A DNA stretch of 64,000 nt. It comes from Hemiscyllium ocellatum. Lineage: Eukaryota. The stretch's first letter is position 1. Every line of letters starts with the position of its first letter. The stretch is taken from NCBI RefSeq assembly GCF_020745735.1, contig NC_083409.1:16988619-17052618 (forward strand), written 5' to 3'. A program made the position numbers and the translations under genes. The notes beneath the pieces are model-generated. The model saw only the letters and a program-made list of their open reading frames with translations, did not search any database and had not been told where the DNA came from. This document shows positions 1 to 64,000 of this stretch, piece by piece.

Positions 1-2213
1 TCCAATGATGTGAATGCGTCAGTTTTGCGTCTGGCTGGGCATTTAATATCATGGTCTTAGTTTTAATGGATCCCGACTCGTGGTAATACAGTTTGCAATG
101 TTTCTCTCCCCTTTCATGTATTAAGAAGCTTGTAATGATGACGACAGTGCAACTTCAACACTGTGTGACGGAATGGGTAGCTGTTTGAATTCTCATCTCA
201 TTATCATCCAACTTTCAAAGAAAATGTTGTAGTCTCTGAAATTAGTCAGGTTTTATGCATATTGTGTTTGTATTTTACTTTTGGAATGACAATTTGTTGT
301 AACAATATTCTGTTCGGTTTTGTAGCTCAGCAGTTGTGTTTGTTCCCGAGATACTGAGAGTTTACACAACACTCCATTTGCCTGTGACCCAATTGTTGGT
401 TGAAGCTTCTGGTTGTTCCGTGAGTCCAAGCCATTGTCTTGCTCTCTGCAGTTATACCATCAACTTGGTTTCTCAGTGTGAGCCAGGAGATCACTGCGTG
501 GTGACTTCCTGTTCCACTGTCGGGGTAAAGGCAAGTGGGAACTGTTGAGGTTAATCCCATCATGAACATCAGAACATTGTATTCAGCTGGAACTACCTCC
601 ACTGACTCATTTCTTTGGCCACCATTGCAGTAAAAGCAAATCTCTCCCTTTGCCAGCACAAAGAGAAAGTGCCTGTCAGATTCCCTCGTGTGTGATGGTT
701 TAGCCCAATAGGAGCAACCCTAGTAAATCATGCTGTATCAGCCTGGACAGAATCCTGGGCAAACTCCAAATGAAACCATGACCTTTAGTAGATCTGCTGC
801 TACACAAAATATTGAATTGGAATCCTTGTTCCCGAATCACCTCGGCAAACCTAAATACAATTGAGAAAATAAAAACCAAACCCATTTCCCAAGGGCATAT
901 GTCACAACAAGAAAGTGGGGAGCAGACAGTTACTGTTCGCCTGTCTCTGCGGAGCGTCGCTTTTCCTGTCTCCGCTCTCCTTGCAGGATATCATTTTTAC
1001 CACCCTTTCTGTCTGAGAATATTACTGTTCCTGTCCCCACTCTCTTGAGGACAGGTTGGGGATGTCACAACCAACCAGTTTGTTAGTTCCATTTACTCTC
1101 ATGAAATGCGTAATCCCTGCTTCACTATGTGTGTGAGCCATGTGTGAAAACCCAGCACAGCCAACCCTTCACTTCAATCAGATCACAGGGTCCGAGGTTG
1201 GTCTGTACTATCTGGACCCAGACAAAAACACTGACTGACTGGATCACGACCAAGATAACCCAGATCAAGTCCCAGTGAGACTGCTGTTGACTTTCACCCT
1301 CAAATCCCACTCAGGAGGTGGTCATTAATCCCAGTGTTGTCATAGATAAAGTTCTCCCAGAGGTTCATGATTCATTCTAGATTTTACACAAGTGTGTGAT
1401 GTTGTCAGGCGACAGCTGGGAGACATGGAGATAAAATATAAAAGGAGACAGAATTATATTTATGCTATACGTTTCTTGAACTTGGGATGTTTGGAAATGT
1501 TTCACAGTCAATGGAATACTTCCAAAAACCAGACATTGTTGTGATGTGGGAACTGTGACTGCCTGGGCAAGGCAGATCTTTTCACAGCACCACCCAGAGA
1601 CTGGAGGCTGCTACTGCAGGCAGGCTCCAACCAGCTCTGCTGTGAGGGAAGGACACTGGAGCACACAAGGACATGGGAAATAGGAGCAGGAGGAAGCCTC
1701 CAATAGCTGTCCATCCTTTCTTAAATACAGGGACCAAAATTGCAAACAATACTCCAAATGCAGACTCACTAACACCCTCGATAGTTTTAATAGGATTTCT
1801 CTGTTTTTAAATTTCAACCCCCAGACAATAAAGGTGAAAATTCCATTTGCCTTCTCGATTCCTTGCTGCTCCTGCACTAACTGTCTGTGTTTCATGCACA
1901 ATACTACCCTGATCACTCTGTACTGCACTTTGTTGGAATCTCTCACTATTTAAATAATAGTCTGCCTTTAGGTTATTCTGACCCAAGTGTATGGTCTCAC
2001 ACTTTCTGACATTAAATTCCGTCCACTGTGTATTAGTGGTTCATTTCCAGTTTGGTCTTCTCTTTGTGATTGACTGTCTCAATGCATCTGTCTGTAGTGT
2101 GTCCCATTCCCATTTGTTGATGGCCCTGATACTTGATTGTCTAAACCTTTTCTGGTTCCATTCAGTGACAGGCAGGAGGTTGGAAGAACACAGCAAGGCA
2201 GGCAGCATCAGGT

Positions 2214-2240
2214 GATGTTTTGGGTGTAACCCTTCTTCAG
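2214..2240 (-). ncRNA. Decayed hammerhead motif in the Penelope pseudo-LTR
   Basis: Minus strand CTGAAGA-A-GGG-TTAC-ACCC-AAAA-CA-TC; GAAA has become AAAA and ACGT has become ACAT. Confidence 0.5.
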
Positions 2241-2335
2241 GAATGAGGTTAGGTGTAGAGGAAGCAGATAAAGGGGGGTAGTGGGGACAGGATGATGAAG
2301 TGGGGATAGGTGATGACAGGTAGATGGAGCCTTTC

Positions 2336-2363
2336 CTGAAGAAGGGCTTATGTCCGAAACGTC
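2336..2363 (+). ncRNA. Minimal hammerhead ribozyme motif (Penelope type)
   Basis: CTGAAGA-A-GGGC-TTAT-GTCC-GAAA-CG-TC: complete catalytic core, helix II with one G-U pair, palindromic ACGT in place of helix III. Confidence 0.7.
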
Positions 2364-5030
2364 AAATCTCCTGTTCCCTGGATGCTGCCTGACCTGCTGC
2401 GCTTTTTCAGCAACACATTTTCAGCTCTGATCTCCAGCATCTGCAGACCTCACTTTCTCCTGGTCAATGGGAGGAATGAATCTGGTAGGTGGCAGGCAGG
2501 AGTGGAAGGGAGGGAGAGGGGCTGGGAAAGGAGTCAGGGGAAGGGAAGAGTGGTTATTTGAAATTGGAGAACTTAATGTTGAGTCATCTGGGCTGTAGGC
2601 TGCCCAGATGGAAGATGAGGTATTGTTCCTCCAATTTGTGGTTTGGTTCATTGTGGCAATGGAGGAGGCTGATGATGGTCATGTCGGAAAGGGAATGGGA
2701 AGGGGAATTGAAATGGGCGGGGACTGAGAGGTCTGGTCGGCCCCTGCTAGCCTGGCTGAGATGCTCGGTGAAACATCCCCTAAGATTATATTTTGTCTTC
2801 CCAATATAGAGAAGACCACATCGTGGGCACCTGATGCAGTGAAATAGTTTGGAGGAAAGGCAATGTCTCACCTGGAAGGACTGTTTGGGGCCCTGGATGG
2901 AGGGGAAGGATTGGTGTAACAGCAGTCTTTGCATCTTTTTGCGTTGCAGGGGAAGGTTCCTGGGGTTCAGGAGGGTAGGTGGGCAAGTGGCACAAACCAC
3001 GAAATTGTCAAAGGGAACAGTCCTTGTGGAAGGCAGCCAGGGGTGGGGAGAGGAAGATGTTCTTGGTGGTCAGTCTAGTTGGAGTTGGTGGAAGCGTTTA
3101 AGGATGATGCGTTAATTGGTACAGGGATTGGTAATAGTTGAGGACAATGGGGACTCTGAGTTTATTGTGTTTGGAGGGGGTGGGTTCAGAGCAATGGAAC
3201 GGGAAATGGAGGTAGTGCAGTGGATGACAGAAGGATGACAGAAGGAGGAAAAGCATGTTGTTCATAAGAGGTGGACATCTGTGATCAGCGAAATGTCTCC
3301 TCATCCGAGCAGTTGGAGTGGAGGCAGAGGAATTGGGAGAATGGGATGGAGTTCTTGCAGTATACTGGTTGGGAGAAGGTGTAGCCCAGGTAGGATTGGG
3401 AGTCAGTGGGTGTGTATTAACTGCCTGTTTGAAGATTATCGCCAGAATTGGAAATGGAGAGGTGAAGAAAAGGCAGGGAGGTGTCTGAGATGGATGAAGT
3501 GAAGTAGAGGACAGGGTGGAAGTTGTGGGGAAAGTCAATGAACTGCTCCAGTTCAGCCTGGATGCAGGATGCTGCACCGATATAGTCACTGATGTAATGG
3601 CACAGTGCCTGTATAGTCACTGAAGAGGGACTGGTCGACATTGCTCAACCGGGTGCCCATGGCCACCCCCTGGACCAGTTTGACAAGGCGGAGGAGGGTA
3701 TTGGTGGACCGGGATTGGATGGGTCTGTGGCAGTGGGAAAGGTGTTGGGCCTGGAGGCCATCCTTGTGGGGTATGGACATATGTAAGGACTGCACATCCA
3801 TCATAGAGATAAAGCACTTAGGGCTGAGGAACTGGAGGTTACTGAAGAGATGGAAGGCATGGTTGGTGTAGCCGATGTAGGTGGGCAGTGCCTGAACCAA
3901 GGAGGAGAGTTGAGGTAGGATGAGAGGAGTTCGGTGGGGCAGGGGCATGCTGAGACGATGGGTCAACCAGGTAGTTGGGCTTGTGGATTTTGGGGAGCAG
4001 GGAGAACTGGGCAATGCAGGGCTGAGGGACTATGAGAGACAGTGGAGGGGAGATCACTGGAGGCAATGAGGTCACTGACAGTGTGAGTGATTTTGGCCTG
4101 ATGGGTCACAGCGGGGTTATGGGCAAGGGGGAGGTAGAACGTGGTGTCTAAGAGTTGGGGTTCGGCCTCTGTGACTTTTAGGTCTGTTCTCCAGACTAAC
4201 ACCACGCCACATTTGTCAGCGGGTTTGTTGGTGAAACAGGGGTTGGCACAGAGAGAGTGGAGTGCTCGATCAGAGGGGGTGTGGTTGGAATGGGTGGGGG
4301 GGAGAAATCCAGGCGGGTGATGGCACATCAACAGTCAGCAATGAAGAGGTCTCGAGTGTGTACACGGCTGGTGGTGGGGGGTGTGGGGGGGAGGGTGACC
4401 AAATGTAGGAGTAAGGTTGGAGATGGGAGGAGGGTTCCTCAGAGGGAGTTTGGGAGTTTTTGTTAAAGAAGAAGATACGAAGGTAGAGGCGGCGGAAGAA
4501 GAGCTCCACGTGGTGGTGGGTGTGGATTTCATTGAGGTGGGGTCGGGCGGGAATGACTGTGAGCCCTTTCCTGAGGATGGATCTTTTGGCCTCAGACAGT
4601 TTGAGGTCAGGGCGGTATAGTAAATATGGGGCAAAGCTCAGGGTTGAGGTTTTCGGGGGGGGGGCCCAAGTTGGCTGAAGGAGGGGAGGGGGGAAGGGTG
4701 ATGGCATGCAGTGGGTGAGGGTTGGTTGTGGTGTAGCACGGGGGAATGGGTGTTGGAGAGAAAGGAGATTGGGGCGGAGGTGGGCTGTGGAGTGAGGTGG
4801 GGGAGTGGGAAGGTGGGGATGAGGTGAAGAGGGAGAAGTGGAGGGATAGGGTGCATTGAGGGGGTGGATGGGTGAGGAGGGAGAGCGAGTGTGCTGGCTG
4901 GCTGCAGGTAGGCAGTTGGACTCAGGGTGACTGTGGGAAATGCAGTCTGAGTCTTGGTTGCAGAGTGGGAGGGGCCTGAATTGTAGGCAGAGGTTGGAGC
5001 GAAGTCAAGGCCAGTCTGAGTGTTTTGACT

Positions 5031-5302
5031 CAGGTTCAATTCCAGCCTCAGGCAAATGTCTGTGTGGAGTGTGTACATTCTCCAAATGTCTGCGTAGGTT
5101 TCCTCTGGGTGCTCTGGTTTCCTCCCACATTCTAAAGACATGCAGGTTAAGTGAATTGGCTGTGCTATGTTGCCCATAGTGATCAGGGATGTGTAGGTTA
5201 GGTTCATTAGTCAGGGCAAAAGTAGAGTAATGGGATAGGAGATTGGGTCTTGGGTGGGTTACTCTTCCAAGGATAAGTGTGGACTTGTTGGGCCAAACGG
5301 CC
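5031..5302 (+). mobile_element. HE1-like tRNA-derived SINE (5'-truncated)
   Basis: ggttcaattccagcctcagg...gtgtggag...tctgcgtaggtttcctctgggtgctctggtttcctcccaca...gtggacttgttgggcc; same family as the other copies in the window. Confidence 0.75.
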
Positions 5303-6698
5303 TTCCCACCACCCGCTGAGTGAAAACATTCTTCCCCAAATCTTATTTGTGGTGCCCATGATGAAATATTTCAAACCATTCATTTTGTCTCGTGTCGTTT
5401 AGCTCTTGGGCTCCTTGTTCAATAAATGGTTTATTCTTTTTGATAAAATATGAGTTCCCTGACAGGGACAGTTAACTTTGTCCAATCAAGGAGTCCTGGC
5501 GGACAGATAAAAAGAGGAGTGTCTTAATCCCTGCCCTCCCCTTCACTGTTTGATCACACAACATTGCCCTTTGATGTGAAGTGCACTGCTTGTCACTGGC
5601 CACGCGGGTGTTTTCCTATCTTCCTGGTGGTGGAAATTGAATAAAGATTCGGGCGCTTTGTGTCTCTCACTGTGTCTCACACCTACACACACACACACCA
5701 TGGGTGCTGGGGAAAAAAATAAGCTCCCCTGCATTCGGCGGTAGTGTGGGGGTGAAATAAAACAGGCATGTTAGGGGTTCTGAACATTCTGAGAGCTGGC
5801 TCTGAGGGAGCTGGATCAGTGTCAAGGACTCTCCACATGTAAGTAAGAAAAAAAGAAGAAAAAAAGAAAAAAGAGGAGTGTCAGAAGGACTGAAACTCTG
5901 GTACCTGACTCTGAATAACAACCTGCCAACCAACCCCCTCCTTCTGTCACCCTCAATCTCCCCATGCTTACTCTTGTTTCACCTTCGATCCAGCCTGTGT
6001 TGCCTTTGGGAGAGGTTGGTCTTCCCTCCATCACCCAGGAATCTGGTCATTATCCCAGAGCAGTCACACTTTTAACCTAAGGGTCAACACAGCTGTAGCA
6101 GGGGGAGAGAAGGTGGCACCTTCATGGTGGTCATACCTGTCATTAATCCACCACAACCTCTCTTGGGGCTGTATGAATTCAACCTCCCTCCCTCAGACAG
6201 CTCCCCTCCCTGGAAGGTAATATTGCTGCACCTAGTTTTGGGTTAATTAACCACTGAAATATGACTATGGGGAGCCAGCATTGGCTGGGCAGGCAGCCAC
6301 AACTCCTCTGGCCCTGGATTCATAAAATCTCCTCGGAATTGATCAACACATTTGGGAGCACAGTGCCCACTGCCTCTGAAATCTCTCCCTTCCTGAGAAT
6401 ACACTCTCAGTATTCACCTTTTTCAGCTGCTATCTGAATTTGCTATAAATTCTGTGCCCAGTGATCCTGCCCTTCCAGCTACCTAATGAAGGGCAGCACT
6501 CCGAATGCTTTTACTTCCAAATAAACCTGTTGACTATTATCTGGTGTTGTGTGTTTTTTAACTTTGGCCATCTGAATGAGCTGCCTCTCAGACTGAATCA
6601 GCTGAGCTGTTTTTCACTCATGATTTGAGAAGATTAAAGCCAAATCTTCAATCCCCAGCACAAAGCCCATTCTCAATCCATCGCTCGGAGACACAGAC

Positions 6699-6998
6699 CT
6701 CAGAGAGACGCCTACAGGCAGCACAGAGTAACACACTCACACTGAGAGAGACACCTACAGGCAGCACAGAGTAACACACTCACATTGAGAGAGACACCTA
6801 CAGGCAGCACAGAGTAACACACTCACACTGAGAGAGACACCTTCAGGCAGCACTAAGTAACACACTCACACTCCATGCTGCGGATCGGTGTCTCACCGAA
6901 TGTGGGTGTGTTACTGAGCGCTGTCTGTGGTGTGTCTCTGAGTAACACAGCCACACTCAGAGAGACATCTATAGGCAGTATTGAGTTAAACACTCACA
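6699..6998. repeat. 43-bp minisatellite: four direct units, one inverted unit, one further direct unit
   Basis: Unit ctgagagagacacctacaggcagcacagagtaacacactcaca at 6699, 6742, 6785 and 6828; reverse-complement unit at 6901-6942; degenerate direct unit at 6956-6998. Confidence 0.9.
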
Positions 6999-7722
6999 CT
7001 CAGAGAGGCACACAGCCAACAATGTCTGTGATTGGCCGAAGATTATTTCAGGGGCTATCCGACATGCAGCAGAGATTGCACAGTTCGATCCCATCAGCTG
7101 GGCATGTACCAACAGAGTGAAGAGGGAATGCATCAGATTGCACTTACTGAGTCCCAACAACTTTCAGTTTCTGTTCTTTTTGGAATCTACATAAATTCCT
7201 GATTAAAGGGATCATTTGAAAATGATTGATGATTGTAATTGATTGACAGGCCAAGTAACCAATTGTGACAATGACCTGCTGAAATACAGCCAATCAACTG
7301 AGAGATGGGGGAGGAGGAAGTCAGTTATTTCCAAAGCACACGGAGACAGAGACTGAATTTTCACCTTTATTCCCTTTTCCACATTCACATTCACAGAAAA
7401 AGAAACAACTGCAATTAACAGCCAAGACAGAGGAAGCTGCTCAAATTCATAGCCACAATGGAGCTTGAGGAAAACACTTGGAGAGATTTTCTCAATAACA
7501 TGAGAATCCTGTCCCTTTAAACAGTGACAAAACCTTAAACTGGAACTGGCAGCTGAGCAGGAAGGAGATCTGGTTTACTGAAGCAGAGACTTCTGAGGTT
7601 CACATTGTTTTGTGCAGCTAACATAACAAGGCAATCCTGTCCCCATCAAACATTCCCAGGACAAGGACAGTATGGGGTTTGACACAGTGTAAAGCTCTCT
7701 TGACACTGTCGCGATGACCTGC

Positions 7723-7728
7723 TTTAAT
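7723..7728 (-). terminator. Putative polyadenylation signal (ATTAAA) of cluster 1 mRNA
   Basis: tttaat on plus = ATTAAA on minus, about 140 nt downstream of the C1 stop codon. Confidence 0.55.
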
Positions 7729-7867
7729 ATCCAAACCTCAGAAGTTTCTCTGAGCAATCCTGAGAAGGAAGAGAGTTGAAATTCAGTGCTGACAATGACC
7801 TTTGACCTGCCAGCTCAGCCCTGTTCTATTTAAAGTTGTGTCTCCTCTGTGGACTGTCTCCAACACT

Positions 7868-8196
7868 CTACACACATTCTGATCTCCTGATGCTCTTGCT
7901 GAGGGGAGAGGGGAGGGTCACATGGGTGAGGGCACAGGAGAAGCGAGCATTGGACTCCCAGTCAGACCCAGAGAGGGTCAGCAGGCTGCTGACACTGTAG
8001 GTGCTGTCCGAAGCTCGCAGGTAGTTGCTGGTCTGAACCCCGTCCGAAATGACTGCACCGTCCTTCTTCCACTGCACCTCCAGCTCATCGGGATAGAAGT
8101 GATTGGCAAGGCACACCAGGGTGGCAGTGCCCTTGGCATTGACCTGCTCCGGGGAGGGGGGCAGCAGGGTCAGCTTGGGCTGAGAGTTCTCACGGC
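7868..8196 (-). CDS. IGKC: Ig kappa-type light-chain constant exon, cluster 1 (intact)
   Basis: Acceptor tttctcttgtctttcag, phase 1. Translates (S)RENSQPKLTLLPPSPEQVNAKGTATLVCLANHFYPDELEVQWKKDG...FSCALTHVTLPSPLSKSIRRSECV-stop; C1-set Cys/Trp/Cys plus the C-terminal interchain Cys; resembles nurse shark NS4 C. Confidence 0.97.
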
Positions 8197-9249
8197 CTGA
8201 AAGACAAGAGAAACAATTTTAATTCCTGCCACTGGAAGGGAATTCAACCATAATCTGGCCATACAATCTTTTTGAACATTTGTCGTCAATACAGAATAAA
8301 CCCAACAAATGACCAAGCATTGTTCACATTGCTTCTTGGGATGTGGGTGTCACTGGCAGGGCCAACATTTATTACCCATCGCTAATTGCCCCTGAGAAGG
8401 TGATGGTGAAGTAGCATAGAGAGAAGGGACAGTTTCTGGGCAGCTGGAAGGGCTGTCAATGGGGGAGCATTTTCGTGACAGTGATCAGATCTCAGTGAGA
8501 TTGAGAGTAGGGATGGAAATGGAGAACCATGGAGCAAGTGTAAAAGTTTTCATTTTACTAAACTGTGCGGTGCTTTGGTAAAAGTGGATCGGAACCAATG
8601 GCATGATGGGAAATCAGTGTCAGGGCAGTAGGAGCCCTCGAAGGATGAGACAGACTGTTCAGAATCTGGTCCCACAATTAGTAAGGGTGTGGCTTCCAGA
8701 TCTAGACCAAATGAACAAGAGGATTGGGGTTCACATACTGACATGGATTGGGAACTGGTTGGCAGACAGGACAGAAAGAATGAGTCTTTTTCTGAATGAC
8801 AGGTAGTTACACAGTGGTCAGTCCTTGGTACTCAGTTATTCTTAAAGTATAATAATAGAATCATTGAGTCAGAGAGACCCAAAAGGCCCATCAGCCCATT
8901 GTGTCCATACTGGTCAAAAAACAACAACCCAATAATTCTCATCCATTTTACCAGCATGAGGGAATTAGATGCGGTATGTGTTCAATAAGGAATTAGATGT
9001 AGTTCTTCGGACTAAAGGGATCAAAGGATGTGGGGAGAAAGCAGGAACAGGGGACTGTGTTGGATAATCAGCCATGATCATATTGAATGGTGGAGCAGGC
9101 TTGGGGGCCGAATGGCCTACGGTTGCTCGTAGTTTGGATGTTTCTATCTGTATCTCAGATAATGAAGGAATTTGAAGCTGCAAGTCATGTGGAGGTGAAA
9201 GATGTGGCCATGGTGTTTAATGCAGGTCAGTGAGGTGGTAAGAAGACAC

Positions 9250-9606
9250 ATGGGATAAACTGTTCTTCATTTTCCCTTGATGGAATGAGGGCAATTGCTG
9301 GATCGGCAGCATTTATTGTCCATCGCTAATCACCCAAAGGGCAGTTTAGAGTCACCCACATTGCTGTGGGTCTGGGGTCACATGGTAAGGATGGCAGTTT
9401 CTTTCCCGAAAGGACATTAGGGAATCAGATGCCGTTTTCCTGACAATCAAAGATGCTTTCGTGCTCGTCATTAGACTCTTAATTCCAGATTTTTTTGATT
9501 GAATTTGAATGCCACCATCTGCTGGATTCTAACCCTGGTCCCCAGAACATTACCTGGATCTCTGGATTAACAGCTCAGCAATAACACCATTAGACCATCA
9601 CCTCCC
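9250..9606 (-). mobile_element. SacSINE1/DeuSINE-like SINE shared by both arms (paralog about 61724-62050, plus)
   Basis: Minus-strand head gggaggtgatggtctaatggtgttattgctgagctgttaatccagag...gggttagaatcc (tRNA-like), followed by aataaa/aatctggaatt-type body. Confidence 0.65.
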
Positions 9607-11564
9607 TTATCTCATTTTTGGTTGACTGTGAAAGCAAGGAGTTTGTTTATTCTGGAACTGTACAAAACCCCAGTTAGAGCACAGTGAGAGAACTGTGTAC
9701 GGTTCTGGTCACCACATTACAGAAGGATGTGATCTCTTGAGAGACCAGGACAGAGGAAGAGTTTGTCTGGAATGGGAACTTTGAGTTTTGAGGAATGTTT
9801 GGATTGGCTGGGAGTGTTTTCGTTGGAACAGAGGAGGCTGAGGGGAGATTTGATGGTGGTGTGTAAAATGATGAGGGGCCTGGACAGAGTGGGTAGGAAG
9901 GACTGATTTCCACCAGCACAGAGGGCAATAACCATGGGGAGAGATTGAAATCAGTTGGGGGCAGGATTAGAGGGGAGTTAAGGACATTTGTTTTCACCCA
10001 GAGGCTGGTGGGATGTGGGACTCACAGCCTGAAAGGGTGGGAGAGGCAGAAACCCTCATCACTTTGAAAAAACACTTGGGTATTCACTTCAAACAGCAAA
10101 ACCTCCAGAGCTATGGAGTAAGAGCTGGAAAGTGGGATGGATCTTGATACTTCTTTAACAAACCTCCGATCACCCACAGATCAGGAGAAATTTATCCGAG
10201 AACTTTGGAGCAAACTCGGATCCACACACTTCGGGAATGAGTCACATTGGGGTGTCTGTGTAGAAGGTTCTAGATTACATTTCAAACCTTGCTGCACACT
10301 GCTGGGCTGAGGTCAAGGGTGAGGCTGCAAAGAGTCTCAGTGTCCTTTGGGTCACTGCTCCTAATGACCCCATGCCCCCGGAAGGTGAGAGTGCACAGAC
10401 AATGGGTGAGTGTTCGGATCAGGAGACTTCAAACTTAAAGAAAGACTTGCATTTGTGAAGCACCTGTCCCCAAATCAAGATGTCCCAATGGATCTTTCCT
10501 GCAGACTGTGCACAGCGAGATCCCAAACACAATATGATAAAAAGAAGAGAAACAGATTTTCATTGATTTTGACTGGGGGATAAATATTGATTAGGGACAC
10601 CAGGGGGAACTGCCTGCTCTTCATCCAAAAGTCCATGGAATGGCATCTTTCACAACTGGAAGACTCTCAGTTCATCCAAAAAAAAAGAATAGTTCACTGG
10701 AAGTGAGGTTGCAGGTAGGTGGTGGGGGTGGCGGGGGGGGGGGGTGACAATGTCATTTGGTTTGCTTTCTTTTATTGGTCAGTGCATTGAGTATTGGAGT
10801 TGGGAGCTCTTGTGGCTGACAGACATTGGTTAGGGCACTTTTGGAATACTGTGTGTAATTCTGGTCTCCCTGCTGGAGGAAAAATGTTGTGAACCTTAAA
10901 ATGGTTCAGAAAAGATTTACAAGGATGTTGCCAAGGTTGGAGGGTTTGAGCTATCGGGAGAGGCTGAATAGGCTGAGGCTGTTTTCCCTGGATCATTGCA
11001 GGTTGATGGGTGACCGTATGGAGGTTTATAAAATCATGAGCAGCATAGATAGGGTGAATAGAGAAGATCTTTTCTCCAGAGTGGGGGAGTCCAGAACTGG
11101 AGGGCATAGGTTGAAGGTGACAGGGGAAAGATTTAAAAGGGACCTAAAGAACAACGTTTTCATTCAGATGGTGTTAAATGTATGAAATGGGCTGCCAGAA
11201 GAAGTGGTGAAGGCTGGTATGATTAAAACATTTAAAAGGCATGGATATGTAAATCAGAAAAGTTTAGAGCATATGGGCATCAATCCAGCCCTTAACATTT
11301 CAGGCTCTTCCAAAGACATTTACAGACAGTTTTGTTTGACAAGGAGTCACTGTTGCAATGTCAGGAAGGTGGCAGCCAGTTTCTACACAGCAGGATTCAA
11401 GTAGAAGCAAGAGATCAAAGAGCAATAATGAGAAATATTGGCCTGATTAGATTCCCTCCAGTGTGGAAACAGGCAGTTCAGCCTGACAAGTCCACACCAA
11501 CCCTCCAAACAGCAGCCCACCCAGAAACATTCCATACATTTACTCCTGACTATTTCATCTAACA

Positions 11565-11762
11565 CTGTAGGCAATTTAGAATGGCCAATTCACCTGGCCT
11601 GCACATCTTTGGACAGTGGGAGTAAACCAGAGCACCTGGGGGAAACCCACACAGACACAGGGACAATGTGCAAACACCACACAGACAGTTTCCCAAGGCA
11701 GGAATTGAACCCGTATCCTTGGCGCTGTGAGGTAGCGGTGCGAACCACTGAGCCACCATGCC
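11565..11762 (-). mobile_element. HE1-like SINE, cluster 1 J-C intron
   Basis: Reverse complement of catggtggctcagtggttcgcaccgctacctcacagcgccaaggatacgggttcaattcc... Confidence 0.85.
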
Positions 11763-12546
11763 TGAGGTCAATCGACACATAAAGTAATTTGGTTCAGTTG
11801 GATGGAAAATGAGAAAACAGAAGGTGAAGGAGAAGGTCGATTGCTGGTTAGCGGTGGGATTGATTGTTACCAGAAAATAAAAGATGGGGACGGATTTTTT
11901 GAATATCAAAGGAACTAAAGAAGTGCAGGGAAAATCAATAATAAAATAAATTTAAAGAGTTTGTAACTAAATGCACAAAGCATTCCGAATAAGGTAGACA
12001 AAGTGACGCAATAAATCAAGGTAAATTGAGTGTCCAAGGAATTAAACTAGTTAAAGTGGAGGAGGGCTCAGGAGAGGTTATTCAAGTTTCTAGAAGACAA
12101 CCTAGGACAGAGAGTACAGAAAGGAACAAGAGTCGAACTTCAAGCACAGTAGATAAGAGGACAATGATGAGAAGGAGGGCAGTCAATGCAGGACTGAGGG
12201 TGTTGTACTTAAATGCACACAGTATACACAATGAGCTTGTAGTGCAGATTGAAACTGGTAGGTACGATGTTGTGGGTATCACAGAGACATGGCTGTAAGG
12301 GGGTCTGGGCTGGGAACTAAATATCCAAGGATCCATGTCCTATCAAAAGGACAGGCAGATGGGCAGAGGGGCAAGAGTTGCCTTGTTAGTGTGAAATAAA
12401 ATTCAATCAATAGCAAGAAGTCAGAAGGTGTAGAATCTGTGTGGGTAGAGCTGAGGAACCACAATAAAGAATCTGATGCAAGTTATGTCCAGGTCTCCAA
12501 GCAGTAATCAGGGTGTGGGGAAGGAAATCAATCAGGAGACAGAAAA

Positions 12547-12838
12547 TTAGATTAGATTACTTACAGTGTGGAAGCAGGCTGTTCAGCCCAACAAGTCCAC
12601 ACCGACCCACTGAAGCGCAACCCACCCATACCCCTACATTTACCCCTTACCTAACACTACGGGCAATTTAGCATGTCCAATTCACCTGACCTGCACATCT
12701 TTGGACTGAGGGAGGAAACCCACGCAGACATGGGGAGAACGAGCAAACTCCACGCAGTCAGTCGCCTGAGATAGGAATTGAACCTGGGTCTCAGGCGCTG
12801 TGAGGCAGCAGTGCTAACCACTGTGCCACCATGCCGCC
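12547..12838 (-). mobile_element. Full-length HE1-like SINE with 7-bp TSD
   Basis: cagaaaa at 12540-12546 and 12839-12845; tail (taatc)n; paralogous site in cluster 2 (about 58950) is empty. Confidence 0.9.
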
Positions 12839-13892
12839 CAGAAAAGGGATAAACTAAATGTCAGGGTAGACCTCAATGGATAGGTGGACTGGGTAGTGCA
12901 TCGAAAGAAAAGGATTTCACGGAATGTCTACGAGATGGTTTTTGGAGCAGCTTGTGGTTGAGCCATGATGGAACAGGCAGGTGTGGATTCAGTGATGTGG
13001 AATGAGGCAAACATGATTAGTGAGTTTAAGGTGAAAGTATCACTCTGGATAAGTGACCATAATTCCCCCTGTAGTTTGAGAGAGAGAAGCTACAATCAGA
13101 TGGAACTGTATTTCAGTTGAGTAAAGGTAACTGCAAAGACATGAGGAAGGAGCTGGCCAGAGTTGGTTGTAAGGGGAGCCGAGCAGGTAAGATGGTGGGG
13201 CAGCAAACAGCAGAGTTTCTGGGGGTAATTCAGGAAGTAGAGTAGGAATTCATCCCAAAAAAGAAAAAAACATTCTCAGGGGAGGACAAGGCAACCATGG
13301 CTGATGAGGGAGGTCAAGGACAGCATAAAAGCAAAAGAAAAAGCATCCAATGTGGTGGAGAATAGTGGGAAGCCAGAGGATTAGGAAGTCTTTAAAGAGC
13401 TATAGAGGATAACTAAAAAAGCATTAAGGGTGGAGAAGATGAAATCTGGGAGTTATCTAGCCAGTAATATAAAAGAAGATTGCAAGAGTTTTAGCAAATA
13501 TATAAAAAGGAAGAGGGAGGCAAAACTAGACATTGGATCACTGGAAAATGAGTTTGGAGAAAGAATAGTAGGAAATGAAGGAATAGCCGAGGAATTGAAT
13601 CGATACTTTGCATCAGTCTGCACCATGGAAAACACCAGCAGTGTACCAGTACTTCCAGACTGTCAGGGGGCAGTTCAGGCGTGTAGTGGCCATCACTAAG
13701 GAGGAGGTACTGGGGAAGCTGGAAGGTCTGAATTTGGATAACTCCCCCAGACTGGATGAACTACACCAGTGTGTTCTGAAGGAGATCACTGAAGAGATTG
13801 TGGAGGCATTGGTGATGATCTTTCAGGAATCAATGGAGTCAGGGTGTGGAGGTGGAGATTTGATGGGGGATATATACCCCTTGCCTAAGGCT

Positions 13893-14071
13893 AAGGCCAA
13901 TTCACCTGACCCGCACATCTTTGGACTGTGGGAGGAAACCGGAGCACCTGGAGGAAACCCACACAGACACGGGGAGAACATGCAAACTCCACACAGTCAG
14001 TCGCCTGAGGCAGGAATTGAACCCAGGTCCCTGGCGCTGTGAGGCAGCAGTGCTAACCAATGTGCCACAGT
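13893..14071 (-). mobile_element. HE1-like SINE (partial)
   Basis: ggccaattcacctgacccgcacatctttggactgtgggaggaaaccggagcacc...ctgtgaggcagcagtgctaacc; replaces a LINE segment that is retained in cluster 2 (about 57890-58050). Confidence 0.85.
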
Positions 14072-14476
14072 GTCACCCGGTGGACTTGGAAGTGCAATGG
14101 TAAAATAGGGCTGAGTCAACACGGTTTCATCAAGGGGAGGTCATGCCTGGCAAATGTGTTAGAATTCTTTGAGGAGGCAATGAGCCAGTCAGGCAAAGGA
14201 GAGTCCGAGGAAGTAATGTATTTTGATTTCCAGAAGGTATTTGACATAAGATAAGCGCCCACGGTGTTAGGGGCAATGTACTGGCATGGACTGAGAACGG
14301 ACAGGTTGGCATAAAGCAGAGAGTGAGGAAAGATGGCAGCTGGTGACTGGTAGAGTTCTGCAGGTGTCAATGTTGGGACAATAACTATTCACGTTATACA
14401 TTAACAATCTGGATGAAGGAAGTGAAGACATTGTTGCTAAGTTTGCAGACAACATGAGATAGGTGGAGGGACAGGA

Positions 14477-14800
14477 GGGGCGGCACGGTGGCACAGTGGT
14501 TAGCAGTGCTGCCTCACAGCGCCAGAGACCTGGGTTCAATTCCCAACTCAGGCGACTGACTGTGAGGAGTTTGCACGTTCTCCCCGTGTCTGCGTGGGTT
14601 TCCTCCGGGTGCTCCGGTTTCCTCCCACAGTCCAAAGATGTGCGGGTCAGGTGAATTGGCCACGTAAATTGCCCGTAGTGTTAGGTAAGGGGTAAATGTA
14701 GGGGTATGGGTGGGTTTCGCTTCGGCGGGTCGGTGTGGACTTGTTGGGCCGAAGGGCCTGTTTCCACACTGTAAGTAATCTAAAGTAATCTCTAATCTAA
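14477..14800 (+). mobile_element. Full-length HE1-like SINE
   Basis: ggggcggcacggtggcacagtggttagcagtgctgcctcacagcgcc...gggttcaattccc (A/B boxes), tail gtaagtaatctaa; empty site in cluster 2 at about 57497. Confidence 0.92.
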
Positions 14801-15699
14801 AGGTAGTGTTGAGGAAGTGGGAAGGCTGTAAAAGGTCCTAATAGGCTCTGAGAGTTGGCAAAGAAGTGGCAGATAGAACACAAGAAGAAATACAAAGACT
14901 GTTTGCTAAATGAGGAAAGCCTTTGGAAATCTAAAGCACAAACCTCATTCAGGTTAACAGGCAGGTCCAGTTTGTGCTTGAGAAGGCAAATGAAATGATA
15001 GCATTCATTTCAATAGGGCCAGAATACAAGAGCAGAGATGTACTGCTGAGGCTGTGTAAGGCTCTGGTCAAACTGTATTTGGAATATTGTGGGCATTTTT
15101 GGGACCCATATTTTAATAGAACAATGTACTGGCATTGGAGGGGTTTACAAGAATGATCCTGGCAATGAAGGGCTTGTCATATCAGGCGTGCTTGAGGACT
15201 CTGGGTCTGTACTCAATGGACTTTAGAAGGATGAAGAGGGATCTTATTGAAATTTACAGAATACTGACAGGCCTGGATAGAGTGGATGCAGAGAAGATGT
15301 TTCCAAAAACAGGAGAGACTCGGTAACCAAGGCACAGCCTCAGAATGAAGGGCCGACTCTTTAGAGTTGAGATAAGGGTGAATCTCTTCAGCCAGAGGGT
15401 GGTGAATCTGTTGAACTTATTGCTACAGAGGGCAGTGGAGGCCAAGTCACTGAGTGTATTTAAGACAGGGATAGATAGGTTTGTGATTGTTAAGGGGATG
15501 GAAAATTCCTGTGGAGTAGGCAGGAGAATGGGGTTGAGAAGCATATCTGCCAAGATCAAATTGCAGAGCAGATTCAATGGGCTGAATGGCTGATTTCTGC
15601 TCCTATTTCTTAAAGTCTTCTGGAGAGTTTCCCAAAACCCTGGAACACTGAACTTACTGGACTGTGAGCCCTGCTGTAGCTGTTTATCAACAGATAACC

Positions 15700-16560
15700 A
15701 AAGAGTGGAGAGAGTGTGCATTTAGGTGGGAACTTCAGAATGCTTCCCAGCTCCTGGAATACCATGAGAGCAGGAAGTGTGGTCAGTGACAGCAGTTGGA
15801 GCTCCAGGTTCTGGAGCTTGAGCAGCAGCTGGTGTCAGTGGAGAGCATCTGTGAGGCTGAGAGCTCCGTGGAGAGCACGTTTCTAGATGTGGTCACTCTG
15901 CACCTTCAGAGTATGCAGGGAGAGAGGGAATGGGGGAGCAGCAGACAGTCCAAAAGGACCAGGCAGCGAGTACAGGAATCCCTGAGTGCCTCCCACTCTC
16001 CAACTAGGATTCAGTTCAGAATCCTGATGAGAATGATGGTTCATCTGGGGAGTGCAGCCAGAGCCAAGTCCCTGGCACCACGGTGGGGGGGGGGGCTCAG
16101 CTATACAGGAGGGCAGAAGGAAAACTGGAAGAGCGATAGTGAGAGGATATTTGAGAGTGAGGGCATCGATAGGTGTTTCTGCAGCTGCAGATGGGAATCC
16201 AGGATGGTGTGTTGTCTCTCTGATGCCAAGGTCAAGGATGTCACTGAGCGGCTGCAGAGCACCCTGAGGGGAGAGGGGGAACAGCCAGCAGTCATAGTCC
16301 ACATTGGTCCCAGTGATGGATGGAGAAAAAGGAACGTGGTCCTGCAGTCAGAAGGTTGGGAGCTCTGGAGGGAATTAGCAGCAGGAACTGAAAAGGAGGA
16401 ATCTCCGGATGACTCCCAGTGCTACATGCAGGTGAGAATAGAATCAGGAGGTGAGCACAGGTGACTGTGGGGCTGGAAAGAGGATCCATGAGGGAGGGCT
16501 TTGGATTTTTGTGAGGTGGTTTACTCGTGCAGTTAGAGAGGGTTTAAACTAACTTGGCAG
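15700..16560 (+). mobile_element. CR1 ORF1 remnant (coiled-coil + SGNH esterase-like); paralog about 55700-56550, minus
   Basis: MELQVLELEQQL...RMVCCLSDAKVKDVTERLQSTLRGEGEQPAVIVHIG (ORF 15796-16464; paralog 55875-56441). Confidence 0.75.
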
Positions 16561-16847
16561 GGCTGTGCGAACCAGGAGAGAATGTCAAAGAGGAACACAA
16601 AGGAACACAGAATCCTCAGTTCAGTCAATAAGTCACCTCCCAGTGGGAAGGATGTGGAAGAATACAAATGCATGAATTTACAGAGACCTGCAAATATGAT
16701 AGAGTTGTTATAAATGGGCGGGGCGGTCTTTAGCTTCTGAATATAGACTGGGATAGTAGCAGTGTAATGGGCAGGAAGGGCCCAGAGTTGTGAGAGTGTG
16801 TTCAGGTGAATTTTCAGGTGGCATCGGTGGCTCAGTGGTGGCTCAGG

Positions 16848-17167
16848 TGGGGCAGCACGGTGGCTCAGTGGGTAGCACTGCAGCCTCTCAGAGCTAGGGT
16901 CACAGGTTCGATTCCAGCCTTGGGTAACTGTCTGTGTGGAGTTTGCACATTCTCCCTGTGTCTGCGTGGGTTTCCTCCGGGTGTTCTGGTTTACTCCCAT
17001 GGTCCAAAGATGTTCAGGTCAGGTGAATTGGCCATGCTAAATTGCCCACAGTGTTAGATGCATTACTGAGAGGGAAATGGGTCTGGGTGGGTTACTCTTC
17101 GGAGGATCGGTGAGGACTTTTTGGGCAGAAGGGCCTGTTTCGACCCTGTAGAGGCTCTAATCTAATC
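16848..17167 (+). mobile_element. HE1-like SINE
   Basis: ggggcagcacggtggctcagtgggtagcactgcagcctctcagagc...ggttcgattcc...ctaatctaatc. Confidence 0.85.
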
Positions 17168-17169
17168 AT

Positions 17170-18970
17170 TGGCAGTGAAGAAGGCTGTCTAAGAATACAA
17201 TGGAATCTTGATCAACTGGGCCAGTGGGCTGAGGAATGGCAGATGGAGTTTAATTCAGATACATGTGAGTGCTATATTTTGGTAAGACACAAGACATGGG
17301 TGAGATCCCAAACAAATATTTCAGGTCAGTATATATTGTGGAGAAAGCTAGGGAATTTGGAAAAATAGTGATGTCTTGAAAAGAGACCACACACAAATGA
17401 GGAGACGCTCAAGATCTGAAAACACATAAAAGTAGTAGATAAACCCTAGGACCTGATCAGGTGTATCCCAGAACATTGTGGCAAACTAGGGAAGAGATTG
17501 CTGGGCCCCTTACTGAGATATGTGTATCACTGACAACTATGGGTAAGGTGCTGGAGAACCAGAGAGGTTGGCTAATGTTATGCCATTATTTAAGAAAGAA
17601 AGACTGTAAGGAAAAGCCAGGGAATTATAGACCAGTGAGCCTGATGTCAGTGTTGGGTAAGATGTTGGAGTGGATTCTGTGGGATAGGATTTACATTCTT
17701 TGGATAATCAATGTGGTTTTATGCATAGGAAATCATGTCTCCTGAATTTGATTGAGGAGGTGACAAAGAAGATTTATGGAGATAGAACAATAGACATTGT
17801 CAATATGGACTTCAGTAAAGTTTTTGACAAGGTTCCACATGATAGACTGGTTAGTAAGGTTAGACCACATGGGATCCAGGGGGAGTGAGCCATTGGGATA
17901 AAAAAATTGGATTGAAGATAGGAGACAGGAGTGGTGGTAAAAGGTTGCTTTTCAGACTGGAGATCTGTGAATAGCTGTGTGCCACTAACATTGGTGCTGG
18001 ATTCACTATTTTATAGAAATGATTTGGATGTGAATATAGGAGTTACAGTAAGTTTGTAGATGATATCTAAATTGGTACGATAGTGGATAGCGAAGAAATT
18101 CATCTCAGAGTACAGCGGGACCTTCATCAGATGGGGCAATGGGCAGAGGTGTAGCATATGGAGTTCAGTTTAGATAACTGTGAGATGTTGCATTTTGGAA
18201 AGGCAACCCAGGGCAGGAGTTAGACAGTTAATGGGAGGGCCCTGTGGAGTGTTGCTGAACAAAGAGACCTCGGATTGAAGATGCAAGTGCATTATTACTT
18301 GAAAGTGGGGTCACAAGTAGACAGGGTGATGAAGAAGGTGTTGGGTACACTTGCTTTTATTGGTCACTATTTTGAGTATAGGAGTTGGGACATCATGTTG
18401 CAGCTGTACAGGAGATTAGTGAGGCCACTTTGGCAATAATGTGAACAATCCTGATCACCTTGAAAATAGGAAGGATGCTGTTAAACTTATAAAGCTGCAG
18501 AAAAGATTTACAAGGACATGGCCAGGAATTGGAGGGTTTGAGCTATAGGGAAAGGCTGAAGAAACTGGGTCTATTTTTCCTACAGCATCTAAGGCTTCGG
18601 GGTGACCTTATAGATGTTTATACAATCATGAGGGGAATGGACAGGGTGTATATCCAAGGCCTTTTCTTTGGGAAAGGGAGTCCAAAACAAGATGGCATAG
18701 GTTTAAGGTGAGAGGCAAAATATTCAAAAGGGACCTGAGGGGTAACTTGTCACACAGAGGGTGGTATGTGTCTGGATCGAGCTGCCAGAGTAAGTATTGG
18801 AGGCAGATACTATTACAGCATTTAAAACGCATTGGGATGGGTACATGAATCGGAAGGGTTTTGAGGAATGTAAGCAAAATGCTGGCAAATGGGATGAGGT
18901 GATTTAGGATATCTGGTTAGTATGGACAAGTTGAACTGAAAGGTCTGTTTCCACGCTGTATGACTCCATG
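17170..18970 (+). mobile_element. CR1-clade LINE 3' portion (degenerate RT)
   Basis: YPRTLWQTREEIAGPL...KEKPGNYRPVSLMSVLGKMLE (17461-17745); MDFSKVFDKVPHDRLVSK (17700-17888). Confidence 0.8.
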
Positions 18971-19639
18971 ACGATGAGAAGCTGGAAAAGCTGAAACTTT
19001 TTATTCTGACACGTAAGAGTCTGAGGAGTGACCTTGTAAAGGTTTATAAAATCATGAGGGTCATAGAAAATGTGAATAATTCAGGAAGGAGCTGAAGTTT
19101 TGTAGAAATGGGAAAAAATATTCCTGAAGATCCTTCCAGGGATGAGGAACATCAGTTATACAGATTGATTGGAGAATTTGGGACTGTCTTCTTTGGCGAA
19201 GGCTGAGAGGAGATTTGTTTGAGGAATTAAAACCAGGAGGGGCCTGGACAGGGTAAATAGGGAGAAAATGTTCCCAATTGAGAAAGGATTGAGACCGAGA
19301 GAACACAGATTTAAAGTAATAAGTAAAAGTAACAAAAGTGAGAGGGGGAACAACATTTTCAGCCAGTGGGTGGTTAAGGTGTGGAATGCACTGCCTAAGA
19401 GTGTGGTGGAGGCAGCTTCAATTAAAACATTCCGAAGGGAATGAGACTGTTATTTGAAAAGGAACAATGTGCAGGGTGACAGGGAGAAGGCAGGAGAATG
19501 ACACTCAGTGAATTGCTCAGTCGGAGAACCATGACAGACAGGATGGACGGAATGGCCTCCTTGTGCACTGTAACTATTCTGTGATTGTGTGATTGAGCAG
19601 AGTTAAAGCTGGGGGAGGTGGGAGCTCGGTGTCTCACTG

Positions 19640-19641
<2 letters not shown>

Positions 19642-19674
<33 letters not shown>
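19642..19674. repeat. (CTG)11 microsatellite abutting an isolated RSS heptamer; paralog (CAG)6 at 53772-53789
   Basis: cactgtg(ctg)11 at 19635-19674; (cag)6cacagtg at 53772-53796. Confidence 0.95.
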
Positions 19675-20047
19675 AGGTCAGTGAGATCAGAGACTGGGAC
19701 AGGGAGCCAGAGCTCACATCAAACTCTGCCCCGTGTCCGTCACACTGAGACTGGCAGGAGGCTACTCACTGATTTCACTCCATGCTGCAGGAATGGGACC
19801 ACAGGCTGCAAATGGACAGAGCTCCTCCACACGGTGAGTAAAACTGACTGACTTATATCTTGCTTCTTAAAGGGGGCAATGGAACTGAAGTGGTACGGTT
19901 GGACAACTGTTAGACACAGTGCTCCTTAATCAACCATTTCGTTCACTGCAGCTCCCCACTAACACCTTCAACAAATCAGTAACTGTATTTTAGAAAGTGT
20001 GTTTCAGTATTGAAAGGGTTAATAACAGAGGATTGAGGTTTACTTAC

Positions 20048-20082
20048 TCAGTCTGAGCTTGGTTCCTTTACCGAACGTGTCC
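20048..20082 (-). CDS. IGKJ: Ig kappa-type J segment, cluster 1
   Basis: G GAC ACG TTC GGT AAA GGA ACC AAG CTC AGA CTG A|gtaagt = [11 protein letters not shown]; FGxG motif and canonical donor. Confidence 0.97.
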
Positions 20083-20121
20083 CACAGTGAGAGTTCCCAG
20101 TGCAGAGGCTGTACAAAAACC
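20083..20121 (+). promoter_or_regulatory. J recombination signal sequence, 23-bp spacer
   Basis: CACAGTG (20083-20089) + 23 nt + ACAAAAACC (20113-20121): consensus heptamer and nonamer. Confidence 0.98.
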
Positions 20122-20553
20122 TCTGCTCTCTGCTTCCCCCCCATCACTCTCAACATCTCCCTGTCTCACAGTCTCTCATTCACTCTCAACTTCTTTCTGC
20201 CCCTCTCTGTCTCTCCCTCATTCATGTGTCTTTCTGTCTCCATCTCTCTCTGTGTCCAGCTGGGCTTGGGAGCTTTGTGAAATTTATTTTTCGATATTAA
20301 ATCTTGCAGCTGTTCTTCACGCGTGGTCATGGAGTATCAGAGGGAAACTTGAGGCCTTCAGTGAGCGGTGGACACCACAGGGACTGGAGTGTGTCATGGA
20401 CAGTGACAATCCCAGCATGGGGTAATTTGTTCAGTTTCATTTGTATCTAATTGTGGATGTGTCAGTTCAGGCTGTGGGACTGTGTGTCCATTATTATACA
20501 TTTTATATAACTGATTGATGTGTCAGTGCATGAGGTGGTGCTGTGTGTCTTGA

Positions 20554-20581
20554 GGTTTTTGTATGGCTCTGTATCACTGTG
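20554..20581 (-). promoter_or_regulatory. V recombination signal sequence, 12-bp spacer
   Basis: Minus strand CACAGTG + atacagagccat + ACAAAAACC. V12/J23 is the kappa configuration; deletional joining would excise 499 bp (20083-20581). Confidence 0.98.
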
Positions 20582-20886
20582 TTGAGTGGAGCTGCTATAC
20601 AGGTTGTTCTGACAATAATAGTCAGCGACATCCTCATTCTGAACGTTGCTGATTGTCAGGGTGTAACTGGTCCCTGATCCACTGCCGGTGAATCGGTCAG
20701 AGACTCCTGTGTATCGAGATGTTGCAGCATAGATCAGGAGAGAGGGTTTCTGACCTTCTCGCTGCTGGTACCAACTGAGGTAGCTGCTAATGTCTTGACT
20801 GGCCGTACAGGTGATGGTTGCAGTCTGGCCCAGTTCCACTGACAGCACCGGGGGAGACTGGGTCATGATAATCTCCCCATTGATAC
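20582..20886 (-). CDS. IGKV: Ig kappa-type V exon, cluster 1 (open, unrearranged)
   Basis: (G)[101 protein letters not shown]; V-set Cys/Trp/Cys; acceptor ctgacccctcag. Confidence 0.98.
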
Positions 20887-21072
20887 CTGAGGGGTCAGAG
20901 AGAAACACAGTGAAGTCAGAACTGTCACAGAAAGAGCCTGTCAAATGAGAGATTGTTGGAGACACTGAGCATTCCTCTGGTTTCAGCATTTTCCCTTCAA
21001 TCACAAGTCAGTGGAATTGGAGTGAAATGGAGAGCAGCTAAAGATTCAAGGTGGAAGGAGAGAGATTTGTAC

Positions 21073-21121
21073 CTGCGACACAGAATGCCAGGGGCCAGAT
21101 CAGCTGGATGTGTGAAATCAT
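21073..21121 (-). CDS. IGKV: Leader exon, cluster 1
   Basis: ATG ATT TCA CAC...GTC GCA G|gtac = MISHIQLIWPLAFCVA(G); 186-nt phase-1 intron to V. Confidence 0.93.
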
Positions 21122-21181
21122 GGTGTGTGCTCCTGTCCCTGTGCCTGGTTCCTGATAAACTCTCCCTTCACTGGGCTCTGC

Positions 21182-21279
21182 TTTATAAAGCTGCAGCCTG
21201 TGAGAGTCTGACTGGGTGTTCCTCAGTATGTAAATGGCATCAGGCAGAGAGAGCCACGTCAGCCCCTCACACTTCCTCT
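21182..21279 (-). promoter_or_regulatory. V-kappa promoter, cluster 1
   Basis: Minus strand: TATAAA (21182-21187), octamer variant ATTTACAT (21228-21235), TGACGTGG (21254-21261), PU.1/Ets-like AGAGGAAGTG (21270-21279). Confidence 0.75.
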
Positions 21280-21660
21280 TCTCTCTCTCTCTCTCTCATC
21301 CTTTCTTTTCTTTCTCCCTTTTCCCTTTTTTCTCTTTCTCACCCTTCTCTTGTATATGTTCTTGTTATTCGTTGACTTTCTCTCTCTTTTTCTATTTCCG
21401 TCTCCAACTCTGTCCTCTCCCAATTATATAACTACTTATATCTTTCCTTTTTTCCATGTATGTTTGACATTCTGTTTATCTCCCTCCCTTCTGTTTGGTT
21501 GGTCTCTCTCTCTCTCTCTGATCATTCATTCTTCTCCTTCACTTATATTACTACCTAATTCCTCACTCATTCTCTCCTTATACCCTCAATCTCTAATTGC
21601 CTCACTCTCTCTTTGTCTGTTTCCCTCCCTCCAGTCACTCTCTAGCAGGCATTATTCCAG
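21280..21660. repeat. Pyrimidine-rich/(TC)n low-complexity tract upstream of promoter 1; (GA)n counterpart at about 52655-52700
   Basis: Near-continuous C/T sequence beginning (tc)n at about 21279. Confidence 0.85.
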
Positions 21661-21919
21661 GACATTGGAACAGTGAGTCCTGGGGCAGCAATTAAATGCC
21701 TCGCCCTCTCTCACTCAATCTCACAATGTACACTTGCTCTCTGTCTCTGTCTGTGTGTGTCTTCTGTGTCTCTCTCAATCAAAAGTTCAATGACATGAAC
21801 AGCATTTAACAAGTCTCTACTGATCATCAATGATCGAGCAACATCAATCCCAGCTTGGCATTGAGGGAGAGGATCAGCCATGGTCATATTGAATGGCAGA
21901 ACAGACTCACAGGGCCAAT

Positions 21920-21960
21920 CCCTAACCCTAACCCTAACCCTAACCCTAAACCTAACCCTA
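21920..21960 (-). repeat. Short interstitial telomeric repeat (TTAGGG)~7
   Basis: (ccctaa)5 acctaa cccta, embedded in a CR1 3'-end remnant. Confidence 0.95.
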
Positions 21961-22526
21961 CTCCTGCTCTCTATTTCTATTTTTGTATGTCTGTGTAATC
22001 TCCAATCTCTGTCCCTGGATATTGATCCCTCTATTCATGGAAAAAGTTGCCTTCCTGTCCACTCTATCCCTGCCTCTCATAATCTTTTTGCCCTTCAGCA
22101 GGTTCCCTCTCAACCTTCACTGCTCCAAGAGAAACAATCCCAAACTTTCCAATCCTTCCTCATAGCTCACACCCTCCAGGCCAGGCAGCATCCTGGGAAA
22201 TCTTTGCACCATCTCGAGTACAGTCATATCTTTCTCATAATATGGTGACCAGAACATCTCTGCACGTCTGTCTCTCTCTTTCACTGGATTGCCTCTACTC
22301 TTTGTCTCACACCTACTCTGTCTGTCTCTCTCTCTCTCTGTCCCCTCTCTCTCAGTCACACTGTCTCATACTCTATCTCGCTCTATCTCTATTCTTCAAC
22401 TCCACCATCTCTACCTCTCTCTACCTCTCTCTCTCCCCCGCTTTTACTCATCTTACACTGCCTGAGATTCTTTATCCTGCTCTCTCTCACTTTCACACCC
22501 TGCCCTTCTATGTCTCTCTCGTCAAC

Positions 22527-22564
<38 letters not shown>

Positions 22565-23049
22565 GCACACTCTCTGCCTTTCCAACAAGGTCCCAAGTGG
22601 TAAAAGTTAAATACAGGTTATATCTCCTCCAAATCTAATGGATGTTAACCCTTGACACCAGGAGTATGTCTGCTCCTGGAATAAAGGCCCATTTCCCACA
22701 TTGACCAGGGTTTGGCCTCTCTCAGGAAGACGGTCAGATTCTTGTCAAATGAAGGGCAATTCTGTGTTGTTGGCCCATTCTTACTGGAGACTGGTTTGGA
22801 CACAAACCTCATTCCATGAAAGCCCAGCAGAGGGAGGAGATCCTCAGGCCATCAGTTTGAGCTGGAGGGATAGGACAGGATCTGACCCATTGACCCATCC
22901 TATCCATTCACAACATGTTCCAATCCTTTCCCCTCACCTTCCCCTTCCATGGTCAAGCTCCAATTTTATTGGTATGAGGATTGGACCATCACACAGTTAC
23001 TACAGAAAGGAAATGAGCCCCACACTCACTACAGTATCCATGTCCCACT

Positions 23050-24615
23050 GGACTGTCCAGTGGAGACCAATAAGCATGGAATTCATTCCCACAGAACTCT
23101 CCAGTAGAGACCATTAAACATAGGCATCTTTGCCGCTGGAGCCTCCAATGGAGACCAGTAAATATGGGTCTATTTCCCACTGAATACTCCAGCAGAGCCT
23201 AGTTAACATGGACCTTATTCCTACTGGGCCCTCCAATAGAAACCAGGAGAGAAAGGCCTCCATTTCTTTGAACTCTCCAGTCCAGACCAGTAAATATAGA
23301 CGAGCTTCAAACTGGCTCCTCCAATACAGACCAGTAAAGATGTGACTCTTTGTGAATGGATCCTCCAATACAGACCAGTAAACAAGGATCTCATTGCAAG
23401 ATTGAACTTCGGAATGAGGAGCAGGAATAGGTAATCAAACCCGTTTCCTATTTAACATGATCATGGCTGAACTTAACCTCCTCTCCACTTTCCAGACGGC
23501 TACCTATTGCCCTCTATCCTGCTTTTCATCAGAAAGATATCTGTTTCTTTCTTGAATCTGTTGATTGATTCTGCCTCCACTGTGCTTGAGGAAGGGGGTG
23601 GGGAGGGGGGGGGAGTGGGGAGGGGGGGGGTGGAGATGATGGTGCGCACTGACATCCACAGATTCGCAACCTTCTGCGAGAAGTAGTTGGAATGGAACAG
23701 ATTCCATACAGTATGAAACCAGGCCATTCAGCCCAATAAGTCCACACCAACCCTTCAAAGAGCATTCCACCCAGAGCCATTCTGGAACCTTTTCCCTGTA
23801 ACCCTATATTTCCCATGACTAATGAATCTAACCTACACTTTCCTGGACACTATGGGTAAATTAGCATGGCCAATCCTCTGAACGTGTACATCATTAGACT
23901 GTGGGAGGAAATCAGAGCACACAGATGAAGCTCACACAGACAGGGGGAGAATGTGCAAACTCCATGCAGTTGCCTGAGGGTGGAGTCGAACCTGGGGCCC
24001 TGGCACTGTGAGGCAGCAGTGCTCACCACTGCACCACTCTGTCACCTGTAGTTTCTCCTCATCTCAGTTTTAAACATACCTCCTCTCACTCTATGTCTAT
24101 GACCTATTGTTCGAGACTGGCCCACAAGAGAGTACATCTGTTCAATGCTTGCCCTATCAATCTCCTTTAGCATCTTATATACTTCACTCAGATCTCCCCT
24201 TCATACAACTGAATTCCAGTGAGTACAAGCCCTAGCTATTCAACCATTCCTCATATGGCAGCCCTTTCATCCGGGGAATCAGTCTGGCGAACATCCTCTG
24301 AACTGAATCCAGTGCCACCATATCCTTCACCAAGTAAGGAGACCACAACTGGACACAATGCTTCAGATGTGGCCTCACAGAATTGTCACAATATATCTTT
24401 ATTTCTATAATCCAGTCCTTTTATAATAAATACCAAGATTCCAATTGCTGCAAGAAATGCCAACATTCCAATTCCATGGGACTCAATTGGAACCTCCAAC
24501 AGAGATCAGGAAACATGGGCCTCCATCCCACTGGAATGTCCAATGGACAGCAATAAGCCTGAGCTTCTTTCCCACTGGACCCTCCAGTATTGGAGCTTCA
24601 AACCCCACTTCCTCT
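23050..24615. repeat. Degenerate 44-bp tandem array upstream of promoter 1, split into 23050-23400 and about 24460-24615 by insertions
   Basis: Units such as ctccagtagagaccattaaacataggcatctttgccgctggagc and ctccaatggagaccagtaaatatgggtctatttcccactgaata, each 44 nt. Confidence 0.85.
23700..24045 (-). mobile_element. HE1-like SINE inside the 44-bp array gap
   Basis: ccattcagcccaataagtccacacc...ggcactgtgaggcagcagtgctcaccactgcacc (reverse-complement SINE). Confidence 0.8.
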
Positions 24616-25549
24616 CCATCACCTAGGTCTCTTATTTCAATCTCCACTACATTGTTTGTCTCTGCACTACATCAGCCCCTTGACCACAGAAACTCTTATT
24701 CCTGCTCATCCCACCTCCAAACTCCAACATTCTGATGTCCTCTCTCAGCTTACTCCATCTGTGCTCCATAAATTCCAAATTGTCTGGAATGAAATGGCCC
24801 CTTCCCTGTCTCATACCAAGGAGGAGATTGACAGATTTGATTTTAGTAATTAGTTGAAAGGTTACGGAGAGTGGGTGTGGTCAGAATTGGTCAAATTGAT
24901 GACGGCTCCTGCAGTTGAATATCCTGCTGGCAGGCTCCAGCCTTTTACACACAGAATGGAGAAGTGTGTATTGCAGGCATATATTGTAAAGTTCCATAGA
25001 ATTAAACCTCAGCATCAAATGTCCCTCAGGAGGGGAGAGGGAATGTTCAGGGTCCTGAGCTCCATTTCCCAGCCCAGGCAGTTTGCCTCCCAATGAATGA
25101 ATGAGATGCCAGCTTGGAGCCCAGGTTAGGGACAGTCTCTGCTGTGGACCCAAGTCAACAAGAGGCAGCTGGAGATCGAGCTGAAAGGAAAGATTTGCTG
25201 GGTTATGGGGAGAGAGGGGGCAGTGGGAATAATTGGATCACTCACAGACACCACAGGTGGGGGGGGGGGGGGTGCAGGTTTAGGACTAAATAGAGAAGGA
25301 ACTTCTTCACCCAGAGGGTGGTGAATCTATGGAATTCCCTGCCCAGCGAAGTCGTTGAGGTTTCCTCAGTAAATGTTTTTAAAGCTGATTTAGGTAATTT
25401 TTTGAACAGTAAATGAATCAAGGGTTTTGGTGAAAAGGTGGATAAGGGGGAGCTGAGGCCATGAAAAGATCAGCCATGATCTTACTGAATGGCAGAGCAG
25501 CCCAAGAGGCCAGAGAGCCTGCTCCTTCTCCTGGTTTTAATGTTCTTAT

Positions 25550-25830
25550 GTGCTGTCAGATTCCAGGGAGTGCAGACAGTTCACAGTTTTCTCCCGTCTC
25601 AGTAACAAATGTCCAGCTGCTCCGAGCTCCTTCTTTCACTTCCTCACTTGGTGAAGTTTCAACCTTGCGATCTGACAGCCTTTGCAGTTATTTTTTACAC
25701 TGGGGCTTTCTGCTGTGGTCAGAATCTCTAATAATAAGTGTCCAATCAGTGACAATCACAGCAGCTAAGAGCAGTCAGGACTGAGGAGCCAGGCTCACTG
25801 GGAAACACATTGGGAAGATCAAAGCCATCC
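25550..25830. promoter_or_regulatory. Candidate light-chain enhancer, cluster 1
   Basis: Non-repetitive block about 94% identical to 46850-47130 by hand count. Contains EICE GGAAGTGAAA (minus, 25634-25643), E-box CAGCTG (25614-25619) and CCAAT (25742-25746). Confidence 0.55.
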
Positions 25831-25902
25831 CCTTCAGGTCCCGGTACAACCTCCATCCCTCTCCCTGAGCACTGTCTGCTGCTCAACCAGACTCTTTACA
25901 AA

Positions 25903-26142
25903 AACAGAATACCTCAGCAGGTCTGGCAGCATCTGGGGAAAGAAATCAGAGTTAACCTTTCAGGTCGAGTGACCCTTCCTCAGAACAGTTCTGAGAAGGT
26001 TCACGTCCCAAAATTTTAACTCTGCTTTCTCTCCACAGATGGTGCCAGACCTGCCGAGCTTTTCCAGCAATTTCTGTTTTTGTTCCTCATTTGCAGCATC
26101 TGCAGCTTTTTCGGCTTTTATTTAGTACCAGATTCCTTAAAA
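25903..26142. mobile_element. Palindromic Penelope pseudo-LTR-derived insertion with back-to-back hammerhead-like motifs
   Basis: Arms centred on ctcagaac-a-gttctgag (25987). Minus-strand CTGAGGA-A-GGGTC-ACTC-GACCT-GAAA-GG-TT. Absent at the paralogous site (about 46770-46780). Confidence 0.65.
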
Positions 26143-29100
26143 TCTTGGCCTCATCTTTGAGGCTGATCTGAGCCCCAAATCCTCCACAGCACAGAGATCA
26201 CTCACTGAAAGTCCCACTCGTTGCTTTGGGACTCCAAACATGACCATTCTAATGTTGTCTTGGGCCACATCACAGCCACTGCCCTCTGTAAACTTCAGCT
26301 CACCCCAAAACTCTGCTGCCCGTATCCGAACTCGCAACAAATCCCATCCCCATCCCCCACTGTCCTCACTGAGCGACATTGGCTCCCGGTCCAATAACAC
26401 CTCGATTTTCAAATTCTCGTCCTTGTTCTGAAGTCCCTCCCTGTCCATCGACCCTCCCCATCTCTGTAACCTCCTCCTGGCTGCCTCACTCAGTGTGGTC
26501 AGCAATCTTGGATATATGGCTCTCTATTCCTTCATCCAAGTCATTCAGAAATATTATGAAATGCTAAAGTCCCAGGACGGATCCCTGGGCACACCACTAT
26601 TCACCTCTTGCTCATTTGAGGACACACACATTATTCCCTCACTCTGTCTCCTATCTCCAAACTAATTCCTAACCCAAGGCAAATGTTTTTCTCTAATTCA
26701 ATATGTTTCCACGCTGATGAACAATTTCTCAAACAGTGAAACTCGGAGCAGGAATAGGCCATTCAGCCCTTCGAGCCTGTTCTGCCATTCAATATGATCA
26801 TGGCTGATCATCCAACTCAGTTGCCTGTTCCTGCTTCATCCCCATAACCTTTGATCCCTTTCATTCTAAGAACTGTATCACTCCCTTTCTGGAAAACATT
26901 CAGTGGTTTGAGCTGAACTGCTTTCAGTGACAGAAACGTCTACAGGCTTCCTGTAGAATGAAAATATTTCTCTCCATCTCAGCTCTAAATGTCCTTTCCC
27001 GTATCCTTAAACTTTAATCCTTGATTCTGGACTCCTTCGTCATCAGGAACATCCTGCCTTGTCCTGTTAGGATTCTAGAGTTTTCAGTGTGACTCCCCAT
27101 AATCTTCTAACCTCCAGTGAATATAATCCTAACTGATCCAGTTTCTCATCAGATCTAAGTCTAATTGCTGTCATCCCAGGAGTCAGCCTGGTAAACCTTC
27201 GCTGCCCTCCCTCCACAGCCAGAACATCTTTCCTCAGATAAGTAGACCAAAACTGCACACAATACAATCGTAAAATCGCACAGTACAGAAGAGGCCCTTC
27301 GACCCATTGTACCTGTACCATCCAAACTACAGTAAACCTGCATTCATCCAAATTTCCAACACAAGGCCCATAGCTTTAAATGTTATGATATTTCAAGGGT
27401 TAATCCAAGTACTTTTAAAAGTCCTCCTCAACTCCCAGCCCAGACAATGCAAACCAGACCCCCACCACCCTCTGGGTGAAAATCTCCTCTTCAAATCCCC
27501 TATGAAGCTCCTGTCTTTCACAGTGAATGTGTGCCAACTCCGAAGAAGAGGAACAACTGCTTTCTATTCATTGTGTCCATTCCCCTCATAGCCGTTTACA
27601 CCTCTATCAGGTCCTCTCAACCTTCTCTGCTTCAAAGAAAACAACCCGAGTTTATCCAGCCTCTCTTCATCGCTGAAATGCTTCATCCCAAGCAACATCC
27701 TGGTGACTATTCTCTGCACCCCCTCCAATACAATCCCATCCTTCCGATTGCGTGGTGACCAGAACTGCACACAGTACTCCAGCTGTGGCCTAACAAAAAT
27801 TCTGAATAGCTCCAACATATCTTCCCTGGTCTTCTCATCTATACCTGAAATGATAAAGGCAAGTGTCCCATATGATTTCATCAATACTTTATTCACCTGT
27901 TACATTGTCCAAAGTTCATCACCTCACATTTATCAGGGGTAAGTTCCCTCTGACTCTGTTCTGCCCATCTGACCAATCCAGTTAGATCCTCGTGTCACCC
28001 AAGACCTTCTTCCTCACTGTCAACCATCTGCCAAACCTCGTGTCATCCAAAAACTCAGTCATCATCCACTCACCCCCACCCCTCACCTCTCACATTCTCA
28101 TCTTCATTGTTTCAGTACATCCTAAACAATAAGGGACCCAGCACTGATCCCTGTGGTATCCCACTGCACACTGGGCCCAGTCACATAAACAAATTTCTGC
28201 CTCCACCCTCTGTCTCCTGTCACTGAACCAGTTTTGGTTTGAATATTCAGGTGTGGACTCACTAAGGCCCCATACAATTACAGCAAGACATCCCTGTTCC
28301 TGTACTCAAATTCTCTCACTATAAAGGTAACATATCATTTACCTTCTGCACTGCCTGCTGCACCTACACGCTGACTTTCAGTGACTGGTATACACGGACA
28401 CAGGCATCTCTGCATCTTCTTCACTGCTCCCCCTCCCACCCAGCTTTGTGTCATCTGCAAATTGGAGATATTACTCTTAAGTTCCCTCATCTAAACCATG
28501 AACAAATATGTGACTAGCTGGATCCAGGCCTGTAGTACCCTTTCAGAAAAAGGTCTGTTTTTTTTTACTCTTTGTTTCCAGCCTGCCAACCACTTCTCTA
28601 TCCATGTCAGTACACTGCCCCCAGTCCCATGAGTCTTACGTTTATATGCTAATTTCTACTGTGGGACTGTTTAAAAGCCTTCTGAAGGTTCCAGATAAAC
28701 CACATCCGTTGGCTCCCCCTTGTCAAATCTGCTCATTCCATCCTCGAACAATTCCAGTCAATTTGTTAAGCATGATTTCCCTTTCACAAACCATGCTGAC
28801 TCTGTCTCATCCTGTCACTGTCTTCCACGTGCCCAGTGATTAAATCTTTCACAACGAACTTGACTATTTTTCCCAATACCAATGCCAGGCTGACTGGTCC
28901 AGGTTGCCCACTTTTCTCTCTCCCTCCCATTTTAAACAGTGATGTTACATTCGCAACTCTCCAGTCACTGGGAAAGTTCCAGAATCAATAGAATCTTGAA
29001 CACCAATGTTCCCAAAATTTTTGGGCAATTCCTGAAGTAATCTGAAATGTAGGTTATTGGTCCCTGCGGATTTATCAAACTTTAATCCCATAAATTTTCC

Positions 29101-30989
29101 AAAACCATTTCCCGAATAAAACTAATTTTCTTCAGTTCTGCCCTCAGTCTATACCCTGACGTCCCAACATGTTTCAAATGGATTTGAGTTTTCCTTTGTG
29201 TACAAAGATCCAGAATGCAGCAAAGGCAGAAATTTCCTTCCCTCTTGTCAGCGATACTTATCAATATACTTTCATCAAATCAATTTTCAATAGGAATGAC
29301 ACACTACCCACCATTTCAATGCAATCTTCTGACCTGGGAATAGGATACAAATCCATCTTTGTGACAACATTCACTTTCCTATAGTGTACACAGAATCGAA
29401 TTGAAACATCTGGCTGAGTCACCAAACAAGAGAACTCCAACTACTCTTAACAGTTCAATCAGGGGACCCTCTCTTGTTTGTGATCAGTAATTTGCTGATT
29501 TTTAGGTGGTTTGAATCATCCCCAGATCCCTGGTTCCACAAATGGGCTGATTTAAAACTGTGAAATTAAGAAGGCAATAGACAGGTGTTTCAGGGCAAAA
29601 GAATCTCTGTGTTTATTCAGAACAGGCCTGTGTCTGGAAGCTCTTGTTCAGATAGCGTTTGGTTGGTGTTCCCGCTCTCGGGTGTCCTTTGTTACAATGA
29701 TGCTCTTGGTTTGGTGTCTGGATTCAGCTTCTGTGTTTGGCCTCTGTTGTTCTTGGTTCTAAAGCTGCTTGTTGGTAGTGTGTGTTAGTAGGCCGAGGTT
29801 GTAAAAGTTAGTTTCATTCAAGAGAATGTGTTCTGGTTGGTGTCCCTTTCAGAGTTGAGTTGTGAACTGGAATTCCAGGCAGAACAATAGTTCCAGGCAG
29901 CCATTTTTTACAAAAAATCCAGGGTTTTAAATGATCATGACTTTTGCTCAATCCTACACAAGAGAACTCCAATTACGCTGACAATTCAATCAATTGATTC
30001 TCCAACAAGTATTGAGCTTCATTTGTTACTTTGACTTGTTTCTCTGGTTTTAATCAAAATGGATTTTGTTTTATTGGGTCTGAATAACCTACATCCACAT
30101 CATGTTCGATTAATCTGGGACACCTATGTGTATCTTTTAAAGACCATGTATCAGTGTAGAGTTAGGCCATTCAGCCCATCACGTCTGCCCTGCCATTCGA
30201 TCATAATTGATTTGTTTGTCAACCCCAATCTCCTGCCTTTTCTCCATTACCCTTGATCCCTTTACCAATCAAGAATCCATCTATCTCTGTCTTAAATACA
30301 CTCAATGACTTGGCCTCCACAGCATTCTGCAGCAATGATTAATCCACAGATTAACCACTCTCTGGATGAAAAATCTCCTCCTCATCTCAGTTCCAAAGGA
30401 TGGTCCCTTCACTCTGAAGCTGTGCCCTCAGTCTCTCTGCCAAGTGGAAACATCTTCTCCATGTCTACTCTATCCAGGCCTCTCAGTATACAGTATGTTT
30501 CACTGAGATTGCCCCTCATCCTTCCAAACTCCATCAAGTACAGACCGAAGACAAACTCCAACCACTCCTCAGACAAACTTCTTTGTATTCTCTGAGCAAT
30601 CTCACTCTGTCCCTCTGTTGATCTTCCTCCAGATGCAAAAATACAGTGTCTGAATTCTCTAATATCTCTGAATTTGTTCACCTCGTAGGAGGAAGTTCAC
30701 TTTGGAAATTGTCCAATTGCCTTTGGATCTCATGCTTTTTCTCATCCCCTCCTCCATTATACTCACTACTTGACACACCTGTACACGACTGAATGGTTCC
30801 TCAAAAACTGGGAGAGGAATTAAGGATGCTGGTTCAATCACATGTTGAGGTTTACCTATAACTTGACAAGTGTTTTTAAAAAATTATTCATTTTGTGTAA
30901 TGTGAGCATCACTGGTTGGCCAGGATTTGTTGCTTATCCCCAGTTGCCCAAGACCAGCATTTGTTGCTCATCCCTAATTCAACTCTTTT

Positions 30990-32300
30990 GTCCATGTTTG
31001 AACCAATCTGTAATGAAGCCAGGAGCTGAGTGACCCTGGTGGAACCCAAACTGGGCATCACTGAGCAGGTTATTGCTGAGCAGGTGCTGATTGATAGCAC
31101 TGTTGATGACATTCCATCACTTTCCCGATTATCGAGAGGAGACTGATGGGGCGGTAATTGGCTGGCTTGGATTTGACCTGCTTTTTATGTACAGGACATA
31201 GTTGGGTAATTTTCCACATTGTTGGGCAGATGCTAGTGTTATAGCTTTCCTGGAACAGCTTGGCTAGGGAAGTGACAAGTTCTGGAGCACAAGTCTTCAG
31301 TATTATTACCAGAATGTTGTTAGGGTCCAAAGCCTTTGCAGTACCCAGTGCCTCCACCCATTTCTTGATAACACGTGGAGTGAATCAAATTGACTGAAGA
31401 TGGTTATCTTTAATGCTGAGGACCACTGGCGGAGGCCAAGATGGATCATCCACTCAGAACTTCTGGCTGAGGATTTCTGCAAAAGCTTCAGCCTTATCTT
31501 TTGCCCTGATGTGTTGGACTCTTCCATCATTGAGGGTGGGGATATTTGTGGAGCCCGCTCATCCAGTGAGATGTTTAATCGTCTACCAGTACTCATGACT
31601 GGATGTGACAGGGCTGCAGAGCTTAGACCTGATCCATTGGTTGTGTGTTGTCTAATACTGTCTGTCAATTGCTGCTTGTGCTGCTTGCCATGCAAGTAGT
31701 CCTGTTTGGTGGTTTCACCTGGTAAATACCTCATCTTGGTAAAAACAATGACTGCAGATGCTGGAAACCAGAGTCTAGATTAGAGTGGTGCTGGAAAAGC
31801 ACAGCAGTTCAGGCAGCATCCGAGGAGCAGTAAAATCGACCTTTCGGGCAAAAACCCTTCATCAGGAATGCAGGAATACCTCATCTTGATGAATGACTGG
31901 TGCTGCTCCTGGTACGCCCTCCTGAATTCTCCATTGAACCAGTGTTGATTCCCTGGTTTGATGATAATGGTCGTGTCGGGGCTGGAGCACAATTCTGCTG
32001 CTGTTGATGGCCCACAGTACTTCATGGATGCCCAGTCATGAGTTGTGAGGTTGGTTGTAAGTCTGTCCCAGTTAGTCTCGTGAAAGTGCCACACAACACG
32101 ATGGAGGCTATTCTCAATGAAGGCGGGTGTTGGTCTTCACAAGGACTGTGCGGTGGTCACCCTTACTGGTACTTTCGTGTGGAGAAGCATCTGCAGCTGG
32201 CAGATTGGTAAAAATGAGTTCAAGTATGTTACATTTATAAAACTGTGCCACATCTTTATATAATTTTGGCTCAATAAAACACCTGATTCTGGATGCCTGT
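30990..32300 (-). mobile_element. Degenerate CR1/L2-clade LINE fragment
   Basis: KALDPNNILVIILKTCAPEL...VHKKQVKSKPANYRPISLLSIIGKVME (31070-31357). Confidence 0.75.
31739..31874 (-). mobile_element. 136-bp hammerhead-bearing mini-element with 14-bp TSD
   Basis: TSD aatacctcatcttg at 31725-31738 and 31875-31888; core CTGATGA-A-GGG-TTTTT-GCCC-GAAA-GG-TC at 31838-31865 (minus). Confidence 0.8.
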
Positions 32301-32599
32301 GGACAATTGGACAATTTCCAAATCCCCACGGTCCTGTCATGGAAATCTGATGTGCTCCTCACAATATCTCCATGTGATAGCTGGATGGTACCACGAGCCA
32401 ATATCTAACCAACCATTCTTCATCTGGGGGTCCATGGAGGGACGGTGGTGGGGGGGGGGGGCGGTCTCCACTTCCTCATCAGTGCTCCATTCTGAAGATA
32501 ATAGCATTCTGAAACCTCTCCAGCCTCGACCTCAGTATGAACTGACAGTGCTCATTTATTTCATTCGAGATCTGCTTTTTGGATCTGCTGTAATTAGGG

Positions 32600-34030
32600 A
32601 CATCATACCAACCACTCCACCTGGATTGTCTTCACCCTTTTGGAAAGTTTCAGCGATCCTTTCACTTGCTGTGATGTCACATCAACCCTTATTGATGGAT
32701 TTTGTTTAACCATTGCTCTGGTTACCTCACACGAAGGAGAGAGACCAGGAACCTGTTCCTGTCATTGTTCTGTTTCTTGGCCCTCCTTTGGACATTCTGT
32801 AATCATTGGGGAAGATACTGCCTTTAATCCTGACAAAATATTCCCCAGAAGAAAATCAACTCCCTCAACAGGGAATATTTTCCCCACTCCGACAATTACT
32901 TCTCCTGATAACAAATCACATTCCAGTTGTACATTTTGATGAACACCTTAGAATCCATTGAGCTCTCTGGAGGGAAAATCGATTCTTTCTCCAGTAAAAG
33001 TGATTGTATTGCCCCTGTATCTCTCAGTTTGATTCTGGGTTTAGCTGAAGAAAAAGGAGTCACCATTCCTTTTGATAAAAATCCTGTCCACCTCTCATCT
33101 ATTTTACAACTTCCTTTACTGATGACAGAATTCACCTCCAGCCTTTTTGTTATAGTTACAGCTACAACCTGCTCCGTGGGATTATCTGTTTGCATTCCCT
33201 CCTCTGACTCATTTTTACTAACTCCCATAAATCTCCTGGGTCTTACCTCACAGCTTCCAACATTCCATACGCACATGGCCCACCTTATTCCAAGAGAATC
33301 GTTTCAACTTCTGATCATCGCTTCCAGCCTCAGCAATTTCTTTCTTAATCTGAATAGTAGTTCTCGGGCAGGTCCCTCCTGTCCACTCTCTCCCCTGTCT
33401 ACCTGCCTTCCACACACACTCCCAATTTTTATTTTTCTCCCATTTCTGGGCCTGATGGGAATAAGGTTTCTGGATCGGTCTCCCATCAGGTGACTTCTCC
33501 ACCTCCTGATGCTGCTTGGCTTGTTGTGCTCTTCCAGCCTCCTGTTTGTCGACTTTGGATTCCAGCATCTGCAAGGTTTTGGCTTTAATGAAGACTATAA
33601 TCATTAACCATTCTAGCTGCTTGTCATGCTGTTCTTCCCCTTCAGGCTTTTACATGAATTCTGATTCTAGAAGGGAAGGAAGTTTTAAATCCTTCTCAGA
33701 GAATAATTTCTCCGACAGCATTGTAAGTATTCTCAGCTGTTAATACACTATGAACCTGTCAACATTATTTTGCTGAATTCTCTCAAACTCAGTAGAAGTT
33801 TGTGGAGGCTGTTTCTGTAAGTTCTGAAACATCTGTCTGTATGTTTCTGGGATCGATGCAGATGTGCTTTTCACCTTTTCACTTCCTTGTGATCCTGAGA
33901 ATGTTCCTCTGGCAGGGATATAGAAACTTCTTGTGCTTCCCAAGTTCATTTTGCATGGGCAAACTCCATTGTTTTTCCTCGCCTCACGTGTTGAAATATC
34001 TTCTCAAAAGACATGAAAAATGTCTACACC
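32600..34030 (-). mobile_element. Gmr1-like Ty3/Gypsy gag-protease remnant
   Basis: Protease motif LRDTGAIQSLLL (32896-33276); decayed zinc knuckle NKVGHVRMECWKL (33248-33604); SCAN-like YRQMFQNLQKQPPQT..EFERIQQNN (33740-33949). Confidence 0.7.
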
Positions 34031-35639
34031 TCCTTCTCTTCATAGTCATAGAGTCATAAAGCAAACAAACAGGCCCTTCTGCCCACCATTTTGATGCTGA
34101 TCAGGAACCACCAAACTGCACTAATCCCATTTACCTGCACTTGGTCCATAGCATTCCATGCCCTGGCATTTTATGTGCTCATCTGGATGTGTCTTAAATG
34201 TTGTGAGAGGAGCTGCCTCCATCACCTTCTCAAGCAGCACATTCCATATTTCTACCACCCTCTGGGGTAAAAAATATCCTCAATTCCCCTCTCAACCACC
34301 TTTTCATCACATTAAGCTTATTCCCTCCGGTCATAGACATGTCTGCCACGGGGAAAAGATGATCACAATTGACTTTGTTTATGTCTCTCAGAATTTTGTA
34401 GCCCTTAATCAGATTCACCAACCCCTTCCACCACGCCCCCCCCCCACCCCACGCCCCCATGCTTCCTCTGCTCCACAGGAAACAAACTCAGTTGATCAAG
34501 TCTCTCTCCTCATAACTAACACTTTCCATCCCAAGCAACATCCTGGTGAATCTACTCTCCACCCTCTCCAGTCCAATCATGTTTTTCCAACAGTGATATG
34601 TACACAGTGTTCCAGATATGGCCTAACCAATGCTCTGTAAATTAACAATGAGACTTCCTTACTCCGATATTCTACACACTGGCTAATGATGGCAAGCATC
34701 CCATATGCCTTCTTCACCACCCTGTCTAGCTGTGCTGATACCTTCTGGGATCGCTGGACTTGTACACCAAGGTCCCTTTGTTCCTCACTACTCCCAAGGA
34801 ACATGAGAACATAAGAGCTAGGAGCAGGAGTTGGCCATCTGGCTCTTCGAGCCTGCTCCACTGTGCAATAAGATCATGGCTGATCTTTTCCTGGACTCAA
34901 CTCCACATACCTGCACTCTCATCTTATCTCTTAATTCCTTTATTTTTCAAAAAAAAATCTGAGCTCTAAAAATATTTACTGAAGAAACATCAACTACTTC
35001 ATAGGACAAGAAATTTCATAGATTTTGACCCTCTGGGTGAAGAAGTTCCTTCTCAATTCAATCCTAAATCTGCTCCCCTTAATTTTGAGGCGATGCCCTC
35101 TTGTCCAAGTTTCACCTGCCAGTGGAAATATTCTCTCTACTTCAGTCTTATCTATTCTCTTCATAATGTTATATGTTTCTATAAGATCCCCCCTCATTCT
35201 TCTAAGTTCCAATGAATATATGCCAGTCTACTCAGTCTCTCCTCATAAGCCAACACCCTCAACTCTGGAATTAACCTTCTCTGCACCCCTTCTAGTGCCA
35301 GTACATCCTTTCTCAAGTAAGGAGACCAAAACTGCACAAAGTACTCCAGGTGTGGCCTCACCAGCACCCTGTACAGCTGCAACATAACCTCTCTGCTTTT
35401 TAAACTCAATCCCTTTAGCAATGAAGGACAAAATTCCATTTGCCTTCCTAATTGCTTGTTGTACCTGTAGACCAACCCTCTGTGATTCATGCATAAGGAC
35501 ACTCAAGGCACATGCCTTTCATTGTGTATATCCTTCCCTTATTAGACCTCCCAAACTGGATCACCTTACACTTGTCAGGATTAAATTCCATCTGCCATTG
35601 TTCTGCCCAGTTACCAGCTGATCAATATCAGACTGTAGC

Positions 35640-36410
35640 CTGAGACCCAGTAATCCAAGATGGCAGCAGAGTAGGACTCTTCAGACCAAGTTCATCTGCT
35701 CCGTCTGTTTCCTTTTCTGCTTTTTCTTCCACTGGTTTTTATTTTCTTTTGTGCTTTTCTTTTGCGGTTCTCTCTTCTTTTCTCTCCCAGCCACGGACTT
35801 CCAGCCTCACTCGCCAGGCCTCTGACCAGTGCAGCCCCAGTGTTGCGGCCTCTTGACTTGGTGTGGCAGAGTCCTAACCTGGCAGAGAGACCTCCCAGCT
35901 CGGTGAGGCAGACTCTCGGTCTGACGTGTTGGGCTCTCAGTTTAATGTGGAGGCCTCTCGGCTCAGAATGCTCGACTGTCACTCCAGCGTGACGAACTCT
36001 CGGCCTAGCATGGCGATCTCTCAATGGACCAACGTGGTTGTCTCTCGGCCCACAGGGTGGTCTTTTGCTGTATATAATGGTCTTTCAGCCCAGCACAGCC
36101 TCAGCTTGCCTTCCGGTCTCGAAGTGAATGATTCAAAGTATGATCCCACGGTAGCTAAGCACTTAAGAAAGACTGTAATGATTGAACTTCCAGATTTATT
36201 TCTTTATTTTATTCTTAAAACTAAAAAGGTAAAAAAGTCTGTAACGTGTAACTTTTAAATATATTCTTTCTTTATACCTTGTTCTTAAGATTCTGTATCT
36301 CGGTCCTTGTACCTAAGATGGCTCCTTCCAAGGTGACATCACATACTTTTCACTGTACTCCAATACTTTTGTACTTGAGTCCATGTAACAATAAAATAAA
36401 ATCAATATCA
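35640..36410 (+). mobile_element. Retroposon with an L2-like 3' tail and an internal degenerate 21-bp repeat
   Basis: ctctcgg-like cores at 35892, 35913, 35934, 35955, 35976, 35997, 36018 and 36042; tail cactgtactc...gtacttgagtccatgtaacaataaa. Confidence 0.45.
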
Positions 36411-39037
36411 ACAACACCACCAATTTACGTGGCATCTGAAAACTTTCTAATTATACAAACACAGTCAATTCATTAAGGTACATTACAAACAGAAAGGGTC
36501 GCAGCCCCAATTCCTGTCATACACCACTGGTCACAGGCTTCCAATTACGAAGACAACCCTTCACCAACTTGTCAACTTGCCTTGGATCCCATGGGCTCTG
36601 ACCATCTGGACCAGCCTTCCATGTGGGGCCTTTGTCAAACAAATCAATACTGGCATCCCGACCTCTTCAAGTATTGCTTAATCCTGTACTTCAGGATTTT
36701 TTCTAATAATTTCCCTCACACTGACATCAGACTAACTGGTCTGGAATTGCCTGGCCTATCCCTGCTGCCCTTCTTGAACAAAGGAACCACATTGACAATC
36801 CTCCAGTCTGGCACTTCACCTGTGGCCAGCGAAGTATTCATCAAGGAAAAGGCAATTAAACTTTCAAGACAATGAAATGAAAACTACAGTTAAGTTAAAC
36901 CTAAAGACACGTTAGAGAAATGAACGCCTTCTCACTGTTATTTCAATACAATAAAGCTATAATGTTTGAATAGAAAGGATTTTATTTTGCCTTGTTTTGA
37001 AATCTTTTGCAATTGTGTTTTCTGTCAGTATGTTTTATTTTATCATCATTTCTTTTGTGCACTGAGGTCTATTTATTCAATCTAAATCATCAGCATTGCG
37101 TACTTATGCTCTACAGATGCTGCAGACCAACTGCATTTCTTCAGCAGTTTGTTTGTGTTTCAGTCTGAGATCTGTGTTGTCCAATAATACCAGCAGTTGG
37201 GATGGGAATAGTTGGCTAGCATCATTATTGTCACTCTAATTAGAAATTGACACTTCGTATTTGATGAATCCAACAAACCCTTACACTGTTTTCACATCTG
37301 TCCGTCACCACATCACTGCCACCGCTCTTACCTTTCCAGAATCCAGGCAAATCCTTTTGCTCTCAGTATGTGACTGATGTACTTGGGCATCTTTAATTGC
37401 AAACTTTCTTGTTCAGCCTAATGACTCTTTCTTTCTTGTTCAGCTCCTGACAAGCTACACCCTGCAGGCCACTAGATGATTGTGGTCAGCAATGCTTTGT
37501 ATCTAGAATAGCCCACTTTGTCCCCATATCCTTCTCACTCACACTCTCAACTGATTACCCAGCTTGCCGTGTTTGAGGAGAAATTGACTCGAAATTGAAT
37601 CAACTGTTGGTATTTCATGTGGCCATTCAATTGGAAAACAAGTATATTTACACTGAAGTTAATAAATTATAAATGTATAATAATTGGACAGAATGATATA
37701 TTAAACTTTGCAGCATTTGAGGGATATAACTTTTGCCGGTTTGTCAAGAATGCCGGTTCATAAGGCACAGGTTACAACAACATTTGCTGCGTATCTTTTA
37801 TAATAGACTCCCGTATTTCTCCCACTACTGATGCCAAGCTAACTGGTCGACAAAAAACACTGTGTTCTATCTGTCTTCCTTCTTAAAATAGTGGGGTTAT
37901 TTTAGCCACTTTCCAGTCCATAGGAACTGCTCCTGAGTCTAGATTTCTGAAAGATGACGACGAGTGCATCTATTCTTTCTAATACCACTTTCCTAAGTAT
38001 TCTGGGGTGAGGGGATCAGGCTGCCAAAGATATTTTATGGCCCCTCTTTGTCCTCCTATTTTTTAAGTACCCCCCCACACTTTCGCTTCTCCCGAAGGGC
38101 CTCCCCTCTTTTTAAAGCTCTGTACTTGGTATGTGCTTATTCCTTTTTCTTTCACAAACTATCCATGTCCTTTGACATCCAGGATCCCAGGAGCTGCTGT
38201 CCTTGCCTTTCTTTCTGAGCTGGCCCTGAACTACATTAAAAAGATCCCCATTTTCCAAATGTAGACTGACCTCCAAGTAACTGATCCCAGTCTATATTTG
38301 CCAGATCCTGTCTAATGAAATTGAAATTGGTCTTGCCTCACTTTAGACATTTAACTTCTGCACTACCCTTATTCCTTTCCATAATAGTTAGGAAACGTAC
38401 GGAGTTATGTTCACTATCTCCAAAATGCTCACCCATTGACTCTTCAACAATTTGACATTACTCGGATTGAGCCCAGCACTGCCCATGTCTAGTGGGACTA
38501 TCTACGTACTGGCACCAAAAGCTCTCCTGGATGGACTTTAAAAATTCCATTCACATGAAGTCAAACATAAAGTTTATGTTAGAGAAGTTGAAATTCCTTG
38601 CTAATATAGCCCTATTCCTCTCAAGCCTCTCATTGCTTTGCCGACATATCTGCTCCTCTCTCTCCATCTGACTATTGGGGAGGCTGTAGTATAAGCCCAG
38701 CAAAGTGATTGTCCTTTTGTCTAGCTCTACCCAGACGGCGTCATTTGAAGACCCTTCCAAGAAATGCTCCTTCAGTAGCAATACTGCAGTCATGGTTTCT
38801 TTTATCAATAATGCAACACACCCACCTCTCTTGCGCCCTGTCTATCCCACCTCAGACTTGTCTACCCTGGAATGTTGAGTGGCCAGTCCTATCTTTGTTC
38901 AATCTTGTCTCAGCAATTGCAACAATATGATATTCCAAAAAGACAATGCAACAGCATATGAAATAGCATAAGAGATATGGTTAGTAAGTTTGCAGATGAC
39001 ACCAAAATTGGAGGTGGAGTGGACAGCAAAGAAGGTT

Positions 39038-39175
39038 CGGAGAAAGTGAGGACTGAAGTTGCTGGAGATCAGAGCTGAAAATGTGTTGCTGGAAAAGCGC
39101 AGCAGGTCAGGCAGCATCAAAGGAGCAGGAGAATCGACGTTTCGGGCATAAGCCCTTCTTCAGGGATTTCTTTTA
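39038..39175 (-). mobile_element. 138-bp hammerhead-bearing mini-element with 13-bp TSD, inserted in a CR1 LINE
   Basis: TSD agcaaagaaggtt at 39025-39037 and 39176-39188; intact core CTGAAGA-A-GGGC-TTAT-GCCC-GAAA-CG-TC at 39136-39163 (minus). Confidence 0.85.
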
Positions 39176-40499
39176 AGCAAAGAAGGTTACCTCAGATTAC
39201 AACGGGATCTTGATCAGATGGGCCAATGGGCTGAGAAGTGGCAGATGGAGTTTAATTCAGATAAATGCGAGGTGATACATTTTGGGAAAGCAAACCTTAG
39301 CAGGACTTATACACTTAATGATAAGGTCCTAGAGAGTGTTGCTGAACAAAGAGACCTTAGAGTGCAGGTTCATAGCTCCTTGAAAGTGGAGTCACAGGTA
39401 GATAGGATAGTGAAGAAGGTGTTTGCTATGCTTTCCTTTATTGGTCAGAGTATCGAATAGAGGAGTTAGGAGGTCATGTTGTGGCTGTATACGACATTGG
39501 TGAGGCCACTGTTGAAATATTCTGGTCTCCTTCCTATCGAAAAGATGTTGTGAAACTTGAAAGTGTTCAAAAAAGATTTATTAGGATGTTGCCAGGGTTG
39601 GAGGATTTGAGCTAAAGTGAGAGGCTGAACAGGCTGGGGCTGTTTTCCCCGAAGCGGCAGAGGTTGAGGGTGACCTTATAGAAGTTTACAAAATTATGAG
39701 GAGCATGGATAGGATAAATAGTCAAAGTCTTTTCCCTGGGGTTGGGGAGTCCAGAACTAGAGGGCATAGGTTTAGGGTGAGAGGGGAATGATATAAAAGA
39801 GACGCAAGGGGCAACTTTTTCACACAGAGAGTGGTATGTGTATGGAATGAGCTGCCAGAGGAAGTGGTGGAGGCTGGTACAATTGCAACATTTAAAAGGC
39901 ATTTGGATGCACACATGAATAAAAATGGTTTGGGGGGATGTGGGCCGGGTGCTGGCAGGTGGGACTAGATTGGGTTGGGACATCTGGTCGGCATGGACAG
40001 GTTGGACCAAAGGGTTTGTTTCCACGTTGTACATCTCTATGTCTCGCTGACTCTGTATTCCCAAGTGCCGTTCAATGTTCTCAGTTCAACCACATTACTG
40101 GTCAAGCTCCTTACATTGAAATAGCTACAATTCAGCTTTCTGATCCTCCTGTATTCTGGATCGTGTCCTAGTGGTCACTCAGTGGTTTTCTGCATTGCCC
40201 TTACTTTCCCATGAAGGGAAACATTGAGCATTAACTTTAGGGAATGTTAGACCAATTAGTCGGACATCAGCAGTGGAGAAAAAGCTCAAATTCATTATAA
40301 AATATTTTATAGCTTCGCACTGAGAAAACAGTGACAGAATTGGGCAGAGTCAGCATGGATTGTCAAAAGAAAAATCATGCTTAACAAATCGACTGGACTT
40401 GTTTGAGGATGTAGTGAATGGATTTAACAAGGGGGAGCCAGCGGATGTGGTTTATTTGGACTTTGTAAGGGGAATAGATAGGTGGTTCTGTGGTCAAAA

Positions 40500-43400
40500 A
40501 CGAGACTCCTGAATAGCTCTGAAGGGGGAGGGTGAACAGATAGCTGTGATGGTGCATGTAGGCCGCAATGATATACATAATAAACGGGATGAGGTCCAAC
40601 ATGCAGAATTTAGGGAGTTAGGAACCACATTAAAAATAAGGACCTCAGAGGTAGTAATCTCAGGATTGCAACCAGTGCCGCGTATTAGTCAGAATAGACA
40701 TGGAAGAATAGGCAGGATGAATGAGTGGCTTGAGAGATGGCGCAGTGGTGGGGGGGGGGGGGGTTCAGATTTTTGCGACATTGGGATTGGTTCTGGGGGA
40801 GGTGGGACTATTACAAATCAAGAATGCCTGCACCTGGGCAGGACTGGAACCAATGTCCTCCAGGCTACTTTTGCTCACGTTCTTGGGGACGGTTCAAAAT
40901 AATGTAGCTGAGTGATGGGAACCAAATGAGGAGGTTAGTGGACAGTAAGGAGGTAGTAACTAAAACCTGGAAGGAACTAAGTAATGAAATGGGCGTGATT
41001 AAGGGTAAGAATAGGTAGATGATGAACACAAAGGGACAGGTGGTCTGAGATGCATTTGTTTTAATGCAAAAAGTGTAGTAGGTAAGGCAGAGGAATTTAG
41101 GGCTTGGATTTGTACCTGGTGGTATGATGTTATTGCTATTACTGAGACTTGGTCGAGGGAAAGGCAAGATTGGCAACTAAATATCCCAGGATACAGATGT
41201 ATCTGATGGGTTCAAGACGGAGGTAAAAGGGGTAGAGGAGTAGCATTACTGGTCAGAGAGGACATCACAGCTGTGCTGAAGGAAGGCACGATGGAGGACT
41301 TGAGCAGAGGGGGAGTTTGGGCAGACCTCAGAAACAGGAAGGGTACAGTAACAATGCTGGGGCTGTACTATAGTCCTCCCAACAGCCAGCACGAGATAGC
41401 GGTCAAATATGTAAACAGATTACAGAAGATGTAGGAGCAACAGGGTGGTGGCGATGGGAGATTTTAATTTTCTCAACATTGACGGGGATTCATTTAAAGT
41501 TATAGGTTTAGACAGAGCAAAATTTGTAAGGAGCACCCAGGAGGATTTTACATCGTATGTAAATAGTTCAACTCAGGAAGGGGCCATACTGGACCTGGTG
41601 TTGGGGAATGAGCCCAGCCAGGTGGTTGAAATCTCAGTCGGGGATTACTTTGGGAACAGTGATCACAATTCCGTAAGTTTTTAGAGTGCTAATGGACAAA
41701 GACAAGAGTGGTCCGAAAGGAAGAGGGCTAAACTGGGGGAAGGCCAACTATAGCAAAATTCGGCAGAAGCTGGGGAATGTGGATTGGGAGCAGCTGTTTG
41801 AGGGTAAATCCACATTTGATATGTGGGAGGCTTTGTAAGAGAGGTTGATTAGAATGCAGGACAGACATGACCCTGTGACAATGAGGGATGAAATGACAAG
41901 ATTAGGGAACCCTGGATGACAGGTGAAATTGTGAGACTAGCTAAGAGGAAAAAGGATGCATCCATAAAGTCTAGGTGGCTGACAACAGGCAAAGCTTTGG
42001 AAGAATATTGGGAAACTAGGACCGATCTGAAATTAGGAATTAAAAGGGCTAAAAGGGGTCACAAAACATCATTATCAAAATGGGTTAAGGAAATCCCAAA
42101 GCCTTTTATTCATATATAAGGAGCAAGAGGGTGACTAGAGAAAGGGCTGGCCCACTCAAGGACAGAGGAAATTTAAGCATGGAGTTAGGGAAAATGGGAG
42201 AGATTCTAAATGAGTGGTTTGTTTTGGTACTCACCAAGGAGATGGAAAAGCTGGACATTGAAGTTGGGGATAGATGTTTGATTACTCTTGGTCAAGTTGG
42301 TTTAAGGCGGGAGAAAGTGTTGAGTATTCTAAAAGGCATTAAGGTGGACAGGTCCCCAGGTCAGGATGGAATCTATCCCCGGGTACTGTGGAAAGCAAGA
42401 GAGGAGATAGCTGGGGCCTTAAGAGATATCTATGTAGCAATCTTGAACATGGGTGAGGTCCCAGAGGACTGGAGAATAGCTAATGTTGTCCCCTTGTATA
42501 AAAAGAGTAGCAAAGATAATCCAGGTAATTATCAAGCGGTGAGCCTGACGTCAGTGGAAGGGAAGCTGCTGAAGCAGATACTGATTTGGAAGAAAATGGA
42601 TGTATCAGTGATAGGCAACATGATTTTGTGCAGGGAATTTCATGTCTTACCTACTTCATAGAATTTTTTGAAGAAGTGACAAAGTTGATAGATTAGGGAA
42701 GAGCTGTAGATGTCATACACATGGACTTCAGTAAGGTGTTTGATAACATTCCCCATGTAGCCTGATAGAGAAATTAAAGTCGCATGGGGTCCAGTATGTA
42801 CTAGTTAGATGGATATAGAACAGGCTGGGCAACAGGAGACAGAGAGTAGTAGTGGAAGGGAATTTCTCAAAATGGAGAACAGGAATACATGCTGAGAACA
42901 CTCTTGTTTATATGATATATATAAATGATCTGGAAGAAGGAATAGGTGGTCTGATTAACAAGTTTGCAGATGACACTAAGATTGGTGGAGTAGCAGATAG
43001 TGAAGGGGACTGTCAGAGAATGCAGCAGAATATAGATAGATTGGAGAGTTGGGCAGAGAAACAGACAGATGGAGTTCAATCCGGCCAAATGTGATCTGAT
43101 GAATTTTGGAAGATCCAATTCTGGAGTAAACTAGATGCTGAATGGAAAGCCCTGGGGAAAATTGATGCACAGAGAGATCTGGATGTTCGGGTCCATTGTA
43201 CCCTGAAGGTGGTAATGCAGGTTGATAGAGTGGTCAAGTGGGCAGATGGCATGCTTTCCTTCATCGGTTGGGGTACAAGAGTAGGCAGGTCATGTTAGAA
43301 TTGTATCAGAATTTGGCTTGGCCACATTTGGAATACTGCATACAGTTCTGGTCGCCACATTACCAAAAGGATGAGGATGCTTTGGAGATGGTGCAGAGGA

Positions 43401-43875
43401 GCTTAACCAGGATTGTCTCATATGGAGGGCATGAGCTATGAAGAGAGGTTGAGTAGATTAGCATCATTTTCAATAGAAAGTTGAAGATTGAGGGAGGACC
43501 TGCTAGAGGTCTACAAAATCACGAGAGCTATAAACATGATGGATAGCAAGAAGATTTTTCCCAGAGTGAGGGGTTCAATTGCTAGGGACCATGGGTTCAA
43601 GGTGAGAGGAGAAAGGTTTAGGGGAGATATGCGTGGAACGTTCTTTACGCAGAGAGTGGTTGGTACCTGGAACACGTTGCCAGCGGAAGTGGTAGAGGCG
43701 GGCATGATAGCATCATTAAAGATGTATCGAGATAGATGCATGAATGGGCAGGGAACAGAGGGATACAGATCCTTGGAAAATTGATGATAGGTTGAAATTG
43801 AAGCTATGGATCAGTGCAGGCTTGGAGGGCCGAAGGGCCTGTTCCTGTTTGTAATTTTCTTTGTCCCTTGTTCTT
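40500..43875 (+). mobile_element. Long CR1 LINE (ORF1 esterase end, APE, RT, 3' end), pseudogenised
   Basis: VHVGRNDI...EVVISGLQPVPR (40546-40902); MGDFNF (41445); DGIYPRVLWKAREEIAG...PGNYQAVSLTS (42131-42661); YINDLEE...KFADDTKIGG (42852-43094). Confidence 0.9.
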
Positions 43876-46849
43876 GGACCTGAGAAAGCTCAAAGGAACA
43901 GAATGATCTTGGGGTACTTGTCCACTGATCCCCGAATGTGGCAAGACAGGTTAACAGAGGACACTTGCCTTGGTCATGTCAGGTATTGGTTATAAAAGCA
44001 GGAGGAGATGGTGCAGTTAAGCAGAACATTGGTTAGCCCACAGCTGGAGTACTGTGTGCAGTTCAGGTCACCACACTGTAGGAAGGATGTGATTGCACTG
44101 GATGGGGTGCAGAGGGGAATCACCAGGATGTTGTGTGGGACGGAGCCTCTTAGTGATGAAGAGAAATTGGATCAGCTCGGTTGTTTTCTTCAGAGCAGAG
44201 AAGGTGGAGGGGGACCTGATCGAGGTGTATAAGGTTATGAGAGGAATGGACAGGGAGGAGAGAAAGCAGCTGTTCTTCTTCATGGGAGGGTCAATAAAAA
44301 GTTGGTTTACATTCATTGTGAAAGATAGGAAGTTTCAAGATGTTTTGAGGAAAATGTTTTTTTATCCAGAGGGTGGTGGGGGTCTGGAACGCACAGCCTG
44401 GGAGAGCAGTTGACGTGGGAAACCTCACAAACTTTAAAAAGTACTTGGGTGAGCAGTTGAAATGTCATAACATTCTAGCTATGGGCTCATATTGGAAAGT
44501 GGGATTGGTGCAGGTTTAGTGTAGTTTGGCTGGTACACAGTTAATGGGCTGAAGGACCTGTTCTGTACTGTGTGATTTTATGATTGTATTGTGTACAGTT
44601 TTGGTCTCCTTATCTGAGAAAGGATGTTCTGGTTGTGGAGGGAGGACAGCGAAAGTTTACCAGACTGATTCCTGGGATGACAGCACTTAGATCTGTTGAG
44701 AAACTGGATCAGTTAGGATTATATTCACTGGAGGTTAGAAGATTGAGAGGAATCACGTTGGAACCTTTAAAATCCTAACAGGACAAGACCGGAAAAACAC
44801 AGGAAGTATGTTCCTGATCATTGGAGAATCCAGAACCAGGAATTACAGTTTAAAGAAAAGGGAAAGGTTATTTCAGACTGAGCTGAGGAGACATTTCTTT
44901 AGCCAGAGAGTGGGAAGCTCATGGAATATTCTATCACAGAAAGCAGTTGAGACCAAAACATTAAAAGTTTTCAAGAAGGAGATAGGTCTAAAGGGACTTA
45001 GGACGAAAGGGATTAAGGTTATGGGAAAAAAGTGGGAACGGGACTAAGTTGAATGATCAGCCATGGTCATATTTAATGGCAGACCCCACTCGAAGGGCTG
45101 AATGGCCTACTCCTGCTGTTCGTTACTTTGTTTCTGCGTTTGAGAGACTGTCCGTAAACATGGAAACATATGGAATTATAGAGTCAAAGAGTCATCGAGT
45201 CCTACAGCACAGAGACAGGCTTTTTGGTCCACACTGGTCCATGCTGACCAAAATGTCCATCCATGCTAACCCCATTTCCCTGCACTTGGCCCATATCCTT
45301 CGGAGCCTTTCCTATCCATGTATTTGTCCAAATGCCTTTTTAAAGTTGTTAATATACCCGCCTCAATCACTTCCACTGGCAGATCATTCCATATGCGTGC
45401 CACCCTCTGTGTAAACAAGTTGTCCCTCAGGTTCCCTTTTATTCTTTCTCCTCTAACCTAAAACCCCTCTCATCCTCAATTCCCCAACACTGGGAAAAAG
45501 ACTGAGTGCATTTACCCTATCCATGTCTCTCAAGGTCTTATACACTTCTAAAAAAAAACCCTCAGTCTCCTACACTCTCTGAAAAAAGTCCTAGCTTGTC
45601 CAACTTCTCACAAAAACTCAGACTGTTGAGTCCTGGCAACATGCTTGTACATTTCCTCTGAACTTGTTCCAGTTTAATAATGTCCTTCCTATAACAAGGT
45701 GACCAAATACTCCAAGTGCGACCTCACCAACGTTCTGTAAAATGGTAACATAACTTCTCAACTTCTATACTCAATGCCCTGACTGATGAAGGCCAGTGTG
45801 TCAAAAGCCTTCCTCACTGCCCTGTCGAACTGTGACTCAACTTCCAGAGAACCGTGTACCTGAACTCCAAGATCTCTCTGTTTCACTACAGTCCTTAGGC
45901 CTTACCATTCACCATGGTACTCCCACCTCGATTAAACTTCCGAAAGTGCAAGACCTCACAATTATCTCTCTGAACTCATTTTGTCATTTCTCTGCCCATT
46001 TCTCCAGCTGATCAAGGTCCTGCTGCAATTTCTGATAACCTCCCTCAATGTCTACTGTAATGTCATCTGCAAACTTACCAATCATGCCTTGCAGATTCTC
46101 ATCCAAATTATTGATGTAGATAGCAAAGAGTAATGGAAACAGGACCTAGCCCTGAGGCACTCCTCTAGACACAGGCCTCTAGTCTGACAAGCATCCTTCC
46201 ACTGTTACCCACTGCTTCGTACCATCAAGCCAATCAAAGAAAAGTATTTGTCTTTGGTCAGGAATTAGTTTGGAGGTAGGAGGCAGAGAGGAAGAATAGT
46301 GAGTGCATCCTCCAGTGAGGAAGATGTGAATAGTATCCCCAGGGATCTGTGCTGCGAGCTCAGCTTTTTAAGATATTTCTCAATGACTTGGATGAAGAAA
46401 CAGAGAGCTGTACATCCAAGATTGCTGATCACACTGACTGAGGCAGCTTGGAGGAGGTTACAGAGATAGGGAGGGTGGAGGGCAGAGAGGGTTTTGCGAA
46501 CAAGGATGAGAACTTGACAATCAAGGAGTTGCTGGAAAGGAGCCAATGTAGAAACAGGGTGCAGGGGGTTGGGGGAACAGGACTTGATGCAAGTTTGGAT
46601 ACAGGCATCAGAATTTGGAATGAACTGAAGGTTATGGAGGGCGATTGCTGTGATGTGTGTGAGCACAACATTGGAATGGTCATGTTTGGAGTCCCCAGAC
46701 ATGATTGAGATTTTCAGTGGCTGGTCTGTATAATATGGAGAATATGGGGCTCAGATCATTCTCAGAGATGTGGCCACATTTGTAAAGAGTCTGGTTGTGC
46801 AGCAGACCCCCAGGGAGAGGGATGGAGTTTGGAGCAGGAGATGAAGAGG

Positions 46850-47130
46850 ATGGCTTTGATCTTCCCAATATGTTTCACAGTGAGTCCGGGCTTCTCAGTC
46901 CTGACTGCTCTTAGCTGCTGTGATTGTCACTGATTGGACACTTATTATTAGATATTCTGACCACAGCAGAAAGCCCCAGTGTAAAAAATAGTTGCAAAGG
47001 CTGTCAGAGCACAAGGTTGAAACTTCACCAAAAGAGGAAGTGAAAGAAGGAGCTCGGAGCAGCTGGGTGTTTGTTACTGAGATGGGAGAAAACTGTGAAC
47101 TGTCTGCTCTCCCTGGAACCTGACAGCACA
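46850..47130. promoter_or_regulatory. Candidate light-chain enhancer, cluster 2
   Basis: AAAAGAGGAAGTGAAAG with EICE at 47036-47045; CAGCTG at 47060-47065; ATTGG at 46933-46937. Confidence 0.55.
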
Positions 47131-49054
47131 GGAGGCTGGGTCTGGGATTTTTCTTTTCAGAAACAGCACAGTGATGGAAAAAGTGTCAGTCACTCTCTCA
47201 CAAACACACACGCCTGCACTTGGAGATTAGAAACAGAATCCAGCAGCAGCTCTGTCTCCAAGCTGTGAAACCTGCACAGAATTGTTCCCTCATTCAGTTT
47301 ATAACTGGCAGGATAGACCAAGCAGGGGAAGCAACACAGTGGTGTGTACAGTCAGAAGGGAGTTGCCCTGGGAGTCCTCACCATTAACTATGGAACCCAT
47401 GAAGCCTCATGACAGCAGGTCAAACATGGGGAAGGAAACCTCCTGCTGATTACCACATAGCACCGCCCTCCCCTCCAACCTCAACTGAGCAGTCAGTCCT
47501 CCTCCATGTTTGACAACACTTGGAGGGAGCATTGAGGGATGGAAGGACGCAGGATATACCCTGAGTAAGGGACTTCAAAGTCCACCATCAAGAGCTGCTC
47601 AGAATCATCACTACTGAGCAAGCTGGTCAGGTTCCACCTGATTCAGCTGCGAGACTGGACCTGGGGCAGGTGGTGAGGGAACCAACAAGAGGGAACAACA
47701 TACTCACTATCACCCTCACCAACCTGCCTGCTGCTGGTGTATCTGTCCATGACAGTATCAGTAAGGGTGACCACCGCACAGTCCGTGTGGAGACAAAATC
47801 CCATCTTCACATTTAAGTTACCTTACATTTTGTTGGGCAAGAGATTCGGGATGTCAGGAAGAACTTTGTTTTGAACAGCAATTGGTAATGACTTGGAAAT
47901 TAGTGCCATTCAGGTGAGGCAGGTGAAGACACTCAGTGATTGCAATGGCAGATTGGATGGGCTCTTGATGGAAATAAACCTGCAAGGCTCTGGGGGTCGA
48001 GTAGGGATTGCTCCATGAAATGACAGCATTTACCTGACAGGCTGAATGTTCTCCCCCTGTGCTGGAAATAGGTCTAACTCAATGAGGGGTTCACAATTAG
48101 AGAGTTTGGATGCAGTAAATACAGGACAAATTGTTTCTCCAGGCAGGAGGGTCAGTAACCAGAGGGCACACATTTCAGAAAGGGTCTGAAGAACAAGAGA
48201 GAAGATAGGAACATTTTTATCCAGCGAGTTTATGATGTCTGTCTGCAAGGTGAGTGGGAGTGGATTCAACAGCAACTTTCAAAAGGGCCTTTGGAGAAAT
48301 AGCTGTAAAGGAAACAATTGCAGGGTTATACAGGAAGGGCTGGGTAAATGGGACTAATTGGACTAATTTGTCTAACTGTCACAATAGGCCCAATGACCTC
48401 TGTCTGTGCTGTATAAGAACTTACACACACTTAGTCTCACCTTTACACAAAGACTAGGAGAAACAGACAACCCAGTTTACAAAAGAATGCTTTCTCAAAC
48501 ACTCTTGAACCAACTCAGGGAACAGGCCCAGACTAGATTTACTAGAGTAAGTCAGCAAATCAATGACAAGGGAACAGTAAACCAAAAGCAATGGGACTGA
48601 ACAATATATTCAGTAACACAACAATTGAGAGGAGGAGGGATGAAGGGCAGGAGGTCAGAGAGCATGCTGTAGGGGCCTGAAGGCTCTGCTGTCAATGGTG
48701 GGATGGAGGAAGCAGCAATGGACAGGAGACTAGAGACAGAAGATGGAAAGGGGAGGAAGGGAATGGAAGCAGCAGGACACAGATTGAGGGAGGAGGGAGG
48801 CCATGGAGGCAATTGGTTGGCAGTGAGCTCATTCTTGAACGACTTCAGATGTCAGACAAGGAAGGGACCACTCCATATCAGACAAGTTGGGGTTTATGGA
48901 ATGTGACTTCAGGAAGCTGGGAGAGGACATTAGAATCAATAGTTAGGACAAGCAGGAATTAGTGTTTCTGTGGCCAGGGGACTGAAGTCGTGCAGAGACA
49001 GACAGTGTTGTTGAGACTGAAATAAGGGACCTTCATGATGGAGTGGATTTTGGG

Positions 49055-50715
49055 TTTGCAGCTCAAGTACTGGACAGTCCAGTGGGAAGGAGGCCCATGT
49101 TTACTGGTCTCTCCTGAAGCATCCAGTGAGAAGGAAGTCCATGTTTATTGGTGTCTGTTGGAGGTTCCAGTGGGACGGAGGTCCATGTTTACTGGTTCTA
49201 TGGGAAGGTGGCTCATGTATACATCATCATAGAGTCATAGAGGTTTACAGCATGGCATCAGGTCCTTCAGCCCAACTCATCCATGCTGACCAAGTTTCCA
49301 AAACTGAACGAATCCTATTTGCCTGTGTTTGGCCCAAATCTCTCTGAAGCCTTCCTATCCATGTTGCTGTAAAAATCTCCTTGAAATGTAGTAACTGTAC
49401 TCCCCTCTACCACTTCCTCTGGCAGCTCATTACACATACACACCAACCTCTGTGTGAAAAGGTTGTCTCTCAGTTTCCTTTTAATCCTTTCCCCCCTCAA
49501 CTTAAACCTATTCCTTTTAGTACTGGATTCTCCTACCCTGGGGAAAAGACTTTGGCTATTTACCTTATCTATGACCCTCATGATTCTATAAACCTATATA
49601 AGGTCACCCCTCAATCTCCTGCATTCCCTGGAAAAAACATCTTGGCATATCCATCTTCGCCTTATAATTCAAACCCTCCAATCTTGGTAACATCCCTGTT
49701 AATCTTTCTTTTATTCAAACCAGCGTAATGACTTCCTTCCTATAGCAGGGTGAGCAGAAATGTACACAGTGACCAAATGTGGCCTTACCGATGCCTTATA
49801 CAGCTGTAACATGATGTCCCAGCTCCTGTACTCCCTGCTTTGACCAGTGAAGGTGCGCATGCCAAATACCTTCTTCACCACCCTGTCTACCTGTGACACC
49901 ATTTTCCAGGAACTATGTACCTGTACCCCTCGGTCTCTCTGTTCAACAACACTCCCCATGGCTGTACCATTAATTGTGTAATTCCTGCCCTGGTTTGCCT
50001 TACCAAAATGTAACTCCTTCCATTTATCAGAATTTCCATCTGGATTTGTTGACCCACTGGCCCAGTTGATGAAGATGACATTGCACTCTTCGATAACCTT
50101 CTTCCCTGTCCACGATGCCAACAATTTTAATGTCAGCCATAAACTTCCTGACCATTCCTGCTATTTTCTCTCCAAATTGTTCATATAAATGATGAACAAC
50201 AGTGGATCCAGGATCGATTCTTGTGACAGACGGCTGGTCACTGGCCTCCAGTCTGAAGAACAACCCTCTCTCACCAGCCTCTGCCTCCTACCATCAGGCC
50301 AATTTTATATCCAATTGGCTCGCTCTCCTTGGATCCTATGTGATATAATATTACTGAGCAATCTACCGTGAGGAACCTTGTCTAAGGCCTTGCTAAAGTC
50401 CAAGTAGACAGAGTGTACTGCTCTACCTTTATCTAAGTTTGTGATAACTTCTTCAAAAACTCAGTCATCTACTTGTCTGAATCGGTAAGTCCAATGAATA
50501 GGAGGCCCATGTTTACTGATCTCTCTTGGAGGATCAAATCAGAAGTAGGCCAATGTTTACTGGTCTCTGTTGGAGGTTCCAGCAGGAAGGAGCTCATGTT
50601 TACTGGTCTCTTCTGGGAACTTCAGTGGGAAGGAGGCCCATGTCTCTCTATCGATCAGCCTTGTGTACTAAATTCCATGTTTAGTGGACTCTGTTGGAGA
50701 GTCCAGTACGTCATG
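49055..50715. repeat. 44-bp array upstream of promoter 2, split by a CR1 fragment (about 49222-50470)
   Basis: Units agtgggaaggaggcccatgtttactggtctctgttggaggttcc; TGTTTAC at 49098, 49186, 50510, 50554 and 50597. Confidence 0.85.
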
Positions 50716-52658
50716 AACACATGGTGGGTATGTAGTCAGTTCCTTTCTGTTGTAACTGTGTGATGCTCCAGCGCTCATCCCAGTCAAAAAGCCTGATTCA
50801 GAGACTGATCATGGAAGGGGAAGGAAAGGGAAAAGGATTGGAATATGTTGTGGATGGACAGGCTGGGTCACTGGGTCAGAAATTGTCCTGTCCCTCCAGC
50901 TCACACTGATGGCCTGAGGATCTCCTCTCTCTCTGCTGGGCCTTCATGGAATGAGGTTTGTGTCCAAACCAGTCCCCAGTGAGAATGGGCCAACAGAACA
51001 GAACTCCCCTTCATTTGACAAGAATCTGTCCATCGTCCTGAATGAGGTCAATCCCTGGTCAATGTGAGAAATGGGGAGTTACTCCAGGAAAAGACATGCT
51101 TTTGGGTCAAGGGTTAACATCCATTAGTGGGGCAGAGCAGAGGGAGATTTATCCTGAATTCAACTTTCACCACCTGGGACACTGTGAGAAAGACAGAGAA
51201 GCAAGACAAAGAGAGAGGTAGAGGCAAATTGTGTGTGTGATCGAGTGATTGAGGGAGGGGCATCTGAGACAGTGTGTGATATGTGAAGGGGCCAAGAGAG
51301 AGGTAGAGGGAGGTAGACGTGGTGTGATTGAGGGATAGAGAGAGAGAGAAACAAGATGTGACTGATCAGGATGGATAGAGAAAAGAGTGATACCAAGAGT
51401 GAAGAGAATCAATAGAGAATGGGTAGGGTTGAGTGTGAGAGAGAGAGAGAGACATGAGTATGGTAAGAGACAGAATGACAGAGAAGGAGGGAGAGAGACT
51501 GTAGATTGGAGTGCAGAGAGGGAGGGAGAGACAGAGAGAAGAATAGAGAGGGGCAATTAACATTTGGAGGTTTTCAATTGAAGCGAGCAATGGAGCGAGT
51601 GATGGTGAAAGAGAAAGATGCAGAAATAGAGATTATGAGACGGAGTGAGGAAGTGTAAGTTGGAGAGAGTGGCTTTGAGACAGAGTGAGAGAGAAAGAGA
51701 GAGAGAGACAGAGACAGAGGGACAAGTCCTGGTCACCACATTCTTGGAAGGACGTGATTGTACTTGAGAGGGTGCAGAGATTTACCAGGATGCTGCCTGG
51801 GATGGAGGGTCAGCTGTGGAGAAAGATTGGAATGGTTGGGGTTGTTTTCCATGCAGCAGTGAAGGCTGAGAGGGGACCTGATAGAGGGGGATAAGATTAT
51901 TCAGGGCAGTGATAGGGGGAGTAGGAAGGCACTTTTTACAAGAGTCAAGGACTCAATAACCAGGGACAGAGATTGAAGGAAAAATAGACATGGACACAAA
52001 GAAAGTGCTGCAGGAGTAGGCCATTCGGCCCTTTGAGACTGTTCTGTCATTCAGTATGATCATGGCTGATCCTCTCTCTTGAAGTCATCTTCCTACTTTC
52101 CCCCCATTCCCTTCATGCTGTTAAAATGCAAAACAAATATCTCTCTCTTTCTCTTGAATATATTCAGTTCCTTGTCCTCCATAGCCTTCAGTGGAAGATA
52201 ATTCCACAGATTAACCATCCTCTGAGTGAAGAAATGTTTCCTCATCTCAGTCTGAAATGGTCTACCCCATATCCCCCTGAGACTGTCTCCCGGTTCCAGA
52301 CTCCCCAACCAGGGGAAACCTCCTCCCTGCCCAGCCCTGTTAGAATATGATACATTTCAATCAGATCCCCTCTTATCCTTCTGAGTCCAGGCCCAATCGA
52401 GTTGGAGAGTGAGAGAAGAGTTAGGGAGAAATGTTTTCATCCAGAGGGTGGTGGGAGTCTGGAACTCACTGCCTGAAAGGCTGGTTGAGTCACAAACTCT
52501 CAGGACATTGGAGCAGTGTTTAGATATTCCCTTGTGTTGCTGTAGCCCCAGGGTAATGGGCCAAGAGCTGGAGGATCATCAGATCTTTGTTTACCAGCAC
52601 AGACACAATGGGCCAAATGGCCTCATTCAGTGCTGTCCACATCAATGATTCTCTGAGA

Positions 52659-52690
<32 letters not shown>

Positions 52691-52700
52691 GAGAGAGAGA

Positions 52701-52798
52701 AGAGGAAGTGTGAGGGGCTGACGTGGCTCTCTCTGCCTGATGCCATTTACACACTGAGGAACACCCAGTCAGACTCTCACAGGCTGCAGCTTTATAAA
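52701..52798 (+). promoter_or_regulatory. V-kappa promoter, cluster 2
   Basis: AGAGGAAGTG (52701-52710), TGACGTGG (52719-52726), octamer further degraded to ATTTACAC (52745-52752), TATAAA (52793-52798). Confidence 0.7.
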
Positions 52799-52858
52799 GC
52801 AGAGCCCAGTGAAGGGAGAGTTTATCAGGAACCAGGCACAGGGACAGGAGCACACACC

Positions 52859-52907
52859 ATGATTTCACACATCCAGCTGATCTGGCCCCTGGCATTCTGT
52901 GTCGCAG
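52859..52907 (+). CDS. IGKV: Leader exon, cluster 2 (identical to cluster 1 leader)
   Basis: MISHIQLIWPLAFCVA(G)|gt. Confidence 0.9.
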
Positions 52908-53093
52908 GTACAAATCTCTCTCCTTCCACCTTGAATCTTTAGTTGCTCTCCATTTCACTCCAGTTCCACTGACTTGTGATTGAAGGGAAAATGCTGAAAC
53001 CAGAGGAATGCTCAGTGTCTCCAACAATCTCTCATTTGACAGGCTCTTTCTGTGAAAGTTCTGACTTCACTGTGTTTCTCTCTGATCCCTCAG

Positions 53094-53412
53094 GTATCGG
53101 TGAGGACATCATCATGACCTAGTCTCCCCCGGTGCTGTCAGTGGGACTGGGCCAGACTGCAACCATCACCTGTAGGGCCATTAGCAGCTACCTTGCTTGG
53201 TACCACTAGCGAGAAGGTCAGAAACCCTCTCTCCTGATCTATGCTGCAGCAACTCAACTCACAGGAATCTCCGAGTGATTCACCGGCAGTGGATCAGGGA
53301 CCAGTTTCACCCTGACAATCAGCAACGTTCATAATGAGGATGTCGCTGACTGTTACTGTCAGCAGCATTACAGCTGGCCTTACTTTCGGTAAAGGAACCA
53401 AGCTCAGACTGA
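53094..53412 (+). pseudogene. IGKV: Pre-joined (germline-joined) kappa VJ pseudogene
   Basis: V runs directly into TTCGGTAAAGGAACC with no RSS. Stops TAG 53120, TAG 53207, TGA 53276; 9-nt CDR1 deletion; junction CCT-TACT-TTC is out of frame; donor GT changed to GG at 53413-53414. Confidence 0.95.
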
Positions 53413-56400
53413 GGAAGTAAACCTCAATCCTCTGTTATTAACCCTTTCAATCTCTAAACACAATTTATAAAACACAAATACTGAATTGTTGAAGTGTTGC
53501 AGTGAAGGAAATGTTTGATTGAGGAACACCGCGTCCCATACGGTGTACATCTGTATTTCGTTAGTCCTATAACCCCATTAAACAGCAAGATATAAGTCAG
53601 TAAGTTTTACTCATCGTGTGGAGGAGCTCTGTCCATTTGCAGCCTGTGGTCCCATTCCTGCAACATGGAGTGAATTCAATGAGTAGCCTCCTGCCAGTCT
53701 CAGTGTGACGGACACGGGCAGAGTTTATGTGAGTTCTGGTTCCCTGTCCCAGTCTCTGATCTCACTGACCTCAGCAGCAGCAGCAGCAGCAGCACAGTGA
53801 GACACCGAGCTCCCACCTCCCCCAGCTTTAACTCTGCTCAATCACATAATCACAGAATTGTTACAGTGCACAAGGAGGCCATTCTGCCCATCCTATCTGG
53901 ACTGGCTCTCCGAATGAGCAATTCACTGAGTGTCATTCTCCTGCCTTCTCCCTGTCACCCTGAACATTGTTCCTTTTCAAATAACAGTCTCATTCCCTTT
54001 GGAATGTTTTAATTGAAGCTGCCTCCACCACACTCTCAGGCAGTGCATTCCACACCTTAACCACTCACTGGCCAAAATGTTGTTCCCCATCTCACTTTTG
54101 TGACTTTTCCCAATTGCCTTCAATCTGTGGTCTCTCGGTCTCAATCCTTTCTCTTGGGAACATTTTCTCCCTATTTACTGTATCCAGGCCCCTCCTGATT
54201 TTAATTCCTCCAACAAATCTCCTCTCAGCCTTCTCCAAAGAAGTCAGTCCCAAATTGTCCAAACTATCTTAATAACTGATGTTCCTCATCCCTGGAATGA
54301 TCTTTGGGAATATTTTTGCCATTTCTACAAAATTTCACCTGCTTCCTGAATGATTTACATTATCTATGTCCCTCATGATTTTATAAACCTCTATAAGGTC
54401 ACTCCTCAGACTCTTACACTAGAGGGAAAAAAGTCTCAGCTTTTCCAGTCCCTCATAGTCATGGAGTCATACAGTGTGGAAACAGACATTTCAGTCCAAC
54501 TTGCCTGTGTTAACCAGATATCCTAAATGACCTCATCCCATTTGCCAGCATTTGGCTTACATCCCTCTAAACCCTTCCTATCCATGTTCCCATCCCAACG
54601 TTTTTTAAATGTTGTAATTTTATCCGCCTCCAACGCTTTCTCTAGCAGCTCGATCCAGACACACACCACCCACTGCGTGACAGGTTACCACTCAGGTCCC
54701 TTTTGAATCTTTTGCCTCTCACCTTAAACCTATGCCCTCTTGTTTTGGACTCCCGTTCCCAAGGAAAAGACCTTGGATATACACCTTGTCCATGCCCTTC
54801 ATGATTTTCTGCACATCCATAAGGTCACCTCGAGGCCTTAGATGCTGCAGGGAAAATAGGCCCATTTCTTCAGCCTCTCCCGACAGCGGAAACTCTCCAA
54901 TTCCTGGCCACATCCTTGTAAATCTTTTCCGCTGCCTTTTAAGTTTAACAACATCCTTCCTATCTCAGGATGATCAGAATTGTTCACATTATTCCCAAAG
55001 TGGCGTCACCAACTGCTGTACCACTGCAACATCATGTCCCAACTCCTTTACTCAATGCAGTGACCAATAAAAGTAAGCATACCCAACACCTTCTTCATCT
55101 CCCTGTCTACCTGTGACTCCACTGTCAAGGAATAATGCACCTGCACCTGCACCTTCACCACTCAGTCTCTTTGTTCAGCAACACTCCGCAGGGCCCTACC
55201 ATTAACCATAAAAGTCCTGCCTTGGTTTGGCTTTGAAAAGTACAGAACTCACATTTATCTGAATTAAACTCCATCTGCCATTCCTCAGCCCACTGGCCCA
55301 GTTGGTCAAGATCCCATTGTACTCTTAGACAGCCTTCTTCACTGGCCACGATGCCACCTGAAAATTCACCTGAACAGACTCTCACAACTCTGGCCCCTCC
55401 CTGCCTGTTACACTGCTACTACCCCAGTCTATATTCAAAAATTAAAGAACCATTTATAATGACTCTATCATGTTTGCAGATATCTGTAAATTCCTTGCAT
55501 TTGTATTCCTCTGCATCTTTCCCATTGGGTGGTGATTTGTTGACTGTTCTGAGGATTCTGTGGTCCTTGGTGTTCCTCTCTGTTATTCCCTCCTGGCTCC
55601 CACAGCCCTGCCAAGTTAGTTTAAACCCTCACCAACTGCACTAATAAATCACCCCAAAGGAACTCAGTCCCAGCTCGGTTCAGGAACAACGCTGTCTGGT
55701 CTGTCCAGGTCCCATCTCCCCCAGACCCAGTCTCAAGGTCCCAAGAATCTAAAGTCCTCCAACTTGGATCGTCTTTCCAGCTTCACATTCACCTGTGTTA
55801 TCCTCCTGTTCCTATTCTCACTTGGGTGGGGCACTGGGAGAAATCCGGAGATTCTAACTTTTGAGATCCCAGTGCTAATTCCCTCCAGAGCCCCCTAAAT
55901 TCTGACTGCAGGACCACATCCCTTTTCTCCCTCTGTCACAGGGACCATTGTGGACCACGACTGCTGCCTCTTCCCCCTCTCCCCTCAGGGTGGTTTGCAG
56001 CCGCTCAGAGACATCCTTGACCCTGGCACCAGGGAGACAACACACCATCCTGGATTCCCATCTGCAACTGCAGAAACACCTATCGATTGCCCTCACTCTC
56101 GAATCTCCTCTCGCTCTCCCTCTTCCTTGTACCCCCTGTACAGCTGAGCCCCCCGTGGTGCCATGGGCTTGGCTCTGGCTGCACTCCCCAGATGAACCAT
56201 CATTCTCATCAGGATTCTGAACTGAATCCTGGTTGGAGAGTGCGATGCACTCAGGGGATTCCTCTACTAGCTGCCTGGTCCTTTTAGACTGTCTGCTGCT
56301 CCCCCATTCCCTCTCACCCTGCATTCGCTGAAGCTGAAGAGTGACCACATCTAGAAACGTGCTCTCCATGGAGCTCTCAGCCTCACGGACGCTCCGAACT

Positions 56401-59400
56401 GACACCAGCTGCTGCTCAAGCTCCGAAACCCGGAGTTCCAACTGCTGTCACTGACCACACTTTCTGTTCTCATGGTATTCCAGGAGCTAGGAAGCATTCT
56501 GAAGTTCCCACCTAAATGCACACTCTCTTCACCCTTTGGTTGTCTCTTGGCAAAGTTCTGATGACAAACAGCTCCAGCAGGGCTCACAGTCCAGTGGGTT
56601 AAGTGTTCCAGGGTTTTGGGGAAACTCTCCAGAAGACTTTAAGAAATAGGAGCAGAAATCAGCCATTCAGCCCGTTGAATCTGCTCTGCCAGTTGATCTT
56701 GGCAGATATGCTTCTCACCCCCATTCTCTGCTTGATCCACAGGAACGTTCGATCCCCTTAACTATCACAAACTATCTACCTCTGTCTTAAATACACTCAG
56801 TGACTTGGCCTCCACTGCCCTCTGTTAGCAATACATTCCACAGATTCACCACCCTCTGGCTGAAGAAATTCCTCCTCATCTCAGCTCGAAAGGGCCAGCC
56901 CTTCATACTGAGGGTGTGCCTTGGTTACCGACTCTCTCCTGTTTTTGGAAACATCTTTTTCACATCCACTCTATCCAGGTTGATCAGTATTCAGTAAATT
57001 TCAAAAAGATCCCTCCTCATCTTTCTAAAGTCCATTGAGTACAGACCCAGAGTCCTCAAGCACATCTGATACGATAAGTCCTTCATCACCAAGATCATTG
57101 TTGTAAACCCCTCCAATGCCAGCACATTGTTTCTTAGAATATGGGTCCGAAATCTGCTCACAATATTCCAAATGCAGTCTGACCAGAGCCTTACACAGCC
57201 TCAGCAGTACATCTCTGCTCTTGTATTCTGGCCCTACTGAAATGAATGCTATCATTTCATTTGCCTTCCCAAGCACAAACTGGACCTGCCTGTTAACCTG
57301 AAGGGAAACCTGAATGAGGTTCGTGCTTTAGATTTCCAAAAGATTTTCTTATTTAGAAAATAGTCTTTGCATCTCTTCTTCCTCCCAAAGTGCACACCTT
57401 CACACTGTAACACATTGTATTCTATCTGCCACTTCTTTGTCCACTCTCCCAGCCTATCCAGGAGCTTTTACATTCTTCCCACTTCCTCAACACTACCTGT
57501 CCCTCCACCTATCTCATGTCATCTGCAAACTTAGCAACAATGTCTTCACTTCCTCCATCCAGATTGTTAATGTATAACGTGAATAGTTATGGTCCCAACA
57601 TTGACCCCTACATGACTCTACCAGTCACCAACGGCCATTTTTCCTCACTCTCTGCTTTATGCCAACCTGCCAGTCCTTAGTCCATGCCAGTGCCTCGGCC
57701 CTCACACTGTATGCTCTTATCTAATGTCAAAGGCCTTCTAGAAATCCAAATACATTACTTCCTTTGACTCTCCTTTGTCTGACTGGCTGATTGCCTCCTC
57801 AAAGAATTCTAACAGATTTGCCAGGCATGACCTCCCCTTGATGAAGCCGTGTTGACTCAGCCCTAGTTTACAATTGCACCTCCAAATCCTCTGCAATTTC
57901 ATCCTTAAATTGAAGTCTAAAACCTTACCAACAACTGAGTCTAGGCTAACTGGCCTATAATTTCCCATCTTCTCCCTCCTCCCTCCCTTCTTAAACAGGG
58001 CTGTTATGTGAGCCACTTTCCAGTCCCTTGCCCCCATCAGATCCCTGCCCACCACACTGTCATACCCTGACTCCATCGATTCCTGAAAGATCATCTCCAA
58101 TACCTCCATAATTTACTCAGTGATCTCCTTCAGAACACACTCATGTCGTTCATCTAGTCTGGGTGAGTTACCCACATTCAACCTTTCAGCTTCGATTCAA
58201 TTCCTCTGCTATTTCTTCACTTCCTATAATACTTTCTCCAGCCTCATTTTCCAATGTCTATTTTTGCCTTCCTCTTCCTTTTTATACATCTGATAAAACT
58301 CGTGCAATCTTCTTTTGTATTACCGGCTAACTTACCCCCACATTTCCCCTTCTCCACCTTTAATGCTTTTTTATTTATCCTCTCCAGGTTTTTAAAGGCT
58401 TCCTAACCCTCTGGCTTCCCACTTTTCTCTACCACATTGTGCATTTTTTTCTTTTGCTTTTATGCTGTCCGTGACTTCCCTCACCAGCCATGGTTGCCTT
58501 GTCCTCCCCTTAGTATGTTTCTTCTTTTTTGGGATGAATTCTGACTCTGCTTCCTGAATTACCCCCAGAAACCCTGCTGTTTGCTGCCCCACTATTTTAC
58601 CTGCTCGGCTCCCCTTCCAATCAACTCTGGCCAGCTGCTTCCTCATGTCTTTGTACTTACCTTTACTCAACTGAAATACAGATCCATCTGATTGCAGCTT
58701 TTCCCTCTCAAACTACAGGGGGAATTCTATCATATTATGGTCATTTATCCAGAAGGATACTTTCACCTTCAGCTCATTAATCAAGTTTGCCTCATTCCAC
58801 ATCACTGAATCCAGAACTGCCTGTTCCATAATGGCTCAACCACAAGCTGCTCCAAAAACCATCTTGTAGACATCCATGAAATCCTTTTCTTGAGACGCGC
58901 TACCCAGTCCACCTATCCATTGAGGTCTGCCCTGACATTTTGTATATGGCTTGTCTGTCTCCTGACTGATTTCCTTCCCCACACCCTGATTACTGCTTGG
59001 AGATCTGGACATAACTTGCATCAGATTCTTTATTTCTTGCGGTTCCTCAACTCTACCCACACACATTCTACACCTTTTGACTCTATATCACTTCTTGCTT
59101 TGATTTAATTTAATTTCGTACTAACAAGGCAACTCTTCCCCCTCTGTCCATCTGCCTGTTCTTTTGATAGGACATGTATCCTTGGATATTTAGTTCCCAG
59201 CCCGGATCCCCTTGCAGCCATGTCTCTGTGATACCCACAACATCATACCTGCCAGTTTCAATCTGCACTACCAGTTCATTGCTTATACTGTGTGCTTTTA
59301 AGTCCAACAGCTTCAGTCCTGCATTGACTGCCTTCTTTCTCATCATTATCCTCTTATCTGCTGTGCTTGATGCTCGACTCTTGATCCTTTTTGTACTCTC

Positions 59401-62400
59401 TGTCCTCGTATGCCTTCTAGAAACCGAATAGCCTTTCCTGAGCCCTCCTCCACTTTAACTAGTTTAAATTCCTTGGAAACTCAATTTACCTCGATTTATG
59501 GCATCACTTTGTCTGCCTTACTCAGAATGATTCGTGCATTTAGATACAAACCCTTTAAGTTTGTTCTATTGTTCGTTTTCCCTGCACTTTTATGGTTCCT
59601 TTAAAATTCAAAAATTCTATCCCTTCCTTTTATTTTCTGGTAACAATCAATCCAATCACTAACCAGCAATCCTACCTTCTCCTTTACCTTCCATTTTCTC
59701 ATTTTCCATCCAACTGAACCAAATTCCTTTCTCTTTGGGTTGAGTTCAGGACAATATTTATCCTTGGACCAATATCATGAAAAATGCTCTTTGACTTCAT
59801 TGCTTCTAGTGGGATCTTGCTGTGTAGAAATTGGCTGCCCCTTTCCTGACATTGCAACAGTGACTTGTTTTAAAACAAAATGTAAATGTCTTTGGGAGAG
59901 CCTGAGGTGTTAGGGGCTCGATTGAAATACAATTACAGTTATGGAGATGTACAGCATGGAAACAGACCCTTCAGTCCAAGTCATCCATCCTGACCAGATA
60001 CCCTAAATTAATCTAGTCCCATTTGCCAGCATGAGGCCCATTTTGCTCTCAACCCTTCCTATACATATATCCATCCAGATGGCTTTTTAAATATTGTAAT
60101 CATACCAGCCTCCATCACTCCCTCTGGCAGCTCATTCCAAACATTTACCACCCTCTGCATGGAAACCTTAGGTCCCTTTTAAATCTTTCCCCTGTCACCT
60201 TCAACCTATGCCCTCTAGTTCTGGACTCACCCACTCTGAAGAAAAGATCTACTCTATTCACCGTATCTATACCCCTCATGATTTTATAAACCACTGTGTG
60301 GTCACCCTCAGCCTCCAACAATCCAGGGAAAATAGTCTCAGTCTATTCAGCTTCCTCCGATAGCTCAAACTCTCCAACCTTGGCAACACCCTTCTAAAAC
60401 TTTTCTGAAGCATTTTAAGGTTCACAATATTTTTCCTACAGCAGGGAGACCAGAAATACACACCGTATTCCAAAAGTGACCTAACCAATGTCTGGCACAA
60501 CCACAAAAGCTCCCAACTCCAATACTCAATGCACTGCCCAGTAAAGGAAACCATACTAAATTACTTCGTCACCCCCCTCCCTCCCCACCCACACGCACAC
60601 ACATCTACCTACAACTCCATTTTCAAGAAACCTTTTTTTTGGTTGAACTGGGAGTCTTTCAGATGTGAAAGGTGCCATTCCATGGCACTGTTGGATGAAG
60701 AGCAGGCAGTTCCTTCTGGTGTACCTGGTTAATATTTATCCCCCAATAAAAATCACTAAAAATCTATTTCTCTGCTAATTATCATACTGTGTTTGGGATC
60801 TCACTGTGCAAAGTCTGCTGGAAAGAGCCTTTGGGACATTCTGAGTTGGGGACAGGTGCTACACAAATGCAGGTCTTTCTTTAAGGTTAGAGTCCCCTGA
60901 TCCTGAACCTCACCCATTGTCTGCGCACTCTCACCTTCCAGGAGGCCTGGAGTCATTAGGAGCAGTGACCCTGCCTGACCCCAGGTCACTGAGACTCTAT
61001 GCAGCTTCACCCTTGATCTCAGCCCAGTGGTGTGCAGCAAGGTTTGAAATATAATCTAGAACCTTCTACACAGACACCCCAATGTGACTCCTTCCTGAAG
61101 TGTGTGGATCCGAGTCTGCTCCAATGTTCTCGGATAAAGTTCTCCTCATCTGTGGTTAATCGAAGGTTTGTTAAAGAGGGATCGAGCTCCATCCCACTCT
61201 CCAGCTCTTGCTCCAAAGCTCTGGATGTTTCGACGTTCCAAGTGAATATCCAAGTGTTTTTTTCAATGTGATGAGGGTTTCTGCCTCTCCCACCCTTTCA
61301 GACAGTGAGTCCCAGGTCCCATCAGGCTCTGGGTGAAAACAATTACTCCTCAATTCACCTCGAACCCTGTCCCCAATTCATTTCAATCTCTCCCCATGGT
61401 TATTGCCCTCTCTGCTGATGGAAATCAGTCCTTCCTACCAATTCTATCTCGGCCCTCATCATTTTACACGCCTTGATCAAATCTCCCCTCAGCCTTCTCT
61501 GTTCCAAAGAAAACAGTCCCAGACAAACCAATCATTCCTCAAAACTAAAACTTCCCATTCTTGACAAAATCCTCCACTGTCCCCATCACTCAGGGGATCA
61601 TATCCTTCCTGTAATGTGGTGACCAGAACTGTACCCTGTTCTCTCACTGTGCTCTAACTGGGGTTTTATACAGTTCCAGAATAAACAAATTTCTTACTTT
61701 CACTCTCAACCAAAAATGAGATAAGGGAGGTGATGGCCTAATAGTATTATTGCTGAACTGTTAATCCAGAGATCCAGATTAATGTTCTAGGGACCAGGGC
61801 AGAATCCTGCCACAGCAGATGGTGGAATTTGAATTCAATTAAAAAATCTGGAATTAAGAGAGTAATGATGACCATGAAACCATCGTTGATTGTCAGGGAA
61901 AAGCATCTGATTCACTAATGTCCTTTAGGGAAGGAAACTGCCATCCTTCCCATGTGACTCCAGACCCACAGCAATGTGGGTGACTCTAAAATGCCCTCTG
62001 GGCGATTAGGGATGGGCAATAAATGCTGCCGATCCAGCAATGCCCTCATTCCATCAAGGGAAAAAGAAAAACTGTTTATCCCATGTGTTTTCTGAAGCAC
62101 CTCACTGACCTGCATTCATTAATCACCATGGCCACATCGTCCACCTGCACACACATCTGACTTCCAGCCTCAAGCTGACGAGAGACATTCCTTCATTATC
62201 TGAGAAACAGACAGAAACATAAAACACAGGACCAGTAGTAGGCCATTCGGCCCCTCAAGCCTGCTCCACCATTCAATATGATCATGGCCGATCATCCAAC
62301 ACTGTCCCCTGTTCCTGCTTGCTCCCCACATTCTTTGAACTCATTAATCTTAAGAACTGTATCGAATTCCTTCTTGAACACATACTGCATCTAATTCCCT

Positions 62401-63377
62401 CATGCTGGCAAATTGATGAGAAGTATTGAGTTGTTTTTTGACACAATGATCCGTTGGGCCTTTTGGGTCTCCCTGACTCTGACCCTATTCTTATATATTA
62501 TGAATAACTGGGTACCAAGGACTGATCCCTGTGGTACCCCAACTGGTAAATATCTGCCATTCAAAAAAAGACTCACTCTTCCTGTCCTGTCTGCCAACCA
62601 GTTCTTAATCCATGTCAGGACATGATCCCAAATCCTCTTGTTTGTTGGGATTTCTTTGATTCAGTTGGACATAGTTAATCCTGTCTTTGCCTTCCTCAGG
62701 TCCTGTTCAATGTCACCCCCGCATTTTCGATCCTCCTCTGGACTTTCTGCAGGTTTGATCTCCAGATAACCAACATCACCTTCCCTGTTTAGTCTTCCCT
62801 ACTCTGGCTGCCTTTTGACATCCCAGGCTGAGAGTCTAGATTTGGGAGTCCCACCCTTACTCATTGTGGGAACAGATTCTGAACAATCTCTGTCTTTTCT
62901 TTTGAGGGATCCCACTGCCCTGACACTGATTTCACATCATGGCGTTGGTTCCAGTCCACTTTTACTAAATCATCGCACAGTTTAGTAAAATAGTTCATTC
63001 CCAAGTGAAAACGTTAACACTTGCTGCGTGGTTCTCCATTTCCATCTCAACTCTCAATCTCACTGAGTTCTGGTCACTGTCACTAAACTGCTCCCCCATT
63101 GAGAACCCTTCCAGCTGCCCACATTCATTCCCTAAACAAGGGTCCAAACCTGTTCCTTGTCTTTCCCCATCACCTTCTCGGGGCAATTAGGGATGAGAAA
63201 TAAATGCTGGCCCTGCTCGTGACACTCACTCCCAAGAAACAATTTAAACAATACCTGGTTTTTTGTCGGGTTTGGTCGGTATTGGATACAAATGTTCAAA
63301 CATTTTACCAGTGAATGTTCTGAGAGTTGAAGTTTCTTCAATTGGCAGGGATTAAAATTGTTTCTCTTGTCTTTCAG

Positions 63378-63706
63378 GCCGTGAGAACTCTCAGCCCAAG
63401 CTGACCCTGCTGCCCCCCTCCCTGGAGCAGGTCAATGCCAAGGGCACTGCCACCCTGGTGTGCCTTGCCAATCACTTCTATCCCGATGAGCTGGAGGTGC
63501 AGTGGAAGAAGGACGGTGCAGTCATTTCGGACGGGGTTCAGACCAGCAACTACCTGCGAGCTTCGGACAGCACCTACAGTGTCAGCAGCCTGCTGACCCT
63601 CTCTGGGTCTGACTGGGAGTCCGACGCTCGCTTCTCCTGTGCCCTCACCCACGTGACCCTCCCCTCTCCCCTCAGCAAGAGCATCAGGAGATCAGAATGT
63701 GTGTAG
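63378..63706 (+). CDS. IGKC: Ig kappa-type constant exon, cluster 2 (open ORF but orphaned)
   Basis: Intact acceptor and reading frame; 4 nt differences from C1 (P>L, N>D, plus silent changes). Confidence 0.93.
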
Positions 63707-64000
63707 AGTGTTTGAGACAGTCCACAGAGGAGACCCAACTTTAAACAGAACAGGGCTGAGCTGGCAGGACAAAGGTCATTGTCAGCACTGAATGTCAACG
63801 CTCCTCCTTCTCAGGACTGGTCTAGGGAACACTTCTGAGGTTCAGGAGTTCAGGCAGTTCATTGGGACAGCGTAGAGAGAGTTTTATCCTATGTAAAACC
63901 TCATGCTGTCCTTGTTCTGGGAGTGTTTGACGGGTCAGGGTTGACTTGTGATGCTAAGTAAAATCTCTTGAAGATGTTGAAAAGTGCCAGCTGTACAAAA

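Follow-up and report, generated by a model that had tools for sequence, protein, structure and literature searches.

The antibody genes of sharks are spread over roughly a hundred or more separate miniloci, which raises the question of how a B cell comes to activate one or a few of these. For that question, a short conserved block with defined sites provides a concrete object. Activation of one or few clusters in shark B cells has been proposed to reflect infrequent assembly of a promoter-enhancer complex, with no enhancer named (PMC2435157). Here we analyze such a block in the window, the whole stretch of 64,000 nucleotides under study, where the initial annotation had pointed to a candidate enhancer of kappa light-chain genes.

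The window contains two kappa-type V-J-C light-chain miniloci arranged head to head as an inverted duplication, whose arms are collinear over about 7.6–27.9 kb and 44.0–64.0 kb. Their features are as follows.

20582–21121, minus strand: cluster A gene, the candidate target of the block, with its ATG at 21121
21121–21073, minus strand: cluster A leader exon
21072–20887, minus strand: cluster A leader intron, its splice joint seen in RNA contigs
20886–20582, minus strand: cluster A V exon, with a 12-spacer RSS at 20581–20554
20048–20121, minus strand: cluster A J segment, with J coding at 20082–20048
20121–20113 (nonamer) and 20089–20083 (heptamer), minus strand: cluster A J 23-spacer RSS
7871–8196, ends approximate, minus strand: cluster A C exon
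52859–53410, plus strand: cluster B leader, V and J, with the ATG at 52859 and V and J fused in the germline

The cluster A promoter places an octamer-like ATTTACAT and a TATA-like box immediately 5′ of the ATG. Cluster B has in-frame TAG codons at 53120–53122 and 53207–53209 and an out-of-frame J, and the arm alignment reveals that ~400 bases between V and J are missing; it is a dead, germline-joined pseudogene. Its V has a shortened CDR1, and its fused VJ region lies at 53360–53400.

Identity between the live and the dead cluster varies along the arms. It reaches 98% across the promoter, leader and leader intron (arm B 52675–53060) and 99% in the C exon (arm B 63431–63631), and stands at 89–92% in the V exon and 85–92% in the J-C intron. 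The J-proximal intron at 19321–19721 retains 94–95% arm identity, although it includes a (CAG)n tract as well as an interspersed repeat common in sharks. This mosaic is clearly conversion-like, with gene conversion acting in the window, and because of such mosaics arm-to-arm identity is not clean evidence of constraint.

Upstream of V, both arms contain the block, which in arm A is bordered by two younger elements.

25549–25902, minus strand (V orientation): block of cluster A, with a best-kept core at about 25570–25800
46779–47130, plus strand: counterpart (twin) at cluster B, in the second duplication arm
25252–25548, arm A: later insertion of a retroelement tail, separating the block from its ancestral flank at 25020–25251
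25903–26126, arm A: later insertion of a high-copy hairpin element, forming the V-distal block edge and a gap relative to arm B

The inverted pair 25549–25793 / 46886–47130 is 94% identical over 245 ungapped nt, and BLAST extension to 25549–25902 / 46779–47130 yields 91.3% identity, with 31 differing positions over 354. The collinear upstream flanks are 74–77% identical in BLAST segments (76–80% in a sliding profile), in agreement with the initial annotation, which had put adjacent shared sequence at only ~75%. Its estimate of ~18 differences, or ~94%, was right that the block is well kept and slightly too high in value, as 21 differences fall in the 281-base span (about 92.5%). Conservation of the block is significant at P about 1e-12 against 23% divergence and at 0.0016 against a 12% intron background. 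Among about a hundred 200-column windows between the arms, the block ranks with the six best; the remaining ones cover the promoter/leader, the C exon and a stretch of J-proximal intron. BLAST recovered no further copies within the 64-kb window besides the syntenic twin, which bears out the description of a unique ~280-bp block upstream of both V genes. Measured from the start codons at 21121 (minus) and 52859 (plus), the block lies about 4.5 kb (cluster A) and 5.8 kb (cluster B) 5′ of V, the distances first proposed, and both blocks sit between two divergent V genes.

The two later insertions set the block edges in arm A. The hairpin element at 25903–26126 has a depth above 200,000, with many opposite-strand joints in contigs, and may belong with small mobile elements at 31739–39175. 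Arm B has no interruption at the V-distal edge, where identity falls from over 90% to 77%. A search for the arm B counterpart of the 25020–25251 flank returned none, so the V-proximal edge is not definable from the two arms. On that side, arm B contains about 1.7 kb of unrelated sequence (47131–48853), an insertion or a replacement; in arm A and in another species, this position next to the block is occupied by the 25020–25251 flank.

Several simple identities for the block were evaluated and rejected. It is not a protein-coding exon, since each of the six frames is interrupted by stops in both copies, and in the longest open stretch the arm differences show no bias by codon position (6/4/5). 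Nor is it a structured RNA: there is no Rfam match and no tRNA, and folding-energy z-scores against shuffles are 0.22 and 0.03 for the two strands. Transcription was assessed in B-cell-rich runs of two other organisms (X15 and X17), which are RNA because the leader intron is spliced out in their contigs (joint 20883–21070) and V exon depths reach 3,000–970,000. The block is not an abundant transcript in these runs, with depths of 22 and 13 compared with 0.1–25 for unique intergenic bins. In both runs, contigs read across block and flanks without splicing, with neither a joint nor a molecule start reported; block words are absent from the RNA runs of organism A (same sample). Raw single-cell RNA reads of a related species (X35) matched nowhere in the window, V genes included, and so carry no weight here. 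Finally, the block is not a high-copy repeat, as its depth is on the V-gene scale, 10–100 times below that of neighbouring repeats, and it has one syntenic twin in 64 kb. The possibility raised at the outset that it is a repeat or an exon of another gene was checked: it is not a coding exon, and its depth and its single twin in 64 kb are not those of an interspersed repeat.

The block contains a dense set of predicted lymphoid binding sites, given here in V orientation.

25818–25824, minus strand: TCF/LEF-type CTTTGAT
25742–25749, plus strand: CCAAT/Y-box CCAATCAG, which is CTGATTGG on the other strand
25728–25737, plus strand: MEF2-type CTAATAATAA, fitting YTAWWWWTAR
25714–25719, plus strand: RUNX core TGTGGT
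25702–25711, plus strand: kB-like GGGGCTTTCT, a 9/10 match to GGGRNNYYCC
25633–25645, minus strand (twin 47034–47046, plus strand): EICE (PU.1/IRF composite) GAGGAAGTGAAAG
25614–25619 (twin 47060–47065): E2A-type E-box CAGCTG, 14 nt 3′ of the EICE

Read toward V, CTTTGAT is followed by the Y-box CTGATTGG, the MEF2-type site, the RUNX core and the kB-like site, and ~55 bases further on by GAGGAAGTGAAAG, 14 bases and CAGCTG. The predicted EICE-E-box core of the block is therefore GAGGAAGTGAAA-14 nt-CAGCTG. The EICE core GGAAGTGAAA at 25634–25643, identical to the mouse lambda-B site, fits GGAAnnGAAA and is kept in both copies. These account for the only two occurrences of the 13-mer GAGGAAGTGAAAG in the window. 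As first noticed, EICE, E-box and CCAAT are all retained in the two copies, with an E-box gap of 14 nt in both. YTAWWWWTAR has three matches in the window, two of which are the two blocks. The strict kB consensus GGGRNNYYCC has no match anywhere in the window, GGGGCTTTCT itself failing the strict form. The Y box CTGATTGG also suggested an MHC class II-type S-X-Y promoter; inspection by eye found no convincing X box, and this candidate was dropped.

In order to evaluate site content, the block was compared with shuffled sequence and with the rest of the window. The MEF2, RUNX, TCF and kB-like sites were added to the site list after inspecting the block, and because of this post hoc choice the site-content and site-avoidance figures are inflated: of 11 lymphoid site types, 6 are present in the block, while other 354-base windows in the 64 kb hold at most 3; six types are reached by none of 5000 dinucleotide shuffles of the block; the combination of EICE, E-box and MEF2 is seen in a single one of 5000 shuffles and is absent from the 1055 other windows; and all 31 arm differences lie outside the 57 positions covered by sites (post hoc P 0.004). 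For EICE, E-box and CCAAT alone, avoidance of arm differences is not significant (P about 0.085), and survival of these three motifs in both copies is expected because arm identity is this high. EICE matches are not enriched either, as the window has 5 occurrences of GGAANNGAAA where 4.5 would be expected, which is chance level. For an EICE with an E-box at the spacing of the block, shuffles give 0.03 pairs per window. A third, unpaired EICE/E-box combination (CAGATG-12 nt-TTTCACTTCC) is found at 33859–33886 on the plus strand, in the unconserved, repeat-rich centre between the arms; shuffles predict 0.12 such pairs per window, and it may be chance or a further site. By themselves, these motif arguments are weak.

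Two further motif occurrences were recorded. An octamer-like ATTTTGCAT lies about 60 bases from the third EICE/E-box pair, and GAGGAAGTGTAAG at 51647–51659, 1.2 kb upstream of the arm B V, matches the PU.1 portion of the motif with a single mismatch.

Copy depth provided a view beyond the two arms. DNA contigs of the window's own organism (run X1), matched at ≥85% likeness, gave these depths.

Block: 3,124
Promoter/leader: 2,608
V exon: 900–1,600
Other unique upstream bins: 100–560
Neighbouring repeats: 30,000–560,000

Block depth is 5–30 times that of other unique upstream DNA. These depths indicate that the block is kept in about as many copies as the V promoter, and that the intervening DNA has drifted out of range. 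The expectation that other kappa clusters keep the block agrees with its multi-copy presence on the V-gene scale. The majority of X1 copies differ from arm A at only six listed positions (25610, 25611, 25646, 25831, 25838 and 25850), and arm B agrees with the majority at each of these, making the block of the dead arm the more consensus-like copy.

The block is also present in other species. A contig of organism D covers 25669–25901 with 8 differences in 233 (3.4%; 96.6% identity), whereas flank contigs of the same organism are 12–17% different (Fisher P 9e-6). In organism E, a 785-base contig covers 25570–25901 with 18 differences in 332 (5.4%; 94.6% identity) and joins this segment to 25020–25251 with 36 letters between, lacking the arm A retroelement-tail insertion. 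Within this single contig, the flank is 9.1% and the block 5.4% different, a contrast that is not significant (P 0.13). In seven further organisms, runs share 12–72% of the block's 31-letter words, which agrees with a wide presence of the block.

How the block compares with described enhancers depends on whether sites or position are considered. To our knowledge, light-chain enhancers are all located either within the J-C intron or 3′ of C, with none 5′ of V; the block lies in neither of the known places, and the claim that the candidate element is 5′ of V rather than 3′ of C holds at both leader ATGs. In teleosts, Ig enhancers (catfish IgH E-mu-3′, cod light-chain) are located at non-mammalian places, per cluster in cod, and have been demonstrated by reporter assays 3′ of C. 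The shark block, in contrast to these, is 5′ of V and a candidate from sequence. PU.1-family genes are present in cartilaginous fish, as Anderson et al. reportedly found in 2001. A close likeness is to the mammalian kappa 3′ core, whose true EICE-E-box spacing may be 15 nt and which, as drawn in one supplementary figure, has an EICE and then an E-box in the same order, on the same strand and at the same 14-nt spacing, both systems being kappa-type genes. In that machine-read figure, the human and mouse core reads GAGGAACTGAAA-14 nt-CATCTG (PMC3972084 Fig. S5B). Unlike the block, this core (PU.1 / NF-EM5=IRF4 / E2A) is 3′ of C, and there is one per large locus rather than one per small V-J-C cluster; the likeness is one of sites.

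Lambda enhancers (cIg-lambda-E, E-lambda 2-4/3-1, hIg-lambda-E) also resemble the block, with E-box, kB-type, MEF2 and PU.1-IRF4 sites within about 150 bases. Such E-box, NF-kB, MEF2 and PU.1-IRF4 sites are conserved in common among chicken, mouse and human lambda enhancers; mutating them abolishes enhancer function, and the same sites are needed for hypermutation targeting, independently of transcription (PMC3972084). The chicken enhancer, as far as the figure displays it, contains CAGCTG, GGGCATCCCC, CTAAATTTAC, CCAATCAG and AAGGAAACGAAA within about 130 bases (PMC3972084 Fig. S2B). On this figure, its kB-MEF2-CCAATCAG order is identical to that of the shark block, while the shark EICE sits on the other side of the kB/MEF2 group with its orientation reversed. 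The block further differs from lambda enhancers in its kB-like site, which is only 9/10, in its extra RUNX and TCF sites, and in its location 5′ of V. On paper, then, the block resembles kappa 3′ and lambda enhancers in site architecture, not in position. The literature searched yielded no account of an Ig enhancer in cartilaginous fish, a 2016 review (PMC5192425) not containing the word, and nothing usable on a shark or teleost light-chain enhancer.

We consider the block to be a cis-regulatory module, most likely a B-lineage enhancer 4–6 kb 5′ of V that is copied with each cluster, and assign this reading a probability of roughly one half. That an Ig light-chain enhancer-type module occurs per cluster, 5′ of V, in a cartilaginous fish is plausible and unproven. 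For the enhancer interpretation of the initial annotation, the conserved, unique, non-coding sequence and its kappa 3′-like core stand in favor, while the chance-level EICE count and the third, unpaired EICE/E-box combination stand against it. The related statement that each cluster carries its own EICE enhancer must be squared with cluster B being a dead pseudogene, whose copy is nonetheless closer to the consensus. Under the enhancer reading, a Spi-family factor (PU.1/SpiB) and IRF4/8 would co-bind GAGGAAGTGAAA, with an E2A-type bHLH factor on CAGCTG, 14 nt away, and MEF2, RUNX, NF-Y and possibly Rel factors would occupy the adjoining 50-base cluster. The complex would then loop to the octamer/TATA promoter of V, opening the cluster for transcription and perhaps also making it ready for V-J joining and hypermutation. 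An element 5′ of V remains linked after rearrangement, because V-J joining deletes only about 450 bp between V and J.

Other explanations account for part of the same evidence. Foremost among them, the block could be a functionless conversion or hitch-hiking patch, homogenised by the copying process that acts on the promoter, leader intron and C exon, which we regard as possible, if unlikely. The live/dead mosaic (98% for promoter, leader and leader intron, 99% for the C exon, 94–95% at 19321–19721) is what such a process would leave, the consensus-like block copy does sit in dead arm B, and the same-contig contrast between block and flank in organism E is not significant. Within-species conversion, however, cannot explain the cross-species identity (3.4% in organism D vs 12–17%); moreover, unique upstream DNA between block and promoter is 5–30 times less deep, the arm differences avoid all predicted sites, and site density in the block is the maximum of the whole window. 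A mobile-element fragment or neutral relic, duplicated along with the clusters, is very improbable: although the region is repeat-rich and repeats bound the arm A block on both sides, its depth on the V-gene scale (10–100 times below neighbouring repeats), its single, syntenic twin in 64 kb, and its better preservation than the flanking old repeats all speak against such an origin.

Two more readings grant the block a function of another kind. Many myeloid and B-cell promoters are TATA-less and combine a CCAAT box with an Ets site. As the block likewise has a CCAAT box and an Ets site without a TATA box, and as its CCAAT box, PU.1 site and a CAG/GT at 25836–25839 could serve a start site, it might be a promoter, or a first exon, for a non-coding or germline (sterile) transcript directed away from V. 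Contigs over the block do occur in RNA-type runs of two species, but their depth of 13–22, compared with 3,000–970,000 over V exons, equals intergenic background; these contigs run unspliced through the block with no joint or molecule start reported, most copies have C in place of the donor-like G at 25838, and the organism A RNA runs (same sample) lack block words, which leaves this reading quite improbable. The block might instead have another cis role, in hypermutation targeting (DIVAC-type), in recombinase access, or as a boundary between head-to-head clusters. Its position between two divergent V genes in both arms would suit such a role, and, in Ig enhancers, E-box, NF-kB, MEF2 and PU.1-IRF4 sites are required for hypermutation targeting in a transcription-independent manner (PMC3972084). 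Against it, a function in hypermutation or recombinase access is inseparable by sequence from an enhancer role, and we judge this alternative rather improbable.

If the preferred enhancer reading is right and the block is active, PU.1-IRF/E2A/MEF2 enhancer logic would date to the root of jawed vertebrates. A bolder proposal, which we consider doubtful, is that the block represents the first antibody-gene enhancer of a cartilaginous fish, with a site grammar homologous to the kappa 3′ core and lambda enhancers, and that it acts as a 5′ on-switch for each minilocus and as a hypermutation mark. Were the shared grammar (EICE-14 nt-E-box, kB/MEF2) real, it would predate the kappa/lambda split; were the on-switch real, the block would be the physical basis of the one-cluster-per-cell choice of sharks.

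A second upstream island was also observed nearer to V, at 22636–22949 in arm A and about 50850–51200 in arm B. It lies 1.5–1.8 kb 5′ of the ATG with 88–89% arm identity, has an X1 depth of 1809, and is covered at 88–92% by contigs of two other species.

What the first reader, a model, noticed from the sequence alone, without database searches (positions are those of the whole stretch)
53094..53414. Germline-joined, out-of-frame VJ fossil beside a rearrangeable twin
Seen: V2 is fused to J with both RSSs and the ~500-bp spacer gone, while the leader intron and J-C intron remain, so it is not a retrocopy. The junction TGG CCT|TACT TTC has no evident N additions and is out of frame. Later-looking damage includes three C>T stops, a CDR1 deletion and the GT>GG donor. 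Its CDR3 is unrelated to V1, so it arose from a different V. Known: germline-joined Ig genes in cartilaginous fishes are attributed to RAG activity in germ cells. Inference: a non-productive germline RAG event was fixed, showing that such joins need not be selected for function.
Basis: partly seen in the sequence, partly recalled or inferred. Interest (0 to 1): 0.75.

Follow-up and report, generated by a model that had tools for sequence, protein, structure and literature searches.

The report
Dead pre-joined shark kappa antibody gene
This is a dead shark antibody light-chain (kappa) gene whose V and J pieces are already fused, one base out of frame, in the assembled genome; the description is accurate, but fused genes of this kind, dead ones included, were described in nurse shark in 2000.

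Summary
At 53094-53414 a kappa (NS4/type III) V exon runs straight into J. Both recombination signals and the 499-bp spacer of the neighbouring split cluster are missing. The 186-bp leader intron, the 10-kb J-C intron and an intact C exon are kept. The J frame is +1 to the V frame. There are three in-frame stops, a 9-bp CDR1 deletion and a GT>GG change at the J splice donor.

Split relatives in bamboo shark show coding ends that give this junction by trimming alone, with no added bases. That fits a RAG-type join made without TdT.

The V exon carries private changes at the same rate as its own distal intron (4.9% vs 4.6%), so it looks like an old, unconstrained pseudogene. I found no hypermutation signature.

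Three points stay open:
- Germline status is untested.
- The frameshift may be original or a later 2-nt loss.
- Cluster 1 is not the progenitor.

Lee et al. 2000 described six germline-joined nurse-shark NS4 genes. Two were pseudogenes, one with stops and a one-base CDR3 frameshift. The scan has already flagged at least six other joined kappa genes elsewhere in this genome. This is a new member of a known kind, of low interest.

The parts
52745..52799 (+). Promoter of cluster 2. It has an octamer-like motif (52745-52752, ATTTACAC where all relatives have ATTTACAT) and a TATA-like box (52791-52799).
   Evidence: Position 52752 T>C is the only private change in 132 otherwise invariant upstream sites. 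Lee et al. place the octamer upstream of a PstI site, which is present here.
52859..52907 (+). Leader exon 1 of cluster 2, identical to cluster 1.
52908..53093 (+). Leader intron, 186 bp, retained, with its GT and AG splice sites intact.
   Evidence: It has the same length as the nurse-shark NS4 leader intron. Two private changes in 165 sites.
53094..53381 (+). V part of the fused exon. It carries stops at 53120, 53207 and 53276, a 9-bp CDR1 deletion at 53180/53181 and a Tyr>Cys change before the conserved Cys (53352).
53375..53389 (+). V-J coding joint TGGCCT-T-ACTTTCGG. No RSS, no spacer and no N bases are required. J is in the +1 frame.
   Evidence: The germline ends in relatives are ...TGGCCTTGG|heptamer for V, and heptamer|GGACACGTTCGG or heptamer|GCTTACGTTCGG for J.
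53382..53412 (+). J segment ([10 protein letters not shown] in its own frame). It has one difference from the family consensus (ACG>ACT).
53413..53414 (+). Former J splice donor, GT mutated to GG.
53415..63377 (+). J-C intron, about 10 kb, retained and full of repeat insertions. The first 300 bp carry excess private changes and a 12-bp deletion.
63378..63706 (+). C exon of cluster 2. It is intact and differs at 4 nt from C1.
20582..21121 (-). Cluster 1 leader exon, leader intron and intact V1 exon (split neighbour).
20083..20581 (-). Cluster 1 V-J intervening sequence, 499 bp, bounded by a canonical 12-RSS (V side) and a canonical 23-RSS (J side). This whole segment is absent from cluster 2.
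20048..20082 (-). Cluster 1 J segment, with an intact GTAAGT donor.
7868..8196 (-). C exon of cluster 1.

Best explanation
Cluster 2 is a germline-joined kappa (NS4/type III) light-chain pseudogene.

Proposed sequence of events:
1. In a germ-line cell, RAG-type recombination cut a split V-12RSS ... 23RSS-J cluster at both heptamer borders.
2. The roughly 500-bp intervening DNA was lost.
3. The coding ends were ligated after trimming about 2 nt from V and 2-4 nt from J. No TdT additions were made.
4. The joint has a 25-nt CDR3, which puts J one base out of frame. Most probably the gene could never make a light chain.
5. The V exon, the J segment and the first ~300 bp of the J-C intron have since drifted without constraint. 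This produced three stops, a lost splice donor and small deletions.
6. The promoter-leader block, an intronic block and the C exon stayed close to those of live clusters. I infer gene conversion within the multi-copy kappa array as the cause.

Shown: the anatomy, the family assignment, the trimming-only reconstruction and the drift pattern. Inferred: RAG as the agent, germ-line timing, dead on arrival, and gene conversion.

The confidence of 0.68 is for the whole chain. On its own, 'germline-joined kappa pseudogene' is about 0.9.
For: - Anatomy.
- In-situ position inside a complete cluster, collinear with cluster 1 over about 20 kb.
- Only two V, two J and two C segments exist in the window.
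- Family: V-set and C1-set domains. C2 is 91% identical to the nurse-shark NS4 C region.
- Both deletion end points lie within a few nt of where the heptamers sit in eight split relatives, and the joint needs no untemplated base.
- Private changes at sites invariant in relatives: V exon 9/183, the same as cluster 2's own distal intron at 39/847 (p=0.85). J to +300 bp is 31/277, against 8/254 and 9/255 in split clusters (p<0.001). Promoter, leader exon and leader intron together are 3/345.
- No AID hotspot enrichment (5/13 against 35/110 eligible sites) and no excess of tandem changes.
- An independent assembly of the sister genus holds an in-frame joined kappa gene (L001/P0028).
- Precedent: Lee et al. 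2000 found that about 10% of nurse-shark NS4 genes are germline-joined, with little N. Two of six are pseudogenes, and R19 has stops and a 1-nt CDR3 frameshift.
Against:
- The reference assembly's PacBio reads came from spleen of a pre-hatchling.
- No orthologue could be retrieved, so neither the age of the join nor its original frame is fixed.
- Bamboo-shark models P0079 and P0038 run V to J in frame with the same CDR3 core.
- The comparison set is 8 of roughly 200 clusters per genome. Some changes counted as private could be shared with unsampled paralogues.
- Gene conversion is inferred only from mosaic identity.
Confidence: 0.68

Rival explanations
1. The gene is germline-joined but was in frame, and possibly functional, at birth. 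For example the original joint could have been TGG YCT NTT ACN TTC. A later 2-nt deletion in the CT-rich joint shifted the frame, and the other lesions followed.
For: Bamboo-shark RefSeq models P0079 (CQQHYSWS-ITFGKG) and P0038 (CMQHYSWS-LTFGSG) read V to J in frame. P0038 is V2's best protein match at 78%. The J type heptamer|GCTTACG exists in both genera. The locus has suffered other small deletions of 9 bp and 12 bp.
Against: This reading needs one extra event. The shared CDR3 core is encoded by germline V and J segments, which also occur in split genes, so it does not show a shared joint. The junctional residue itself differs between the genes. The V tree does not resolve orthology. Unselected joins are out of frame two times in three.
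Confidence: 0.2
2. The join is somatic. In this reading the germline locus is a split pseudogene, and the assembly captured a B-cell V-J deletion because the long reads came from spleen.
For: The PacBio DNA came from pre-hatchling spleen. In the same assembly, RefSeq P0019 (joined, out of frame) has a V domain identical to P0035, a split gene on an unplaced scaffold.
Against: A single cluster out of roughly 200 would be rearranged in only a tiny, polyclonal fraction of cells. The consensus of about 25x reads per haplotype would therefore stay split. The junction has no N bases, whereas somatic shark kappa joints usually have them. There is no hypermutation signature. The proportion of joined genes in this genome fits the roughly 10% seen in nurse-shark erythrocyte DNA.
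Confidence: 0.06
3. A chance deletion without RAG, by replication slippage or microhomology-mediated end joining, removed the spacer.
For: With the GCTTACG type of J there is up to 3 nt (CTT) of possible microhomology at the joint.
Against: Both end points fall within about 4 nt of the two heptamer borders. For a random ~500-bp deletion in a ~1.2-kb region I estimate the chance of this at roughly 10^-4 to 10^-5. Several other joined kappa genes exist with the same geometry.
Confidence: 0.03

Closest known systems
Nurse-shark NS4 germline-joined pseudogenes R19 and R6 (Lee, Fitch, Flajnik & Hsu 2000, J Exp Med 191:1637; PMC2193156)
   Same: Same light-chain family, with the C region 91% identical. 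Same cluster layout, 186-bp leader intron and ~500-bp spacer lost. The joint has little or no N. R19 has stop codons and a one-base frameshift in CDR3.
   Different: Different species and locus. This copy additionally has a dead J splice donor and a CDR1 deletion. Here the whole cluster, with an intact C exon 10 kb away, is visible. Germline origin was shown there with erythrocyte DNA and several animals; it was not tested here.
In-frame germline-joined NS4 genes R4, R7, R18 and RE18 of nurse shark, and the bamboo-shark joined kappa gene L001/P0028
   Same: V fused to J at the RSS borders inside an otherwise normal cluster. Both introns are retained.
   Different: Those genes are in frame and potentially functional, and R4 and R18 are expressed in pups. 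This one is out of frame and carries stops.
Partly or fully joined IgH clusters (VD-J, VDJ) of horned shark, and fully joined type I and type II light-chain genes of skates and sharks
   Same: Antigen-receptor segments pre-joined in the germline of cartilaginous fish, attributed to RAG acting in germ cells.
   Different: Different isotypes. In several of those families every member is joined and expressed. Here the joined gene is a minority form within a mostly split family.

Membership tests
Germline-joined NS4/type III (kappa) light-chain genes of sharks | Belongs to the NS4/kappa cluster family (leader, V, J and one C1-set exon). | tested here: met
   V-set and C1-set domains. C2 is 91% identical to nurse-shark NS4 C. 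The nearest proteins are named kappa light chain-like in Hemiscyllium and Chiloscyllium.
Germline-joined NS4/type III (kappa) light-chain genes of sharks | V and J are contiguous in genomic DNA, both RSSs and the ~500-bp intervening sequence are absent, and the leader intron and J-C intron are kept. | tested here: met
Germline-joined NS4/type III (kappa) light-chain genes of sharks | The joint lies at the heptamer borders and is explained by trimming or P bases with little or no N region. | tested here: met
   Coding ends of split relatives L002-L007 and cluster 1 reproduce the joint by trimming alone.
Germline-joined NS4/type III (kappa) light-chain genes of sharks | The joined form is present in non-lymphoid DNA and in more than one individual. 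| not testable with these tools
Chromosome-level assemblies returned no DNA. The assembly's long reads are from spleen.
Germline-joined NS4/type III (kappa) light-chain genes of sharks | Same promoter and octamer region as the split genes. | tested here: met
   1 private change in 132 upstream sites, located in the octamer-like motif.
Processed or semi-processed retrocopy | Introns are lost, or homology ends at the transcript boundaries, with a poly(A) tail and target-site duplications. | tested here: not met
   Both introns are present. Homology with cluster 1 continues more than 6 kb upstream of the promoter and past the C exon.
Somatically rearranged and hypermutated B-cell allele | N additions at the joint, with changes enriched at WRC/GYW hotspots and in tandem runs. 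| tested here: not met
   No N is needed. Hotspot share is 5/13 against 35/110 eligible sites. Adjacent pairs are 5 against 3.0 expected, P=0.17.
Primordial never-split V gene | A continuous in-frame V-J, placed basal to the split genes. | tested here: not met
   It is out of frame. V2 sits inside an unresolved group of split and joined genes, not at the base.

The most novel reading that the evidence does not exclude
This locus may be one of a population of independent germline V-J joins in the roughly 200-cluster kappa array of the epaulette shark, most of them out of frame. If a full census gives about one in-frame join in three, and phylogeny shows many separate events, germline RAG joining would be frequent and essentially unselected. 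The array would then give a first genome-wide measure of RAG activity in a vertebrate germ line.
Probability: 0.3. Interest if true: 0.5.

Novelty: new member of a known kind. Interest (0 to 1): 0.2.

Why it matters
Joined antibody genes in sharks are the main natural evidence that the V(D)J recombinase can act in germ cells. A joined gene that was useless from the start shows that such events can persist by drift alone. That point was already made with nurse-shark clones in 2000, so this locus adds only one more well-resolved example. It does show the whole cluster, including the intact C exon 10 kb away. The practical value lies elsewhere. The assembly comes with the parents' blood reads and nine offspring, so germline transmission of every joined kappa gene could be checked directly and counted genome-wide.

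Tried and rejected
- DNA of other epaulette-shark kappa genes (P0019) and of the bamboo-shark in-frame models (P0038): both returned 'no DNA, file too large'.
- L008, reached through a cluster mate of P0038, was a false lead. The shared part was only the C exon, and the V-J region lies in an assembly gap, which I left alone.
- L007 looked like a possible orthologue because its upstream 6 kb matches cluster 2 better than cluster 1 does (80-85% vs ~75%). But it is split, it is itself a pseudogene, and it is no closer than other paralogues in the intron (~89%). I did not accept it as the orthologue.
- Hypermutation footprint: the excess of changes from the V exon to +300 bp after J resembled one. 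However, hotspot use, tandem changes and transition bias were all at background, so I rejected it.
- The V-domain tree left V2 in an unresolved polytomy.
- The findings look-up by sequence was blank, which means nothing.
- Absolute dating was dropped. The pedigree mutation rate (7e-10 per generation) would put a 5% divergence at an absurd age.
- The Hara et al. 2018 genome paper was not held in the library.

Full report
**What is in the window.** A self-comparison shows two light-chain clusters lying head to head as arms of an old inverted duplication. The arms are 7619-27868 and 63956-43959. They are about 85% identical downstream of J and about 75% identical upstream of the promoters. The window holds exactly two V, two J and two C segments. 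The V translation hits Pfam V-set and both C exons hit C1-set. C2 is 91% identical to the nurse-shark NS4 constant region. The nearest full-length proteins are 'immunoglobulin kappa light chain-like' of Hemiscyllium ocellatum and Chiloscyllium punctatum. An earlier scan note names this genome as epaulette shark.

**Cluster 1 (minus strand) looks functional and is split.**
- The V exon is open.
- It is followed by a canonical heptamer, a 12-bp spacer and a nonamer.
- 499 bp separate V (ends at 20582) from J (starts at 20082). The J side has a canonical nonamer, a 23-bp spacer and a heptamer.
- J has a GTAAGT donor, and C1 is intact.

**Cluster 2 (plus strand) is the finding.**
- The promoter, leader exon and 186-bp leader intron are nearly identical to cluster 1.
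- The V exon starts at 53094 and runs directly into J at 53381/53382. The 499-bp segment with both RSSs is absent.
- The J-C intron (about 10 kb) and an intact C exon (63378-63706) follow.
- There are 25 nt between the Cys and Phe codons, so J is read one base out of frame. The V frame stops at TAA 53390.
- Three earlier stops are present: 53120, 53207 and 53276.
- There is a 9-bp in-frame CDR1 deletion flanked by a CA repeat, and GG replaces the GT donor at 53413-53414.
- Homology with cluster 1 continues far upstream of the transcription start and past the C exon, and both introns are retained. No kind of retrocopy fits.

**How the joint was made.** I fetched eight kappa loci from an older bamboo-shark assembly, the sister genus in the same family. 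Six are split: L002, L003, L005, L006, and the pseudogenes L004 and L007. L001 is joined in frame. In L008 the V-J region lies in an assembly gap.
- The split V genes of the class that ends '...SWP' carry the coding end ...AGCTGGCCTTGG followed by the heptamer.
- The J segments begin, after the heptamer, with either GGACACGTTCGG or GCTTACGTTCGG.
- The observed joint ...AGCTGGCCTT-ACTTTCGG is obtained by removing 2 nt from V and 2-4 nt from J. It needs no untemplated base and has one later substitution (ACG>ACT).
- Both end points of the missing segment therefore sit within a few bases of the two heptamer borders. This is the signature of RAG cleavage and is very unlikely for a random deletion.
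- The absence of an N region matches what Lee et al. found for germline-joined NS4 genes, in contrast with somatic joints.

**Relation to V1.**
- V1 ends in a longer CDR3 class ([10 protein letters not shown]). This class is conserved in bamboo shark (P0001, P0037), and V1 pairs with P0037 in a V-domain tree.
- V2 belongs to the SWP class. In the first 1.3 kb of the J-C intron, cluster 1 is no closer to cluster 2 (89.5%) than bamboo-shark paralogues are (88.6-88.7%).
- 'Twin' therefore overstates the relation.

**How long has it been dead?** I counted changes private to one sequence at sites where the others agree. For cluster 2:

| Region | Private changes | Rate |
|---|---|---|
| Promoter, leader exon and leader intron | 3/345 | 0.9% |
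| V exon | 9/183 | 4.9% |
| J to +300 bp | 31/277 | 11% |
| +300 to +1300 bp | 39/847 | 4.6% |

- The rate at +300 to +1300 bp is the same as in cluster 1 and L007.
- In the J to +300 bp segment, the two split clusters show only 8/254 and 9/255.
- The V-exon rate equals the distal-intron rate (p=0.85). The promoter-leader block is significantly lower (p=0.0008). The J-proximal segment is higher than in split clusters (p<0.001).
- My reading is that the V exon, J and the proximal intron have drifted without constraint for about as long as this cluster's intron has been diverging.
- The promoter-leader block, a conserved intronic block (about 53585-53720) and the C exon plus 3'UTR stay close to the family consensus. 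The C exon has 4 differences in 329 nt while its flanks are only about 85% identical.
- The same conserved blocks are seen in dead split clusters L004 and L007. Homogenisation by gene conversion is the likely cause, but this is inferred.

**Hypermutation test.** The excess from V to +300 bp resembles a hypermutation domain, so I tested for one.
- Changes at G/C fall in WRC/GYW hotspots no more often than eligible sites do (5/13 vs 35/110).
- Adjacent changes are not in excess (5 against 3.0 expected).
- Transitions are about half of the changes.
- There is no AID-type signature.

**Germline or somatic?** This is the weak point.
- The genome paper states that the PacBio DNA came from 25 mg of spleen from a pre-hatchling, assembled by trio binning.
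- A polyclonal B-cell population cannot outvote the germline form at one of roughly 200 clusters.
- The joint lacks N bases.
- About 10% joined NS4 genes is what erythrocyte DNA of nurse shark shows.
- I therefore give the somatic reading about 6%, but it has not been excluded.
- The parents' blood reads and nine offspring data sets exist and would settle it.

**Dead on arrival?**
- A direct join of known coding ends gives exactly the observed 25-nt CDR3. Two in three unselected joins are out of frame.
- Against it, bamboo-shark RefSeq models P0079 and P0038 read V to J in frame with the same CDR3 core, and P0038 is V2's best protein match at 78%.
- That core is encoded by germline V and J segments that also occur in split genes, and the junctional residue differs. 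This is therefore only a lead.
- The DNA of those genes could not be fetched.
- I put a secondary 2-nt loss at about 20%.
- The order of the join relative to the stops and the donor mutation is unknown. The cluster might already have been dead when it was joined.

**What is known.**
- Lee et al. 2000 cloned six germline-joined NS4 genes from nurse-shark erythrocyte DNA. Four were in frame.
- Two (R6, R19) were pseudogenes. R19 had stops and needed one nucleotide removed from CDR3 to restore the frame.
- They inferred at least five independent RAG-like joining events with little TdT activity. A 2016 review repeats this.
- I found no paper on joined kappa genes in Hemiscylliidae.
- The scan itself has already followed up several other joined kappa genes in this same genome, most of them out of frame, and reached the same verdict.

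**Verdict.** This is an accurate observation and a mostly sound interpretation, with two untested steps: germline status and the original frame. It is a new member of a known kind. Interest 0.2.

Noticed in passing
window 52700-53093 and 21280-20887; L002-L007: The promoter, leader exon and 186-bp leader intron are 97-99% identical across all sampled kappa clusters of two genera, dead clusters included. Their J-C introns differ by about 10% or more. This points to concerted evolution or to an unrecognised constraint on the leader intron.
   Followed up: partly
window 53585-53720 (and about 19880-19745 on the minus strand): A block 200-330 bp downstream of J is nearly invariant in every cluster of both species. 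It could be a conserved intronic regulatory element.
   Followed up: no
window 63340-63810 vs 8240-7760: The C exon plus about 130 bp of 3'UTR are 98.8% identical between the two clusters (4 differences in the 329-nt exon, 2 of them amino-acid changing). The flanking sequence drops to about 85%. This is fewer synonymous differences than neutral divergence predicts.
   Followed up: partly
L002:11226-11275 and L002 V exon: A split bamboo-shark cluster carries the same GT>GG change at the J splice donor, together with a Cys23>Tyr change in its V. Dead split clusters with this donor lesion therefore exist, and the lesion is recurrent or shared.
   Followed up: no
proteins P0019 (XP_060686024.1) and P0035, Hemiscyllium ocellatum: P0019 reads V into J out of frame (WP-LRSVKEP). 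Its V domain is identical to that of P0035, a split gene on an unplaced 72-kb scaffold. This could be a very recent join, a joined/split polymorphism, or two forms of one locus in a spleen-derived assembly.
   Followed up: partly
L001:9842-14428 (Chiloscyllium punctatum BEZZ01000502.1): An in-frame germline-joined kappa gene (P0028, 237 aa) with its own C exon. It sits on a long branch, at about 79% identity to other clusters even in the promoter and leader.
   Followed up: partly
L004:about 610-690: The V exon of this split bamboo-shark cluster is interrupted in CDR1 by an insertion of about 57 bp that ends in GAT repeats.
   Followed up: no
window 52655-52700 and 21330-21290; 53775-53800 and 19640-19675: A (GA)n microsatellite lies directly upstream of both promoters. 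A (CAG)n run lies at the same place in both J-C introns, with different lengths.
   Followed up: no
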